This document shows positions 1 to 54,622 of a stretch of DNA of 54,622 bases, one piece after another. The position numbers were made by a program, and so were the translations under genes. The notes under the pieces are model-generated. The model worked only from the letters and a program-made list of their open reading frames with translations, searched no databases and was not told the origin of the DNA. This DNA is from a candidate division WWE3 bacterium RIFCSPHIGHO2_01_FULL_40_23 (GTDB taxonomy: Bacteria; Patescibacteriota; WWE3; UBA101185; 2-01-FULL-41-18). The number at the start of each line of letters is the position of its first letter. The first letter of the stretch is position 1. The stretch is taken from positions 1-54,622 of the forward strand of contig MEUZ01000001.1 of assembly GCA_001772615.1 (NCBI GenBank), in the 5' to 3' direction.

Positions 1-10100: not shown

Positions 10101-12296
10101 GTTTCCGACATGAACGCCACGCGTTCTTCCGTGGGCTCTCCGGTGGGTTCTGCCGTAGGGTACTGGAAAATGGATGAAGGGTATGAAACTACAGCTCATG
10201 ACTCCTATTCAACTGAAAACGATTTGACGCTATCAACAGCATCATGGACTCAAAGCGGAAAGTTTGGTAATGCCTGGAACGGGGATGGGGCAAAATGGCT
10301 CTCACGTACTAATGAGGCTGACTTTAACTTTACCGCCACGGAGGATTTTTCCATTTCTTTGTGGTTTAAATCCGACGCGGCGGGGAATCCGGGCGCGAAT
10401 CAGTATCTGGTTGATAAAGAAGTCGGGACAGGCTATGGGATATATTTCAACACCTCGGGACAGCCTGTTCTCGGTATTGATTCCGACGGAACGTGGACAC
10501 CTGCCGATACCGCTACAGCAGCCGTGGACGTTTATGATGGTACCAACTGGCATCACATTGTGGCAGTTAAAAGAGGAACATCCAGAATTGATATTTACTT
10601 AAACGGGTACTTGAGAGGTTCCGATACTTCACTTTCCGCATCAGGCGATCTTACAAACACCGATACCCTTACGATAGGGGATCAGGACGGAACCGACGAC
10701 GGGGATGAGTTCGCGGGAGATATAGACGAGGTTAAATTTTACAGATACGCTCTTTCGTCAACAGAAGTCAAAACCGAATTCAACCACGGGCAGGCCGTAG
10801 TTCTTGGAGCAAGCGGAACCACATCTACAGGAGCTGTTGACAACTCCCAAGCTAGGGAACATTGCATTCCGGGAGATTCTTCTACCTGCAACGCCGCTGT
10901 CGGTTGGTGGAAGCTTGATGAAGGAAGCGATGTTAACGCTTATGATGTCTCCGGAAATGGAAATAAAGGGACCCTGACCGGCTCCCCGGAATGGTCCACC
11001 GGGCAATTAGGCAAAGCTGTAACTTTCAACGATACAACACAGTCAGTTGATATGAATAATGCTTCGGCGGTTGACTTTGCAGACGCGCAGGATTTCACAA
11101 TTGAAGCCTGGGTGAACAGATCTTCAGCGGGAACAAACGACGTAATCATAGCTAAAAAGAATGATCAAACCACGGCCGCGGGCTACATCCTATATCTTGA
11201 ACAGTCAACTCCTGACATAAACTTTGTTGCGGCGGATGGCACTGACCAGTTTAGTGTAAACGGAACCACAACTATTCCGGGTACGGGATGGCATCACATT
11301 GTAGCCGTGTATGACGACGACAGTGCAAGTAACACAACAATTTATCTTGACGGCAGAAACGATAAAGAGAGCACTTCGGGGACGATAGGCAATGTGAACA
11401 GCCTTTCAAACGCGGTTGACTTCAGGGTCGGCTCGGAATCGGATGACGGCAACCCCTTTAACGGAAGTATAGACAACGTCAAGGTTTACAACTTCGCCAT
11501 GTCAGCCGCGCAGGCGGCTTACGCGTATAACCGCGGCGGGCCGATTGCCTGGTACAAGTTTGACGAATGCTCGGGAACAACCGCGTATAACGCCGCGCCA
11601 AACGCTGCTGGGCAGGCGGCGGGCGCTAACGGAACAATTACAATAGGCGCTGGCCTTGATAACACATCGGCAGGAACCTGTATCGGAGAAAGCTCGGAAG
11701 CTTGGAAGAACGGCGCGACGGGAAAATTTAACTCTTCCATTGATCTTGACGGCAATGATGATTTTGTGGATATGGACAACCAGACTTCTTTGGACATTGC
11801 CGATACGCAGGATTTTACTCTTGAAGCGTGGATTTACAGGGATTCTTTCACAACGGATGACACAGTGATTGCTAAAAAGAATGATCAAACTACGGCCGCG
11901 GGCTATATTCTTTACATAGATGATTCCACTGATGATGTTAATGTTGTCGTTTCCGACGGGACTGACACCTTCTCCATGAACGGAACACTCGCCATAACCG
12001 CAATCGGGTGGAATCACGTTGTTGTCGTGTTTGACGAGGATTCGGCAACAAACTCAACTATCTATGTGAATTCACTACCTGATAAAGAGAGCACCTCCGG
12101 GACGATAGGAAACGTCAACAGTCTCACAAACGCCGTTGATTTTAGAGTAGGCTCGGAATCAGACAGCGGGGAGCCGTTCATAGGCCAGATAGATAACGTA
12201 AAGCTTTATAACTACGCCGCTAACGCCACTCAAGTCAAAATGTTTTACAACGAAGGGTCATCCACAAGGTTTGGCCCCTCCTCCGGCCAACCCTAG
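4119..12296 (+). CDS. Giant secreted/membrane-anchored protein: N-terminal TM, DUF2341-like domain, six LamG/concanavalin A-like domains, ~1140 aa repeat insertion
   Basis: 2725 aa ORF. WY...YR..I...D.RF...YYGNP (DUF2341-like). Six (Y/W)(W/Y)K(F/M/L)DE...FDG...W.H...Y.DG...F.G.IDEV..Y modules. Confidence 0.9.
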   Translation: MTELTRFEKIRKINRAYRKAASFILGVFAIVIPILFLLRLGNKAEAVWYDESFSYRTSLTIGNSGAADANKKVKFDIDTAPLIAAGKMQGDCGDSRFTDINGRVLRYFIDVNGGACDGASTDYYVLVPIINSGNTVIYHYYGNPQAVDGTENSQFSEATFSPTSGPTAGSEEKSQGPISYWKFDEGYGTTVQDSMPARNDFSVPTPTGSVVGFEQQINIVDQNYFTRETTDFPTDNSLGLIHWTSSSYPGATVYFEGVARSGTNGGPGHVTLYDSSGNVVTGTHLLFNGTSITRVRSGAITLTDNTDYTVRVRSVGSTEFVEINAARLILVQSDPTKITDTETQIELGNSEGTSAGSYSTIDRKKIYNYDSTKFTPAPTAYIDATVRASKPKLEQQINITTQTFYTLSTSEVPTDNSLGLVHWTASSYPGATVYFEAVIKNNQASNITTARLYDSAGNAVSDGVVTTPNASYTRVRSSPITLTDNTDYTLRISTNGSSASIKAGRLIIIQSDTTKITDTETQIELGSPEGTSGTSYSSLDRKKIYNYDSTKFTPAPTAYIDATVRASKPKLEQQINIIDQIFSTTSASDTPTDNSLGLVHWTSASYTDATVYFEAVILNTQTGALTTATLYDNVGAGSAVAGAVVNTTSAGYTRVRSGAISLTNNTSYTVRIKASGFTARIKAARLIVIQSGATKLTDTETQIEIGNNETSTATSDTQLTDKKIYRYDSSKFTPTPTAYFEATLSNDTADQTTYASLYTDGSSCTTQVSGSEVTVVGTTWTRIRSGSITLSSGTDYMVCVRVSANTAKIANAKIILVQSDSNGITAVEIVHQYLNTLNTTTDGFFTVRTYFNRLELVNFGVYPSIFFEATMKITSGTVQARLGQLEGGNIALTNTTITTTATSYTRIRHPTDSVKDLPQTGTNIDLHTFRTGSGTGSLSTAWLIIQLSNIPTSGGTGYVQLYDDTTPGAVSGSEVTTNSVDFVRVRSTSFSLTTAKNYVIQIKSATIANAKLVLVQSAAGGITAVELIHDQINTMEIEQSQLGINHDFLNEFNLSNFGVYPSIYFEATFKTTSGTATSRIMNRSSSNLITGASVTTTSTSYERVRTSSELAIDFPQSSNEIDTNMIVSGGNITNTTTISRLVIQLSNIPTSGGTGYVQLYDESAVGAVAGSEVTTNSADFVRVRSGSFTLTSGNNVVIQIKSGIIANAKLVLVQSAAGGITAVEMVQQYINTLNTTTSTSYVDQDYLNQFDPGNFKGGGTFTYFYEGTIKTTAGTAYSQLRNDTDAAAITGSEITTTSVSYVRVRSGNITANMPASAKNMDAQLHNSASTNTTSSTSTWLIIQAASLSTTSATAVAAAWKPEDLCLSGKCLQFDGVGSSLSKTYSSDKELDPATGSFSVSAWFRHSSILSGPDMIVARYSSAGFKVYASGSGVCFGIDDDSSFGPDDDACSSNYYNDSNWHFLTAVKNGTTSITLYIDGAQVDTQGSLNATGSLSGSSPTFYIGVDSNGTSYPWDGFLDEIKYYSYARSIAQVKSDYAAGLAKASVPEGTSVTLGSPSGSTNTLSNGLVGYWKMDESSWNNDCSTSTVTDSSGNGAHAMACPASTGPTGNAAGRFFRAGNLDGSNDYLETDNMQLPTSDFTYAAWVNLDDNTDEAILMVSNNEGNENELVVEVGIATNAKVGVWVDGATGANLISTGSVSTGAWNHIVVTRAKDRILVYINGIQDLTTASVSGTLSFSGCQLLIGTEADSACAGSLGNYMDGKIDEVRAYNRALSSKEARELYDFGTGAVAYYKLDEKTSSLAYDTSTNGNTTSTFTGNTAWDVGKFGSGLSFDGNDDVVRVVESSTTDLGATTESYSVSAWIKTTMDYSSNGSVFSKNDGTGAYPFDLYLNSSEFACFQISDGTNTPSACGSTALNDGNWHYLTGIRDTVTDKVYIYVDGTLINSATDTTTATAANDDDLSIGNAGASYTGADFNGTIDEVKFHDHARSAKQIVSDMNATRSSVGSPVGSAVGYWKMDEGYETTAHDSYSTENDLTLSTASWTQSGKFGNAWNGDGAKWLSRTNEADFNFTATEDFSISLWFKSDAAGNPGANQYLVDKEVGTGYGIYFNTSGQPVLGIDSDGTWTPADTATAAVDVYDGTNWHHIVAVKRGTSRIDIYLNGYLRGSDTSLSASGDLTNTDTLTIGDQDGTDDGDEFAGDIDEVKFYRYALSSTEVKTEFNHGQAVVLGASGTTSTGAVDNSQAREHCIPGDSSTCNAAVGWWKLDEGSDVNAYDVSGNGNKGTLTGSPEWSTGQLGKAVTFNDTTQSVDMNNASAVDFADAQDFTIEAWVNRSSAGTNDVIIAKKNDQTTAAGYILYLEQSTPDINFVAADGTDQFSVNGTTTIPGTGWHHIVAVYDDDSASNTTIYLDGRNDKESTSGTIGNVNSLSNAVDFRVGSESDDGNPFNGSIDNVKVYNFAMSAAQAAYAYNRGGPIAWYKFDECSGTTAYNAAPNAAGQAAGANGTITIGAGLDNTSAGTCIGESSEAWKNGATGKFNSSIDLDGNDDFVDMDNQTSLDIADTQDFTLEAWIYRDSFTTDDTVIAKKNDQTTAAGYILYIDDSTDDVNVVVSDGTDTFSMNGTLAITAIGWNHVVVVFDEDSATNSTIYVNSLPDKESTSGTIGNVNSLTNAVDFRVGSESDSGEPFIGQIDNVKLYNYAANATQVKMFYNEGSSTRFGPSSGQP
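5207..5848 (+). repeat. Identical 108-bp intragenic direct repeat (5207-5314 and 5741-5848)
   Basis: Base-by-base identical, period 534 bp (178 codons). A second repeat set starts CTCTCAAACATACCAACTTC at 6957 and 7551. Confidence 0.95.
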
Positions 12297-12316
12297 TGAA
12301 GAGACCCAACCCTTGT

Positions 12317-12442
12317 TGTCATGCCGTCCGCCAATCGACGGATGATCCAGACTTGCTTGGTTTATGTCATTCTGGACCTGATCCAGAACCTATGATCTTA
12401 GATCCCGCATCAAGTGCGGGATGACAGGCGCTGGAATGACAC
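12317..12442. repeat. REP-like hairpin cluster
   Basis: GTCATGCC..., GTCATTCTGGACCTGATCCAGAA, GATCCCGCATCAAGTGCGGGATGAC (12401-12425). Confidence 0.85.
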
Positions 12443-12550
12443 AGTTGCCTCAAACACAGTAGTCGTTGCTTCCCACCCACAATCTCACATTCGCAACTAT
12501 CGCACTCTTGTTATAAAATACCTACATCCAAATCAAAAGGAGAAGACAAA

Positions 12551-12811
12551 ATGGGAAAACACCACGCAAAGGGGCAGAACGAACTTCCGGAAGCGGCCGG
12601 GGTTCTTTACATGTTCCTTTTTCTGATCGCTTTACCATTTACTGCATACTGCGCATACAAGATTTGGCAGCTTGGGCTGGTTCATCCAATCACAATCAGC
12701 CTCATTCTTGTTGATGCCCTAGTCATTAGAGCCTTAGTGTTACCTCTAATAAGTCTAGGGAAACTAAAGCAGAAATTACAGGATAACAAAGGAGAAAGAG
12801 ATGAAAACTAG
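12551..12811 (+). CDS. Small 2-TM membrane protein
   Basis: AAAAGGAGAAG SD before ATG; two hydrophobic segments; paralog of the next ORF (GL.HP.TI motif). Confidence 0.75.
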   Translation: MGKHHAKGQNELPEAAGVLYMFLFLIALPFTAYCAYKIWQLGLVHPITISLILVDALVIRALVLPLISLGKLKQKLQDNKGERDEN

Positions 12812-13019
12812 AGATAATTCAGGAGGAAGCGTTCAGGATCCGGAGGAGCACGCCCTTACCGGAACCATTTATGGCCTGCTTTTCCTGGCGCTCATTCCAT
12901 TGGCCGTAGGCCTCTTGATCTCAATCTTCAGGCTAGGGCTGATACACCCCGTAACCATCGGGATTGCTCTTGCAGGCCTCGTTGACGTCAGAATCCTCAC
13001 GCTACCGCCAAGAAGGTAA
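12801..13019 (+). CDS. Small 2-TM membrane protein (paralog of 12551)
   Basis: AAAGGAG SD; overlaps the upstream stop; GLIHPVTIG vs GLVHPITIS. Confidence 0.75.
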   Translation: MKTRDNSGGSVQDPEEHALTGTIYGLLFLALIPLAVGLLISIFRLGLIHPVTIGIALAGLVDVRILTLPPRR

Positions 13020-13030
13020 GAGGTGGGGGA

Positions 13031-13393
13031 ATGCTAAAGAGAATTGCTTTGGCAGCACTTCTTGTCGCCGTAATTCTAATCCTTGAGAAGATTGCGGCAC
13101 CTACATGGGTAAAAACCCTTCTCACCGTTGCTCTGGTAGTCCTTTTTCTTGCCACAAACTCCCGATTCTGGGAACCGTCTGCTGGAAGAACTTTGTACCA
13201 GGAGACACACGTGGTTTCAACCTTATTCTACTGCCCTCAATGCCACAGGCTTGTAAGGAATGAGGTTAGAATCACTATTGAGGCGAGGGACCCAATGGAG
13301 CTTAAGTTCAAAAGTCTAACCTTCCTACCCTCCGCTAAGATAACAGGAAGAAGGCTGCACGATGAAGTTCACCGCGGGCCTCTTTTGAACTAA
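13031..13393 (+). CDS. Small membrane protein with C-terminal CxxC(H) motif
   Basis: GAGGTGGGG SD; two TM segments then FYCPQCHR. Confidence 0.7.
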   Translation: MLKRIALAALLVAVILILEKIAAPTWVKTLLTVALVVLFLATNSRFWEPSAGRTLYQETHVVSTLFYCPQCHRLVRNEVRITIEARDPMELKFKSLTFLPSAKITGRRLHDEVHRGPLLN

Positions 13394-13400
13394 AAACTGG

Positions 13401-13440
13401 GGGGCTTTACCGGAGACTCATTCTCCAAAGCCCCTCTTTA
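13401..13440 (+). terminator. Intrinsic terminator of the 12551-13393 operon
   Basis: GGGGCTTT/AAAGCCCC stem with inner GGAGA/TCTCC, followed by TCTTT. Confidence 0.6.
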
Positions 13441-13791
13441 GTTAGGATCAGGTCGCAATTTGATCCACCCGGCCCAAAATTCCCGCACTATCTTAAAATA
13501 AATAATTTCAAAAATAAATAATACATTTTTTGCTTTTTTATTTTCTTAGAAAAAATTTATTTATTTTCATTAAAAAAGCCAAAATCCCCAAAACCCTAAA
13601 ATTTATGTGAAACGTCGTTAATGTAAAAATGCCTGGATCCTATAGGATGTGTGGTTTTTCCTGTGGTCTAAAGTTACCTAACCAGGGTTGTAACAACACT
13701 TATTCAAATATGTTAAGTACATAGTGTTCCCCAGAAGAAAAATATCGATCACCTACATTCTTCCCACTGCTCTCTTGCGAAAGAGGCCTAA

Positions 13792-13962
13792 AAGTCAGAG
13801 GTAATCATCCTTAAAGAAGGATTCTCGCAGCCATTGCTTTGTATTTATGAATTAATACTTTATAGCAATGGCGAGAGGAAGGGGCCGCGTGAGTAATGAA
13901 TATACAGTTCTGTAACGTACCGCGAGATCCCGTGCCTTCGAGAGGATGATTACCCCTGATTT
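13792..13962. ncRNA. Candidate structured ncRNA (~170 nt, 6S-like size)
   Basis: Ends pair over 20 bp (13792-13811 with 13943-13962); internal 9-bp perfect stem 13830-13838/13864-13872; no credible ORF. Confidence 0.55.
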
Positions 13963-14011
13963 CTATACCGATTATTTCCCGCACATTTTCTGCAACACAC
14001 ACTAACAAAAT

Positions 14012-16558
14012 TCACTCCAAAACTATATTAACAATCTTTCCCTCTACATAAATAAAATCTTTAACATTTCTTGCAGATATTATTTCCCGCATTTTTTCCG
14101 AAGATAATACTCTACTCTTGACCAGCTCCTTATCTTTTATTTCACCCAGAGTGAACTTAACTCTATCCCTAACCTTGCCATTCACGGAAACTACAACTGT
14201 AACTTCATCCTCTGCAATAAGCCCATCATCATACTCCGGCCATGAAGCCGTTGTGACACTATACTTTTCACCCGCCATTTCCCAAATCTCCTCGGCTATA
14301 TGGGGTGCAAATGGCGCCATCACCTCAACAAAAAGTTTTAGAGAATCAAGGCCGACCAAGTCCTTATTTTCCTTCCAGAAGTTAGAAAATTCCATCATTG
14401 CTGAAACGGCCGTATTAAACTTTAACTCCTCTATATCGCTCCCAACCTTTTTTATAAGTTTATGGACCATCTTTAGGACATTTTTTTCAGATACTTTTAA
14501 CCCTCTTTCGATTGCATCAAGCGAAAGAGACCAAACTCTGTTATAAAAGCGCCTGACGCCCTCAACACCCTGTGTACTCCAGGCTTTGGTTGCTTCAATA
14601 GGGCCGATAAACATCTCATAAGTCCTCATGGTATCGGCTCCGAAGGCCGAAATTACATCATCGGGGTTAATGATGTTTCCCCACCTTTTACTCATTTTCT
14701 GGCTGTCACCCGCAAGCACCAACCCCTGATGCCTTAATTTCATAAAAGGTTCATCAAAGTGAGTAAAGCCAAGATCAAACAAAACCTTAGTTAAAAACCT
14801 GGAATAAAGTAAATGCAAAACCGTGTGCTCTGCTCCGCCCATGTACATATCAACAGGCAAAAACTTCTGCATTTTCTCCTTTGAGGCAAACTCCTTATCG
14901 TTATGCGGATCACAAAATCTGAAAAAATACCAGGAAGAATCAACAAAGGTGTCCATGGTATCAACCTCTCTTTTCACACCTTTTATTGCTCCACACTTTG
15001 GGCACTTAACATTCGCTTGAAAGTCCTTTGATCTCATCAAAGGAGATTCGCCCGTCGGTTTAAAATCAACATCAACTGGAAGTTTAACCGGAAGATCCTC
15101 CACTGGCACTGGAACAATTGCATACCTAACCCCGTCAATTTCAGTCGTGTCATAGCAACCCTCACAACTCCCACCGTGATCGCAGCCACACTCTCCCCCG
15201 CAACAACCTCCTTCATCCTCAAAATGAGCGCAGTGCGGACAGTAGATAATGGGAATCGGTGCGCCCCAATATCTTTGTCTTGAGATTAACCAATCCCTTA
15301 GCTTATATGTAACCTCGCTTCTTGCATTTCCCTCTTTTTCCAGATCTCTTACAATCTTTTCCCTGGCCAGCTCTGAATTAAGCCCATTGTACTTTCCCGA
15401 GTTCTCAAGGACACCCTCCTCATCACAATAAACTACCTCACTGTCATTGCCTTCCTTCTTAATAACCTTCTTTATCGGAAGCTTGTACTTAACCGCAAAC
15501 AGATAATCCCGTTCGTCGTGCGCAGGCACTGCCATAATTGCACCCGTGCCGTACCCCATTAACACGTAATCAGCTATCCAAACGGGAATTTTCTCGTCAT
15601 TAGCAGGATTAATCGCGTAGGACCCGGTGAATACACCGCTTTTTTCTTTCTCAACAGCTGATCTTTGGATCTCCGACTTTTTAGCCGCCCCCTCCTTATA
15701 TTTTTCAACTTCTTTGGCATACTCTTTTTTAGTAACCTTTAAAACAGCCGGATGTTCGGGAGACAAAACCAGATAAGTAGCTCCAAACAGAGTATCAGCT
15801 CTTGTAGTAAAAACTTCCACAAACTCTGAAGAACCATCTATCTTAAAGCTAATAATTGCACCGTCGCTCCTTCCTATCCAGTTTCTTTGCCCCTGCTTCG
15901 TTGACTGCGGCCAGTCTATTTTTGAAAGGTCCTGTAAAAGCCTATCAGCGTACTCCGTTATCTTAAAAAACCATTGTTCAAGTTCTTTTTTGACAACCTC
16001 GGTCCCACACCTCTCACATACGTTTTTATCTTCACTTTTAATAACCTGCTCGTTAGCCAGAACTGTCCTGCATGAAGGGCACCAGTTAACCGGAGCTTTT
16101 TTCCTATACGCTAAACCGTTTTTAAATAAAAGCAGAAATAGCCACTGCGTCCACTTATAATACTCCGGGCTACTTGTGTCTATTTCCCTACTCCAGTCAT
16201 ATGATAAACCCGTTCTTTTAATTTGGGATTTAAACTTTTCAATCGCTTTCTGGGTAGTTTCCTTCGGATGGATTTTTTCTTTTATTGCGTAATTTTCGGC
16301 GGGAAGACCAAACGCATCCCATCCCATAGGATGTAAAACGTTGTATCCACTGGCCCTCATATATCTTGAGTACACATCGGTTGCAGTATACCCTTCTACG
16401 TGGCCAACATGCAGTCCCGCGCCAGAAGGATATGGAAACATATCAAGACAATAAAACTTTTTTTTATCAGTTGTATCTTTAACTTGATAAATCTTGTCAG
16501 TTTCCCATTTTTTCTGCCATTTTGGTTCTATTTCATCCGGTCTATATATTTTTTTCAT
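14012..16558 (-). CDS. leuS: Leucine--tRNA ligase
   Basis: MFPYPSGAGLHVGH (HIGH), GTGAIMAVPAHDERD editing motif, KMSKR (KMSKS). Confidence 0.99.
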   Translation of the reverse strand: MKKIYRPDEIEPKWQKKWETDKIYQVKDTTDKKKFYCLDMFPYPSGAGLHVGHVEGYTATDVYSRYMRASGYNVLHPMGWDAFGLPAENYAIKEKIHPKETTQKAIEKFKSQIKRTGLSYDWSREIDTSSPEYYKWTQWLFLLLFKNGLAYRKKAPVNWCPSCRTVLANEQVIKSEDKNVCERCGTEVVKKELEQWFFKITEYADRLLQDLSKIDWPQSTKQGQRNWIGRSDGAIISFKIDGSSEFVEVFTTRADTLFGATYLVLSPEHPAVLKVTKKEYAKEVEKYKEGAAKKSEIQRSAVEKEKSGVFTGSYAINPANDEKIPVWIADYVLMGYGTGAIMAVPAHDERDYLFAVKYKLPIKKVIKKEGNDSEVVYCDEEGVLENSGKYNGLNSELAREKIVRDLEKEGNARSEVTYKLRDWLISRQRYWGAPIPIIYCPHCAHFEDEGGCCGGECGCDHGGSCEGCYDTTEIDGVRYAIVPVPVEDLPVKLPVDVDFKPTGESPLMRSKDFQANVKCPKCGAIKGVKREVDTMDTFVDSSWYFFRFCDPHNDKEFASKEKMQKFLPVDMYMGGAEHTVLHLLYSRFLTKVLFDLGFTHFDEPFMKLRHQGLVLAGDSQKMSKRWGNIINPDDVISAFGADTMRTYEMFIGPIEATKAWSTQGVEGVRRFYNRVWSLSLDAIERGLKVSEKNVLKMVHKLIKKVGSDIEELKFNTAVSAMMEFSNFWKENKDLVGLDSLKLFVEVMAPFAPHIAEEIWEMAGEKYSVTTASWPEYDDGLIAEDEVTVVVSVNGKVRDRVKFTLGEIKDKELVKSRVLSSEKMREIISARNVKDFIYVEGKIVNIVLE

Positions 16559-16609
16559 TTTATTCCTTCTTGTGTGAAGACTAGAAAGTTAAAAACTTTG
16601 AAGCTTCAC

Positions 16610-16630
16610 AAAAAAACTCCCTTGCGGGAG
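16610..16630 (-). terminator. Attenuator terminator in the leuS leader
   Basis: Minus strand CTCCC-GCAA-GGGAG followed by a T7 tract, ~50 nt upstream of the leuS ATG. Confidence 0.8.
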
Positions 16631-16664
16631 CCAACTTGTTACTTAAAGCAATAACCCCCAAACC

Positions 16665-16733
16665 TTACAAGCTCCAAAGAAGGAGTGTTAAAGGGTTGGT
16701 ATTTAGGTTTCTTACTGCCGTAAAATTATTCAT
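16665..16733 (-). CDS. Putative Leu-rich leader peptide MNNFTAVRNLNTNPLTLLLWSL
   Basis: 22-codon ORF with 6 Leu codons (5 in the last 8), directly upstream of the terminator in the leuS leader. Confidence 0.7.
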   Translation of the reverse strand: MNNFTAVRNLNTNPLTLLLWSL

Positions 16734-16857
16734 AGAATACAAATATATATATACAGGATTTACACCAGCAAAGCAACAATGAAATTAAAACAACCGATGC
16801 TCCCAAAAGCTGAAATGTTAAGTAATCTTGTAAATTTATCTAACGCTTAAGGTTATA

Positions 16858-16902
16858 GATCCCGCATCAAGCCTGCCTGATGGCAGGCAGGTGCGGGATG
16901 AC
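16858..16902. repeat. REP-like hairpin carrying a nested 20-nt hairpin insert
   Basis: Same as 12401-12425 but with CCTGCCTGATGGCAGGCAGG inserted in the loop. Confidence 0.9.
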
Positions 16903-16983
16903 AACTTGTTCTTTGAATAAATGATCAACTAACAACTCATCATGAACTATTTTGAAACAACCTTTTAATTCGGCATGACGTTG

Positions 16984-17250
16984 TCACTTTAATATCTCTT
17001 TTCTTAAATCCTCTATAACACCGTCAACTTTATCTCTATTTATGCCGTAGTAAACTTCTCTGCCCTTTTTGGAGCTTTTTAGAAATCCAAGGTAAGCTAA
17101 AACTCTTAAATGATGGGAAGCAAGATTTTCCTCAACTTTAAGACCGGAAGCTACCTCCCCTACATTTTTTGATCCGTCACTTAACATTGTTAAAATCTTA
17201 AGTCTGTTTTTATCAGAGAATGCTTTGGAAACTTTTAAAATATCAAACAT
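16984..17250 (-). CDS. ArsR/SmtB family winged-helix regulator
   Basis: KAFSDKNRLKIL..L....KNVGEVA.......NLASHHLRVL...G.L...K.GREVYY. Confidence 0.93.
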   Translation of the reverse strand: MFDILKVSKAFSDKNRLKILTMLSDGSKNVGEVASGLKVEENLASHHLRVLAYLGFLKSSKKGREVYYGINRDKVDGVIEDLRKEILK

Positions 17251-17365
17251 TTATGACACCCCCTTTGCTAATAAACATAATTATTATACGTAACTTTATA
17301 ACGTTTGTTGAATCTTTGCAAGTGCAGGACCAGGCCGCAACCTAGTCCAACCCACTTCTTCCCTC

Positions 17366-17393
17366 TTGACAAGTCCTATAGGGTAAATATAAT
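17366..17393 (+). promoter_or_regulatory. sigma70 promoter with CCTATAGG palindrome in the spacer
   Basis: TTGACA-16 nt-TATAAT just upstream of ORF 17402. Confidence 0.75.
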
Positions 17394-17401
17394 CCCTTTA
17401 G

Positions 17402-18070
17402 ATGAAGGAAGAAAATCTTATATCAATTGACCAGCTGATTAAATCCGCAAAAAAAGAAGGTGTAGGTTTTGGAAAGTCTGATCCTTATAACAGACTCCGT
17501 TACTACACTAAGATATCTCTTCTTCCCCATATGGAAAGGAGACTTGGAAAAGGAGGCAAGCTTGAGGCGTTCTATCCGAAAGATGCCCTTCCAAAACTAA
17601 TTAAAATTGAAGGTCTGAAAGAAAAAGGGCTATCAAATGAAGACATACTAAAAGAACTTAAAAAAGAAGAAATCTCCTTTAAAAGTTACCTTGCATCAAA
17701 AATCAACACTAAAAATTTAGTAATAGCCGCCTCTTCCCTATTCCTTTTGATTATCGTACTTCACCAAAGAGGCGTAATAACTCTGGGTAAAGAAAATGAT
17801 CAAAAACTCCTTAACCCTGACGACGTAACCAAAGGTCTTAATGTTGTTGATTCGGGTACAAATGTGCTAAAGGGTGGCAAAAATAAAACTTTTGTAAGGT
17901 CAACTAAAGTAACGGAATTGTCACAGATAGAAGTTGCCTTCAAAGACTCCTACGAACCCGCTCAAAACTTCTGGATTGAAACAAGAATCCCGCAGGAAGG
18001 ATTCATACTGTCTCTTGACAACCAGATTAGCCAGGAGGCTTCCTTTTCCTGGTGGGTGTTGGAAAATTAA
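17402..18070 (+). CDS. MerR-like HTH protein with TM segment and extracytoplasmic C-terminal domain
   Basis: RLRYYTKISLLP...YPKDAL.KL..I..LKEKGLS.EDI (MerR-type wHTH), hydrophobic LVIAASSLFLLIIVL, C-terminal domain ending FSWWVLEN. Confidence 0.8.
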   Translation: MKEENLISIDQLIKSAKKEGVGFGKSDPYNRLRYYTKISLLPHMERRLGKGGKLEAFYPKDALPKLIKIEGLKEKGLSNEDILKELKKEEISFKSYLASKINTKNLVIAASSLFLLIIVLHQRGVITLGKENDQKLLNPDDVTKGLNVVDSGTNVLKGGKNKTFVRSTKVTELSQIEVAFKDSYEPAQNFWIETRIPQEGFILSLDNQISQEASFSWWVLEN

Positions 18071-18172
18071 GCCTATTTCCCTTTAAGGAAATTGCCTATT
18101 GACATTTAATAAACCACCCAACTATTATAATCCCATTAAGGTAATTTATATTTATCTGATTTGAAAGGAATT

Positions 18173-20404
18173 ATGAAAGATAAAGTCCTGCCTCTTATTA
18201 ATAAAACCATTGAGTACTTAGTTTCAGCGTTCGCATTTCTCCTCCCGGTTTTTTTCCTTCCCGTCACAACCGAATTTTTCCAATTTAATAAACTTGCCTT
18301 AACAACGGCTGTCACACTCACCCTTATAATCCTGTGGGCCGTAAAAATGCTTATAGAAGGAAAAGTTGAGTTTACAAAATCGCCCTTGAACCTACCGATA
18401 CTTTTAATAGTAGTTTCCTTTGCAATCTCCTCTTATTTCTCAATAAGCAGGACAAACAGCATTTACGGAACTTACGGAAGATGGGATAACAGCCTTGTTC
18501 TTGCAGTCTTATCAGCTCTCCTCTACTTTGTGATTTCATCTAACATTAAATCAAAAGAGGCCATCAGAAACATCCTAGCCGCACTCATTGTAGGTATTTC
18601 ACTATCTTCGCTTGTAGCAACCTTAAGCTACTTTGGAGTTAAACTGTCAAAACTCCCCTACGCCCAGATCAGAAACTTCACACTCACGGGATCAACAGCG
18701 GCCGCCTCTGCAATCGGCGTTCTCGCCGCCGTTCTCATCCTTGGTCTCCTTATTGAAGATAAAACCAAAAAACAGGCAGTTAAGGCAGTGCTTGCCGCTT
18801 TGACCCTTCTTAACTTATTCCCACTTTTAATAATGGGAAACGCTGGAGTGTGGGCTCTATTTATCGTGGGCTTTGTTTCCTTCTTTTTAATGACGCCGCT
18901 TGAAAAAATAAAGGCTTCACAAAATGTCTTATATATGTTGGGAGCTGTAGTTTTAGTGTTCGGACTCGTATTTTCAGTACCGTCCTTTCAGAAAGTACTT
19001 AAACTTCCTACCGATTTTCCAAAAGAAGTAAGGCTAAGCCTTAGAACATCTTGGGTAATTACAACATCAGCCATAAGAGACTTTCCTCTTCTTGGATCGG
19101 GTCCGGCAACATTTTATCTTGATTTTGCTCACTACAGACCTCTTTACTTAAACGCGACCGATCAGTGGAACTTAAGATTTGATAAGCCTTTTAACGAGAT
19201 CTTAAACATAATTTCAACACTAGGCATCCTAGGCATGATCGTTCATGGTCTTTTCCTCTTCAGAGCCGTAAAACTTGTAAAGCACACCGATCAGACCGGG
19301 ATAAGCACAGCTATGAGTGCAGGTGTGCTGGGTCTTTTCGCACTATACTTTTTTTCAAGCTCAAATGTCCTCTTAACGGTGGTCACATTTGCGCTTCTTG
19401 GCCTTGACATGGCTTACCTGCAAAACAGCAGCCTTGCCGGGAATATGATCCTCGGAACTATCGTTGAGAGTGCTATCGTGAGCTTCACAATCTCCGGAAA
19501 ATCAACAAATATAACAACAAGGACGGTGGCTCTTCTTTTTGCTGTGCCTATGTTCCTTCTTACTCTTCTAGGTTTGTTCTTCGGCGGACGGGCTTACATG
19601 GCTGAAGTCATGATGAGAAGATCTATTCAAGCGGCACAGGAAAATCGAGCTATTGATCTTTACAACGCACAAAGATCGGCGATCAGACTTAATCCTTACG
19701 TTGACGTGTATCACAATTCTTTCGCACAAACCAACTTTGTGCTCGCAAACCTTCTTGCAGGAAGCAAAAAGCCTGAAGAACTCACTGACCAGGACAAAAC
19801 CGATATACAAAATCTGATTGGCGCAGCCCTTCAGGAAACAAGAATTACAACCGAAGTGCTAAACAGAACTAATCCCGCAAACTGGGAGCAAAGAGCACGA
19901 CTCTACTCTCTTTTAAACGGGGTGGCAAAAGACGCGGACGCATGGTCTGTAGGTGCTTATACAAGAGCCATAGAGCTTGATCCGACCAACCCTTTATTAA
20001 GAATCGGTATTGGAGGTATCTTCTACTCTGCCAGAAACTTTGATGTCTCCGAAAGGCATTTCAGGGCGGCTGTTTCGCTTAAACCCGACTTGGCAAATGC
20101 TCATTATAACCTTGCTCATACCCTTAACGCAGTAAGAAAATACCAGGAAGCTTTAACCGAAATGCAGGTCGTTATGAGGCTTGTCCCGCAGGATTCGCAG
20201 GATTATAAAAAAGCTCAAGCCGATTTTACGGCCATAAAAGAAAATCCTGATGTCGCGGGCGCTCAAACAACAAAGCCTTCAGTAACAGATCTATACGGCA
20301 CTGATAGAAGGGGTACAACCACACAACAACCCTTAAGAAATCCTGAAGTAAAAGAACAACCGACAATAGAAGAAAGCACGTCATCCCTCAACCCCGAAGA
20401 ATAA
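18173..20404 (+). CDS. O-antigen ligase/Wzy_C-like polytopic membrane protein with C-terminal TPR repeats
   Basis: Many TM helices; P.LGSGP.TF...F..YRP and PFNE.L....TLGILG motifs; TPR-like AIELDPTNP / SLKPDLANAHYNLA. Start placed at 18173 after AAGGA. Confidence 0.85.
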   Translation: MKDKVLPLINKTIEYLVSAFAFLLPVFFLPVTTEFFQFNKLALTTAVTLTLIILWAVKMLIEGKVEFTKSPLNLPILLIVVSFAISSYFSISRTNSIYGTYGRWDNSLVLAVLSALLYFVISSNIKSKEAIRNILAALIVGISLSSLVATLSYFGVKLSKLPYAQIRNFTLTGSTAAASAIGVLAAVLILGLLIEDKTKKQAVKAVLAALTLLNLFPLLIMGNAGVWALFIVGFVSFFLMTPLEKIKASQNVLYMLGAVVLVFGLVFSVPSFQKVLKLPTDFPKEVRLSLRTSWVITTSAIRDFPLLGSGPATFYLDFAHYRPLYLNATDQWNLRFDKPFNEILNIISTLGILGMIVHGLFLFRAVKLVKHTDQTGISTAMSAGVLGLFALYFFSSSNVLLTVVTFALLGLDMAYLQNSSLAGNMILGTIVESAIVSFTISGKSTNITTRTVALLFAVPMFLLTLLGLFFGGRAYMAEVMMRRSIQAAQENRAIDLYNAQRSAIRLNPYVDVYHNSFAQTNFVLANLLAGSKKPEELTDQDKTDIQNLIGAALQETRITTEVLNRTNPANWEQRARLYSLLNGVAKDADAWSVGAYTRAIELDPTNPLLRIGIGGIFYSARNFDVSERHFRAAVSLKPDLANAHYNLAHTLNAVRKYQEALTEMQVVMRLVPQDSQDYKKAQADFTAIKENPDVAGAQTTKPSVTDLYGTDRRGTTTQQPLRNPEVKEQPTIEESTSSLNPEE

Positions 20405-20425
20405 GAAACCCAATATTGAAAAACC

Positions 20426-20456
20426 AAAAACCCCGGGCTTTTACGCCCGGGGCTTT
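20426..20456. terminator. Bidirectional intrinsic terminator
   Basis: A5-CCCCGGGC/GCCCGGGG-CTTT between convergent genes. Confidence 0.8.
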
Positions 20457-20477
20457 AGTTTCGTGTTAAATGCGAAA

Positions 20478-20765
20478 TTAGCGGTTTCCCTTCATCTGTC
20501 TGAAGCAGTTGTCGCAGAGTACTGGCTTGTCTCCTTTTGGTTCAAAAGGAACCGTAGCCTTGCCCCCGCAGTTTGAACAAACCGTTTCATACATCTGTCT
20601 TGGGCCTCTGTTTCTGCCCATTGAGTTTTTCTTTGCCGCTCTGCAATCAGGGCATCTTTTAGGCTCATTGGTAAAACCCTTTTGAGCATAAAAATCCTGC
20701 TCCGCCGCGGTAAATACAAACTCTCTGCCGCAATCAACGCATGTTAATGTTTTATCTTGTGACAT
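20478..20765 (-). CDS. Zinc-ribbon / CxxC-x17-CxxC domain protein
   Basis: MSQDKTLTCVDCG.EF.FTAAEQ.FY..KGF.NEPKRCPDCR...R.MYE.VCSNCG....VPF.P....PV.C..CF; GGAGG SD. Confidence 0.92.
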   Translation of the reverse strand: MSQDKTLTCVDCGREFVFTAAEQDFYAQKGFTNEPKRCPDCRAAKKNSMGRNRGPRQMYETVCSNCGGKATVPFEPKGDKPVLCDNCFRQMKGNR

Positions 20766-20993
20766 TTTCTTGGAACTTTCACCTCCTTTGACATTCCCCA
20801 CTTTTGCTAACTATCCCGGGGATGCCAAAGGGCAAAGCCAAGGAGTCCTGCAACTTCGGGTAAATGATACTAACGGGATATTAACATTATCTAAAAACAA
20901 ATGCAAAAGAGGTCAAGCCGAGGGTCCAGGTCTGGCCTAAAAAAACCGCAGGGGGTTTGCACCATCTGCGGTTAACTGGCACTCTATCCCCTC

Positions 20994-21242
20994 TTATTTG
21001 CCCGGATCAGCATTTCCCTCTTCCCCTTCAATCTTTTGAATCGGGAGATTGTGCCGGGCAGCAGCTCTTTCCGCTTGCTCCCTTGAAGTAGTGCGGCAAA
21101 CATCCGCCCCACGATATTTCAGACTTACTTGAATTTCCCAACCGTTAACCTTCAATTCATGGGCTACAGCTTTATCAGTAGTGATGAGGACAAAAGTCTT
21201 GCCCTCATCATAAATCACGCCGAGATCGTAAGTGGTGGCCAT
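20994..21242 (-). CDS. Hypothetical protein (standalone accessory gene)
   Basis: Own promoter (TTGATA-17-TATAAT, 21282-21310), GAGGAG SD before ATG 21242, terminator ~20941-20975. Confidence 0.7.
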   Translation of the reverse strand: MATTYDLGVIYDEGKTFVLITTDKAVAHELKVNGWEIQVSLKYRGADVCRTTSREQAERAAARHNLPIQKIEGEEGNADPGK

Positions 21243-21389
21243 CTCAAACTCCTCTCTTTTTGATTTGGTTTGTATGTGCAAATTATACATAAAGCAATTC
21301 TTAATATCAACACTATAGGTTCAGCATTGTGCGGATCTTCTGATTCTAAACTCTTGTTATAATCACAGAATAAGAAAAACACTTTACTT

Positions 21390-22142
21390 ATGAATACTGA
21401 TCCTCAAATAAAACCAAAAGATTTTGTAAAAAGGGTGGTAAGGCAATACCGCGAGGGAAAGGGGATCTTTTCAAAAAAAGTAAATGCCGAAGACATGCTT
21501 CCTGACAGCTTGGATTCCAAGCACAAAGCCCTTTACATCTTTTATGTACTTCAGCTTGACTATGCAATTAAATCCCAAATTCTCTATAACGGCGGCGCCC
21601 GTCTTTACAAAGAAAATAAAGAATTCTTCACACCTGAAAACATCTCTTCCCTACCCCAAGACAAGCTCACTAAATACTTAAAGGATTATCTTCATCCAAG
21701 ATACGTAAATGAAGCTGTTAAAAGATTTGGTTCAAATACTGGTACTCTGGTAAGTAAGTATAACGGTGACCCGCGAAAGATTTTTGAAAACACTGCTTCC
21801 TGCCGCGAGGTTGTTACAAGGCTTAAAGATTTCCGAGGTTTTGGCCCTAAAATTGGCACCTTTTTCATCCGCACAATGATAAATACTTTTAACTATAACT
21901 TTTCTGATATTGACTCCATACTGCCGCCGGTTGACATACATGATGTGAGAATTGCTTACCTGATGGCGTTCACAAATTCTAATAAAATGACGAGCAAAAA
22001 CATTAACTTTGTTAAAAAAATGTGGAGCGGAGCCTGTGTATCGGCGGGTGAAAGCTGGCTGGTATTTGATAAAGCACTATGGCTTTTAGGATCGGAAGGA
22101 AAACCAAAAACAAGAGAAGATGTTTTAAAGCTGTTGGGGTAG
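21390..22142 (+). CDS. HhH-GPD superfamily DNA glycosylase/endonuclease III-like protein
   Basis: L..FRGFGPKIG HhH motif and PVDIHD.RI. Confidence 0.8.
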   Translation: MNTDPQIKPKDFVKRVVRQYREGKGIFSKKVNAEDMLPDSLDSKHKALYIFYVLQLDYAIKSQILYNGGARLYKENKEFFTPENISSLPQDKLTKYLKDYLHPRYVNEAVKRFGSNTGTLVSKYNGDPRKIFENTASCREVVTRLKDFRGFGPKIGTFFIRTMINTFNYNFSDIDSILPPVDIHDVRIAYLMAFTNSNKMTSKNINFVKKMWSGACVSAGESWLVFDKALWLLGSEGKPKTREDVLKLLG

Positions 22143-22170
22143 AGTTGGTGACTTGCCATTTAGTGTGGCA

Positions 22171-22254
22171 TTCGCTATGCGCCTCGGTTCACCCACGCGA
22201 AGCTACAAGTAGCGAATGTTGGCCTGTCACGCGTAGCCACGCAGTGGCGAAGTG
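22171..22254. repeat. tRNA-3'-trailer repeat, copy 1
   Basis: ~84 bp nearly identical to 23187-23271; both abut a tRNA-Ala CCA end. Confidence 0.9.
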
Positions 22255-22275
22255 TGGTGGACCTGGGGGGACTCA
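22255..22275 (-). mobile_element. Duplicated 3' 21 nt of tRNA-Ala(CGC), att-like
   Basis: TGGTGGACCTGGGGGGACTCA at 22255-22275 is identical to 22442-22462. Confidence 0.7.
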
Positions 22276-22441
22276 GTCACGAATCCTGGAAATTCTACAT
22301 AGCTTCGCTCTTAGAATTTCCACGGTTCGCGACCCCAGCTCCCATGAAGCGAACTTCGTTCTGCTTCATGGTGCGCTATTTGAGTCCTATCATTACAGAT
22401 TTAAAAATCAGTCCCTTTTCCAATCGGCTTGGTACCGACTT

Positions 22442-22517
22442 TGGTGGACCTGGGGGGACTCAAACCCCCTGCCTCCGCAATGCGAATGCGGCGCTCTATC
22501 AGGTGAGCTACAGGCCC
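22442..22517 (-). tRNA. tRNA-Ala(CGC)
   Basis: Cloverleaf GGGCCTG/CAGGTCC with G3:U70, anticodon loop TTCGCAT, encoded CCA. Confidence 0.95.
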
Positions 22518-22584
22518 ACGTAACCTTCAACATTATATCAGCAAAAAGAAAAGCCCCGGCAAATATTCACCAGGGCCAAAGCTC

Positions 22585-23061
22585 TTACCCTTCCTCACCA
22601 GCACCGGTGAAACGCCTTGGATATCTGAAAATAAAATCAGGCATCTCACCAGTCGGCAGATTCCACCCCTTGGCCTTAAGGTCTGAAAGGATAGCATCCC
22701 TAACAAAGTCCTTTATTCTGCCTTCGGGCGTGCTTCCTTCGGCAATTCCGATCACTAGCGCACTTTGACCAGCAAGGCTAAAGTTTTTGCTGTCCGCGGA
22801 GATGGACACATAATAGGCTTGAGGCCATCCAGCCCATTCATTCAGCTTATCAATACTGCACACATAAAACCTAAGCCAGCAGGTCTTTTCCGCCTTTGGA
22901 TTTGTCGTGGGCGTTGGCACAACCACTACCACTGAAGCCTCACTCCCGGGTTCACGCGCCTTGAGTACCTGACTAAGAGGCAACTGCGCCAAAGCGGCGC
23001 ATGACAAAGACAGCAAAACAAGCATTGCTACCATTACGTAAACTACGTAAGCCCTTTTCAT
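22585..23061 (-). CDS. Hypothetical secreted/membrane protein between two tRNA-Ala genes
   Basis: N-terminal signal/TM, PTPT linker, GGAGA SD. Confidence 0.75.
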   Translation of the reverse strand: MKRAYVVYVMVAMLVLLSLSCAALAQLPLSQVLKAREPGSEASVVVVVPTPTTNPKAEKTCWLRFYVCSIDKLNEWAGWPQAYYVSISADSKNFSLAGQSALVIGIAEGSTPEGRIKDFVRDAILSDLKAKGWNLPTGEMPDFIFRYPRRFTGAGEEG

Positions 23062-23186
23062 CTCAATTCTCCATTCTACTTATATGGGTTTGGAAGCGGG
23101 GTAATTTTTACTATTAAACCACATTTAAATTGAATTTTCTAAAAGTATAGTCCCACTACGCTCCTCCGGAGCTACGCGGGACACAC

Positions 23187-23271
23187 TTCGCTATGCACCT
23201 CGGTTCACCCACGCGAAGCTACAAAACAGCGAATGTTGGCCTGCCACGCGTAGCCACGCAGTGGCGAAGTG
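23187..23271. repeat. tRNA-3'-trailer repeat, copy 2
   Basis: Direct repeat of 22171-22254. Confidence 0.9.
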
Positions 23272-23348
23272 TGGTGGACCCGATGGGACTTGAACCCACA
23301 ACCTTCTCAATGCCATTGAGACGCTCTAGCCAATTAAGCTACGGGCCC
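23272..23348 (-). tRNA. tRNA-Ala(GGC)
   Basis: GGGCCCG/CGGGTCC with G3:U70, anticodon stem TCTCA/TGAGA, loop ATGGCAT, CCA. Confidence 0.95.
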
Positions 23349-23381
23349 GCGAAAGCTTCACAAATTCTACATATCTAACTT

Positions 23382-24488
23382 CTAAAAGTCCATGCGGTTT
23401 GGCTTTCCTTTAAAAACCATCCTTTTATTTGGCAATGTCGCCAAAGTGTAAGTTTTAGACAAAGAAGCCTTGTATTTTTCAGGCTTAGGAATAGTCTGCA
23501 TAACCTCCGAAATCTTTTTCTTAAGTGCTTCTATTCCCTCCCCCGTTGCCGCGGAGACAAACAAAACATCAACCTTAAACTTCTTAAAATCCTTTTTAAT
23601 TTCAGGTATCTCATCTTTCACTTCAGAAAGATCAATCTTATTAATTACAACAATTTCCTTCTTCTCCGAGAGCTCTTTGGAATAAGCCTCCAGTTCTTTT
23701 CTTATAGCTTTGTATGACTTAACTGCGTCAGCTAAAAACGGATCAATCATATGTACTAAAAGCCTGGTTCGCTCAACATGCCTTAAAAACTCATCCCCAA
23801 GGCCTTTGCCTGAAGCCGCCCCTTCTATCAAACCAGGAAGATCGGCAAGGGCATAGGACACCCCTAAAGACGACACATCCATAACACCTAAATTTGGCTC
23901 AATTGTAGTAAAAGGGTAATTTCCTACCTTCGCGCTTGCATGAGTCAGAGAGTTTAACAAAGTGGATTTTCCGGCGTTTGGAAGGCCAATTAATCCAACA
24001 TCAGCTATTAACTTAATTTCAAGAATTAGATCCTTCTCCTCTCCCTTTTCCCCTGGTGTAAATTGAAGTGGAATCTGATTTGTTGAGCTTTTAAATCTGA
24101 AATTGCCTTTACCGCCTGCACCACCGGTTGCAATCAGAAGCTTTTCGTCAACATCAGTTAAATCGGCAACAAGATCTTCTCTTTTGTGAACCCTGTCCAC
24201 AACTTTAACCAGAGTTCCAATGGGCACCTCAAGGTATAAATCGGAAGCACTAGCTCCTGTTCTGTTATTTTTTTCACCCTTTTCCCCATCTTTGGCCTTA
24301 AAAACGCTTTTAGCCCTAAAGTCCATTAAGGTTGTTAAGTTCTCATTGGCAACAAGATAAGCACTGCCTCCTCTACCGCCGTCACCACCGTCAGGGCCGC
24401 CTTTCGGAACATACTTTTCACGCCTAAAATGCACAACTCCGTCACCACCGTCCCCAGCTTTAATTTTTACTCTAGCGTAATCAATCAT
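23382..24488 (-). CDS. obgE: Obg family GTPase ObgE/CgtA
   Basis: GGPDGGDGGRGG Obg fold; GLPNAGKSTLL, YPFTT, DLPGL, NKID. Confidence 0.98.
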   Translation of the reverse strand: MIDYARVKIKAGDGGDGVVHFRREKYVPKGGPDGGDGGRGGSAYLVANENLTTLMDFRAKSVFKAKDGEKGEKNNRTGASASDLYLEVPIGTLVKVVDRVHKREDLVADLTDVDEKLLIATGGAGGKGNFRFKSSTNQIPLQFTPGEKGEEKDLILEIKLIADVGLIGLPNAGKSTLLNSLTHASAKVGNYPFTTIEPNLGVMDVSSLGVSYALADLPGLIEGAASGKGLGDEFLRHVERTRLLVHMIDPFLADAVKSYKAIRKELEAYSKELSEKKEIVVINKIDLSEVKDEIPEIKKDFKKFKVDVLFVSAATGEGIEALKKKISEVMQTIPKPEKYKASLSKTYTLATLPNKRMVFKGKPNRMDF

Positions 24489-24509
24489 GGGTCAAGTCTA
24501 TCACAGGTC

Positions 24510-25709
24510 TTACCTGATATAGTTTAAGGGGTTTTGAGGGGTGCCTTTATATTTAATAGTAAAGTGAACATGCGGACCCGTTGACCTACCAGTGTTACCC
24601 ATAATGCCAACCACATCCCCCTTGTCCACATCCTTTCCCACCGATACATTGAGCCTGCTCAAATGCCCATAAACAGTCTGGTATCCGTTTCCATGATCAA
24701 TGGCCACATGAAGCCCAAGCCCCCACGGATCCCACCCGGCTCTCGTTACAGTCCCGCCGGCGCAAGCATAAATAGGAGGCCATGAACCCCACGGCGTTGC
24801 TATATCAAGCCCATCATGATAATAAGTAAAGTACTGACTGATAATACGCACGGAAGTCGGCCACTGACACCACCCCGACCTAGGGTTAGTGTCAACAAAC
24901 CTCTGATAAGTAACGCCCCCCGGAACCGTAGGCAAAATAATTACGGGTTCGGGAATCTTGGCGTCAGGCACCACAAGCTCTTTTCCCACCTGCAAATTAG
25001 TACAACTATCAAGGTAGTTAAAATCAAGAACAGCCTGGGAAGGGACATCAAACTTCTTCCCTATTGAATCACATGTATCCCCGCTTTTAACTTTATAAAT
25101 AACACCCTGCACCGGAGGTATCACAAGCTTCTGCCCTACTTTTAAAAAGTCGGAATCGGAAATGTTATTCACATACTCAAGCGCATCGGTTGATACTTTA
25201 TATAAAGCGCCGATTGAACTTAAGTTTTCTCCTCCGCTCACTTCGTGTATTATCGCCTCGCTTCTTCTTCCTTCGGGAAGTGAAGTCGTCGCAACAGTTG
25301 TCTCGGGAATAATATCATCAACATTTACAAGATAATCGGGGCTGATTGTGGCGCTTGTTACAAAACCCGTACTGCTAAAAACTCCGCCTGTTAAAAATAA
25401 GATAAAAGCAACAAACAAGATCGCAAGGTTTGCAATAGGCCTTCCAAGCCTGCCCCTTGACCAGATCAATTTTCTGATAATAAAGTTTTTAACACCCTGA
25501 AATGAAGTAAGACAAAACTTAAGAAAAATAAAAAAATTAGCTCCTAGAAGCCTGACCTTACCAAAAACATACCTTAGAACGGCAATAAAAAACTTTTTGA
25601 GATTCTCTACTCCCCCATCTTTCACTCTTAAACCGCTAAATTTAAGCTGGAAAGCATTCTCTTGTGGCTTGGAGGGAGGGAGAAAGCGCTTAAAGTTGAA
25701 TTTAAACAT
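24510..25709 (-). CDS. LysM-domain M23 family metallopeptidase
   Basis: TM, two LysM repeats, HDGLDIA and Y.HL...GRSTGPHVHF. Confidence 0.95.
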   Translation of the reverse strand: MFKFNFKRFLPPSKPQENAFQLKFSGLRVKDGGVENLKKFFIAVLRYVFGKVRLLGANFFIFLKFCLTSFQGVKNFIIRKLIWSRGRLGRPIANLAILFVAFILFLTGGVFSSTGFVTSATISPDYLVNVDDIIPETTVATTSLPEGRRSEAIIHEVSGGENLSSIGALYKVSTDALEYVNNISDSDFLKVGQKLVIPPVQGVIYKVKSGDTCDSIGKKFDVPSQAVLDFNYLDSCTNLQVGKELVVPDAKIPEPVIILPTVPGGVTYQRFVDTNPRSGWCQWPTSVRIISQYFTYYHDGLDIATPWGSWPPIYACAGGTVTRAGWDPWGLGLHVAIDHGNGYQTVYGHLSRLNVSVGKDVDKGDVVGIMGNTGRSTGPHVHFTIKYKGTPQNPLNYIR

Positions 25710-25818
25710 AAGCTTAAGTGGGTATAATTATACAGCATGCTGCAGTGTGTATAAAACCGATTTAAAGCCTCTAAATCAAGTGGAAAAGTGCAAGTTAGCA
25801 GACAAGAAAGATAAAATA

Positions 25819-27018
25819 TTATTTGCTTTGGGCAAGTGTAGCAAGAAATTCCTCATTGCTTTTTGTTTTTCTCATTCTCTCTATTACAAGCTGTGTAGCT
25901 TCCCTCTCATCAAGAAGATCAACCATTCTTCTTAATCTATAAACCGCCTCAATAGTTTTCTTGTCATATAAGAGCTCCTCATGCCTTGTAGATGACTTTT
26001 TAATGTCAATGGCAGGGTATATCCTTCTTTCAGCAAGTGATCTGTCTAAATGAAGCTCCATATTTCCCGTGCCTTTAAACTCCTCGTAAATTAAGTCATC
26101 CATACGCGAGCCCGTATCAACAAGCGCGGTGGCAATAATAGTTAAACTCCCCGCATTCTCAAAGTTTCTTGCCGCACCGAAAAAGTGCTTAGGTGGGTAC
26201 AAAGCCACAGGATCAAAACCACCCGACAAAGTACGCCCCGAAGGAGGAACAGTCATGTTATACGCCCTCGCAAGCCTTGTTAAAGAATCCATCAGTATAA
26301 CAACATCTTTCCCCGCTTCCGAGAGCCTTTTAGCACGTTCAAGTACAATTTCGGCAGCTCTTGTTTGGGCATCGGCCGCTTCATCAAAATTACTGGCAAC
26401 AACCTCACCCTTAACGCTTCTTTGCATATCCGTAACCTCCTCGGGTCGCTCCCCTATTAAGGCGACCATCAAAACAACATTAGGATGGTTCGCAGTAATT
26501 CCATTTGCAATATCTTTTAAAAGCCACGTTTTCCCTGCTTTCGGAGGGGCAACAATCATAGCCCTCTGGCCTTTTCCGATAGGCGCTATGGCGTCAATAA
26601 GACGGGTTGAATTGATGTCTTTATCGGTTTCAAGTTTTAACCACTGGTTTGGGAAAACGGGCGTAAGTTTTTCAAATAAAGGTCTTTTCTTTGCGGTGTC
26701 GGGGTCCATGCCCTCAACCTTGTCCACTCTTAATAGGGATAGGTATCTTTCATTTTCTTTCGGGGGTCTTGCCATACCTTCAATAATATCCCCCATCCTT
26801 AAGGAAAATCTTCTGATTTGGGACTGGCTGATATAAACATCTCTTGGAAGGTTTTCCTTCACGTTTGAATCCTCCTGCCTTAAAACGCCGTAATCGGGAA
26901 GAATTTCAAGGACACCTTTTACCATGATAGTTTCACCGGTAAAGCCCTCAGCGGCAAAATCCGAGCCGTTCGCATTGGCTCCATTCTGGTAAGGCTGACT
27001 GTTTTGAGTCTGATACAT
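25819..27018 (-). CDS. rho: Transcription termination factor Rho (short N-terminus)
   Basis: PIGKGQRAMIVAPPKAGKT, DSLTRLARAYN, FKGTGNMELHL. Confidence 0.98.
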   Translation of the reverse strand: MYQTQNSQPYQNGANANGSDFAAEGFTGETIMVKGVLEILPDYGVLRQEDSNVKENLPRDVYISQSQIRRFSLRMGDIIEGMARPPKENERYLSLLRVDKVEGMDPDTAKKRPLFEKLTPVFPNQWLKLETDKDINSTRLIDAIAPIGKGQRAMIVAPPKAGKTWLLKDIANGITANHPNVVLMVALIGERPEEVTDMQRSVKGEVVASNFDEAADAQTRAAEIVLERAKRLSEAGKDVVILMDSLTRLARAYNMTVPPSGRTLSGGFDPVALYPPKHFFGAARNFENAGSLTIIATALVDTGSRMDDLIYEEFKGTGNMELHLDRSLAERRIYPAIDIKKSSTRHEELLYDKKTIEAVYRLRRMVDLLDEREATQLVIERMRKTKSNEEFLATLAQSK

Positions 27019-27134
27019 AAAAATTTAAGGGGATAAATCCAATTAGCCCAAATCAAATAATTTGATACGAAATTAAACTTTGCATGATGTCTTTGGGAAG
27101 ATTCTGGGTGAAGACTAAACTAATCTTCGCTTTA

Positions 27135-27163
27135 ACTTTACCCTAATCAAAAATTGTTGTCAA
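27135..27163 (-). promoter_or_regulatory. Putative rho promoter
   Basis: TTGACA-17-TAAAGT on the minus strand. Confidence 0.6.
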
Positions 27164-27197
27164 TTGAGAAATTGTTGAGCCTAGCAACAGCGTCACC

Positions 27198-27240
27198 GTC
27201 ATTGCGAGGAGGCCGCCGCAGGCGAGCCACGAAGCAATCT
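27198..27240. repeat. REP-like element (GTCATTGCGA...GAAGCAATCT)
   Basis: Same frame as 28108, 28341 and 28953. Confidence 0.8.
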
Positions 27241-27254
27241 CCTTAAAAACAGTT

Positions 27255-28085
27255 AGGGCAGTGAATCTTCATTTGTAATCTATCCGATTCACTGCCCTTG
27301 GGGTGGAGGTGGGATTTGCGGTGCCTGGGATGTCCTCGCTGGGCGAAGTATACCAGGTATCAAACACACAAACCCCACCTCGTCGTGTGAGAGCTGACCC
27401 TAAGAAAAAAAGGATCAACTCCCACAGGTGCGGTGCGATTAAAACTGGCCTCGAAGGTAGGTCAAATCGCACCCGCTCTGGACTCGCTCTGGCGGTTCTT
27501 TTTACACAGGTTGGGGGTTTACGCCCTTTTTCCCTGCGCAAGCTGGAAAAGGAATCCTACTTTCCTGCTTGAATGAAGAACACTCCGCCAAAGATCAACC
27601 CGGGCCTTCGCGTGTATCACCGGGTTGGTAACATCCCTGAATCCAAACTTCCTCGCGCATAGGAGGCTATTTTTAGCCCGCGATGAAGTTTCGCTGATTC
27701 CCGTGTCTGAAACCAGCAGGATTCAGGGTCCCTCCAGGATCAAGTCTGCATCCCACGTTGCAGATACTCTGGAAGGTCGTTAGTTTGGGCCAGTGCGGTC
27801 GGCGAGGGCAGAGAGCGCTAGGGAGCACTCGCACCTAGATTGCAGCCGCCAGTTGTTTAGCAAGGTCATTAGCCCAAAGACTAATAACGCCTTCGGGGGG
27901 CAAGGTGTGCCCGCTTGCGTCGGTTGCGGCGGCTGAAAGCACCGAAGCCGCGCCCGGCCCAGTTACATTCCAGCAGGCGGGGAAACGCATAGTTCCCATG
28001 TCGGGTGTGACGGCATCTCACAAGGAGAGCCCACACCGCACAGCCTGCTGAGCTGCTGCTGCCCTATCCTATCTGAGGGCACAGA
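27255..28085 (-). ncRNA. Candidate large structured ncRNA (~830 nt) of unknown family
   Basis: GC-rich, no ORF over ~90 codons, nearly continuous nested helices. Minus strand favoured by an upstream TTGACA-17-TATGCT promoter and a 3' hairpin plus T-tract. Confidence 0.65.
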
Positions 28086-28107
28086 AAGCCAAAAAAGCAT
28101 TTATCTT

Positions 28108-28194
28108 GTCATTGCGAGCGTTCGAACCAAGTTCGAATAGCAATCCCGACGGGATCGCTTCGTCATTCGCCTAAGGCGAATTCTTCGCGATGAC
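28108..28194. repeat. REP-like paired element
   Basis: GTCATTGCGAG...GCAATC...GATCGCTTCG...CGCGATGAC. Confidence 0.8.
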
Positions 28195-28265
28195 ACAAAG
28201 GTAAATACCTCACTTGCCTTCCTGCTAAATAGGCAGTAAAAAATCTGTTTCTAAGGGTAATTTGT

Positions 28266-28305
28266 AGCATATCGCATCCATTTACCCTTGTCAAGTTGCT
28301 ATAGG
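28266..28305 (-). promoter_or_regulatory. sigma70 promoter with upstream CCTATAG, pointing toward the large RNA
   Basis: Minus strand CCTATAG-caac-TTGACA-17-TATGCT. Confidence 0.65.
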
Positions 28306-28340
28306 TTAATACCAGCCAAAACCTTTTACTTTCTTTACGT

Positions 28341-28471
28341 GTCATTGCGAACGAAGTGAAGCAATATAAGGGGATTGCTTCGGGCTTGAGCCCTCGCAAT
28401 GACGTTGTAAGTCGTCATTCTGGCGAAAGCCAGAATCTACAATTCTAGATTCCTGCTTTCGCAGGAATGAC
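28341..28471. repeat. REP-like cluster
   Basis: GTCATTGCGAAC...CGCAATGAC; GTCATTCTGGCGAAAGCCAGAATCT; GATTCCTGCTTTCGCAGGAATGAC. Confidence 0.85.
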
Positions 28472-28562
28472 ATAGTGAAGACCGGAATGAATAAAAAGCT
28501 TTGGTTGGCGGCGAATGTTTGGCTCTCAATGAGATTCCAAAATTCGCCGTCCGATCCTGTGA

Positions 28563-28793
28563 TTACGTAAACTTGTACCACAGGATGAGGATACCAGCTA
28601 AGGGGGTCAGAACGAGTACCCAAAGCTGGAGGGTGGTGCTGTAATCGCTACCAGGGGCTTGCCGGCATACAACTCCGGATGACGAGTTTGAAACTTTCCC
28701 GCTCATCCAGATTGTCCCTCCGACAATGATCGCCCCAAAGAGAACCGCTGCTAACACCCCATTAGCAGCAATTGACAAAAATTCAGCAATCAT
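28563..28793 (-). CDS. Small 2-TM membrane protein
   Basis: GGAGG SD before ATG 28793; two hydrophobic helices. Confidence 0.65.
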   Translation of the reverse strand: MIAEFLSIAANGVLAAVLFGAIIVGGTIWMSGKVSNSSSGVVCRQAPGSDYSTTLQLWVLVLTPLAGILILWYKFT

Positions 28794-28952
28794 TTTATCC
28801 TCCATCATTCTTTTATGTACCGATTAATTTCCTTCCCTACCCGATCCCAAAGCGGCACGTCTTTCGAATCGGAAAGTAAATTAGACTTTCAGGAAGGCAG
28901 GTTAAAAGAAAACTTCTTCCAACCTGTCTTTCTAAAAGCATCATGTTTTCCC

Positions 28953-29150
28953 GTCATTGCGACCATGAAGTAGAGCGCAAGCTCTCACTTCACGGGAAGC
29001 AATCCCCTTAACAGATCGCTTCGTCACTACGTTCCTCGCGATGACGCGTCAATGTCATTGTGATCGCGAGGCAAAACCGAAGCGGGAAGCAATCTCGTCA
29101 TTCCGGGCTTGACCCGGAATCTACAGATGCCGGATCGGGTCCGGCATGAC
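28953..29150. repeat. REP-like cluster
   Basis: Several GTCAT-/-ATGAC hairpins, e.g. GTCATTCCGGGCTTGACCCGGAATCT and GATGCCGGATCGGGTCCGGCATGAC. Confidence 0.85.
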
Positions 29151-29268
29151 ACATACCTTGAAATCCGTCTGTTTAAAATTTCTACTCCCTTAGAGTAAAA
29201 CCCTTAAACAAACGGCTGATGAATGCAAACTTTCGTTCACTCTCATCAGCCGGACAAAGCAGGTAGAA

Positions 29269-29997
29269 TTAGTGGCCCTTCTTCCCCTTCCCTGCGCCGC
29301 GTGCCTTATTGCGAAAGTCACGATCATCGGCGGCGCGGGCGGCCTTGGCTTTGGCGATCTCAGCGGCTGTCTTTCCGGATTTTTCGACAGCGGAAAAGCC
29401 ATCATCGCGACCGCGGAAAAACCTGACATGGGAGTTGGCTATACCCACAGCCTTGCCCATAATGGCTGTAGCTTCCAGGTAGCTCCCATTGCGGTTACCG
29501 TCCTTAGGTTCAAGTTTGGACAAGGCCTCTTCCTTCATTGCAAACGCTTCCTCCGGGAGGTTCGTCTTAAAGCGGCCGGCTTCGCCAATCAAACTCTGGA
29601 AGCGTTTCACCATTGGCCCGAGGGCTTCATGGGCAAGTTCCTCAATAACTTTGTTACCCAACACTTTCGCCAGGTCATATTGCCGAGCTTTGAAAGCTTC
29701 CACGACCACGGCAAAAAGCCGCTCAACCATCTTCAAAGCGACACCACGTGTGGCAACCCAACCCGCCAACTTTTCAGCACGGCGTTTCTGGGCGTCAAGA
29801 ATGTAACGAGCTTTGGCCCGGTCCCAGGAAAACTGGGCTTGGACCTTAGCGGTTTGATACAGTTTGCACTGATACCCGCAGAAATGGCTATGGACTACGA
29901 CGCGCACCTGCCTCTCACCAACCATTTCGAAACGGTCCGTGGGAAAAACGCAACCTTTACCGTCACTTTGCGGCACGTCGTTGCACCGCAGAAACAA
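29269..29997 (-). CDS. Hypothetical protein (Cys/His N-terminus, helical body, basic tail); possibly joined to 29895-30116
   Basis: 242-codon ORF with a protein-like composition; TTG start. Confidence 0.65.
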   Translation of the reverse strand: MFLRCNDVPQSDGKGCVFPTDRFEMVGERQVRVVVHSHFCGYQCKLYQTAKVQAQFSWDRAKARYILDAQKRRAEKLAGWVATRGVALKMVERLFAVVVEAFKARQYDLAKVLGNKVIEELAHEALGPMVKRFQSLIGEAGRFKTNLPEEAFAMKEEALSKLEPKDGNRNGSYLEATAIMGKAVGIANSHVRFFRGRDDGFSAVEKSGKTAAEIAKAKAARAADDRDFRNKARGAGKGKKGH

Positions 29998-30116
29998 CGG
30001 TAAACTTCCCCGTCACTGGACCAACTCCCCTTCTCTGGAAGCGAAACCTTCGCAGGTCCCGCCACCAGAACCGTAGTTGGCAAAGCCGCCACGGCCGTAC
30101 TGGTAATGGTGTCCAT
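29895..30116 (-). CDS. Hypothetical ORF overlapping 29997 (possible N-terminal half of a frameshifted gene)
   Basis: Strong AGGAGAAAAAAG-ATG start; 103-nt overlap with the next ORF. Confidence 0.45.
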   Translation of the reverse strand: MDTITSTAVAALPTTVLVAGPAKVSLPEKGSWSSDGEVYRCFCGATTCRKVTVKVAFFPRTVSKWLVRGRCAS

Positions 30117-30302
30117 CTTTTTTCTCCTATTGAAAGGACTTACTTAAATTAGCCTCCGCAAGGCGCGGAAAGCTATCCGAACCAGAACACAAATTTGTGC
30201 AACTCACCTCAACTAGCAATTTCGCATTCTGATTCGGACAGCTTTCACAAGAAGTTAATTTTCAAGATCACAGGTTTTTATTTTTAAAGACGATTTGAGA
30301 AT

Positions 30303-30353
30303 AAAAAACTGAAGGGGAGAAAACTTATCTATGATGAATAAGTCAAACTCCCC
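30303..30353 (-). terminator. Long-stem terminator
   Basis: GGGGAG/CTCCCC plus ACTTAT/ATAAGT stems followed by T6 on the minus strand. Confidence 0.7.
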
Positions 30354-30713
30354 ATCCTGAAACTCTTTGGCCCGCAATAGCCTTGAGTCCGTTTTTAGAA
30401 GATCGCCCATCCTCTTAAACGTAACGGTTCAGGTTGCCGACTGATCTATTCCCACTTAGCTTGCCGATGGCTAAGCTGATCAGATTGGGTTGGCATCTTT
30501 TTAACTCTTTGAAAAGAGCTTCACCTCCACCTGTTTATTTCCAGGCTTTTAGGGCGAAGTCAGGAATAGGCTTACAGACAATGGTAAGCCACTGACCTTC
30601 AGATGCCATGGGAGGAATGCGCGCGCTTTAACGGATCATTTCTTCTCCTTTCCCGGGGCTGCCTCATGGACAGAACTTAATCCCGGACTAAAGGCGCGCT
30701 GGGCACCCGAAAA

Positions 30714-30878
30714 TCAGTCGCGACTATCGCAGACACAGTCCGCCTTCAGATGAAGGCAGTCTGGGCAAAAGGCCGCACTCGGGTCCGCAGGGGGAAGCTC
30801 AACCTGAACAATTTGACCGTCACGGATGGCCGTGACTGTCGTCTTACTCCCCTGCTTGTTTGAATTATTATTAGCCAT
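30714..30878 (-). CDS. 54-aa Cys-rich microprotein (not in the ORF track)
   Basis: GGGAGGGAGG SD; MANNNSNKQGSKTTVTAIRDGQIVQVELPPADPSAAFCPDCLHLKADCVCDSRD*. Confidence 0.65.
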   Translation of the reverse strand: MANNNSNKQGSKTTVTAIRDGQIVQVELPPADPSAAFCPDCLHLKADCVCDSRD

Positions 30879-31050
30879 CTTTCCTCCCTCCCGAGAAAGA
30901 GGAGTCGGGGGTTAAAGTTCAGAACTCCCGGCCCATACATAATTCCAATTAAAAAACCAGGTTTTAGAGAGAATCGCTGGGTAAATTACAATTCATTCCA
31001 AAACCTGGTCTTTTCTCTCTCCTAGAAATCATCAAACATTTACGTCTCAT

Positions 31051-31195
31051 GTCATCCTGAACTGACTTTATGTCATGCCGGATTGGATCCTTGTCATCCT
31101 GAACTTGATTCAGGACCCCTGCATCCGCAGGGACAGGTCTAATCCTAGATTCTGACTTTCGTCAGAATGACAAAGTTCTTAGGCGCCAGAATGAC
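31051..31195. repeat. REP-like cluster
   Basis: GTCATCCTGAAC..., GTCATCCTGAACTTGATTCAGGA, GATTCTGACTTTCGTCAGAATGAC. Confidence 0.85.
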
Positions 31196-31224
31196 GATAA
31201 ACAACCGCCTTCAACTACAGGATT

Positions 31225-31264
31225 ACTATATCATAACTATAGGTTAATGTCAACCTGCTATAGG
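31225..31264 (-). promoter_or_regulatory. sigma70 promoter with two CCTATAG motifs
   Basis: CCTATAG-cagg-TTGACA-(17 nt containing CCTATAG)-TATAGT. Confidence 0.7.
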
Positions 31265-31467
31265 CTAACACAAGCTACACCCGCCCGAGAGTGAATTAAG
31301 AGATTCCCGCTTTTCCGCCAAAGGCGGACAGGTGCGGGGAATACACCCCCACGGAGCAAGCTCCGTAGATGTCCGCTCATTTATGACAATGGTTGGTAGA
31401 AGGCGGTCAAGCGCGGGGGTGAGAGGGACGATCGAAAGGCCTAATGACGTAAAGATAATGGCCTAAA

Positions 31468-32160
31468 TTATTCGCCCAAGAAACGGAGTATTAAATCAGG
31501 GGAGACGGAGTTAATGATCTCCGGGGAAAGAGCCCCCTCCTCTAGTGCGAGGTACGAATACCAATCTGCAACATGATCCCGCAAAGCCTCAAGCAGTAAA
31601 CGCTCGGCCGCCTCCTTGTTTCGCAGCTGATCCCTCGTTTCTTCATTTCTTACAACCATATTCGTAGGCTTATGCGTAACTCTTACTGATGAGGCAACTT
31701 TATTAACGTTCTGCCCTCCGGCCTTAGTATGGGATCTTATAAAATCAAAGCGGCAGTCAGACTCAAGGTTCACAGCTACCTTCTTATTTTCAAGGCAGTT
31801 TCTAACCCAACTACAGTATCCCTCAAAAAACCTGTTTTCCTCCTCCGCGTTTTTAAAACGTGGGAAGCTCTGTAAAACACCCATAATCCTTCCCTGCGCT
31901 TCCTCTTTTCTTTTTTCCTTGGAAAACGAAACGGATATCTCAAAAGCTTTTGCCGAAGTTTTACTCCCCTTAGCCCTTTCCTTTCCTCCTTTGCCGCCAC
32001 CCTTCCCTCCCCTTTCAGGGTTCACATGTTCAAAATCTTCATATGCTTCCCACAGCTCCTTTTTTTCTTCTTTGACTTCACCGGAATTTTCAACCGGTTT
32101 ATCGCCATCCCCACCACCATTAATCAACGCATCATCCGTCGTTTCAAACCTATTGCTCAT
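31468..32160 (-). CDS. Standalone class I peptide chain release factor (GGQ) domain protein
   Basis: F.RS...AGGQNVNKV.S.VR.TH.PT...V.....R.Q..NK..A...L. Confidence 0.88.
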   Translation of the reverse strand: MSNRFETTDDALINGGGDGDKPVENSGEVKEEKKELWEAYEDFEHVNPERGGKGGGKGGKERAKGSKTSAKAFEISVSFSKEKRKEEAQGRIMGVLQSFPRFKNAEEENRFFEGYCSWVRNCLENKKVAVNLESDCRFDFIRSHTKAGGQNVNKVASSVRVTHKPTNMVVRNEETRDQLRNKEAAERLLLEALRDHVADWYSYLALEEGALSPEIINSVSPDLILRFLGE

Positions 32161-32258
32161 ATTGAAACTTTACCAGAATTTCCGGTTTATGAGAAAGAAA
32201 AAGCCCCTCCTCTACTCGCATAGTCACACGCGAAGTAAAGCAAGGGGCTAGCCGAGTG

Positions 32259-32519
32259 CTAGGCTACACCGGCAAAAGGTCTCCATGCTTCAATGCTAAA
32301 TTGACGAAGAACGGGATGGGCTTTAAGCACATTAAGAAACTCCTCCGGGGAGTTTAGGATGTCTTGAAGCTGCCATCCTTGAGTCGCGAATTGCTGTGGA
32401 ATCTGATCAGAATTGGTTACCTCAACACTAACCTGGATCGATCCATATCCGCCATAGTAAATTGCAACCCAGCGGTACATACCCTTCGCCATCTTCACAC
32501 AGAAGACACCTGAAAACAT
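32259..32519 (-). CDS. Hypothetical protein (paralog of 32713)
   Basis: GGAGG SD; shares EFL.....HPVL with 32713-32982. Confidence 0.7.
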   Translation of the reverse strand: MFSGVFCVKMAKGMYRWVAIYYGGYGSIQVSVEVTNSDQIPQQFATQGWQLQDILNSPEEFLNVLKAHPVLRQFSIEAWRPFAGVA

Positions 32520-32619
32520 GACACACTCCTCCAATTCAGTTTAGGATTTTGAAGACTTCAGCGGGGAAACAAGTTATGATTATAGGAAAATATTTTTAAA
32601 GATGCAAGCGCAAAAAGAG

Positions 32620-32694
32620 CGCCCCCGGGAGGATTTGAACCATCCACTTCATCCGTTAACCGCGGATTGCTCTATGCCTTTAAGCTACGGGGGC
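32620..32694 (-). tRNA. Atypical tRNA-Asn(GTT), possibly a pseudogene
   Basis: GCCCCCG/CGGGGGC acceptor, ATCCG/CGGAT anticodon stem, loop CGGTTAA (G33), extra T in the T-stem, no encoded CCA. Confidence 0.75.
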
Positions 32695-32712
32695 GATTGC
32701 AAGTTGGACCTC

Positions 32713-32982
32713 CTAGTGGAGGGTGGAGCCAAAAACCTCGCTCCAATTAACACTGGAAAGAACCGGATGCTTACCAGCCATTTCAAGAAACTCGGGAATA
32801 GTATAATCCTTATCTGAAGGACGAAAATCAAGCTCTTGGCCCGAGAGCGCAGCCTCCAGTGAAACACCCAGTACAGTAAAGAAACTGCCTCCCACCCTAT
32901 ACTTCCCACCATTCCAGTCGGTTACACCTACCCATTTGACCCCATCTCCAACTCTCACGCGAAATGCCTGGATAACTGGCAT
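32713..32982 (-). CDS. Hypothetical protein (paralog of 32259)
   Basis: AAAGGAG SD; EFLEMAGKHPVL motif. Confidence 0.7.
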   Translation of the reverse strand: MPVIQAFRVRVGDGVKWVGVTDWNGGKYRVGGSFFTVLGVSLEAALSGQELDFRPSDKDYTIPEFLEMAGKHPVLSSVNWSEVFGSTLH

Positions 32983-33065
32983 TGAGCGTCTCCTTTCTGT
33001 GTTATGAGGATTTTACCATTAAAAATCTGTAGGGAGAAATCTACCTAAACCTGATAAAATCTAAA

Positions 33066-33515
33066 TCAAGCTGATAACTGGTGCTGCATTTGCCCAAGGA
33101 AACTTTCAAAAATCTTTTTCTGTGCATATTGCCCACCTTTGTCAGCCTCTTCAACATCCCTAGCGTCAAAGGCTAAGAGGTATATCTTTTCACCTGTTCT
33201 TCTTTCAAAATCACGAGCCATCCTTAACTTTTTTTCAACAACTTCAGACCCACCAACAGTAACATCTATTCTTAACAAGTCCTCTTTTTGCGGATCCCAG
33301 ATCCAAAAGTCTGTATGTTCATCCTCATCAGAAGCATCTCCTTTTGCAATGCTCAAGTATCTACGATCAATGTAATCTTTATTGGAAGCAACAGCAAAGC
33401 CGCCGGATCGTGCAAGCACATTAAAAACAACCTCCTGCGCTATCTTTCCATATTCTTCTGAACCCGGATTTTCATCACTTGGAAACAAAGACATATAAAT
33501 AATATTATTATCCAA
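33066..33515 (-). CDS. Hypothetical protein, possible PD-(D/E)xK-like fold
   Basis: Acidic motifs EDEHTDF...RIDVT...EKK; fold assignment is tentative. Confidence 0.6.
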   Translation of the reverse strand: MDNNIIYMSLFPSDENPGSEEYGKIAQEVVFNVLARSGGFAVASNKDYIDRRYLSIAKGDASDEDEHTDFWIWDPQKEDLLRIDVTVGGSEVVEKKLRMARDFERRTGEKIYLLAFDARDVEEADKGGQYAQKKIFESFLGQMQHQLSA

Positions 33516-33754
33516 GTAGAGATGAAAAGCAAAAAATTAAGTGGATTTAAAATCGGGAGATAGACACTGCCCCCATCTACCTCCCAATTCAAATCCTATA
33601 CAAGATTTTTTGAAATGTCAATGTTTGACGCTTAAAGTATTGACAATATAAATAACCATGATGGTTAAACACTTAGTTCAGAATGGAAACATCTGATATA
33701 TGTATGAGGACATTCACTACTCATTATTCACGTGGTAGTAAAGATTGACAGTGA

Positions 33755-33875
33755 GATCCCCGATTAGATCGGGGATGACGGATATGAACTGAAAGAACTC
33801 CGTATGTCATTCCCGTGAAAACGGGAATCTCAACAGGATCGCTTCCCGCCACCCTTTACTCGCCATCGCAATGAC
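33755..33875. repeat. REP-like cluster
   Basis: GATCCCCGATTAGATCGGGGATGAC; GTCATTCCCGTGAAAACGGGAATCT. Confidence 0.85.
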
Positions 33876-33922
33876 GTTTGCTATGGCTCCTACAGTTCAT
33901 GGGGTAATAATATCCCGCAAAG

Positions 33923-34537
33923 TTACACTCTTCTTGCTTTCACAAGGAGTCTTTTACTATAGTCTTGGCTTTTATAATCCCATACCCCACCGCAGGTTAT
34001 AAGAGTTATAATGGGCTCCTTAGAATCTTCGTATGCTTTAGTCACGGATTCGGGGTCATTCACGGGAACATAAGAAACCTCATATACCTTAAATTTCCGT
34101 ACTTTACCCACTTCATCCTTTACCTCAACCTCATCCCCTTCTGAAAGGCTGACCAGATTATAAAAAATTGCGGGAGCTCCGCCGGGCCTATCAAAATGCC
34201 CAGCTAAAATTGCATTACCCTCTTCTCCGGCTTTGGGGCCGTTTTCATACCAACCCACCTCATTATAATTTGACGGTGTCTCAAGCCTTCCGTCCTCCTC
34301 TACTCCGATTTCCACTATATTAACGTCTTTCAACCCGATTTTGGAAATACTTATTGAAACCGGCTTGAAGACTAAAGGCTTTAAAAGTGACTTAAATAAA
34401 GAGGCATTAATCTCATTAGTAAAATTCTCCTCTGCCTTAATATTCGGATGTGAAAATTTTTCAAGTGCAAAAAGAGCGGTCCCTAAAGCCGCTATAGCGA
34501 GTAAATTAAACCATCTTTCATTTTCTATCTTCATCAT
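33923..34537 (-). CDS. Class F sortase
   Basis: VGWY..GPKAGEEGNAILAGHFD...ITLITCGG.WD......KRLLV. Confidence 0.93.
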   Translation of the reverse strand: MMKIENERWFNLLAIAALGTALFALEKFSHPNIKAEENFTNEINASLFKSLLKPLVFKPVSISISKIGLKDVNIVEIGVEEDGRLETPSNYNEVGWYENGPKAGEEGNAILAGHFDRPGGAPAIFYNLVSLSEGDEVEVKDEVGKVRKFKVYEVSYVPVNDPESVTKAYEDSKEPIITLITCGGVWDYKSQDYSKRLLVKARRV

Positions 34538-34560
34538 GGCACTACACCTTCAAATGTACA

Positions 34561-34589
34561 TTGTAATAATATACTACAATTTATATAAT
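34561..34589 (+). promoter_or_regulatory. Promoter of the tRNA-like gene
   Basis: TTGTAA-17-TATAAT, 12 nt upstream of 34602. Confidence 0.65.
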
Positions 34590-34601
34590 ACCTTCCGTGG
34601 T

Positions 34602-34689
34602 GGAGGGTATTGCCCGTCGGACGGGACCTACTTCAACAAAGTTGGATTCGCAAACCGCGGATAGAGTTCGACTCTCTTGCCCTCCGCCA
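34602..34689 (+). tRNA. Non-canonical tRNA, allo-tRNA/selC-like 8/4 structure, anticodon ambiguous (UCA or AAC)
   Basis: 8-bp acceptor GGAGGGTA/TGCCCTCC plus GCCA, D-stem CCCGT/ACGGG, 6-bp variable arm ATTCGC/GCGGAT, 4-bp T-stem AGAG/CTCT with TTCGACT loop. Confidence 0.75.
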
Positions 34690-34711
34690 CACTAGATGTA
34701 ACTCCAACCAA

Positions 34712-34739
34712 TTGACAATGAACCAATATATGTTATTGT
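34712..34739 (+). promoter_or_regulatory. Promoter of the downstream sRNA
   Basis: TTGACA-16-TATTGT with a TGn extended -10; predicted TSS ~34746. Confidence 0.65.
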
Positions 34740-34745
34740 AAAATC

Positions 34746-34822
34746 GTTGAAGTAGGTAAAAGCGAACTCTATTCGCTTTATGCGAATCCACAAAAAAGCT
34801 CCCGTTAAAGGGAGCCTTTTTG
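34746..34822 (+). ncRNA. Candidate antisense sRNA to the allo-tRNA-like RNA
   Basis: 34746-34757 is the reverse complement of 34626-34637; 34763-34790 pairs 25/28 with 34643-34670; ends in a GCTCCC/GGGAGC terminator. Confidence 0.65.
34793..34822. terminator. Bidirectional terminator
   Basis: A5-GCTCCC-GTTAAA-GGGAGC-C-T5. Confidence 0.8.
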
Positions 34823-34838
34823 TTTCTCGGAACTATCC

Positions 34839-35471
34839 TTAACTAAATCTTTTCTTAAGTCCAAGTCCCGTTATAATCATTCCCAATCCGTATAAAGTCA
34901 TAGGAATAGTCTGTTCAGGTCCTGTTTTAGGAAGTTCCTTGACGGCCTTTCCGAAGCAGACTGAAGCTGAATCACTCTTTTTATCTTTATCGCCGTCTTC
35001 ATCAATGTCAGCCTCAACCTTGGCTACGTTAGTTACGCACTCCGCTACTCCAGACTTAAATTCGCTGTCTTTGACTTTGGCTTTTATGTAAATGACAATT
35101 TTTTTGTCATTGCCATTGTCAATTCTCTCAAATTTCTGTGTTAAGTCGCCTTCTATAAGCTCAAGTTCATCAGGAAGTATATCCTTGAACTCAAGATCTT
35201 CTATGTCAACGTCGCCTGTGTTTTTGATCGTGATCTTAAAGGTTATAATATCGCCTTTGTCGGCGTTGACGCTTTCGGAAAAGCTTCCCGAATCGCCTAT
35301 TCTTACAACCTTTTCTATATCAAGACCTCTGTCGCATTCAAGACCGCCTCCGTAAGTTCTTTCACAAGAGTTAGCAAATATAACTTTGTTCATAAATACC
35401 ATACCTGCTACCGAAAGAACTATAAAAGTAGATATACCGAGTATTAACTTTTTAGTATATGTATTAAACAT
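34839..35471 (-). CDS. DUF11-like repeat protein with C-terminal LPxTG sorting signal
   Basis: Signal peptide; KGDIITFKITIKNTG...D.LP..L (DUF11-like); LPKTG then hydrophobic stretch then KKRF. Confidence 0.88.
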   Translation of the reverse strand: MFNTYTKKLILGISTFIVLSVAGMVFMNKVIFANSCERTYGGGLECDRGLDIEKVVRIGDSGSFSESVNADKGDIITFKITIKNTGDVDIEDLEFKDILPDELELIEGDLTQKFERIDNGNDKKIVIYIKAKVKDSEFKSGVAECVTNVAKVEADIDEDGDKDKKSDSASVCFGKAVKELPKTGPEQTIPMTLYGLGMIITGLGLKKRFS

Positions 35472-35639
35472 AAGTTTAATCTCCCCTCCTTTGAATTAGA
35501 TACTAAGATAAGGGTACTGGGATCTAGCTGAAAACGGCTCATTTTAATACTAAATAGGTTTAACCGCGCTCTAGATGCCAATACCCTTAGCTCACTAGTA
35601 AAGTGTTTAAGCAGGACAATGCTTTATTTGGACAGGGGA

Positions 35640-35677
35640 ATTATATAGGACAACCACCCTTTTGTCAAGGCTATAGG
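35640..35677 (-). promoter_or_regulatory. sigma70 promoter with CCTATAG
   Basis: CCTATAG-cc-TTGACA-17-TATAAT. Confidence 0.75.
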
Positions 35678-35769
35678 GTTTACTGCCAAACAAGGTGTTT
35701 CAACCTTTGATAAAGCAAAAAAGAGGGCGGGTGAAAGAAGCTTGTTAGCCTCAACCACCCGCCAGGAAT

Positions 35770-37020
35770 TTATGGCTTAGAAACAAGGGGGAGGAAAATC
35801 TTAGCCCAATTCTTTTCGCGGATTCCTAAAAGCGTGAACCCAGACCAATTAGGCTGTATCTCCCACTTCGCACCCGTTGACCAGACCATTTCATCCCTCA
35901 CAAAGTTCACAATGGATGAGGAATAGCCGCCACCCGTAAGCGTGTATTCAACGCTCACACCACTCTTGGTTGCAAGCTCATGCCTCACTAAACCCACTGG
36001 TGCATGCTCCGGTTTAAAGCTGGCCAATTCGTCTTGATAAAGGACCTGGTCTCCAATCCAGTGAACCTTAACTGTGGTGGTTATCGTATCATTGCTGATT
36101 ACGAAATTCCCCACGGTGGTTCCCTGAAGTGAGTAAAGCCCAATGTCGAAGAGCCAGTTGTAAGGGGTGGCCAGGTCTCCTTCAACTGTAGCCGCTGCAC
36201 TATTCACCTTAACAGAGCTGTTCGAGCAAATCCCAATCTTAGCTCCATCAAAGTAAATCACCAACTCCATCGCCGGCCCGCAGTTCATGCGAGGAGCTTG
36301 CGTAGGCGTCGGAGTGACTGTAGGTGGCAACGTTGGACTCGGTGCGACCGTTGGCGGGGGTGTTGCAGTTTCGGTGGGCGTAGCAGTGGTTGTTGCCGTC
36401 GCAGTAGGAGTTACATTCCAATCCTTCCTGCGAATGCCCAACAGGCTGTAATGACCCCAAATCGGCTCTGTACCCCATTCCACACCGTTTGGCCAAACGG
36501 TTTCATACTGAAACCAATCTTGCAGGGGCGAATCGTACCCTCCCCCGACAGTTGTGTATTCATCATACACACCCTGGGTGGAGGTAATCGCGTGCCTCAC
36601 GAGACCAACCGCGTTCCCATGCTGTGGATCAATCGTAATGAGGTCATCGCTGTAAACAGCAGTTGCCTCAATCCAGTTAACCCTCACTGTCGTTGTGATT
36701 AGGGCATTCTGGACAATGAAAGGTCCAACAAACATAATGCCTGGTTCCTTGGGGATAAGAATCCGCCAGTTGTACGGAGTTGACGGGTCGTCCTCGATCA
36801 AGGCCAAAATTCCATTGACCCTGACCTGCGTGCTTGAGCACACCCCAAGGTAATTCCCGTCATAGTATCCAAGCAACGGCAGGTTCACTCCCCCACAGTT
36901 GTTGGGCGTGAACGTAGGGGTAGCCGTAATGTCCAAAAGATCGGATGCATACCCCCGATTTGACACGACCCCCAAGGTAAGAACAACCCCAACTAGAATT
37001 GAGGCCATCTTTTTCTTCAT
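35770..37020 (-). CDS. Secreted protein with two tandem homologous ~155-aa domains, a PT linker and a C-terminal IFLPLV motif
   Basis: Signal peptide; repeats ...TPYNW...ITTTV.V.W...VGLVRH...GGGY...LLGIR.K.W; Pro/Thr linker. Confidence 0.85.
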   Translation of the reverse strand: MKKKMASILVGVVLTLGVVSNRGYASDLLDITATPTFTPNNCGGVNLPLLGYYDGNYLGVCSSTQVRVNGILALIEDDPSTPYNWRILIPKEPGIMFVGPFIVQNALITTTVRVNWIEATAVYSDDLITIDPQHGNAVGLVRHAITSTQGVYDEYTTVGGGYDSPLQDWFQYETVWPNGVEWGTEPIWGHYSLLGIRRKDWNVTPTATATTTATPTETATPPPTVAPSPTLPPTVTPTPTQAPRMNCGPAMELVIYFDGAKIGICSNSSVKVNSAAATVEGDLATPYNWLFDIGLYSLQGTTVGNFVISNDTITTTVKVHWIGDQVLYQDELASFKPEHAPVGLVRHELATKSGVSVEYTLTGGGYSSSIVNFVRDEMVWSTGAKWEIQPNWSGFTLLGIREKNWAKIFLPLVSKP

Positions 37021-37158
37021 TGCCTTCTCCTTATGATTTCTGGTTTTAGTTTGGCCTATAGTATAACATGTTTAACTAGTATTAACAAGGCTACTATTAA
37101 CCACAAGGTTACGCACTGGCCTATTTCGTTCTATAATTACGAGGTGATAAATAAAGAG

Positions 37159-38337
37159 ATGAAAGTGCTCCTCGTCCTCCCCTTCTTCCACCCCCATACC
37201 GGTGGAAGTCAGAAATATGCAGAAGAGCTGTACACAACCCTCATGAATAATCACCCTGAAGTTAAGGTTGATGTTCTTTGCTACAACTCTGATAGAGCCA
37301 AATCCTTTGAGGTATACAGAAACATGAATGTTTACAGAATCCCCTGCTTAACATTAATACCTGCAAGATTTCTATTACCTGAACCCTTTCATCTTATCAG
37401 CCTGCTCATTAAACTATCCAAAAACAGGTATAACTTCATACACACCCACGTAAGATTTTTTGATCCGGTGTGGTGGGGATATGTCTACGCCAAAATGATC
37501 AAGGCCAAAAGTATATTTACAGGCCACGTCTCTTCTCATCCTGTACATCAAAATAAATTAGTTGAGTTAGTTGCCAAAATAATTGATTTAACAATAGCAA
37601 GATTGTCAGTAAGCCGGTATGACTATGTAACTTTCGTCAGCCAGGCAACAGCAGACTTTTTTAAAAGTTCTTTACATTTTACTAAGAGTTACATATTACT
37701 ACACAACAGCGTGCACTCGGAGAACTTTAAAAAACAGGAAAATAGAAACAGTAGAGTTATACCCAAATCAGACGCCACACTAACAAGCAATAACATACTG
37801 ATCACTTATGCAGGGCGCTTAATCTGGACAAAAGGAGTTACCTTATTGTATGAGGCCGCCAAAGAAATTCTAAAAAACGATGAATTCAAACATACCCATT
37901 TCGCATTTGCCGGTCCGGGAGAATTGGAAAAAGAGCTTGAAGCAAGAATCGCAAACGACGAATTGAGTAAAAAAGTTACCTTAACAGGCTCTTTAGACTA
38001 TAACAAAGTCCAAAAACTCTTATCTGTAACTGATATATTCGTAAACCCTTCTCATCACAACGAGGGATTACCAACCACTATCTTGGAGGCGGGTGCAAGT
38101 GAGTGCTTCGTTATAGCAACGGACAACGGCGGAACAAGGGAAGCTGTAATAAATAATGAAACGGGTCTTCTTATTCCCCAAAAAGACCAAAATAGCTTAT
38201 ATCAAAGCATAGTCTGGGCTATAAGAAACGAAAGTGAAAGGATGAAAATGGCCTCTAATTTGAAAACCAAAATACAAAAAGAATTTGACTGGAACAAAAC
38301 TTCAGAGAAGCTCTACAATGAGATCCTTAAACACTAA
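37159..38337 (+). CDS. Glycosyltransferase family 4 (GT-B)
   Basis: PFFHPHTGG N-terminus; DIFVNPS...EGLPT..LEA.A.....IATD.GG..E. Start placed at 37159 after GAGGTG. Confidence 0.95.
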   Translation: MKVLLVLPFFHPHTGGSQKYAEELYTTLMNNHPEVKVDVLCYNSDRAKSFEVYRNMNVYRIPCLTLIPARFLLPEPFHLISLLIKLSKNRYNFIHTHVRFFDPVWWGYVYAKMIKAKSIFTGHVSSHPVHQNKLVELVAKIIDLTIARLSVSRYDYVTFVSQATADFFKSSLHFTKSYILLHNSVHSENFKKQENRNSRVIPKSDATLTSNNILITYAGRLIWTKGVTLLYEAAKEILKNDEFKHTHFAFAGPGELEKELEARIANDELSKKVTLTGSLDYNKVQKLLSVTDIFVNPSHHNEGLPTTILEAGASECFVIATDNGGTREAVINNETGLLIPQKDQNSLYQSIVWAIRNESERMKMASNLKTKIQKEFDWNKTSEKLYNEILKH

Positions 38338-38341
38338 CAGT

Positions 38342-39100
38342 TTACCTTAGCAATACAGGAAATTGCTTAACCGAATTCACAAACTTAAGCCCATACTGAT
38401 ATACAAGGTTATCTTGGGTGAACCTTCTCTCAAGAATATAAAACAAATGGTTAAAGCCCGTTTTCCATATCATTTGTTTGCTCGGCTCTTCCTCTCTCAC
38501 AAAATGATCAATATGATACTCGGAAAACTTTATTTCTTTATTAGCAAGGGCCGATATTTTTATTTCAGGAGAAAGATTCCAATCCCCCATTCTAAGCTTA
38601 AGTTTATTTACAGCGCTTTTTCTAACGCACCACATTCCAGTTAATATATCCTTGATAGCCTTTCCATAGAGAATAAAAGTTTCAAGGTTTAATATAAAGA
38701 TACCAAGTTGTCTGGTTTTTGATATAGCTTTTGGGTTTTTTAAGGGAAGTCTGTTGCACGAAACAAAATCAAGATCCTCCCTTTCCATTTTAAGGACTAT
38801 CTTTTCAATTTCCTTAACAGGATAAGTGTTATCTCCATCTACAGCAAAAATATAGTCGCCGGTTGCATGCCTTAAACCCATCATATGGGCATATCCATAA
38901 CCGATACCATTCAATTTTCTATTTTCATGAAGAACAGCGGCACCTGCTTTTCTAGCCACTTCAGAAGTATTGTCTGTAGAACCATTATCAACCACAATAA
39001 TTTGATCCACGTATGAAGGGACCGCTTTTACAGTCCTTCCAATAACTCTTTGTTCATTTTTACAGGGTATTACTATAGAGATCTTCTTTCCTAGAATCAT
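38342..39100 (-). CDS. Glycosyltransferase family 2 (polyprenol-phosphate hexose synthase-like)
   Basis: IVIPCKNE...VVDNGSTD...G.GY......D.D.TYP. Confidence 0.95.
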   Translation of the reverse strand: MILGKKISIVIPCKNEQRVIGRTVKAVPSYVDQIIVVDNGSTDNTSEVARKAGAAVLHENRKLNGIGYGYAHMMGLRHATGDYIFAVDGDNTYPVKEIEKIVLKMEREDLDFVSCNRLPLKNPKAISKTRQLGIFILNLETFILYGKAIKDILTGMWCVRKSAVNKLKLRMGDWNLSPEIKISALANKEIKFSEYHIDHFVREEEPSKQMIWKTGFNHLFYILERRFTQDNLVYQYGLKFVNSVKQFPVLLR

Positions 39101-39125
39101 AGGTTAAACTCCTCTCTAACTAAGC

Positions 39126-39154
39126 ATTATACTATACACTATAGGTTCTGTAAA
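39126..39154 (-). promoter_or_regulatory. sigma70 promoter with CCTATAG in the spacer
   Basis: TTTACA-17-TATAAT. Confidence 0.65.
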
Positions 39155-39282
39155 GGTTTTTGAGGGCTGCCAGAATTGATTACACCTAAAGGCAAAAACC
39201 AGCCGCGCATTAACAAAAAACACTTAAATATATAACCACTAAAGAGTTTTCTGTATACTTAAACTTATATGGAAGGCTTATT

Positions 39283-40095
39283 ATGAGGAAGAAAAATCAG
39301 ATATTCCCCTTGACATTATTAATTTTAGCGCTAATCTACAGCTTTTATGGAGTTACTACCCCACCCGACGCATATATCTCAAAAAAGATTGGAAAATATA
39401 AAATTAGACCTTACAAGTACGGCATATATATAACCGATTCACCTTCAGGGATTTTCTATAATTTCTCCCCTTATTACTCTTACTTCACAGACAATAGAGG
39501 CATAAAAAATTACCTTCTTTACTTTGACGAAGAAGTTCCAAGTGAAGAATATAAGATTAGGAATGATCCATTTCTACCCAAGATTACATCAATTTTAAGT
39601 TATTTCAACCTAATCAACCCCTCCGCTACTTTTAAATCTAAAAACACGGAGGTAAAGTTAACTTCCTCAAGCAGTAGGAACCAGCTTGTTCTTAAGTTAG
39701 ATAAATTCAGAGACAAAAACCGTAAGCCCCAGACCATACCGGTTCTCGCTCTTACTGTTAATGAAAGTGACTTTATTTTTGATGACAGAGGAAAACTTCT
39801 TTCTCCTAAAGCCGAAGACGATATACAGGAATTCCATAGAACCTATAACATTCTTCTTCACAATCAAGAGGAAAGTTCAGAAAGTGCTAAAGGGCCGACA
39901 AAGCCCAGTTACATCTTTATCTTCAATCCCAGAACTTCAGGCATCTTAAGAACTACAAACTCAAAGAAAGATGCCTTAATTACTTTAGATAACCAAAAGC
40001 ACAGACTATACTTTGAGGGCGTTAGCACCAAACCTGAAATAATACTGGAACTTTTTGATACAGTTGGCGACGCAATCTCAACAACATATGATTGA
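39283..40095 (+). CDS. Hypothetical membrane-anchored protein
   Basis: N-terminal TM; GGAAGG SD; stop overlaps the next start. Confidence 0.75.
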   Translation: MRKKNQIFPLTLLILALIYSFYGVTTPPDAYISKKIGKYKIRPYKYGIYITDSPSGIFYNFSPYYSYFTDNRGIKNYLLYFDEEVPSEEYKIRNDPFLPKITSILSYFNLINPSATFKSKNTEVKLTSSSSRNQLVLKLDKFRDKNRKPQTIPVLALTVNESDFIFDDRGKLLSPKAEDDIQEFHRTYNILLHNQEESSESAKGPTKPSYIFIFNPRTSGILRTTNSKKDALITLDNQKHRLYFEGVSTKPEIILELFDTVGDAISTTYD

Positions 40096-41998
40096 ACTAA
40101 CAGCAATAATGTCGGCAGTTCTCTTTTATCTTACCCCCTTCATTTTGGGTTACCCTATCACCCTAAACCTCCCTTTTATCAGACGACACCATAGATCGGA
40201 ATCATATCCTATTGAAATACACAGGCAGATTAATAAACTCTTCATGCTTTTTGAATCTTTTATTTTTGGTAGTTTGATAATATACCTAAGCGCAATCCTA
40301 GTTAATCTAGCGGCAAGATCCAATAATTTCTCCGCAACTTATAAAGAACTTATTATTATAGAAATATTGATATCATTAACCGTAGGGTTAGTACTAACTG
40401 TATCAAAGAGAAATGAGCTTGCCTCCGTAGTAAAGACACTAATAAAACCGCTCTTAATTATCTTCCTCATCTCAACCGTAAGCTACACTGTATGGAGATG
40501 GCAGAGCTCAACACACACAACGCTAAACTGGGACCTCTACGCACACCAGCTAATTGTTGAAAAGATAGCGCTTGGGGAGTTTGACTTCTATACCTCTAAA
40601 TTAACTGATACGTTTGGATTTAATGCCTACCCCACCTTCTTTCATCTGCTTCTGGCTACTCCCCAGATGTTACTAAAACCGGATGTACTTAAATTCTGGT
40701 GGTACCTTGAGTTTTTGCATCTGGCATCTACAGTTTTGGCCTCTTATCTTATTGGGCTGGTAATTACAAAGAGCAGGTGGGTAGGCCTGCTGGCCTCTCT
40801 GATAGGTGGACTGACTTTTGAATCGTTTATGGCCTACACAGGCTATTTTCTTATACCTCAAAATCTCACAGCCACAATAGCGGCAGTATTTATTTCATAT
40901 ATCATTTTCAGATTTGCTAACTCCAACAGCCTCATCGTGCTAAGAACAGTACCCATGGCAATCTACCTTATACTCAATCACTACGTTATAGGGATTGCTG
41001 GTGTTATAGCTTCGTTATTTTCAATGTTTTACCTAAAACCAATCAGAGACTTAAAAATGGAAAAAGCAATAATTACCGCAAGTTTATTACTTCTTCTGCT
41101 GCTTCCAATAGGAGCAAGCAGTATTAACCTTGATTTCCTCAATAGAGGTGAAGCCAAACACTTTAACTTCAGCCCTCTTGAAAAATTCGGTTTCATGAAG
41201 GATTTCTTTGGTTATTTCATGGCAATTTTCGTACCTATAGGAGCAATTTACGCTTTAAGGAAAAGGATTTCCGAATATAATATTTTAAATGTGTTAGCCA
41301 TTAGCCTGTTGGCTGTTGTTATCTCACCGATACCCTACTCTATTAAGTTTTACTCCCTCGCACGCTTTTTTATTAACACTCTGGCAGCTCTTGGGCTCTG
41401 GACATTAATAAAAGACCTCACAATAGTTAACAAGATAATGAGTTACTTGTTGGTATCGTTAACTCTCATCCTAATTCTGACTGTGAACGTGCACATCTTT
41501 AAGCAAACCCCTTCATATGGAGAGATTTACTCGCACGTTTCCCCGAGTGAGATCGACGCCGCCAGCTTTCTAAAAGATCAATACAACAGCAAAAATGTCA
41601 TGCTGATCTCGGAACCTGCAACAATGTTTGTGCTGGAAGGCTTATCTGGAGTTAATTCTCCCGGGGGAGCCTACACGTCCGAGGCTACCAGAAGGACCCT
41701 TTCAAGAATTTATTTAATCCGTAACTCTGAAACTTTAGGTAGAGATCTTTTTGAGATTAAAGACTCAATTTCAACAGATAAGCCGGATAAAATTCTATTC
41801 GCAATAAGCGGAAGGCTTTCGGAATGGGAGCTTTCCGATGAGGAAAGAAGGTTAGGAATTTACTGGAACGTCTGGACCCCAAGGGATATAACACTAAGGG
41901 AGGAGGCATTAGTCACGTTCTTAAAGCAGTATTCAGGTTTCAAAGAGGTGTTTAGAAACCATGGCGTGGTAATACTTGAGCTGGAAAGGCCGATCTGA
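40088..41998 (+). CDS. Polytopic membrane protein, probable GT-C-type glycosyltransferase
   Basis: >12 TM segments; NWD...H and YP.FFHLL motifs; C-terminal periplasmic domain. Confidence 0.75.
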   Translation: MIELTAIMSAVLFYLTPFILGYPITLNLPFIRRHHRSESYPIEIHRQINKLFMLFESFIFGSLIIYLSAILVNLAARSNNFSATYKELIIIEILISLTVGLVLTVSKRNELASVVKTLIKPLLIIFLISTVSYTVWRWQSSTHTTLNWDLYAHQLIVEKIALGEFDFYTSKLTDTFGFNAYPTFFHLLLATPQMLLKPDVLKFWWYLEFLHLASTVLASYLIGLVITKSRWVGLLASLIGGLTFESFMAYTGYFLIPQNLTATIAAVFISYIIFRFANSNSLIVLRTVPMAIYLILNHYVIGIAGVIASLFSMFYLKPIRDLKMEKAIITASLLLLLLLPIGASSINLDFLNRGEAKHFNFSPLEKFGFMKDFFGYFMAIFVPIGAIYALRKRISEYNILNVLAISLLAVVISPIPYSIKFYSLARFFINTLAALGLWTLIKDLTIVNKIMSYLLVSLTLILILTVNVHIFKQTPSYGEIYSHVSPSEIDAASFLKDQYNSKNVMLISEPATMFVLEGLSGVNSPGGAYTSEATRRTLSRIYLIRNSETLGRDLFEIKDSISTDKPDKILFAISGRLSEWELSDEERRLGIYWNVWTPRDITLREEALVTFLKQYSGFKEVFRNHGVVILELERPI

Positions 41999-42018
41999 AA
42001 GAACGCATAATTTACCTG

Positions 42019-43566
42019 TTGTTAATAATATTAATTTTTACCGGCAGTCTAGGATTTCTCCTTCTGAACAAAGCGCCACAGATTTGGGACAGTGCGGCAC
42101 ACATTAATCTTTCCATGCTTTACGCCTATAAAATTAAGGAAGGAAGCTTCAAAGAGTTACTGACACTTTCAGGCTACTACCCCCCACTTCTTCACTTAGC
42201 AGGCGGGTTGTTCTTTATGATATTTCCCAAATTCAATTCTCAATTGTGGTTAATATTCTTCTTTTACTTACTGCTTCTAGTCTTTACTTACAAACTGACA
42301 ATAAGCTTGTACGGGAAGGAAGTAAACAACTTGTCTTTGTTAACCTGCCTGATTCTTAGCTTGTTCCCACAAATATACACACAAACCAGAGTTTTCTTGA
42401 TAGATCTTATGATGACCATGCTTCTTGCCGGAGGCCTTTACTTCCTGCATACATCAAATGGGCTTAAATCCACTGGAAGAAGCTTGGCAGCCTTTACATT
42501 TTTCTCATTGGCCCAACTATCCAAATGGTATGCTTTCATTTTTATGCCCGTACCTATAATTTACGAATTGATTAGAAATAAAGCTAACTTTTCAAGGAAG
42601 GCAGTCGTCAATCTCCTATCGGGTATAGCAGTAATCTTAGTTTTAAACTTACCATGGTATTACTTAAATTATAAGTCTATTCTTTACTACTTCGGCTTCT
42701 TCCAGAAGGGTGAATCAATAGACCCGCAAAGCCTTTTCTCACTTGACGCTCTCTCCGAATACATTAGGTTGGTATCTGTATATGAACTGTATTTTGTTAA
42801 TTTCATAATAATGTTGGTTGGACTTGCCTACCTTCTTGTAAAAAAAGAGACGCACTCGAAGTATTACCTTTTCTCCATACTTTTACCGTTTTTTATTATG
42901 AATTTAATTGTAAACAAAGACTCCAGATTTTTAATGCCGCTTCTTCTCTACTTTGCAGTTATCATTTCAAAGTTGTTTATAAATATCATCCAAAGAAGCA
43001 GGCTTGCAGGAAGCTCGCTTCTTATACTATATCTCACAGTAAATATAACCCTTTACATCTTCACTTCATTTAACCAATTAGGCTATGAACTGCCTGAAAA
43101 CTTAATGTTTATAAGCTATCTCATCTCCGGACCCGTCAAAAAGTACAACTGGGCCAGGTGGAACCCAACCGAGTTTTCGTACCGCACAGATAGCTGGGAG
43201 GTGGATAATGTTTATAACTACATTAAAGAACTTACCGGAAAAAACAGCGCAAAAATACTTTTTGCGGTTGATTACCCGTATTTTAATTCCGTGAACTTTA
43301 ACAGTCTTCAAATTTATGAGAAGTACAGCTACGACGTGCGATTAACCATGCCGGGAGAAAAGTTAGAAGATCTCACAAACTTTGATATCATCTTGACAGC
43401 GGATAAACCGGGGCCTGAAAGTATTTTTATTTACTCGGATATGATAAGGATTAATAAGTTTTTAAAAGAAGAGAGTACAGATTTTACTGATGTTAAGACC
43501 TTTACCCTTCCTAACAACGTAAATGTTTATGTGTACCAAAGATTAGATTTGGAAAATACTCAATAG
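42019..43566 (+). CDS. ArnT/PMT-like (GT39/GT83) membrane glycosyltransferase
   Basis: WDSAAH, YYPPL.H, D..M, K.Y, PWY..N, NKDSRF.MP. Confidence 0.85.
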   Translation: MLIILIFTGSLGFLLLNKAPQIWDSAAHINLSMLYAYKIKEGSFKELLTLSGYYPPLLHLAGGLFFMIFPKFNSQLWLIFFFYLLLLVFTYKLTISLYGKEVNNLSLLTCLILSLFPQIYTQTRVFLIDLMMTMLLAGGLYFLHTSNGLKSTGRSLAAFTFFSLAQLSKWYAFIFMPVPIIYELIRNKANFSRKAVVNLLSGIAVILVLNLPWYYLNYKSILYYFGFFQKGESIDPQSLFSLDALSEYIRLVSVYELYFVNFIIMLVGLAYLLVKKETHSKYYLFSILLPFFIMNLIVNKDSRFLMPLLLYFAVIISKLFINIIQRSRLAGSSLLILYLTVNITLYIFTSFNQLGYELPENLMFISYLISGPVKKYNWARWNPTEFSYRTDSWEVDNVYNYIKELTGKNSAKILFAVDYPYFNSVNFNSLQIYEKYSYDVRLTMPGEKLEDLTNFDIILTADKPGPESIFIYSDMIRINKFLKEESTDFTDVKTFTLPNNVNVYVYQRLDLENTQ

Positions 43567-43651
43567 AAACAATTTTAAAAAAGAAAAAGCGCGGAAGTTT
43601 CGGTTAAGAAAATTCCGCGCTAGTTTGCGCTTGCCGGAGTGTCCAGCTAAT

Positions 43652-44605
43652 TTACTTGCATTTAGCGTACATCACATCCGGTTCGCGCACCCCATGTTCC
43701 GCAGCCGGCCCCCATTGACCTTGCCCCCATTTCGCGTTGGTCTTGGAGCCGGCTTCGTTCACGAAATTGACTTTGATATCAACCCCGGGAACGATCTGGA
43801 AGCTGGTACCCTTGCAAATCGGCCCGTCATCGTACTGGACCAATGCGTAGGTACCCTTTTGAACGCCCCAGAAAGCAACCCCACGAGCCGCCGGACCGCA
43901 GTTTTGCTGCTTCCAGCCGCAGTTGAAGAGCTGGGCGTAGGTGTCATGGGTAACGGTGGCGCCACCGAGGCGGGACTCAACGTACGGGAACGTTGCGTAG
44001 CGAAGCTGCAACGTCACCGTAACCCCGGGCTCGAGCTCAAAGGCCACGCAGTCCACGTTGTGGACCCCGGCCTTCCCATTGAGCTCCGACAACCCGAAGG
44101 GAACGTCCCAGAGGCACGTGACGTGGTTACCCCTATCGTCCGTGCGCTCAAGGATAAACTTCCCCGGAGGGTCGGTCTTCTCGGGAGCAGTCACCACAGC
44201 GCCGGGGATGACCTTCCACGGCCAGTCGTCCGTGACCTTGACCATGATAAACCCGTTCACCGGATCCATCTGATAGGTTCCGGTGACGACCAAAGCCGGA
44301 GCCGTGGGCGCAGCGGTCGGGGTGGGGATAGCCATAGGCGCGACGCGGGCCGTCTCGGTGACGGGGTCCGCGGCCGCGATGCCGGGGCCAGCACCCTCGG
44401 TGCCGACGGTGTCGGTGATCACCTCGGCCGCCGGGGCATCTGCGGGGGCGGGCTCGGCGCGGAGGGGCTCACCGCTGGTGAGCTCCGCGAGCTGGGCCCG
44501 AACGGCCTGGCCGCCCGGGGCGTTCCAGGCCACAGCCCCCACGCCGCAGAGGAAAACGGCTGCGATCAGGGCGATGACCGCCCAGATCCAAGTATTAGTG
44601 CGCAT
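43652..44605 (-). CDS. GC-rich secreted/membrane-anchored protein with an Ala/Pro/Thr linker
   Basis: AAAGGAG SD, N-terminal TM, Cys-containing beta-rich domains, terminator at 43586-43621. Confidence 0.8.
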   Translation of the reverse strand: MRTNTWIWAVIALIAAVFLCGVGAVAWNAPGGQAVRAQLAELTSGEPLRAEPAPADAPAAEVITDTVGTEGAGPGIAAADPVTETARVAPMAIPTPTAAPTAPALVVTGTYQMDPVNGFIMVKVTDDWPWKVIPGAVVTAPEKTDPPGKFILERTDDRGNHVTCLWDVPFGLSELNGKAGVHNVDCVAFELEPGVTVTLQLRYATFPYVESRLGGATVTHDTYAQLFNCGWKQQNCGPAARGVAFWGVQKGTYALVQYDDGPICKGTSFQIVPGVDIKVNFVNEAGSKTNAKWGQGQWGPAAEHGVREPDVMYAKCK

Positions 44606-44727
44606 TTTGTTCTCCTTTCTATAGAGAATTGAAAAAAGTAGAGTGGCAGCGCTACCACACTACTCCTCCGCCAAGTATTTGTTGGCGAATAGTCCCGATC
44701 TTCTGGGCTTTTATAAGGGTTGAGGAT

Positions 44728-44799
44728 GTCATTCTGGCGAAAGCCAGAATCTAGATCCCGGATCATGTCCTTGCCTTCGGCAAGGAGGTCCGGGATGAC
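44728..44799. repeat. REP-like cluster with nested insert
   Basis: GTCATTCTGGCGAAAGCCAGAATCT, then GATCCCGGATCATG[TCCTTGCCTTCGGCAAGGAGG]TCCGGGATGAC. Confidence 0.85.
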
Positions 44800-44991
44800 A
44801 AGGAAAACCTTATAGAAGCCCAAAAGCTTGATAAAAGGAGTTTGTTACAGAAAACGGGATGAAAAGTATGTAATGACCCTTCTTCGCCAAGGCTACGAAG
44901 GGTAACTCATTCTAACGCGTGCTACGCGAAGAACGAGTAATAGGAAGGAACAGGTTACTCTTTGTGAGAAATAACCTGCTCCTTCTAAAGT

Positions 44992-45513
44992 CTAGCCCTT
45001 GTCCTTCTTTTGCCGGCGGAAACGTTCGGGTTGGGGCAAAAAGAACCAACCCATCACGAACGCGATAATGCCGCCGACTGCCTCGAACAACGCGTAACCG
45101 CGACCGAGGCGCTCGGGCTCCCCTCCAGTGATCAGATCCATGACATTCGCCAAGATGTTATAGGCGAAGTCGAAGGGGGTGATTCGGATCCAGCCAATGA
45201 AGCCCGAGATTACATCAAAAGCCCAAATCACTCCAATCACCTTGGCCCAGTTCCAGTCGCGGCGGAACCAGCCCCAGATGACCCCCCAAAGGGTAGCCAA
45301 GAGATCTTTCAAAGTGCTGATCTCCTTGGGCGCGGCTGGGGGTGGGGTCGTGGGGCGGGTGGCGGGGGCGGGCTGCGAAGCGGCGGGAGCTTCCTCACCA
45401 CCGTTGCCCCTGGCTTCTTCCAATACCACAACCTCCGCCTTGGGCGTGGTGGCTTCACCGGGTTGAGCCAGACCGGCCTCTACCAGGAGCGCATTCAGAT
45501 CAATTCCTTCCAT
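44992..45513 (-). CDS. GC-rich membrane protein with a Pro/Ala-rich N-terminal linker
   Basis: GGAGG SD; two hydrophobic segments. Confidence 0.75.
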   Translation of the reverse strand: MEGIDLNALLVEAGLAQPGEATTPKAEVVVLEEARGNGGEEAPAASQPAPATRPTTPPPAAPKEISTLKDLLATLWGVIWGWFRRDWNWAKVIGVIWAFDVISGFIGWIRITPFDFAYNILANVMDLITGGEPERLGRGYALFEAVGGIIAFVMGWFFLPQPERFRRQKKDKG

Positions 45514-45619
45514 TTTTTTCCTCCATGGAGATTAATGGTTTCAATACGCGAATCCACAAGGGCTAAACCCTTATGAATCATCCCGTTCTCTGTAACATAT
45601 TTTCAAAGTTCTTTATTGA

Positions 45620-45663
45620 GATCCCTGCTTTCCCGCCAGGAGGCGGACAGGCGCAGGGATGAC
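45620..45663. repeat. REP-like hairpin with nested insert
   Basis: GATCCCTGCTTT[CCCGCCAGGAGGCGGACAGG]CGCAGGGATGAC. Confidence 0.85.
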
Positions 45664-45875
45664 AAAGAGTAGCTCTTTTAGAACCTGTTTCATCTTCCGT
45701 GGTTTTTACTGCACCCTACCCCTATTTGTAACAAAAGTAATCAATGGGCATCATGCAGCTGACAGAGGATGAAACCGGATCTAAAATACCAAAAAAGAGC
45801 GATCGCCCTGTATCGAAATATACGCGGAGATAGCCCTTTATTTAACTCTCTCCTCTATTTCAAATTGCAAGGCAG

Positions 45876-45913
45876 AGTATACCTGAATTTCCCCTCAGTG
45901 TCAAGCCTATAGG
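45876..45913 (-). promoter_or_regulatory. sigma70 promoter with CCTATAGG
   Basis: CCTATAG-gc-TTGACA-17-TATACT. Confidence 0.7.
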
Positions 45914-46090
45914 AGTTGCTATGAGGGTCTTGCCTTAGCGATTAATGCCACGAATTTCTTCGTAAATTGAGCTTTTTAAGTTTTTCGAGGGGTGGGGGGA
46001 AGAAATAACTTAGCTCATGCACTCTAAGCGATGCCTAAACAGAAGCCTCTATAGTCATTCCCAACTATGTTGTCATTCCTTTTCTACTTT

Positions 46091-46187
46091 GTCATTCTGG
46101 CGCCAGGTCCTCCTATAGTGGGAAAGCCAGAATCTAAAGTAGATCCCGGATCATGTGCCTGCTTACAGCAGGCAGGTCCGGGATGAC
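46091..46187. repeat. Two REP-like hairpins, each with a nested insert
   Basis: GTCATTCTGGCG[20 nt]AAAGCCAGAATCT and GATCCCGGATCATG[21 nt]TCCGGGATGAC. Confidence 0.85.
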
Positions 46188-46299
46188 AAGTTCTCTACTA
46201 CCAAGTTAACGCTCCAAAAAGAATGAGAATGCTTAAAAGTCAAAACAAAACTCCCGTAAACTCAAAACCGCTAAAGCCTCTAGGATTAAGTTACTTACT

Positions 46300-46692
46300 T
46301 TAAGCCTCAATCTTAAAAATCTTCAGCCCCTTTACCCTTTTGAAATGCGATGTATTCCTTGTGACCAGAATTAAGTTGCGGGCCTTGCAGGACGCCGCAA
46401 TCAAGATATCAAAATTGTCAATAAGCTTTCCCGCTTTCCTTAACCCGCTCCTTATCTTCGCAAACTCCTGCGTCACCTCCAGATCCACATTCACAATGGA
46501 AAAATTACCAAGAAACCCCTCAAACTCGGAAAGCTTCTTTTTATCCCTCAAAGTATATATACCCTCAAGTATCTCCCCTATACAAATAATGCTTGTGTAC
46601 AGAGGTTTATCCTTTAGGTTTTGAAACAGCTTAACGGAGTAGCCGACTCCCTTTAAAAAGTCAATAAGACAGTCTGAATCTATTAAGTACAT
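46300..46692 (-). CDS. vapC: VapC-type PIN toxin
   Basis: YLIDSD.LID...S.I..GE...G...I..FD.LIAA......LVTRN..HF. Confidence 0.95.
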   Translation of the reverse strand: MYLIDSDCLIDFLKGVGYSVKLFQNLKDKPLYTSIICIGEILEGIYTLRDKKKLSEFEGFLGNFSIVNVDLEVTQEFAKIRSGLRKAGKLIDNFDILIAASCKARNLILVTRNTSHFKRVKGLKIFKIEA

Positions 46693-46698
46693 AACCGA

Positions 46699-46965
46699 TT
46701 AAGGTTGTTTTCTTGTTCCCTGATCTTTTCTTGAGGAATAAATTTCATCTTTTAGTTTTTTAGAGTTTAGATCTTTCCAGATTCCCGCAAATCTTAAAAT
46801 ATTACTGACATCATCCTCTGGCCCACTAATCTTAGCTACATCTATCCCCGACTTCTTAACAACAAATTTCTCTTTTTTAAGATAAACCCTTGAAAGTATT
46901 TCAAAAAGTCTGCTTCTCATTTCACTGGCGTTTATGGGTATATATCCACCTGAAGTAGCATTCAT
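46699..46965 (-). CDS. Phd/YefM-like antitoxin
   Basis: INASE.R..L.EIL..V......V.K.G..VA.I; directly upstream of vapC. Confidence 0.85.
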   Translation of the reverse strand: MNATSGGYIPINASEMRSRLFEILSRVYLKKEKFVVKKSGIDVAKISGPEDDVSNILRFAGIWKDLNSKKLKDEIYSSRKDQGTRKQP

Positions 46966-47079
46966 AAATAGTATTGTACAATAATGTACATCCAAAGACA
47001 ATTATGAACATAAAAACCCCGCCGGCTTAAAAAGCAAGCGGGGTTTGAGCTTGATCGCAAATTACTTGCTCACCTTTTC

Positions 47080-47481
47080 CTATTGGTCAGACAACCCAAC
47101 ACCAATACCAAAAAGAGAAACAAAGACGGACACCAGCTGGCATATAAGTCCTGCTCCCATCAGGAACAGGAAAATGTCCATATAGCCGGTGGTTGCAATC
47201 TTAGGGGCAGCAAACAGTATTGTAAAACCGAAAAGGTAAAAACACACGGCCGTTACCCGATACAAAAGCCCGGGTGTCCATCCTGCGGACACGAGGGTGA
47301 CCAGAACCAGAGCTTGCGGAAGAAGGATGACCACTGCACCGGTCAGGTTCACCCAAAACACGAACTCGCCAGCACCGGTTAAGTCACCCGTGAATGCTGG
47401 GTAGATTGAAATCGCGAGTATCAATAGCCACACACCAATCCATACTGCCCATGCCGAAACAAAACCCTTCAAAGTCTTCAT
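47080..47481 (-). CDS. 4-TM membrane protein
   Basis: AAAGGAG SD; four hydrophobic helices. Confidence 0.75.
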   Translation of the reverse strand: MKTLKGFVSAWAVWIGVWLLILAISIYPAFTGDLTGAGEFVFWVNLTGAVVILLPQALVLVTLVSAGWTPGLLYRVTAVCFYLFGFTILFAAPKIATTGYMDIFLFLMGAGLICQLVSVFVSLFGIGVGLSDQ

Positions 47482-47508
47482 CTCTCTACTCTCCTTTTTG
47501 TTTGTAAC

Positions 47509-47588
47509 CCTGAACCTGACTGCCCTGACTGCCGGCAGGCAGGTTTAATTCAGGATCTAGTTGAGATTCCCACTTTCGTGGGAATGAC
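47509..47588. repeat. REP-like cluster
   Basis: ...CTGCCGGCAGGCAGG insert in a CCTGAA/TTCAGG hairpin; GATTCCCACTTTCGTGGGAATGAC. Confidence 0.8.
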
Positions 47589-47604
47589 ACTTGCTTATTC
47601 TAAC

Positions 47605-47857
47605 AAAAAAGCCTCTTATGATCTCTTATGGAGTTGGTGGCCTGCCCTCCCACCAACTCCGTAAAAGCCCACAAGAGGCCAAATACACAGTGTAGCAATC
47701 AATGAATATTGACTGCTACAAACTATTGTACTATTTTAAATGCAGTCTTATTGCACTTTGCCTGTCCTAAAGTGCGGACTTTATACACCTAAACGCTCTA
47801 CTAGACGCGCATTAGTCGCTCCCATGTGGAGCGTTTTTTAATGGTTTCGTAGATCGG
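47605..47857 (-). ncRNA. Candidate sRNA or regulatory leader (~250 nt)
   Basis: Promoter TTGACA-17-TATTAT (47865-47893), several hairpins, a 69-nt terminal hairpin plus T6. Confidence 0.45.
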
Positions 47858-48037
47858 TTGTTAAATAATAACACCCGCGTCAATCCGTGTCAACCCATAG
47901 TTGAATTTTAATAGAAAATTGATGTGGCCTATAATAACAAATGGACATTTAAGTCCGTGATGGCAACATAAAAGTGTTCTAGATTGTCGTTGTGGATAAC
48001 TATGTGAACTTTGGGATGAAGCTAAAGATATTTAGCT

Positions 48038-49399
48038 TCAGCTTGTGGAATTTAACTCATTCAAAAGTTTTCCAGTTTCAGTTTCAGCGGCTTCAAACCC
48101 CGTCACCTCATACCCGAACTCTTTCAAAAGAGACGCAAACTCGGAATCATCAGAAAGTTTTGCGGCAAGCTCCTCTTCCCTCTTTTTTGGATCGGCACTC
48201 CCATATCTTTGCTCCATTCTTCTGTATCTTTCCGCGCTCACCTCGGCGTTTTCATCAAATTTGGTATACTCCCCTCTAAAGTAACTAACAAGCTCCCCCG
48301 CCTTTTCATGAGGCGTCATATATCTAACCCCATCTTTTTCATATCCGTTAAAAATAACGCTTCTTTTCAAAATCGCCTCAAATTCCGCCTTCTGATGCAA
48401 AACAAAGCCCTCTTGCGTCCTTGCAAAGCCCAGAATCTTTCTTGCTATAGCGATGCGGTCCTCAATCGGAACTCCTAATATGCCACCTTCAATCTGTCTT
48501 CTTACACCCAAGTTGATTTCTCTAAATTCAGCATCCCCTGTCGGATAGAAGCCGGCAAAATCCCTTGCCCCGCAAGGTCCCCTTAAATCGCGGTTCGCTA
48601 TCACAATTTCATCAATCGTTGACCATTCATTAAGATAAGGCTGGTGAACTCTTAAAGCTTTTCGCCCGTCAGGAAGCGTTGCCTCAAAATCAAAATTTGG
48701 TAAGGTCACAGCTACACGGTGAGCGACATCTTCAAAACTGGCCTCAATAGCAGGCTTATAAAGAGGTTCTCCTTTCTCATTCTCCCCCACCTTGATCACA
48801 AACTTCTGAATTACCTTCCAGGTATACACGGCGCTTGCAAACTCATTCCCGGGATTTTCAAGATCTTTCGGGTCGGAAACGGCAGAAAGCTCAATATCCG
48901 AAACATCAAATTGCGACAAGTTCCAGGTAAACATTGTTTCAAAACCCGCTTCAATGACCCCGCCTTCTTTAAGAGTTACGTTTCCACTCAAGTCATCCGG
49001 CCACATTCCTCTAATTCTTGCTCTCACCCCCTTTTTTATAACTGACCTTTCAATGCTGTCATGGCCTAGAGAGATAAATTCATCCAAAGTTATATTTGCC
49101 GGACCGACAAGATCCGGGGAAATCCTTTGAATTGCCTCCAAGTCGGAAACCACGTCTGCGGCAAGCTGGTAAGAGTGTTCGGGCTTATGCATTTCAAGAG
49201 GATTTTCACCTTCGGGACCGTAGCTTGTCTCAAGAAAAGCCTTAAGAGATACTATTATCCGAGTTTTGGCCTCCCCCTCATTTTCTACAATAACCATTGA
49301 TTCATCAAACGGTAGACCTTCTTTTGGGCGAAGGAGCCCGAAATAATCGCGGTAATTGGTGTCGGCTATTCCTGTTGGTTTATCATTCTCATCTGGCAT
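48038..49399 (-). CDS. HD-superfamily-like hypothetical protein
   Basis: H.PEHS...GHD motifs typical of HD folds. Confidence 0.55.
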   Translation of the reverse strand: MPDENDKPTGIADTNYRDYFGLLRPKEGLPFDESMVIVENEGEAKTRIIVSLKAFLETSYGPEGENPLEMHKPEHSYQLAADVVSDLEAIQRISPDLVGPANITLDEFISLGHDSIERSVIKKGVRARIRGMWPDDLSGNVTLKEGGVIEAGFETMFTWNLSQFDVSDIELSAVSDPKDLENPGNEFASAVYTWKVIQKFVIKVGENEKGEPLYKPAIEASFEDVAHRVAVTLPNFDFEATLPDGRKALRVHQPYLNEWSTIDEIVIANRDLRGPCGARDFAGFYPTGDAEFREINLGVRRQIEGGILGVPIEDRIAIARKILGFARTQEGFVLHQKAEFEAILKRSVIFNGYEKDGVRYMTPHEKAGELVSYFRGEYTKFDENAEVSAERYRRMEQRYGSADPKKREEELAAKLSDDSEFASLLKEFGYEVTGFEAAETETGKLLNELNSTS

Positions 49400-49448
49400 A
49401 ATAAAAAACCGCCTTGATCACAAGCGAATGATCAAAGCGGTTGAACTT

Positions 49449-49688
49449 CTAGCCCGGGGGAAGCGTATACTCGGAAGTAACATCTTTATCTTCCTCCGCA
49501 GCAAAATAAATTATTTCACGAATCCCTCTAACACCAGTTTGGAGCAGGGCCTGCACGTGCTCTTCGCAGACCTCGTATGTAACCTTATCCGTAACAACTT
49601 TATGGGTTGCAGGGTTGTTACATGTGTGGTGGCCCCACTGGCAGGTTTGGGGCGAACTTGCATGGGCGGTTGAAGTGGCAGACGGCAT
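49449..49688 (-). CDS. Small putative Zn-binding protein
   Basis: GGAGG SD; C-x5-C...C-x2-H; own terminator at 49403-49442. Confidence 0.6.
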   Translation of the reverse strand: MPSATSTAHASSPQTCQWGHHTCNNPATHKVVTDKVTYEVCEEHVQALLQTGVRGIREIIYFAAEEDKDVTSEYTLPPG

Positions 49689-49769
49689 TGAATCCTCCAA
49701 TCTTTAAACTTGGGTCAATACTATCATAACTTTTTAAACATGGATAATGGGCTGAAAGCGCCAGAAATA

Positions 49770-50690
49770 CTAACTTTTTTTCGCGAAAATCATTTTGCCC
49801 GCGGGAGTTTGAAGTATTCGTGAAACTATCACTTCGGCTTCTTTTCCTATCAAATCAGATCCGCCTTCAACGACAATCATAGTCCCATCCGGAAGATACC
49901 CTACTCCCTGGCTCGCGTCTTTACCAAGCTGAACTATTTTCATTTTTAAAGGTTCGCCGGGAAGAACAACCGCTTTTATCGCGTTTGAAAGTTCATTCAC
50001 GTTTAAAACTTTCACACCCGATAACGACGCCACTTTGTTAAGATTGTAATCAACAGTAGCAAGCTTTGAGCCCGTGCTTTTGGCAACCTTCACTAAAATT
50101 TTGTCCACCTCTTTGCTTTTATTGCCATCAAACTCTTCCTCTCTTTCCAAAATCACCACCTTTGCAACTCTTTTCAGGTCTTTGAGTATATCAAGTCCTC
50201 GTCTTCCCCTTTGTCTTTTTAGTACGTCACTGCTGTCTGATATAAGCTGAAGTTCGTCTATCACGGCTTGCGGAACCAGAAGGGTTGTATCCAAAAAACC
50301 AGCTTTTACTATATCTATAACCCTTCCGTCAATTACAACCGAGGTGTCAAGCACAACCGCTTTATCATATTCTCTTTCTTTTTGGGCTTCCTCCTCTTTT
50401 CTCTTTTTCGCATCCTGCATTTTTCTTGACTGCGCCTCCCAGAAATCCGAAACGGCTTTCATCGCGGTTTTTGCTATAACGGTCTCAAACCATTCAACTA
50501 TGGCGGAAGTGAGTACAGGAAGGACTAAAACGGCAAAAGCCCCGAATGCAAAGGCAAAGAGAGTCTGTCCGAAAAACGGAACTCCAAAAAGAGGATTTTT
50601 TGAAAAATACACGCTGTGGGAAACGAAAAAGCCCAGGATGGTTAAAAGGACGCCGATTACAAATTTGATAACGTTTCTTGATAATTCCAT
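49770..50690 (-). CDS. yacL: Membrane PIN/TRAM domain protein (YacL-like)
   Basis: LDTS..IDGR...V..ELQ...DS.D..KR.RGRRGLD.L...T.D.NLNKVA; GVGYL.DGTM.VVE. Confidence 0.93.
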   Translation of the reverse strand: MELSRNVIKFVIGVLLTILGFFVSHSVYFSKNPLFGVPFFGQTLFAFAFGAFAVLVLPVLTSAIVEWFETVIAKTAMKAVSDFWEAQSRKMQDAKKRKEEEAQKEREYDKAVVLDTSVVIDGRVIDIVKAGFLDTTLLVPQAVIDELQLISDSSDVLKRQRGRRGLDILKDLKRVAKVVILEREEEFDGNKSKEVDKILVKVAKSTGSKLATVDYNLNKVASLSGVKVLNVNELSNAIKAVVLPGEPLKMKIVQLGKDASQGVGYLPDGTMIVVEGGSDLIGKEAEVIVSRILQTPAGKMIFAKKS

Positions 50691-50801
50691 AGATAAAACC
50701 GTGTAAATACTAAAGTTAGTTTAGCATAAAAGGTCAATAAAAGTTTAATGTATCCGCACTACGGAGACGTAAATGAGTCTATTTTTTAATTTCCAGCTAA
50801 A

Positions 50802-52136
50802 CTAAACTAGCTTTAAAGCCCCGTTAACGGACTTAACTTCAAGCGGGCTGATTATTTTTGTAAAACCTAACTTTTTTGCCTCCTTTACTCTGTTTTGCAT
50901 AAACGGGACTTTCCTCACCTCGCCCGAAAGCCCCACTTCCCCAAATACTACAGCTTTAGTATTTAATGGCTTGCCTGTGAGTGAAGAATATATCGCAAGA
51001 CAAATTGCAAGATCGCAGGAGTTCTCAATTATCTTCATTCCTCCCGCAACATTTACATAAACATCCTCATTTGAAAGTTTTAAACCGCATCTTTTTTCTA
51101 AAACGGCGACAAGAACCGAAAGGCGGTTAACATTAAACCCGCTTGCCGTTCTTTTGGGATAGCCAAAACTTGTCGGAGTTGTTAAAGCCTGCACTTCAAA
51201 TAAAATCGGTCTGTACCCTTCCATAACAACTGTGACGCATGACCCGGGCGCGGATTTCATACGCTCCTCAAGAAATAAATCGGAAGGATTTTTAACTTCA
51301 GTCATCCCGGCTTCGCCCATTTCAAAAATTCCAACCTCGGAAACCGGACCGAATCTATTCTTGGAAGTTCTTAAAAGCCTGAATAAATGCTGTTCGTCGC
51401 CTTCTATGTATAAAACTGTATCAACTAAGTGTTCAAGAACTTTTGGACCTGCAATACTCCCCTCTTTTGTTATATGCCCAACAAGAACCATGGGAATTCC
51501 AAACTCCTTGGCGGTATTTGAAAGTCTTAACGCGCTCTCTCGGACTTGGCCCACGGAACCCGCCGTGCCGGTAAGCTCTGCTGTCGTTAAAGTCTGGATA
51601 GAATCAACGATTACCAAAGCCGGGCCAGGCAGATCCCTCGCAGGAGATGGCCCTTTAAGAAATTCGGTTATTGAGTCAACATTAGTTTCAGAGAGCATTG
51701 TAAGATGAGTACCTTTAATACTTAATCTGTCGGCGCGAAGCTTAATCTGCTGGGGACTCTCCTCACCGGAAATGTACAAAACTTCTTTATCCTTAACTTT
51801 CAGCTTGTCCGCAATCTGAATTAACAGTGTACTCTTTCCAATACCCGGCTCCCCAGCAAGTAAAACTACCTGCCCTGGAACAAAACCTCCTCCTAAAACA
51901 CGGTCAAACTCCCCAATCCCCGAGGACACCCTAGAATCAGCTTTAATAGAAACCTCACTAAGCTTTTTTATGCTACTTGCCTTCGGAGGAACTTTCACGG
52001 AATATTTTCTGGAACTTACGGGCGCTACAAGGGTCTCAACAAATGTATTCCATTTAGAGCACCTTGGGCACTGCCCAACCCATTTAGGAGATTCAAATGA
52101 GCAATTCTGGCAAACAAATGTAGTTTTTTGTGGCAT
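50802..52136 (-). CDS. radA: DNA repair protein RadA/Sms
   Basis: CQNC...KW.GQCPRC, GEPGIGKSTLL, KNRFG. Confidence 0.98.
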   Translation of the reverse strand: MPQKTTFVCQNCSFESPKWVGQCPRCSKWNTFVETLVAPVSSRKYSVKVPPKASSIKKLSEVSIKADSRVSSGIGEFDRVLGGGFVPGQVVLLAGEPGIGKSTLLIQIADKLKVKDKEVLYISGEESPQQIKLRADRLSIKGTHLTMLSETNVDSITEFLKGPSPARDLPGPALVIVDSIQTLTTAELTGTAGSVGQVRESALRLSNTAKEFGIPMVLVGHITKEGSIAGPKVLEHLVDTVLYIEGDEQHLFRLLRTSKNRFGPVSEVGIFEMGEAGMTEVKNPSDLFLEERMKSAPGSCVTVVMEGYRPILFEVQALTTPTSFGYPKRTASGFNVNRLSVLVAVLEKRCGLKLSNEDVYVNVAGGMKIIENSCDLAICLAIYSSLTGKPLNTKAVVFGEVGLSGEVRKVPFMQNRVKEAKKLGFTKIISPLEVKSVNGALKLV

Positions 52137-52289
52137 AAAATATCGGTTTTACATTACCACACATACGAACTACAATACAATACAAATTTTGCCTTCTGCT
52201 TTTTTTGTTCCATTACTTAACCCATAAGCATTTTACAATTTAGAAAATCTAAACTAGAATCCAGATTAAAACCAGAAAGGAGAAGTAAG

Positions 52290-52613
52290 ATGGGTGCTTT
52301 CATATTCAGAGCCCAACACTGGGCTGTAATAAAAGTGCCCGGAGGAAAATGGGGCCTTAAGGATGGCATAGATCTCCAGCTGGGACAAGGAGAAAGACTC
52401 CACCTTGTTCCAACAACGGAGCCGGCCAGGGTTGCCTTCCAATCCGCCCTTGATGCTTTGGGTCAAGCGGGAACCGTTCGGTTTGAGGAGGGTGTGTATC
52501 AAGACAATCCGTCACTTCCCTTGATGCGAGCCATCAGACTTGGGGAAGAAACCTCCGAAGACGATGCGGCCAGGGCTTGCAAGCTCATCAGCCGAATGAT
52601 GGAGGAGGAATAA
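52290..52613 (+). CDS. Hypothetical protein inserted between clpC and radA
   Basis: AAAGGAGAAG SD; 11-bp terminator stem at 52636-52670. Confidence 0.7.
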   Translation: MGAFIFRAQHWAVIKVPGGKWGLKDGIDLQLGQGERLHLVPTTEPARVAFQSALDALGQAGTVRFEEGVYQDNPSLPLMRAIRLGEETSEDDAARACKLISRMMEEE

Positions 52614-52670
52614 ATTCACCCAATTTTCGGCTAACAAATTGAGAGTTTTCACCTACGAGACTCTCAATTT

Positions 52671-54622
52671 TTATTTAAAACTCAAATTTAACTCGTTATC
52701 TTTATACCCAACCTTGATCTCCCCCGAAGAACGCCCGCCTTTAAGCAAAAGCCTCGCTATTTCATCAATTAAAACCCGATCAACGGTTCTTCTTAAAGCC
52801 CTGGCGCCGTACTCATCCGAGTATCCTTCTTTTAAAATAAACTCCTTTGCTTTCTTATCCACTTTTAACGCGAATCCTTTATCAAAAAGATTTTTTGAAA
52901 CTTCAGCCAAAAGCAGGTTCAAAATTTTACTCAAATCGGATTTTGTAAGCTTGTTAAAAACCACAACATCATCAAACCTGTTTAAAAGCTCGGGCCTTAA
53001 GATATTTTTAAGATTATCGGTAAGCCTTTTTTCCACCAAACCGGCATCGCCTTTTTTAATATCCTTTACTACAAAACCAATCTCCCCTCGCGAAATCAGC
53101 TCCGAGCCAAGGTTTGAAGTCAAAATAACAATTGAGTGCGTAAAATCAAAAGCCCTTCCTCTTGCATCAACAAGAGTTCCATCCTCCATAATTTGAAGCA
53201 GAATATTTAAAACATCAGGGTGGGCTTTTTCTATTTCATCAAACAGAACAACAGTGTACGGGTTCCTTGATATTTTTTCGGTTAACTCCCCACCCTCATT
53301 GTACCCAACATACCCGGGAGGGGCGCCAACAAGCCTTGAAACCGTATGTCTTTCGGAAAAATCGCTCATATCAAGTTTAATAAGTCCGTTTTCCCCGAAA
53401 ACACTTTTTGAAAGGACTCTTGCAAGCTCGGTCTTGCCTACTCCTGTAGGCCCAAGGAATAAAAATGACCCTATCGGCCTTTTGGCAGATCTTAACCCGA
53501 GGCTTGACCTAATGAGTGAAGAGGCAACAGACGAAACAGCTTTTCCCTGCCCTACTATTTTTTTAGATAAAGCCTCCTCAAGATTAAAAAAGAGTTTTTC
53601 TGTAACATCCGGCGCTTCAACGAGAGGAACATTTATCTCCTTCCCTAAAGCGCTTGAAATATATGGAGTTTTTAATTCTAGGTTCTCTCTATCAAAAGAA
53701 AAACCCGAAAGACCTTTTTCAATAGAGCCTATTTTTCTCTTTAGAGCTACCGCCAAATCAAGCTCCCTTTTTGAAATCGCCTTGTTTAATTCGGACGTAA
53801 ATAAAAACTTCTTTCTCTTTAATGTGCCGTATTTTTTCGGAAGCATGTTTTTATCCATAACCAAGAAAGAACAGGCTTTATCTAAAAGATCAATGGCCTT
53901 TTGAGGGAAATATTTACCCTTTATATATTTCTCCGATTTCTCATAAACCTCATTTAGCGAGCTCTCGCTTATTTTCACTGCGTGAAACCTCTCAAAATCC
54001 AACGCTTTTTCCTTAAGAATTGAAAGTGTAGTCTTTTTATCCGACTCTTTAACCCTCACTATGCTGAAATTCTTAAGAATATCCTCGTCCTCCGAAATAT
54101 ATTTTTGAAAAGAAGCAAGGCTTGTTGACGCGATAATCTGAAAACCTGAGTACAAAATATCTGATTTGAAAAGATTTAAAGCGAACGGCGGGAAAAAACC
54201 GGGACCTCCAGGCATAAAAACCTGATGAAAATCCGAAAAAAATAAAACTAGATTGCCCGCGCTTAACACCTCATCATGCAAGGCTGAAAGGCCTGCTTCA
54301 ATACCCTCTCTTCCCATCACGCCACTTAAAAAACTATTAATGTCAAAATCAATTACGCTGATATTTATAAGCTGGCTTGGCACCTCAAAATTGGACATTT
54401 TTTGGGCGAGAAGCTTAACAAGAGATCTTTTACCGACACCGCTTTCACCGATTAATAAAGGGTTCGCCTTTTTCCTTTGCAAAAGAATAGAAATGACATC
54501 CGTCAGCTCTTCCCTCTCAACCTGATTCCCAATAACCCCATCTTCGTAAAGTAGATTTAAATTTGTTCCAAATGCATCAAGAATAGGCGTTTTTCTAAAA
54601 CCCCTGACGCTTTTTTTAAGGA
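52671..54622 (-). CDS. clpC: ATP-dependent Clp protease ATPase subunit (ClpC-like), 5'-truncated by the window
   Basis: Frame open to the window end. NBD2 has FLGPTGVGKTELA, DMS.F.E.H.VSRL.GAPPGYVG and LFDEIEKAHP; synteny with radA-yacL. Confidence 0.9.
   Translation of the reverse strand, partial: LKKSVRGFRKTPILDAFGTNLNLLYEDGVIGNQVEREELTDVISILLQRKKANPLLIGESGVGKRSLVKLLAQKMSNFEVPSQLINISVIDFDINSFLSGVMGREGIEAGLSALHDEVLSAGNLVLFFSDFHQVFMPGGPGFFPPFALNLFKSDILYSGFQIIASTSLASFQKYISEDEDILKNFSIVRVKESDKKTTLSILKEKALDFERFHAVKISESSLNEVYEKSEKYIKGKYFPQKAIDLLDKACSFLVMDKNMLPKKYGTLKRKKFLFTSELNKAISKRELDLAVALKRKIGSIEKGLSGFSFDRENLELKTPYISSALGKEINVPLVEAPDVTEKLFFNLEEALSKKIVGQGKAVSSVASSLIRSSLGLRSAKRPIGSFLFLGPTGVGKTELARVLSKSVFGENGLIKLDMSDFSERHTVSRLVGAPPGYVGYNEGGELTEKISRNPYTVVLFDEIEKAHPDVLNILLQIMEDGTLVDARGRAFDFTHSIVILTSNLGSELISRGEIGFVVKDIKKGDAGLVEKRLTDNLKNILRPELLNRFDDVVVFNKLTKSDLSKILNLLLAEVSKNLFDKGFALKVDKKAKEFILKEGYSDEYGARALRRTVDRVLIDEIARLLLKGGRSSGEIKVGYKDNELNLSFK

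What the first reader, a model, noticed from the sequence alone, without database searches (positions are those of the whole stretch)
27255..28085. ~830-nt ORF-free, densely structured RNA upstream of rho
This GC-rich block has near-continuous helices: 13-bp perfect 27255-27267/27286-27298; GAGGTGGGATTT/AAACCCCACCTC enclosing GGTGCCTGG/CCAGGTATC; a 15-bp helix 27386-27400/27412-27426 whose three mismatches all become G.U on the minus strand; GCGGTGCGATT/AATCGCACC; CAACCCGG/CCGGGTTG; 10-bp CCCTGAATCC/GGATTCAGGG closing a multibranch; TTAGTTTGGGC/GCCCAAAGACTAA; CAGCCGCC/GGCGGCTG (crossing, possible pseudoknot); CCCGCTTGC/GCAGGCGGG; GGTGTG/CACACC. A minus-strand TTGACA-17-TATGCT promoter (28266-28294) points into it and a hairpin plus T-tract ends it, though some wobble pairs favour the plus strand. 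I found no group I/II intron, RNase P or tmRNA signatures. Size and complexity put it in the class of giant ornate RNAs (GOLLD/ROOL/OLE), possibly a new family.
Basis: partly seen in the sequence, partly recalled or inferred. Interest (0 to 1): 0.85.

Follow-up and report, generated by a model that had tools for sequence, protein, structure and literature searches.

The report
Orphan 1-kb hairpin-dense non-coding unit
A roughly 1,000-base gene-free stretch in front of the rho gene of an ultra-small groundwater bacterium really is packed with stable hairpins and looks like an RNA gene, but it exists only in this one lineage, so a new family of giant RNAs cannot be claimed.

Summary
Window 27255-28085 is ORF-free and single-copy, shows no codon periodicity, and folds far better than shuffles (z -6.5 on plus, -8.1 on minus). 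It matches no Rfam 15 family, even at E<=10.

The natural unit is larger: 27241-28256 on the minus strand, 1,016 nt. A promoter of a genome-enriched "CTATAG-box" class precedes it. It ends at a 13-bp hairpin plus U-run. A 12-bp helix unique in the genome pairs its 5' and 3' ends. Internal wobble pairs favour the minus strand (24 vs 9).

The "new ornate RNA family" reading is not established.
- No homologue turned up in 134 class genomes (BLAST), about 490 order and phylum genomes (two covariance models), 160 rho loci, or phage, plasmid and viral collections.
- The closest relatives (Rho 86-88% identical) lack the whole island of roughly 5.6-6 kb that carries it.
- Eight environmental assemblies carry it without a single substitution, so covariation cannot be tested. 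One has a 39-nt deletion that breaks three predicted helices.
- Hairpin-dense intergenic DNA is common in this genome: 13 of 57 ORF-free stretches score more negative.

Best reading: a lineage-specific, island-borne, probably transcribed structured non-coding RNA (about 40%). The main rival is functionless palindrome-rich spacer.

The parts
27241..28256 (-). Whole non-coding unit (1,016 nt), bounded by the 5'/3' closing helix
   Evidence: Fold of 28262-27235. MFE is -449.7 kcal/mol on minus and -416.6 on plus; ensemble diversity is 96 versus 161.
28299..28304 (-). CTATAG box, 4 nt upstream of the -35 hexamer
   Evidence: CTATAG-N(2-5)-TTGACA occurs 6 times in the genome against 0.76 expected.
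28266..28294 (-). Sigma-70-type promoter, TTGACA-17-TATGCT; predicted start near 28258
   Evidence: Promoter scan, 10 of 12 matches.
28245..28256 (-). 5' arm of the closing helix (CCUUAGAAACAG)
   Evidence: Pair probability 1.00. The 12-mer pair is unique in the genome. Chance of a helix of 12 bp or more between the two 24-nt end windows is 0.0016.
27241..27252 (-). 3' arm of the closing helix (CUGUUUUUAAGG), containing the U-run
28107..28195 (-). CGTC/REP-type nested-hairpin repeat module (closing stem plus three hairpins) inside the 5' part of the unit
   Evidence: This is the only part of the unit with matches elsewhere in the genome and in other genomes of the class. GTCATTGCGA occurs 25 times in the genome.
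27255..28085 (-). Single-copy GC-rich core, which is the finding itself: about ten local stem-loop or junction domains
27970..28051 (-). Domain with a 9-bp closing stem and two hairpins
   Evidence: probability 0.96.
27786..27961 (-). Largest multibranch domain (176 nt)
   Evidence: helix probabilities 0.89-0.99.
27899..27937 (-). 39 nt missing in one environmental assembly (L169); the deletion removes one arm of each of three predicted helices
27635..27728 (-). Three-way junction closed by a 10-bp helix, with no unpaired junction bases
   Evidence: probability 1.00. Used for covariance model R1.
27487..27593 (-). Multibranch domain with A-rich loops
   Evidence: Used for covariance model R2.
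27386..27426 (-). 16-bp hairpin with three G.U pairs on the minus strand
27306..27381 (-). 15-bp stem enclosing two further helices
27255..27298 (-). 13-bp perfect hairpin with an 18-nt loop, followed by UAACUGUUUUU: the terminator-like 3' end
   Evidence: The terminator scan did not list it because the loop exceeds 8 nt.
27196..27245 (.). CGTC/REP-type repeat between the unit and the rho promoter
   Evidence: Repeat families D4, I9 and I10.
27135..27163 (-). rho's own promoter-like site, TTGACA-17-TAAAGT
25819..27018 (-). rho
   Evidence: Pfam Rho_RNA_bind and ATP-synt_ab.

Best explanation
The block is the core of a 1,016-nt non-coding transcription unit on the minus strand (27241-28256).

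Proposed mechanism:
- A sigma-70-type promoter with an adjacent CTATAG box starts transcription near 28258.
- The RNA folds as it is made into about a dozen very stable, mostly local stem-loops and three- or four-way junctions.
- Transcription ends at a 13-bp hairpin followed by a U-run. rho then uses its own promoter.
- The first 12 nt behind the start pair with the U-rich 3' end. This closes the molecule and would protect both ends from exonucleases.

Origin: the unit is not ancestral. It sits in an island of roughly 5.6-6 kb that is richer in GC. The island also holds orphan small genes, a second tRNA-Asn-like gene and REP-type repeats. The closest relatives lack the island. Any role is therefore accessory and lineage-specific. 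It is neither a housekeeping RNA nor a conserved rho leader.

Shown: absence of coding signal, fold excess, single copy, absence from relatives, enrichment of the promoter class, end-to-end pairing and strand-biased wobble pairs.

Inferred: that it is transcribed, where the transcript starts and ends, and that the fold is selected. Its cellular role is unknown. My guess is a stable, free-standing structural or scaffold RNA brought in by foreign DNA.
For: - No ORF above 90 aa; periodicity 0.72 against 9-15 in genes; no Pfam hit in any of the six frames at E<=1.
- z -8.1 (minus) and -6.5 (plus). The minus-strand fold is 33 kcal/mol better and better defined. All centroid helices of 4 bp or more have probability 0.67-1.0, and most are at least 0.9.
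- The promoter is found by the scan and belongs to the CTATAG-N2-5-TTGACA class: 6 observed against 0.76 expected, maximum 3 in 200 shuffles. The LPXTG protein/sortase operon promoter is in the same class.
- The 12-bp 5'/3' helix is unique in the genome, p about 0.0016.
- Wobble pairs flanked by Watson-Crick pairs: 24 on minus against 9 on plus, p=0.0135. G+T content is 50/50 on the two strands. REP-rich control regions give about 1:1.
- Single copy in the genome.
- The island is absent from relatives whose Rho is 86-88% identical.
Against: - No homologue anywhere, so there is no covariation and no evidence of selection on the fold.
- Eight assemblies show no substitution in the unit. One carries a 39-nt deletion that breaks three helices.
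- Fold excess of this size is common in this genome's intergenic DNA and is larger than in its rRNA region.
- Helices are long and near-perfect, as in young palindromes.
- By my own reading of the hairpin loops in the fold, no GNRA tetraloops stand out on either strand.
- The wobble test gave no signal on the RNase P control (7:8), so it is a weak test.
- The 3' hairpin is not a canonical terminator.
Confidence: 0.4

Rival explanations
1. Functionless palindrome-rich spacer. The island's non-coding DNA, like much of this genome's intergenic DNA, has accumulated hairpin-forming inverted repeats. Some are REP/CGTC-type and others may be leftovers of a donor genome's repeat families. The target is a unique-sequence stretch of such material. 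It may be transcribed incidentally, but the fold has no specific role.
For: - The whole 27100-29300 and 29800-31300 non-coding area has z from -2 to -14, while adjacent coding DNA scores about 0.
- 13 of 57 ORF-free stretches of the genome are more structured than the target.
- REP-type modules sit inside and beside the unit. They share its architecture of a closing stem around tandem hairpins.
- It is an orphan.
- A 39-nt deletion variant exists.
Against: - The target is single-copy, unlike the REP-rich stretches.
- The wobble asymmetry of 24 to 9 is not seen in REP-rich controls.
- The end-to-end helix falls exactly at the predicted start and end.
- The promoter belongs to an enriched class.
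Confidence: 0.3
2. Long structured distal leader of rho. Transcripts from the 28294 promoter read through the 27255-27298 hairpin into rho. The heavily paired, Rho-resistant leader would tune rho expression.
For: - It is on the same strand as rho and directly upstream of it.
- The 3' hairpin is a non-canonical terminator.
Against: - None of 160 rho loci, nor the seven closest-relative loci, has a GC-rich structured upstream region. Their upstream gaps are AT-rich and shorter.
- rho has its own promoter-like site at 27163-27135.
Confidence: 0.1
3. A DNA-level element: a non-autonomous mobile element bounded by 12-bp terminal inverted repeats, or a replication or recombination site of the island that works as folded single-stranded DNA.
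For: - Terminal inverted repeats match at 11 of 12 positions: CCTTAGAAACAG and CCTTAAAAACAG.
- It lies in a lineage-specific island.
- Both strands fold well, and 198 predicted pairs are shared between them.
Against: - Reading the flanks, I see no target-site duplication.
- Single copy.
- No transposase, integrase or replication gene is recognisable among the island ORFs tested.
- No tRNA-derived att repeat.
- Strand-biased wobble pairs point to RNA.
Confidence: 0.1
4. Decayed protein-coding gene.
For: The 90-aa minus-strand ORF (27269-27541) gives one marginal hit among 1.84 billion proteins, E 3.2e-5. The hit is to a thrice-repeated domain of a 1,206-aa protein that looks like a carbohydrate-binding type.
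Against: - The score sums three near-identical repeats of about 30-35 bits each, and there is only one hit in the whole library.
- The match does not continue collinearly into other frames or flanks.
- No Pfam hit in any frame.
- No codon periodicity.
Confidence: 0.05

Closest known systems
GOLLD and ROOL RNAs (large ornate bacterial RNAs; Weinberg et al. 2017, PMC5737381; cryo-EM study, bioRxiv 10.1101/2024.12.08.627333)
   Same: Length of 0.6-1 kb and no ORF. Many predicted multi-stem junctions. Sits in accessory, probably foreign DNA that also carries a tRNA-like gene; PMC5737381 says GOLLD and ROOL are often near tRNAs and in prophages.
   Different: No match to any Rfam 15 model, even at E<=10. 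No homologues, so no conserved nucleotides, covariation or supported pseudoknots. Helices are longer and more perfect. No phage genes were recognised in the island.
OLE RNA
   Same: Large structured non-coding RNA with its own transcription signals.
   Different: No match to any Rfam 15 family. From general knowledge, OLE is confined to Gram-positive extremophiles and anaerobes and has partner protein genes. No such context is present here.
CGTC-tagged REP palindromic repeats (Di Nocera et al. 2013, PMC3733652)
   Same: Small GC-rich hairpins in intergenic DNA that combine into larger folds and are plausibly transcribed. Copies beginning (C)GTCATTGCGA or GTCATTC lie inside (28107-28195) and beside (27196-27245, 28340-28480) the unit.
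   Different: The 830-nt core is single-copy in the genome and has no match in 134 genomes of the class, whereas the REP module does.
Rho-dependent autoregulatory leader of rho (E. coli, B. subtilis; from general knowledge)
   Same: Lies directly upstream of rho, on the same strand.
   Different: Known leaders are short, unstructured and C-rich so that Rho can load. This unit is heavily paired, has its own end signals, and is absent upstream of rho in all relatives examined.

Membership tests
GOLLD / ROOL / OLE and every other Rfam 15 family | Match to the family covariance model | tested here: not met
   cmscan at gathering thresholds over the whole window found only two tRNAs. cmscan at E<=10 over 26900-28700 found only chance hits of 13-24 bits to unrelated small RNAs.
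Ornate large RNA class (generic) | Structure conserved, with covariation, in several organisms | tested here: not met
   No homologue found: BLAST against 60 relatives and 134 class genomes; covariance models R1 and R2 against 89 order genomes and 400 phylum genomes each; 160 rho loci; phage, plasmid and viral collections.
Ornate large RNA class (generic) | Multi-stem junctions and pseudoknots | tested here: inconclusive
   The single-sequence fold predicts several three- and four-way junctions with high probability. Pseudoknots cannot be supported without homologues.
Ornate large RNA class (generic) | Transcribed as a discrete RNA | not testable with these tools
Only promoter, hairpin and end-pairing predictions are available.
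RNase P RNA / tmRNA | It is the genome's only copy of the housekeeping RNA | tested here: not met
   RNase P RNA is at C3:221529-221853, 71 bits. tmRNA is at C2:15200-15586.
REP / CGTC-tagged palindromic repeats | Many copies per genome of a short tagged palindrome | tested here: not met
   The core 27255-28085 has no second copy. Only the flanking and embedded modules are multi-copy.
MITE or other element with terminal inverted repeats | Terminal inverted repeats, target-site duplication and multiple copies | tested here: not met
   Inverted repeats matching at 11 of 12 positions are present. I see no duplication in the flanks (read), and the 12-mer occurs only at these two sites.
Conserved rho leader | Present upstream of rho in related genomes | tested here: not met

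The most novel reading that the evidence does not exclude
The unit is a genuine free-standing structured RNA of about 1 kb, with paired ends, carried by a small foreign island together with a tRNA-like gene and an RF-1-domain gene. It would be a Patescibacteria counterpart of the phage- and tRNA-associated GOLLD/ROOL RNAs. It would be the first member of an as yet unsampled family and possibly co-regulated with the cell-surface sortase operon through the shared CTATAG-box promoter.
Probability: 0.2. Interest if true: 0.7.

Novelty: new member of a known kind. Interest (0 to 1): 0.35.

Why it matters
If real, it would add a large structured RNA to a group of bacteria with tiny genomes, where every kilobase is expected to earn its keep. 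It would also suggest that such RNAs travel on small mobile islands.

As it stands it mainly teaches caution. In this genome, and probably in many Patescibacteria genomes, hairpin-dense, GC-elevated, ORF-free DNA is common. Fold energy and helix counts alone therefore do not identify an ornate RNA. Conservation or transcript data are needed.

Tried and rejected
- Rfam at gathering and at E<=10: nothing.
- RNase P identity: rejected, the gene is elsewhere.
- Conserved rho leader: rejected.
- Decayed gene: rejected by periodicity, six-frame Pfam and an all-library HMMER search, apart from one marginal repeat-inflated hit.
- Array of this genome's repeat families: rejected, the core is single-copy.
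- Integration at the tRNA: no att-like repeat of the tRNA-Asn 3' end.
- Anchoring on island proteins:
  - The 218/242-aa protein has no relative among 5.8 billion proteins.
  - RF-1-domain homologues (40-44% identity) lie in ordinary contexts without a similar ORF-free block.
- Population variation for a covariation test: the 8 assemblies carrying the unit show no substitution in it. Differences elsewhere are contig-end or scaffold-gap artefacts, two isolated substitutions outside the unit, and one 39-nt deletion.
- Exact 17-20-mers in viral contigs: no hits except one isolated 17-mer, about what chance would give.
- Covariance-model hits at per-genome E 0.02-0.18 in G054 and G174: judged chance, given 89-400 genomes searched.
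- GC content as evidence for RNA: weak. The whole island, including its 242-aa ORF, is GC-rich.

Full report
**What is there**

Window 27255-28085 lies between rho and a 4.4-kb gene-poor stretch.
- rho is at 25819-27018 on the minus strand (Pfam Rho_RNA_bind plus ATPase).
- The gene-poor stretch ends at an RF-1-domain gene, 31468-32160, also minus.

The block has no ORF above 90 aa. It has no 3-nt periodicity: 0.72, against 9-15 for rho, the M23 peptidase gene, obg and the neighbouring 242-aa ORF. None of its six frames hits Pfam at E<=1.

GC is 53-61%, against about 40-46% in the flanks and 36-42% for the contigs.

It folds far better than dinucleotide shuffles on both strands: -350.8 kcal/mol, z -6.5 on plus; -376.1 kcal/mol, z -8.1 on minus. 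The other two are real complementarities that lose to alternative pairings.

**Known families**

Rfam 15 gives nothing at gathering thresholds in the whole window except two tRNAs. At E<=10 over 26900-28700 it gives only chance hits. The genome's RNase P RNA is on contig 3 and its tmRNA on contig 2. The block is therefore not a group I or II intron, RNase P RNA, tmRNA, GOLLD, ROOL, OLE, HEARO or any other catalogued family.

**The real unit**

I folded the stretch from the predicted start to beyond the 3' hairpin (28262-27235, minus).
- A 12-bp helix forms between 28256-28245 (CCUUAGAAACAG) and 27252-27241 (CUGUUUUUAAGG), with probability 1.00.
- That 12-mer pair occurs nowhere else in the 1.01-Mb genome.
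- A helix this long between the two 24-nt end windows arises in 0.16% of shuffles.

The unit is thus 27241-28256, 1,016 nt. It holds about a dozen mostly local domains and hairpins, nearly all with helix probabilities of at least 0.9.

The first domain (28107-28195) is a copy of a nested-hairpin repeat.

The minus-strand fold is 33 kcal/mol more stable than the plus-strand fold and much better defined, with ensemble diversity 96 against 161.

**Strand and signals**

The minus-strand promoter TTGACA-17-TATGCT (28294-28266) is found by the scan. It carries a CTATAG box 4 nt upstream of the -35 hexamer.

The pattern CTATAG-N2-5-TTGACA occurs six times in the genome, against 0.76 expected and a maximum of 3 in 200 shuffles. 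Four of the six are in this window on the minus strand. They include the promoters of the LPXTG protein/sortase operon and of the neighbouring small-ORF transcript.

The 3' end is a perfect 13-bp hairpin followed by UAACUGUUUUU. It is not canonical, because the loop is 18 nt, so the terminator scan skipped it. rho has its own promoter-like site at 27163-27135.

Wobble pairs flanked by Watson-Crick pairs number 24 on minus and 9 on plus (p=0.0135). G+T content is 50/50 on the two strands. REP-rich control regions give about 1:1. The RNase P control gave 7:8, so the test is weak.

Together these features favour RNA-level pairing on the minus strand.

**Conservation**

This is where the ornate-RNA reading fails to gain support. 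No similar sequence was found in any of these searches:
- 60 GTDB relatives and 134 genomes of the class, where only the REP module hits;
- 160 rho-centred loci from genome and metagenome contigs;
- phage and plasmid records;
- viral contigs, searched with exact 17-20-mers.

Two covariance models also found nothing credible. R1 covers 27633-27778 and R2 covers 27485-27629. Each was run on 89 order genomes and 400 phylum genomes, and only chance-level hits came back.

A larger protein database holds closer relatives, with Rho 86-88% identical. Their contigs read surface protein, sortase, a 162-168-aa gene, in one lineage (L173-L176) a tRNA, then rho, M23 peptidase and obg. Nothing in them resembles window 27019-33000.

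So the roughly 5.6-6 kb between the 149-aa gene (33066-33515) and rho is specific to this lineage. It contains:
- a second tRNA-Asn(GTT)-like gene that Rfam does not recognise;
- the RF-1-domain gene;
- orphan small ORFs, one of 218/242 aa with no relative among 5.8 billion proteins;
- REP-type repeats;
- the unit.

**Population data**

Eight environmental assemblies carry the unit with no substitution. One of them, L169, lacks 39 nt (27899-27937), which removes one arm of each of three predicted helices. The other differences are contig-end or scaffold-gap artefacts, plus two isolated substitutions that lie outside the unit. Covariation is therefore untestable.

**In-genome control**

Sliding 300-nt windows show that all non-coding DNA of the island is hairpin-dense (z -2 to -14), while adjacent coding DNA is about 0.

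Across the genome, 57 ORF-free stretches of at least 450 nt have a median z of about -2.8. Thirteen are more negative than the target, and pieces from the rRNA region reach only -0.5 to -2.5.

Most of the extreme stretches contain multi-copy repeats beginning (C)GTCATTGCGA or GTCATTC. The target does not. These repeats fit the CGTC-tagged REP superfamily (PMC3733652).

Fold excess alone is therefore not diagnostic here.

**Coding rival**

An all-library HMMER search with the 90-aa minus-strand ORF gave a single hit among 1.84 billion proteins, at E 3.2e-5. The hit is to a thrice-repeated domain, each repeat contributing only 30-35 bits. The match does not extend into other frames or flanks. 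I judge it spurious.

**Verdict**

The most likely reading (about 0.4) is a lineage-specific, island-borne, independently transcribed structured RNA of about 1 kb with paired ends. The main rival (about 0.3) is functionless palindrome-rich spacer of the kind common in this genome. Minor rivals are a distal rho leader, a DNA-level element and a decayed gene.

It is not a member of any known family, and no new family can be claimed from one sequence.

Noticed in passing
window 28299-28304, 31258-31263, 35671-35676, 45907-45912 (all minus strand); also C3:70156 and C3:288000: A CTATAG box sits 2-5 nt upstream of TTGACA -35 hexamers: 6 occurrences against 0.76 expected. It links the promoters of the target, the island's small-ORF transcript, the LPXTG/sortase operon and a 173-aa ORF. 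This may be a shared operator. Looser copies precede leuS (17381) and the 107-aa ORF at 20478-20801 (motif at 21318).
   Followed up: partly
window 32619-32694 (minus): Second tRNA-Asn(GTT)-like gene inside the lineage-specific island. ARAGORN calls it, but Rfam's tRNA model does not reach threshold. The base before the anticodon is G instead of the usual U. It differs strongly from the other tRNA-Asn at C1:144185-144259.
   Followed up: partly
window 32720-32990 and 32262-32522 (minus): Two small ORFs (89 and 86 aa) flank the tRNA-Asn-like gene. Their C-termini look alike by eye (EFLEMAGKHPVL against EFLNVLKAHPVL), which suggests a local duplication.
   Followed up: no
window 29269-30116 (minus): A 73-aa ORF with a strong ribosome-binding site overlaps, in another frame, a 242-aa ORF (218 aa from its ATG). 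The 242-aa ORF has a C..C...HSHFCGYQC zinc-finger-like motif and a basic tail. It has no relative among 5.8 billion proteins. A frameshift or a split gene is possible.
   Followed up: partly
window 33555-33600: A segment of about 46 nt between the sortase gene and the next gene is 83-97% identical in relatives whose coding DNA is only about 70-78% identical.
   Followed up: partly
window 27196-27245, 28107-28195, 28340-28480, 28950-29150, 31040-31200: Nested-hairpin repeats starting (C)GTCATTGCGA or GTCATTC, about 25 copies of each motif in the genome. They are also present in other genomes of the class and fit the CGTC-tagged REP superfamily.
   Followed up: partly
window 31468-32160 (minus): RF-1-domain (ArfB-like) protein with a Lys/Gly/Glu-rich N-terminal extension. 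It belongs to a small family of 180-254-aa homologues (38-44% identity) found on short Patescibacteria-like contigs.
   Followed up: partly
C7:161410-161959 and C7:128878-129526 (same genome, outside the window): Two further single-copy, ORF-free, strongly folding stretches (z -8.6 and -5.8). The second has 14 against 3 strand-biased wobble pairs. Both are candidates of the same kind as the target.
   Followed up: no

What the first reader, a model, noticed from the sequence alone, without database searches (positions are those of the whole stretch)
34602..34822. Candidate RNA-only system: allo-tRNA plus a dedicated antisense sRNA encoded in tandem
A second promoter 22 nt after the tRNA (TTGACA-16-TG-T-TATTGT) predicts a start at ~G34746, exactly where complementarity begins. 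sRNA 34746-34757 (GTTGAAGTAGGT) is the perfect reverse complement of the anticodon arm 34626-34637, including the UCA triplet. sRNA 34763-34790 pairs 25/28 with the variable and T arms 34643-34670 (10 WC, G.U, 3 WC, a short internal loop, 10 WC). The two blocks keep the same order and a 120-nt offset, so this is not a simple inverted duplication or a nested fold-back. The sRNA's own hairpin AAAGCGAA/TTCGCTTT exposes a CTCTA loop complementary to TAGAG, a plausible kissing seed, and it ends in an intrinsic terminator at ~34822. Simplest model: a toxic or mistranslating tRNA neutralised in trans by a cognate antisense RNA (a tRNA-toxin/sRNA-antitoxin module), or a switch gating a suppressor tRNA. 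I know of no described system with this layout.
Basis: partly seen in the sequence, partly recalled or inferred. Interest (0 to 1): 0.92.

Follow-up and report, generated by a model that had tools for sequence, protein, structure and literature searches.

The report
Odd tRNA with dedicated antisense RNA
A serine-type transfer RNA that carries a valine anticodon sits next to a small RNA gene built to base-pair with that anticodon arm. The same matched pair recurs with compensating mutations in several bacterial phyla, which points to an undescribed RNA-only way of holding a potentially miscoding tRNA in check.

Summary
Window 34602-34689 encodes an 8/4 "allo-tRNA". A sigma70-like promoter 22 nt downstream predicts a ~79-nt sRNA (34746-~34824). 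Its 5' end is a perfect 12-nt complement of the anticodon stem 5' strand plus loop, and a further 28 nt pair with the variable and T arms.

The tRNA-promoter-antisense-terminator layout recurs in 10 loci of 8 Saccharibacteria genomes, and in Solirubrobacterales/Conexibacter, Acidobacteriaceae, a gammaproteobacterial MAG and other Patescibacteria. In 44 unique loci, tRNA positions 26-39 pair with the cognate sRNA in 79-100% of cases, mostly with 3-6 pair types per position. Shuffled partners fail. 8/4 tRNAs with true Ser anticodons (~66 cellular, 80 viral) never have a partner.

The -10 box ends 5-9 nt before the pairing starts. The tRNAs' own anticodon stems are abnormally weak. In the nearest relative the two flanking genes abut, so the module is an inserted cassette.

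I found no published description. The most likely role is an sRNA that masks a Ser-charged, mis-decoding tRNA. The function is untested, and no expression data were available.

The parts
34561..34589 (+). Promoter-like site for the tRNA gene (TTGTAA-17-TATAAT). Its spacer carries the inverted repeat ATTGTA-N9-TACAAT, a possible operator.
   Evidence: Consensus scan, 10/12 match. The inverted repeat is read from the sequence. Function is inferred.
34602..34689 (+). 8/4 allo-tRNA: 8-bp acceptor stem GGAGGGTA/TGCCCTCC, a 5-6-bp D stem with a 3-nt loop, a weak anticodon stem with a U.U mismatch, loop UCAACAA (anticodon AAC, C33), a 6-bp variable arm, a 4-bp T stem, G73 and an encoded CCA.
   Evidence: ARAGORN. 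Rfam tRNA-Sec 29.4 bits. Own covariance models score it 92.8 and 79.3 bits. The cloverleaf is supported by covariation in 44 homologues. The acceptor stem and G73 are identical to the genome's four tRNA-Ser genes.
34626..34637 (+). Block A: target of the sRNA 5' end. It covers position 26, the 5' strand of the anticodon stem and the first five loop bases, including anticodon AAC at 34635-34637.
   Evidence: 12/12 complement to 34746-34757. The homologous positions 26-39 pair with the cognate sRNA in 79-100% of 44 loci.
34643..34670 (+). Block B: end of the anticodon stem 3' strand, the whole variable arm, the T stem 5' strand and the start of the T loop. It is the target of the sRNA body.
   Evidence: 24 WC + 1 G.U of 28 with 34763-34790. 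Duplex energy is -40 kcal/mol, far stronger than in any other locus.
34712..34739 (+). sRNA promoter: TTGACA, a 16-nt spacer with an extended -10 TG, then TATTGT.
   Evidence: 10/12 match with TG. In 26 of 26 homologous loci with at least an 8/12 match, the -10 box ends 5-9 nt before the first paired base.
34746..34824 (+). Predicted ~79-nt antisense sRNA. Block A' is 34746-34757. The hairpin is 34759-34779 (loop CTCTA), with an alternative hairpin ATTCGC/GCGAAT at 34771-34787. Block B' is 34763-34790. An A run and an intrinsic terminator follow.
   Evidence: The seed is specific for the allo-tRNA among the genome's 47 tRNAs: -19.9 against -7.0 +/- 1.8 kcal/mol. The ends are predicted, not mapped.
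34798..34825 (.). GC-rich hairpin GCTCCC-GTTAAA-GGGAGC flanked by an A run and a T run. It is the terminator of the sRNA and, read on the other strand, probably also of the LPXTG-protein gene.
   Evidence: Terminator scan. The sequence is symmetrical, with A6 before and T5 after the stem.
33923..34537 (-). Sortase gene flanking the cassette. It is not part of the module.
   Evidence: Pfam PF04203, E 2.6e-23. In relative G001 it directly abuts the LPXTG-protein gene.
34839..35471 (-). LPXTG-anchored DUF11 surface-protein gene flanking the cassette. It is not part of the module.
   Evidence: Pfam PF01345 and PF00746. It is 46% identical to the G001 gene that abuts the sortase gene.

Best explanation
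A self-contained, roughly 290-bp RNA-only cassette encodes two transcripts on the same strand.

1. An 8/4 allo-tRNA. Its acceptor stem, G73 and long variable arm match the host's tRNA-Ser genes, so it is probably charged by SerRS, which ignores the anticodon. Its anticodon is AAC, which would read GUU, the genome's commonest Val codon.

2. A ~79-nt sRNA from its own promoter. Its single-stranded 5' end pairs with tRNA positions 26-39: the 5' strand of a deliberately weak anticodon stem plus the entire anticodon loop. In this genome the sRNA body can also pair with the variable arm and half of the T arm.

Pairing opens the anticodon stem and buries the anticodon, so the tRNA cannot decode, and the duplex may be exposed to double-strand RNases. 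The sRNA thus acts as a safety catch or gate on a potentially Ser-for-Val miscoding tRNA. The tRNA would act only when sRNA levels fall.

Shown here: the sequences, the conserved architecture, the co-variation, the link to non-Ser anticodons and the weak stems. Inferred: transcription of both RNAs, Ser charging, decoding activity, the effect of pairing, and any physiological trigger.
For: - Exact complementarity in the window.
- The same layout in 10 loci of 8 genomes of the order and in other phyla.
- Cognate block-A duplexes average -22.3 kcal/mol against -7.7 +/- 4.0 for cross pairs, and paralogues within one genome are orthogonal.
- In 44 unique loci, positions 26-39 pair in 79-100% of cases, mostly with 3-6 pair types each, including the anticodon bases. 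Cognates give 12.43 of 13 positions paired, against 8.53 +/- 0.22 for shuffled partners.
- G.U outnumbers A.C 50 to 21, so the pairing is at RNA level on this strand.
- The -10 box ends 5-9 nt before the pairing in 26 of 26 good promoters.
- A partner is present in 38 of 44 non-Ser-anticodon 8/4 tRNAs at the strict threshold and in 0 of 39 Ser-anticodon ones, Fisher 1e-17. The weak cases still have partners with one mismatch or G.U pairs. None of 80 viral tRNA-Ser has one.
- The tRNA's own anticodon stem is only 70% paired, against 93-100% for the other helices. Its mean energy is -2.8 against -5.4 kcal/mol in Ser-type 8/4 tRNAs.
- The acceptor stem and G73 are identical to the host's tRNA-Ser genes.
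- 39 of 44 loops keep U33 and R37.
- GUU accounts for 33.7 per 1000 codons.
- Allo-tRNAs insert Ser at non-Ser codons in E. coli (PMC5389517, PMC7609411).
Against:
- G000's loop has C33 instead of U33. Only 16 of 44 family members have at least 4 contiguous stem pairs next to the loop, so efficient ribosomal decoding is not assured.
- Mukai et al. found allo-tRNA(UAU) species with destabilised stems inactive in E. coli translation.
- With an AAC or GAU anticodon, ValRS or IleRS might also charge the tRNA, which would remove the miscoding.
- A later check recorded in this scan for a related Ala-type family priced the poison/antidote reading at only 8/100.
- Blocks A and B keep the same order, so both helices cannot stack into one continuous duplex. 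How far block B forms on a folded tRNA is unknown.
Confidence: 0.5

Rival explanations
1. A strict RNA-only toxin-antitoxin, addiction or abortive-infection module. The stable tRNA is the toxin, causing proteome-wide Ser misincorporation. The labile sRNA is the antitoxin. Loss of the cassette or shut-off of transcription frees the tRNA and arrests or kills the cell.
For: - It is a compact inserted cassette, absent from the syntenic site in the nearest relative.
- Its distribution is sporadic: 8 of 89 genomes of the order.
- G016 and G079 each carry two mutually orthogonal copies.
- No tRNA lacks a partner.
- No terminator lies between the tRNA and the sRNA, so read-through plus the sRNA's own promoter would keep the sRNA in excess (inference).
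- Mukai et al. noted allo-tRNAs near TA loci and two lethal variants.
Against: - Toxicity and relative half-lives are untested.
- Many loci lie among housekeeping genes such as gatCA, rnhB and rplS rather than in mobile or defence islands.
- The module seems stably kept across Solirubrobacterales, which suggests a physiological role.
- Weak anticodon stems may make the tRNA a poor decoder.
- An earlier internal check of a sister family put this reading at 8/100.
Confidence: 0.12
2. The tRNA-shaped RNA does not decode at all. The pair is a regulatory RNA duo. In one version the tRNA-like RNA is a decoy or sponge for a synthetase, a modification enzyme or the sRNA. In another it is a Ser carrier for a non-ribosomal reaction, kept off the ribosome by the sRNA.
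For: - Anticodon stems are weak or mismatched, and G000 has C33.
- SerRS does not need the anticodon, so a masked tRNA could still be charged (established knowledge).
- The cassette lies between cell-envelope genes in G000.
Against: - The loop keeps canonical U33 and R37, and the same few anticodons (GAU, GAC, AAC) recur across phyla although the sRNA could follow any sequence.
- There is no conserved protein neighbour.
- The cell-envelope context is not shared by other loci.
- The partner is tied specifically to a non-Ser anticodon.
Confidence: 0.2
3. The sRNA is a processing or degradation guide. Its pairing directs RNase III or another nuclease to cleave the tRNA or its precursor, or assists its maturation, rather than masking it reversibly.
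For: The 28-bp block B duplex in G000 is long enough for RNase III. Type I antitoxin-mRNA duplexes are commonly cleaved this way (established knowledge).
Against: Most loci have only a 12-18-bp duplex, which is short for RNase III. Nuclease involvement was not tested. This overlaps with the best explanation and is not exclusive of it.
Confidence: 0.1
4. The downstream element is a cis-acting leader or attenuator (T-box-like) that senses the tRNA to control a downstream gene. Alternatively the repeats are DNA-level relics such as a recombination site, a rearranged duplication or chance.
For: A terminator follows the element. In G022, G052 and G016a a same-strand gene lies downstream. The sRNA contains two mutually exclusive hairpins.
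Against: - In G000 no same-strand gene follows; the next gene is convergent.
- Downstream genes differ between loci.
- There is no T-box or other Rfam match.
- In L303 the partner lies 790 nt away.
- The G.U over A.C bias and compensatory changes show selection on RNA pairing, not DNA repeats.
- Controls exclude chance.
Confidence: 0.03

Closest known systems
Allo-tRNAs, 8/4 class (Mukai et al. 2017, Nucleic Acids Res 45:2776, PMC5389517; review PMC7609411)
   Same: A 12-bp acceptor branch split 8/4, a Sec-like D arm, a long variable arm, SerRS identity features and a non-Ser anticodon. Reported to insert Ser at non-Ser codons in E. coli, with the native role called speculative.
   Different: Those papers describe no partner RNA and do not list CPR/Saccharibacteria or Solirubrobacterales. 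Here every non-Ser 8/4 tRNA examined has a co-evolving antisense sRNA gene beside it.
Type I toxin-antitoxin systems (e.g. hok/sok) and antisense-RNA control in general
   Same: A short, separately promoted antisense RNA with a single-stranded seed and an intrinsic terminator neutralises a neighbouring gene's RNA product by base pairing.
   Different: The target here is a tRNA, not an mRNA encoding a toxic peptide, and there is no toxin ORF. The antisense RNA is encoded in tandem on the same strand, not overlapping on the opposite strand.
Type VIII (RNA toxin / RNA antitoxin) systems: SdsR/RyeA, CreT/CreA (PMC8501985)
   Same: Both partners are RNAs. CreT acts through the tRNA pool.
   Different: CreT is an mRNA-like RNA that sequesters a rare tRNA, and CreA needs Cascade to repress transcription. 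Here the putative effector is itself a complete tRNA, and the antidote pairs directly with its anticodon arm with no protein partner encoded nearby.
T-box riboswitch leaders
   Same: An RNA that recognises a specific tRNA partly through its anticodon.
   Different: A T-box reads only the 3-nt anticodon and the acceptor end, and it controls a downstream gene in cis. Here a 12-18-bp duplex (up to 40 nt in G000) forms. There is no T-box sequence and no conserved downstream gene.
Bacterial tRNA-Sec (selC)
   Same: A long acceptor stem, a 6-bp D stem and a long variable arm. The Rfam tRNA-Sec model gives the best, sub-threshold match.
   Different: 8/4 (12 bp) rather than 8/5 (13 bp). The anticodon is AAC, not UCA. 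The score is below Rfam's gathering threshold.

Membership tests
allo-tRNA (8/4) | 8-bp acceptor stem | tested here: met
   GGAGGGTA/TGCCCTCC in the window. All 8 pairs are 100% paired in 44 homologues, and the 8th pair co-varies: G-C 34, A-U 9.
allo-tRNA (8/4) | 4-bp T stem, giving a 12-bp acceptor branch | tested here: met
   AGAG/CTCT in the window. The 4 pairs are 100% paired, and 3 of them show changes on both sides.
allo-tRNA (8/4) | Long variable arm and Sec-like extended D stem | tested here: met
   The variable arm is ATTCGC-AAACC-GCGGAT, 98% paired across homologues. The D stem has 5 pairs at 93%. It aligns to Rfam tRNA-Sec.
allo-tRNA (8/4) | Serine identity elements (G73, tRNA-Ser-like acceptor stem, long arm) combined with a non-Ser anticodon | tested here: met
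   The acceptor GGAGGG...CCCTCC and G73 are identical to the genome's four tRNA-Ser genes and unlike its tRNA-Val genes. The anticodon is AAC.
allo-tRNA (8/4) | Charged with Ser and active in translation | not testable with these tools
   Needs aminoacylation and reporter assays. Shown for other allo-tRNAs in E. coli by Mukai et al..
bacterial tRNA-Sec | UCA anticodon, 8/5 acceptor branch, score above Rfam's threshold | tested here: not met
   The anticodon is AAC. The T stem is 4 bp. RF01852 scores 29.4 bits against a gathering score of 47.
type I toxin-antitoxin | Toxin is a small, usually hydrophobic peptide encoded by the targeted mRNA | tested here: not met
   The target is a tRNA. The cassette contains no plausible peptide ORF.
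type VIII (RNA-RNA) toxin-antitoxin | The RNA effector is toxic when expressed without its RNA antidote | not testable with these tools
   Only indirect marks are available: no stand-alone tRNA and a cassette-like insertion.
type VIII (RNA-RNA) toxin-antitoxin | The antidote RNA acts by base pairing with, or repressing, the effector RNA | tested here: inconclusive
   Co-varying complementarity is strong. Pairing in vivo and its effect were not observed.
T-box leader | Specifier loop, conserved T-box sequence pairing with the tRNA 3' end, and a regulated downstream gene | tested here: not met
   No Rfam T-box match even at E up to 10. There is no same-strand downstream gene in G000.

The most novel reading that the evidence does not exclude
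The cassette is a new class of RNA-only toxin-antitoxin or abortive-infection module. The toxin is a complete, Ser-charged tRNA that rewrites abundant hydrophobic codons: Val GUU here, Ile or Val elsewhere. The antitoxin is a co-evolving small RNA that unzips and masks its anticodon arm. When the labile sRNA decays, for example after loss of the cassette or a phage-induced transcription block, the tRNA floods translation with serine.
Probability: 0.12. Interest if true: 0.95.

Novelty: categorically new. Interest (0 to 1): 0.85.

Why it matters
Allo-tRNAs have been a puzzle since 2017. They are natural tRNAs whose identity and anticodon disagree, and they can miscode in E. coli, yet nobody knew how their hosts tolerate them.

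A dedicated, co-evolving antisense RNA next to essentially every such gene offers a concrete, testable answer. It appears in Saccharibacteria, Actinomycetota, Acidobacteriota and a proteobacterial MAG, and never next to 8/4 tRNAs with proper Ser anticodons.

If the sRNA gates decoding, bacteria would have a programmable, protein-free switch for conditional mistranslation. This would be the first case of an sRNA whose evolved target is a mature tRNA's anticodon arm.

It would also give synthetic biology a natural, orthogonal "off switch" for suppressor or recoding tRNAs. The paralogues within one genome already show mutually orthogonal pairs.

At least one cultured, non-pathogenic carrier exists (Conexibacter arvalis DSM 23288), so experiments are feasible.

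Tried and rejected
- **Opal-suppressor / tRNA-Sec reading.** Rejected. The loop register gives AAC, the T stem is 4 bp, and Rfam tRNA-Sec is below threshold.
- **Chance or simple inverted duplication.** Rejected by controls and by compensatory changes.
- **Known RNA family for the sRNA.** None in Rfam 15 at gathering score or at E up to 10. Only terminator look-alikes matched. Nothing in the main text of Weinberg 2017.
- **Conserved protein partner or regulated downstream gene.** None found. Two loci precede an RF2-like gene and three precede a TM/coiled-coil gene, but this is not general.
- **A second target of the sRNA.** A 14-nt copy of block A at contig C4:22241 lies in the conserved EPYLLQQG codons of a RuvB-like gene. 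I judged it coincidental.
- **Block B as a universal feature.** Not supported. Only G000 (-40 kcal/mol) and perhaps G078 and G016a stand out, although a short co-varying variable-arm contact exists in the G022/G052/L302 lineage.
None found. The weak cases have partners with one mismatch or G.U pairs, and L303's partner is 790 nt away.
- **RNAcofold of whole molecules.** It cannot keep the acceptor stem closed while the anticodon arm pairs in trans, so its gains (-6 to -13 kcal/mol) are underestimates. I used duplex energies instead.
- **Gemmatimonadaceae as a carrier.** The 'Gemmatimonadaceae' locus L069 is nearly identical to Conexibacter arvalis L128 and is probably mis-binned, so I do not count that phylum.
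Full report
**1. What is in the window**

Bases 34602-34689 (+) are called a tRNA by ARAGORN: 88 nt, anticodon AAC at position 34. Rfam's general tRNA model does not reach threshold there. The tRNA-Sec model aligns end to end at 29.4 bits, against a gathering score of 47.

Read directly from the sequence, the molecule has:
- an 8-bp acceptor stem (GGAGGGTA/TGCCCTCC);
- a 5-6-bp D stem with a 3-nt loop;
- an anticodon stem CCUACU/AGUUGG with a U.U mismatch;
- the loop UCAACAA;
- a 6-bp variable arm;
- a 4-bp T stem (AGAG/CTCT);
- discriminator G73 and an encoded CCA.

This is the 8/4 "allo-tRNA" architecture of Mukai et al. 2017 (PMC5389517).

The genome is about 1.01 Mb, 99% complete and 40.5% GC. 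Its order contains MAGs labelled Candidatus Saccharibacteria. It already has a complete tRNA set, including Val-CAC, Val-UAC, Val-GAC and four tRNA-Ser genes.

The odd tRNA shares its first six acceptor pairs and G73 with all four tRNA-Ser genes. It shares nothing with the tRNA-Val genes. GUU, the codon an AAC anticodon reads, is the commonest Val codon at 33.7 per 1000 codons.

**2.

Every sequence statement checks out:
- 34746-34757 is the perfect reverse complement of 34626-34637.
- 34763-34790 pairs with 34643-34670 at 24 WC + 1 G.U of 28.
- The blocks keep the same order, so the pairing is crossing rather than nested.
- TTGACA-16-(TG)TATTGT lies at 34712-34739, and a terminator at 34798-34815 is followed by a T run.

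The one error is the "UCA" anticodon. In the common register of all homologues the anticodon is AAC. Relatives have loops UUAACAA and CUAACAA.

**3. Homologous loci and co-variation**

A covariance model built from the window tRNA and two partial hits found ten high-scoring members in 8 of 89 genomes of the order. They are cleanly separated from ordinary tRNA-Ser: at least 48.9 bits against at most 42. With the refined model across the class the gap is at least 71 against at most 52.5 bits.

All ten show the same layout: tRNA, a 25-45-nt spacer, a TTGAC(A)-type promoter, a segment complementary to that locus's own anticodon arm, a small hairpin, an A run and a terminator.

| Comparison | Best complementary run or duplex energy |
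|---|---|
| Cognate tRNA vs own downstream | 9-16 nt WC, 12-18 with G.U |
| Cross-locus pairs | mean 6.8 nt |
| Own upstream flank | 6-8 nt |
| 51 ordinary tRNA-Ser/Leu vs own downstream | mean 6.6 nt, maximum 8 |
| Block A, cognate | -22.3 kcal/mol |
| Block A, cross | -7.7 +/- 4.0 kcal/mol |

The two paralogous modules in G016 and in G079 are mutually orthogonal.

**4. Beyond Saccharibacteria**

I scanned one genome per GTDB species with a pattern requiring a purine at position 8 (U8 is near-universal in normal tRNAs). The hits split in two.

8/4 tRNAs with genuine Ser anticodons (UGA, CGA, GGA, GCU) have no downstream complement.

8/4 tRNAs with non-Ser anticodons have 10-20-nt perfect complements of their own anticodon arm downstream, in the same promoter-antisense-terminator arrangement. 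Their anticodons are mostly GAU, then GAC, plus GAG, GCG, GAA, GGU and GUC. They occur in:
- Solirubrobacterales/Conexibacter, including the cultured C. arvalis DSM 23288;
- Acidobacteriaceae/Terracidiphilus;
- a gammaproteobacterial MAG;
- other Patescibacteria.

After model-based alignment, 38 of 44 non-Ser tRNAs and 0 of 39 Ser tRNAs have a contiguous partner of at least 12 bp (Fisher 1e-17). Three of the six apparent exceptions are mis-registered Ser loops; the other three (L059, L146, L130) have partners containing one mismatch. L303's partner lies 790 nt downstream. So I found no stand-alone copy.

Eighty unique 8/4 tRNAs from viral contigs all carry Ser anticodons, and none has a partner.

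**5. Formal co-variation, strand and promoter**

In 44 unique loci, tRNA positions 26-39 pair with the cognate sRNA in 79-100% of cases, with three to six pair types at most positions. The anticodon bases themselves co-vary: position 36 shows U-A 25, C-G 14, G-C 4 and A-U 1. Cognates average 12.43 of 13 positions paired, against 8.53 +/- 0.22 for shuffled partners (maximum of 1000 shuffles 9.25).

Non-WC positions are biased to G.U over A.C, 50 to 21 (p 8e-4). For isolated positions the count is 24 to 5. So the selected pairing is between RNAs of this strand, not DNA repeats.

In all 26 loci with a sigma70-like match of at least 8/12, the -10 hexamer ends 5-9 nt before the first paired base. 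The sRNA therefore starts with its antisense seed. In most loci the seed is single-stranded in the sRNA's own fold.

**6. The tRNA is a real cloverleaf with one weak arm**

On the 44-sequence alignment:

| Helix | Cells paired |
|---|---|
| Acceptor, 8 bp (8th pair co-varies) | 100% |
| T stem, 4 bp | 100% |
| D stem | 93% |
| Variable arm | 98% |
| Anticodon stem | 70% |

The three outer anticodon-stem pairs are mostly unpaired. The same 5'-strand bases pair with the sRNA in 86-97% of loci.

Anticodon arms of partnered tRNAs average -2.8 kcal/mol, against -5.4 for Ser-type 8/4 tRNAs (p 5e-10). Duplexes with the downstream flank average -25.9 against -14.9 kcal/mol (p 3e-14).

For G000 the arm is worth -1.8 kcal/mol and the block-A duplex about -20. 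Among the genome's 47 tRNAs only the allo-tRNA is a good target of the seed: -19.9 against -7.0 +/- 1.8 kcal/mol.

**7. Block B**

The 28-nt second contact is exceptional, at -40 kcal/mol. In most loci the corresponding energy cannot be told apart from cross pairings.

Shorter contacts with the variable arm do recur, and they change in step in the AAC-type lineage: G022 pairs CUUGAGCGU with ACGCUCAAG, while L302 pairs ACUCCAUGAGU with ACUCACGGAGU. Because a hairpin arm is self-complementary, mimicry and pairing cannot be separated there.

Blocks A and B keep the same order, so they cannot form one continuous helix. Whether both form at once on a folded tRNA is open.

**8. Context**

In G000 the cassette fills a 301-bp gap between an LPXTG/DUF11 surface-protein gene and a sortase gene, on the opposite strand. 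In the nearest relative (G001) the homologous genes abut with no spacer; the proteins are 46% and 63% identical. The module is therefore an insertion.

Neighbours differ in every other locus and are often housekeeping genes. No protein partner is evident.

**9. Literature and earlier notes**

Allo-tRNAs are described as SerRS substrates with non-Ser anticodons that insert Ser at Leu and stop codons in E. coli. Their native role is called speculative, with a loose association with TA loci. No partner RNA is mentioned, and neither CPR nor Actinomycetota are listed. Searches for tRNA/antisense pairs, RNA toxins and Weinberg 2017 found nothing comparable. Rfam has no family for the sRNA.

Earlier notes of this scan report the same kind of module in other genomes. 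One carries a later check that upheld the observation but priced the poison/antidote reading at 8/100 for an Ala-type sister family. The grounds were stand-alone copies and loops unfit for decoding.

I tested both points here. There are no stand-alone copies. U33 and R37 are kept in 39 of 44 loops. But only 16 of 44 have at least 4 contiguous stem pairs, and G000 has C33. This keeps me cautious about toxicity.

**10. Interpretation**

Selection clearly maintains intermolecular pairing between a dedicated sRNA and the anticodon arm of a tRNA whose identity and anticodon disagree. The most economical mechanism is that the sRNA invades the weak stem and masks the anticodon. That prevents Ser-for-Val (elsewhere Ser-for-Ile) decoding until sRNA levels fall.

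My estimates:
- about 0.9 that the two RNAs are functional partners;
- about 0.5 that the purpose is to restrain miscoding;
- about 0.12 that it is a true toxin-antitoxin or abortive-infection module.

Expression, charging, decoding and the consequence of pairing remain untested.

Noticed in passing
window 32619-32694 (-): A second tRNA-Asn(GUU) call that Rfam's tRNA model misses at gathering score. It has G instead of U at position 33, a mismatched T stem and no encoded CCA. A normal tRNA-Asn lies at contig C1:144185. It has no antisense partner (best run 6).
   Followed up: partly
window 31468-32160 (-): A 230-aa protein with only an RF-1 (peptidyl-tRNA hydrolase) domain, about 2.5 kb from the module. 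In two other loci (G078, G079b) the module sits directly upstream of an RF2-like gene. This may be coincidence.
   Followed up: no
L089, L171, L140 (Acidobacteriaceae), 5' leaders just upstream of the tRNA: In acidobacterial loci the ~20 nt before the tRNA 5' end also contain an 8-11-nt complement of the anticodon loop (for example GTTTCGCAGAC in L089). The precursor leader may mask the anticodon as well.
   Followed up: no
L016, L041, L017, L018, L042, L011, about 40-70 nt upstream of the tRNA; window 34560-34580: A conserved palindrome AATTCTAG-N-CTAGAA, and in some loci TCAAGATCTTGA, lies upstream of the Saccharibacteria allo-tRNAs. G000 instead has ATTGTA-N9-TACAAT inside its tRNA promoter. 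These could be operator sites for regulated tRNA transcription.
   Followed up: no
genome contig C4:22241-22254: A 14-nt copy of block A (ACCTACTTCAACAA) lies inside a RuvB-like gene, in the codons for EPYLLQQG. The sRNA seed could pair there, but it is probably chance.
   Followed up: partly
L128, L083, L069, L094 (Solirubrobacterales), the ~130 nt between tRNA and sRNA: The long spacer between tRNA and sRNA in Conexibacter-type loci contains conserved sequence (..ccggcggcc..gatcatg.gcctgcgg..). It might be a further RNA element or a small ORF.
   Followed up: no
L069: This contig, labelled Gemmatimonadaceae, carries a module almost identical to that of Conexibacter arvalis (L128). It is probably a mis-binned contig.
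   Followed up: partly
L175, L087, L108, L068/L070: Tandem arrays of three to five 8/4-type long-arm tRNA genes, recalling the polycistrons of irregular tRNAs reported by Mukai et al.
   Followed up: no
L171 5922-5967 (-): An Rfam Acido-Lenti-1 RNA match (42.1 bits) about 0.9 kb downstream of an acidobacterial module. It does not overlap the sRNA.
   Followed up: no
window 34538-34830 (-): The inserted cassette, with its bidirectional terminator, separates the sortase gene from the LPXTG-protein gene. No minus-strand promoter-like site was found in the gap, so how the sortase gene is transcribed is unclear. Any read-through would be antisense to both RNAs.
   Followed up: no
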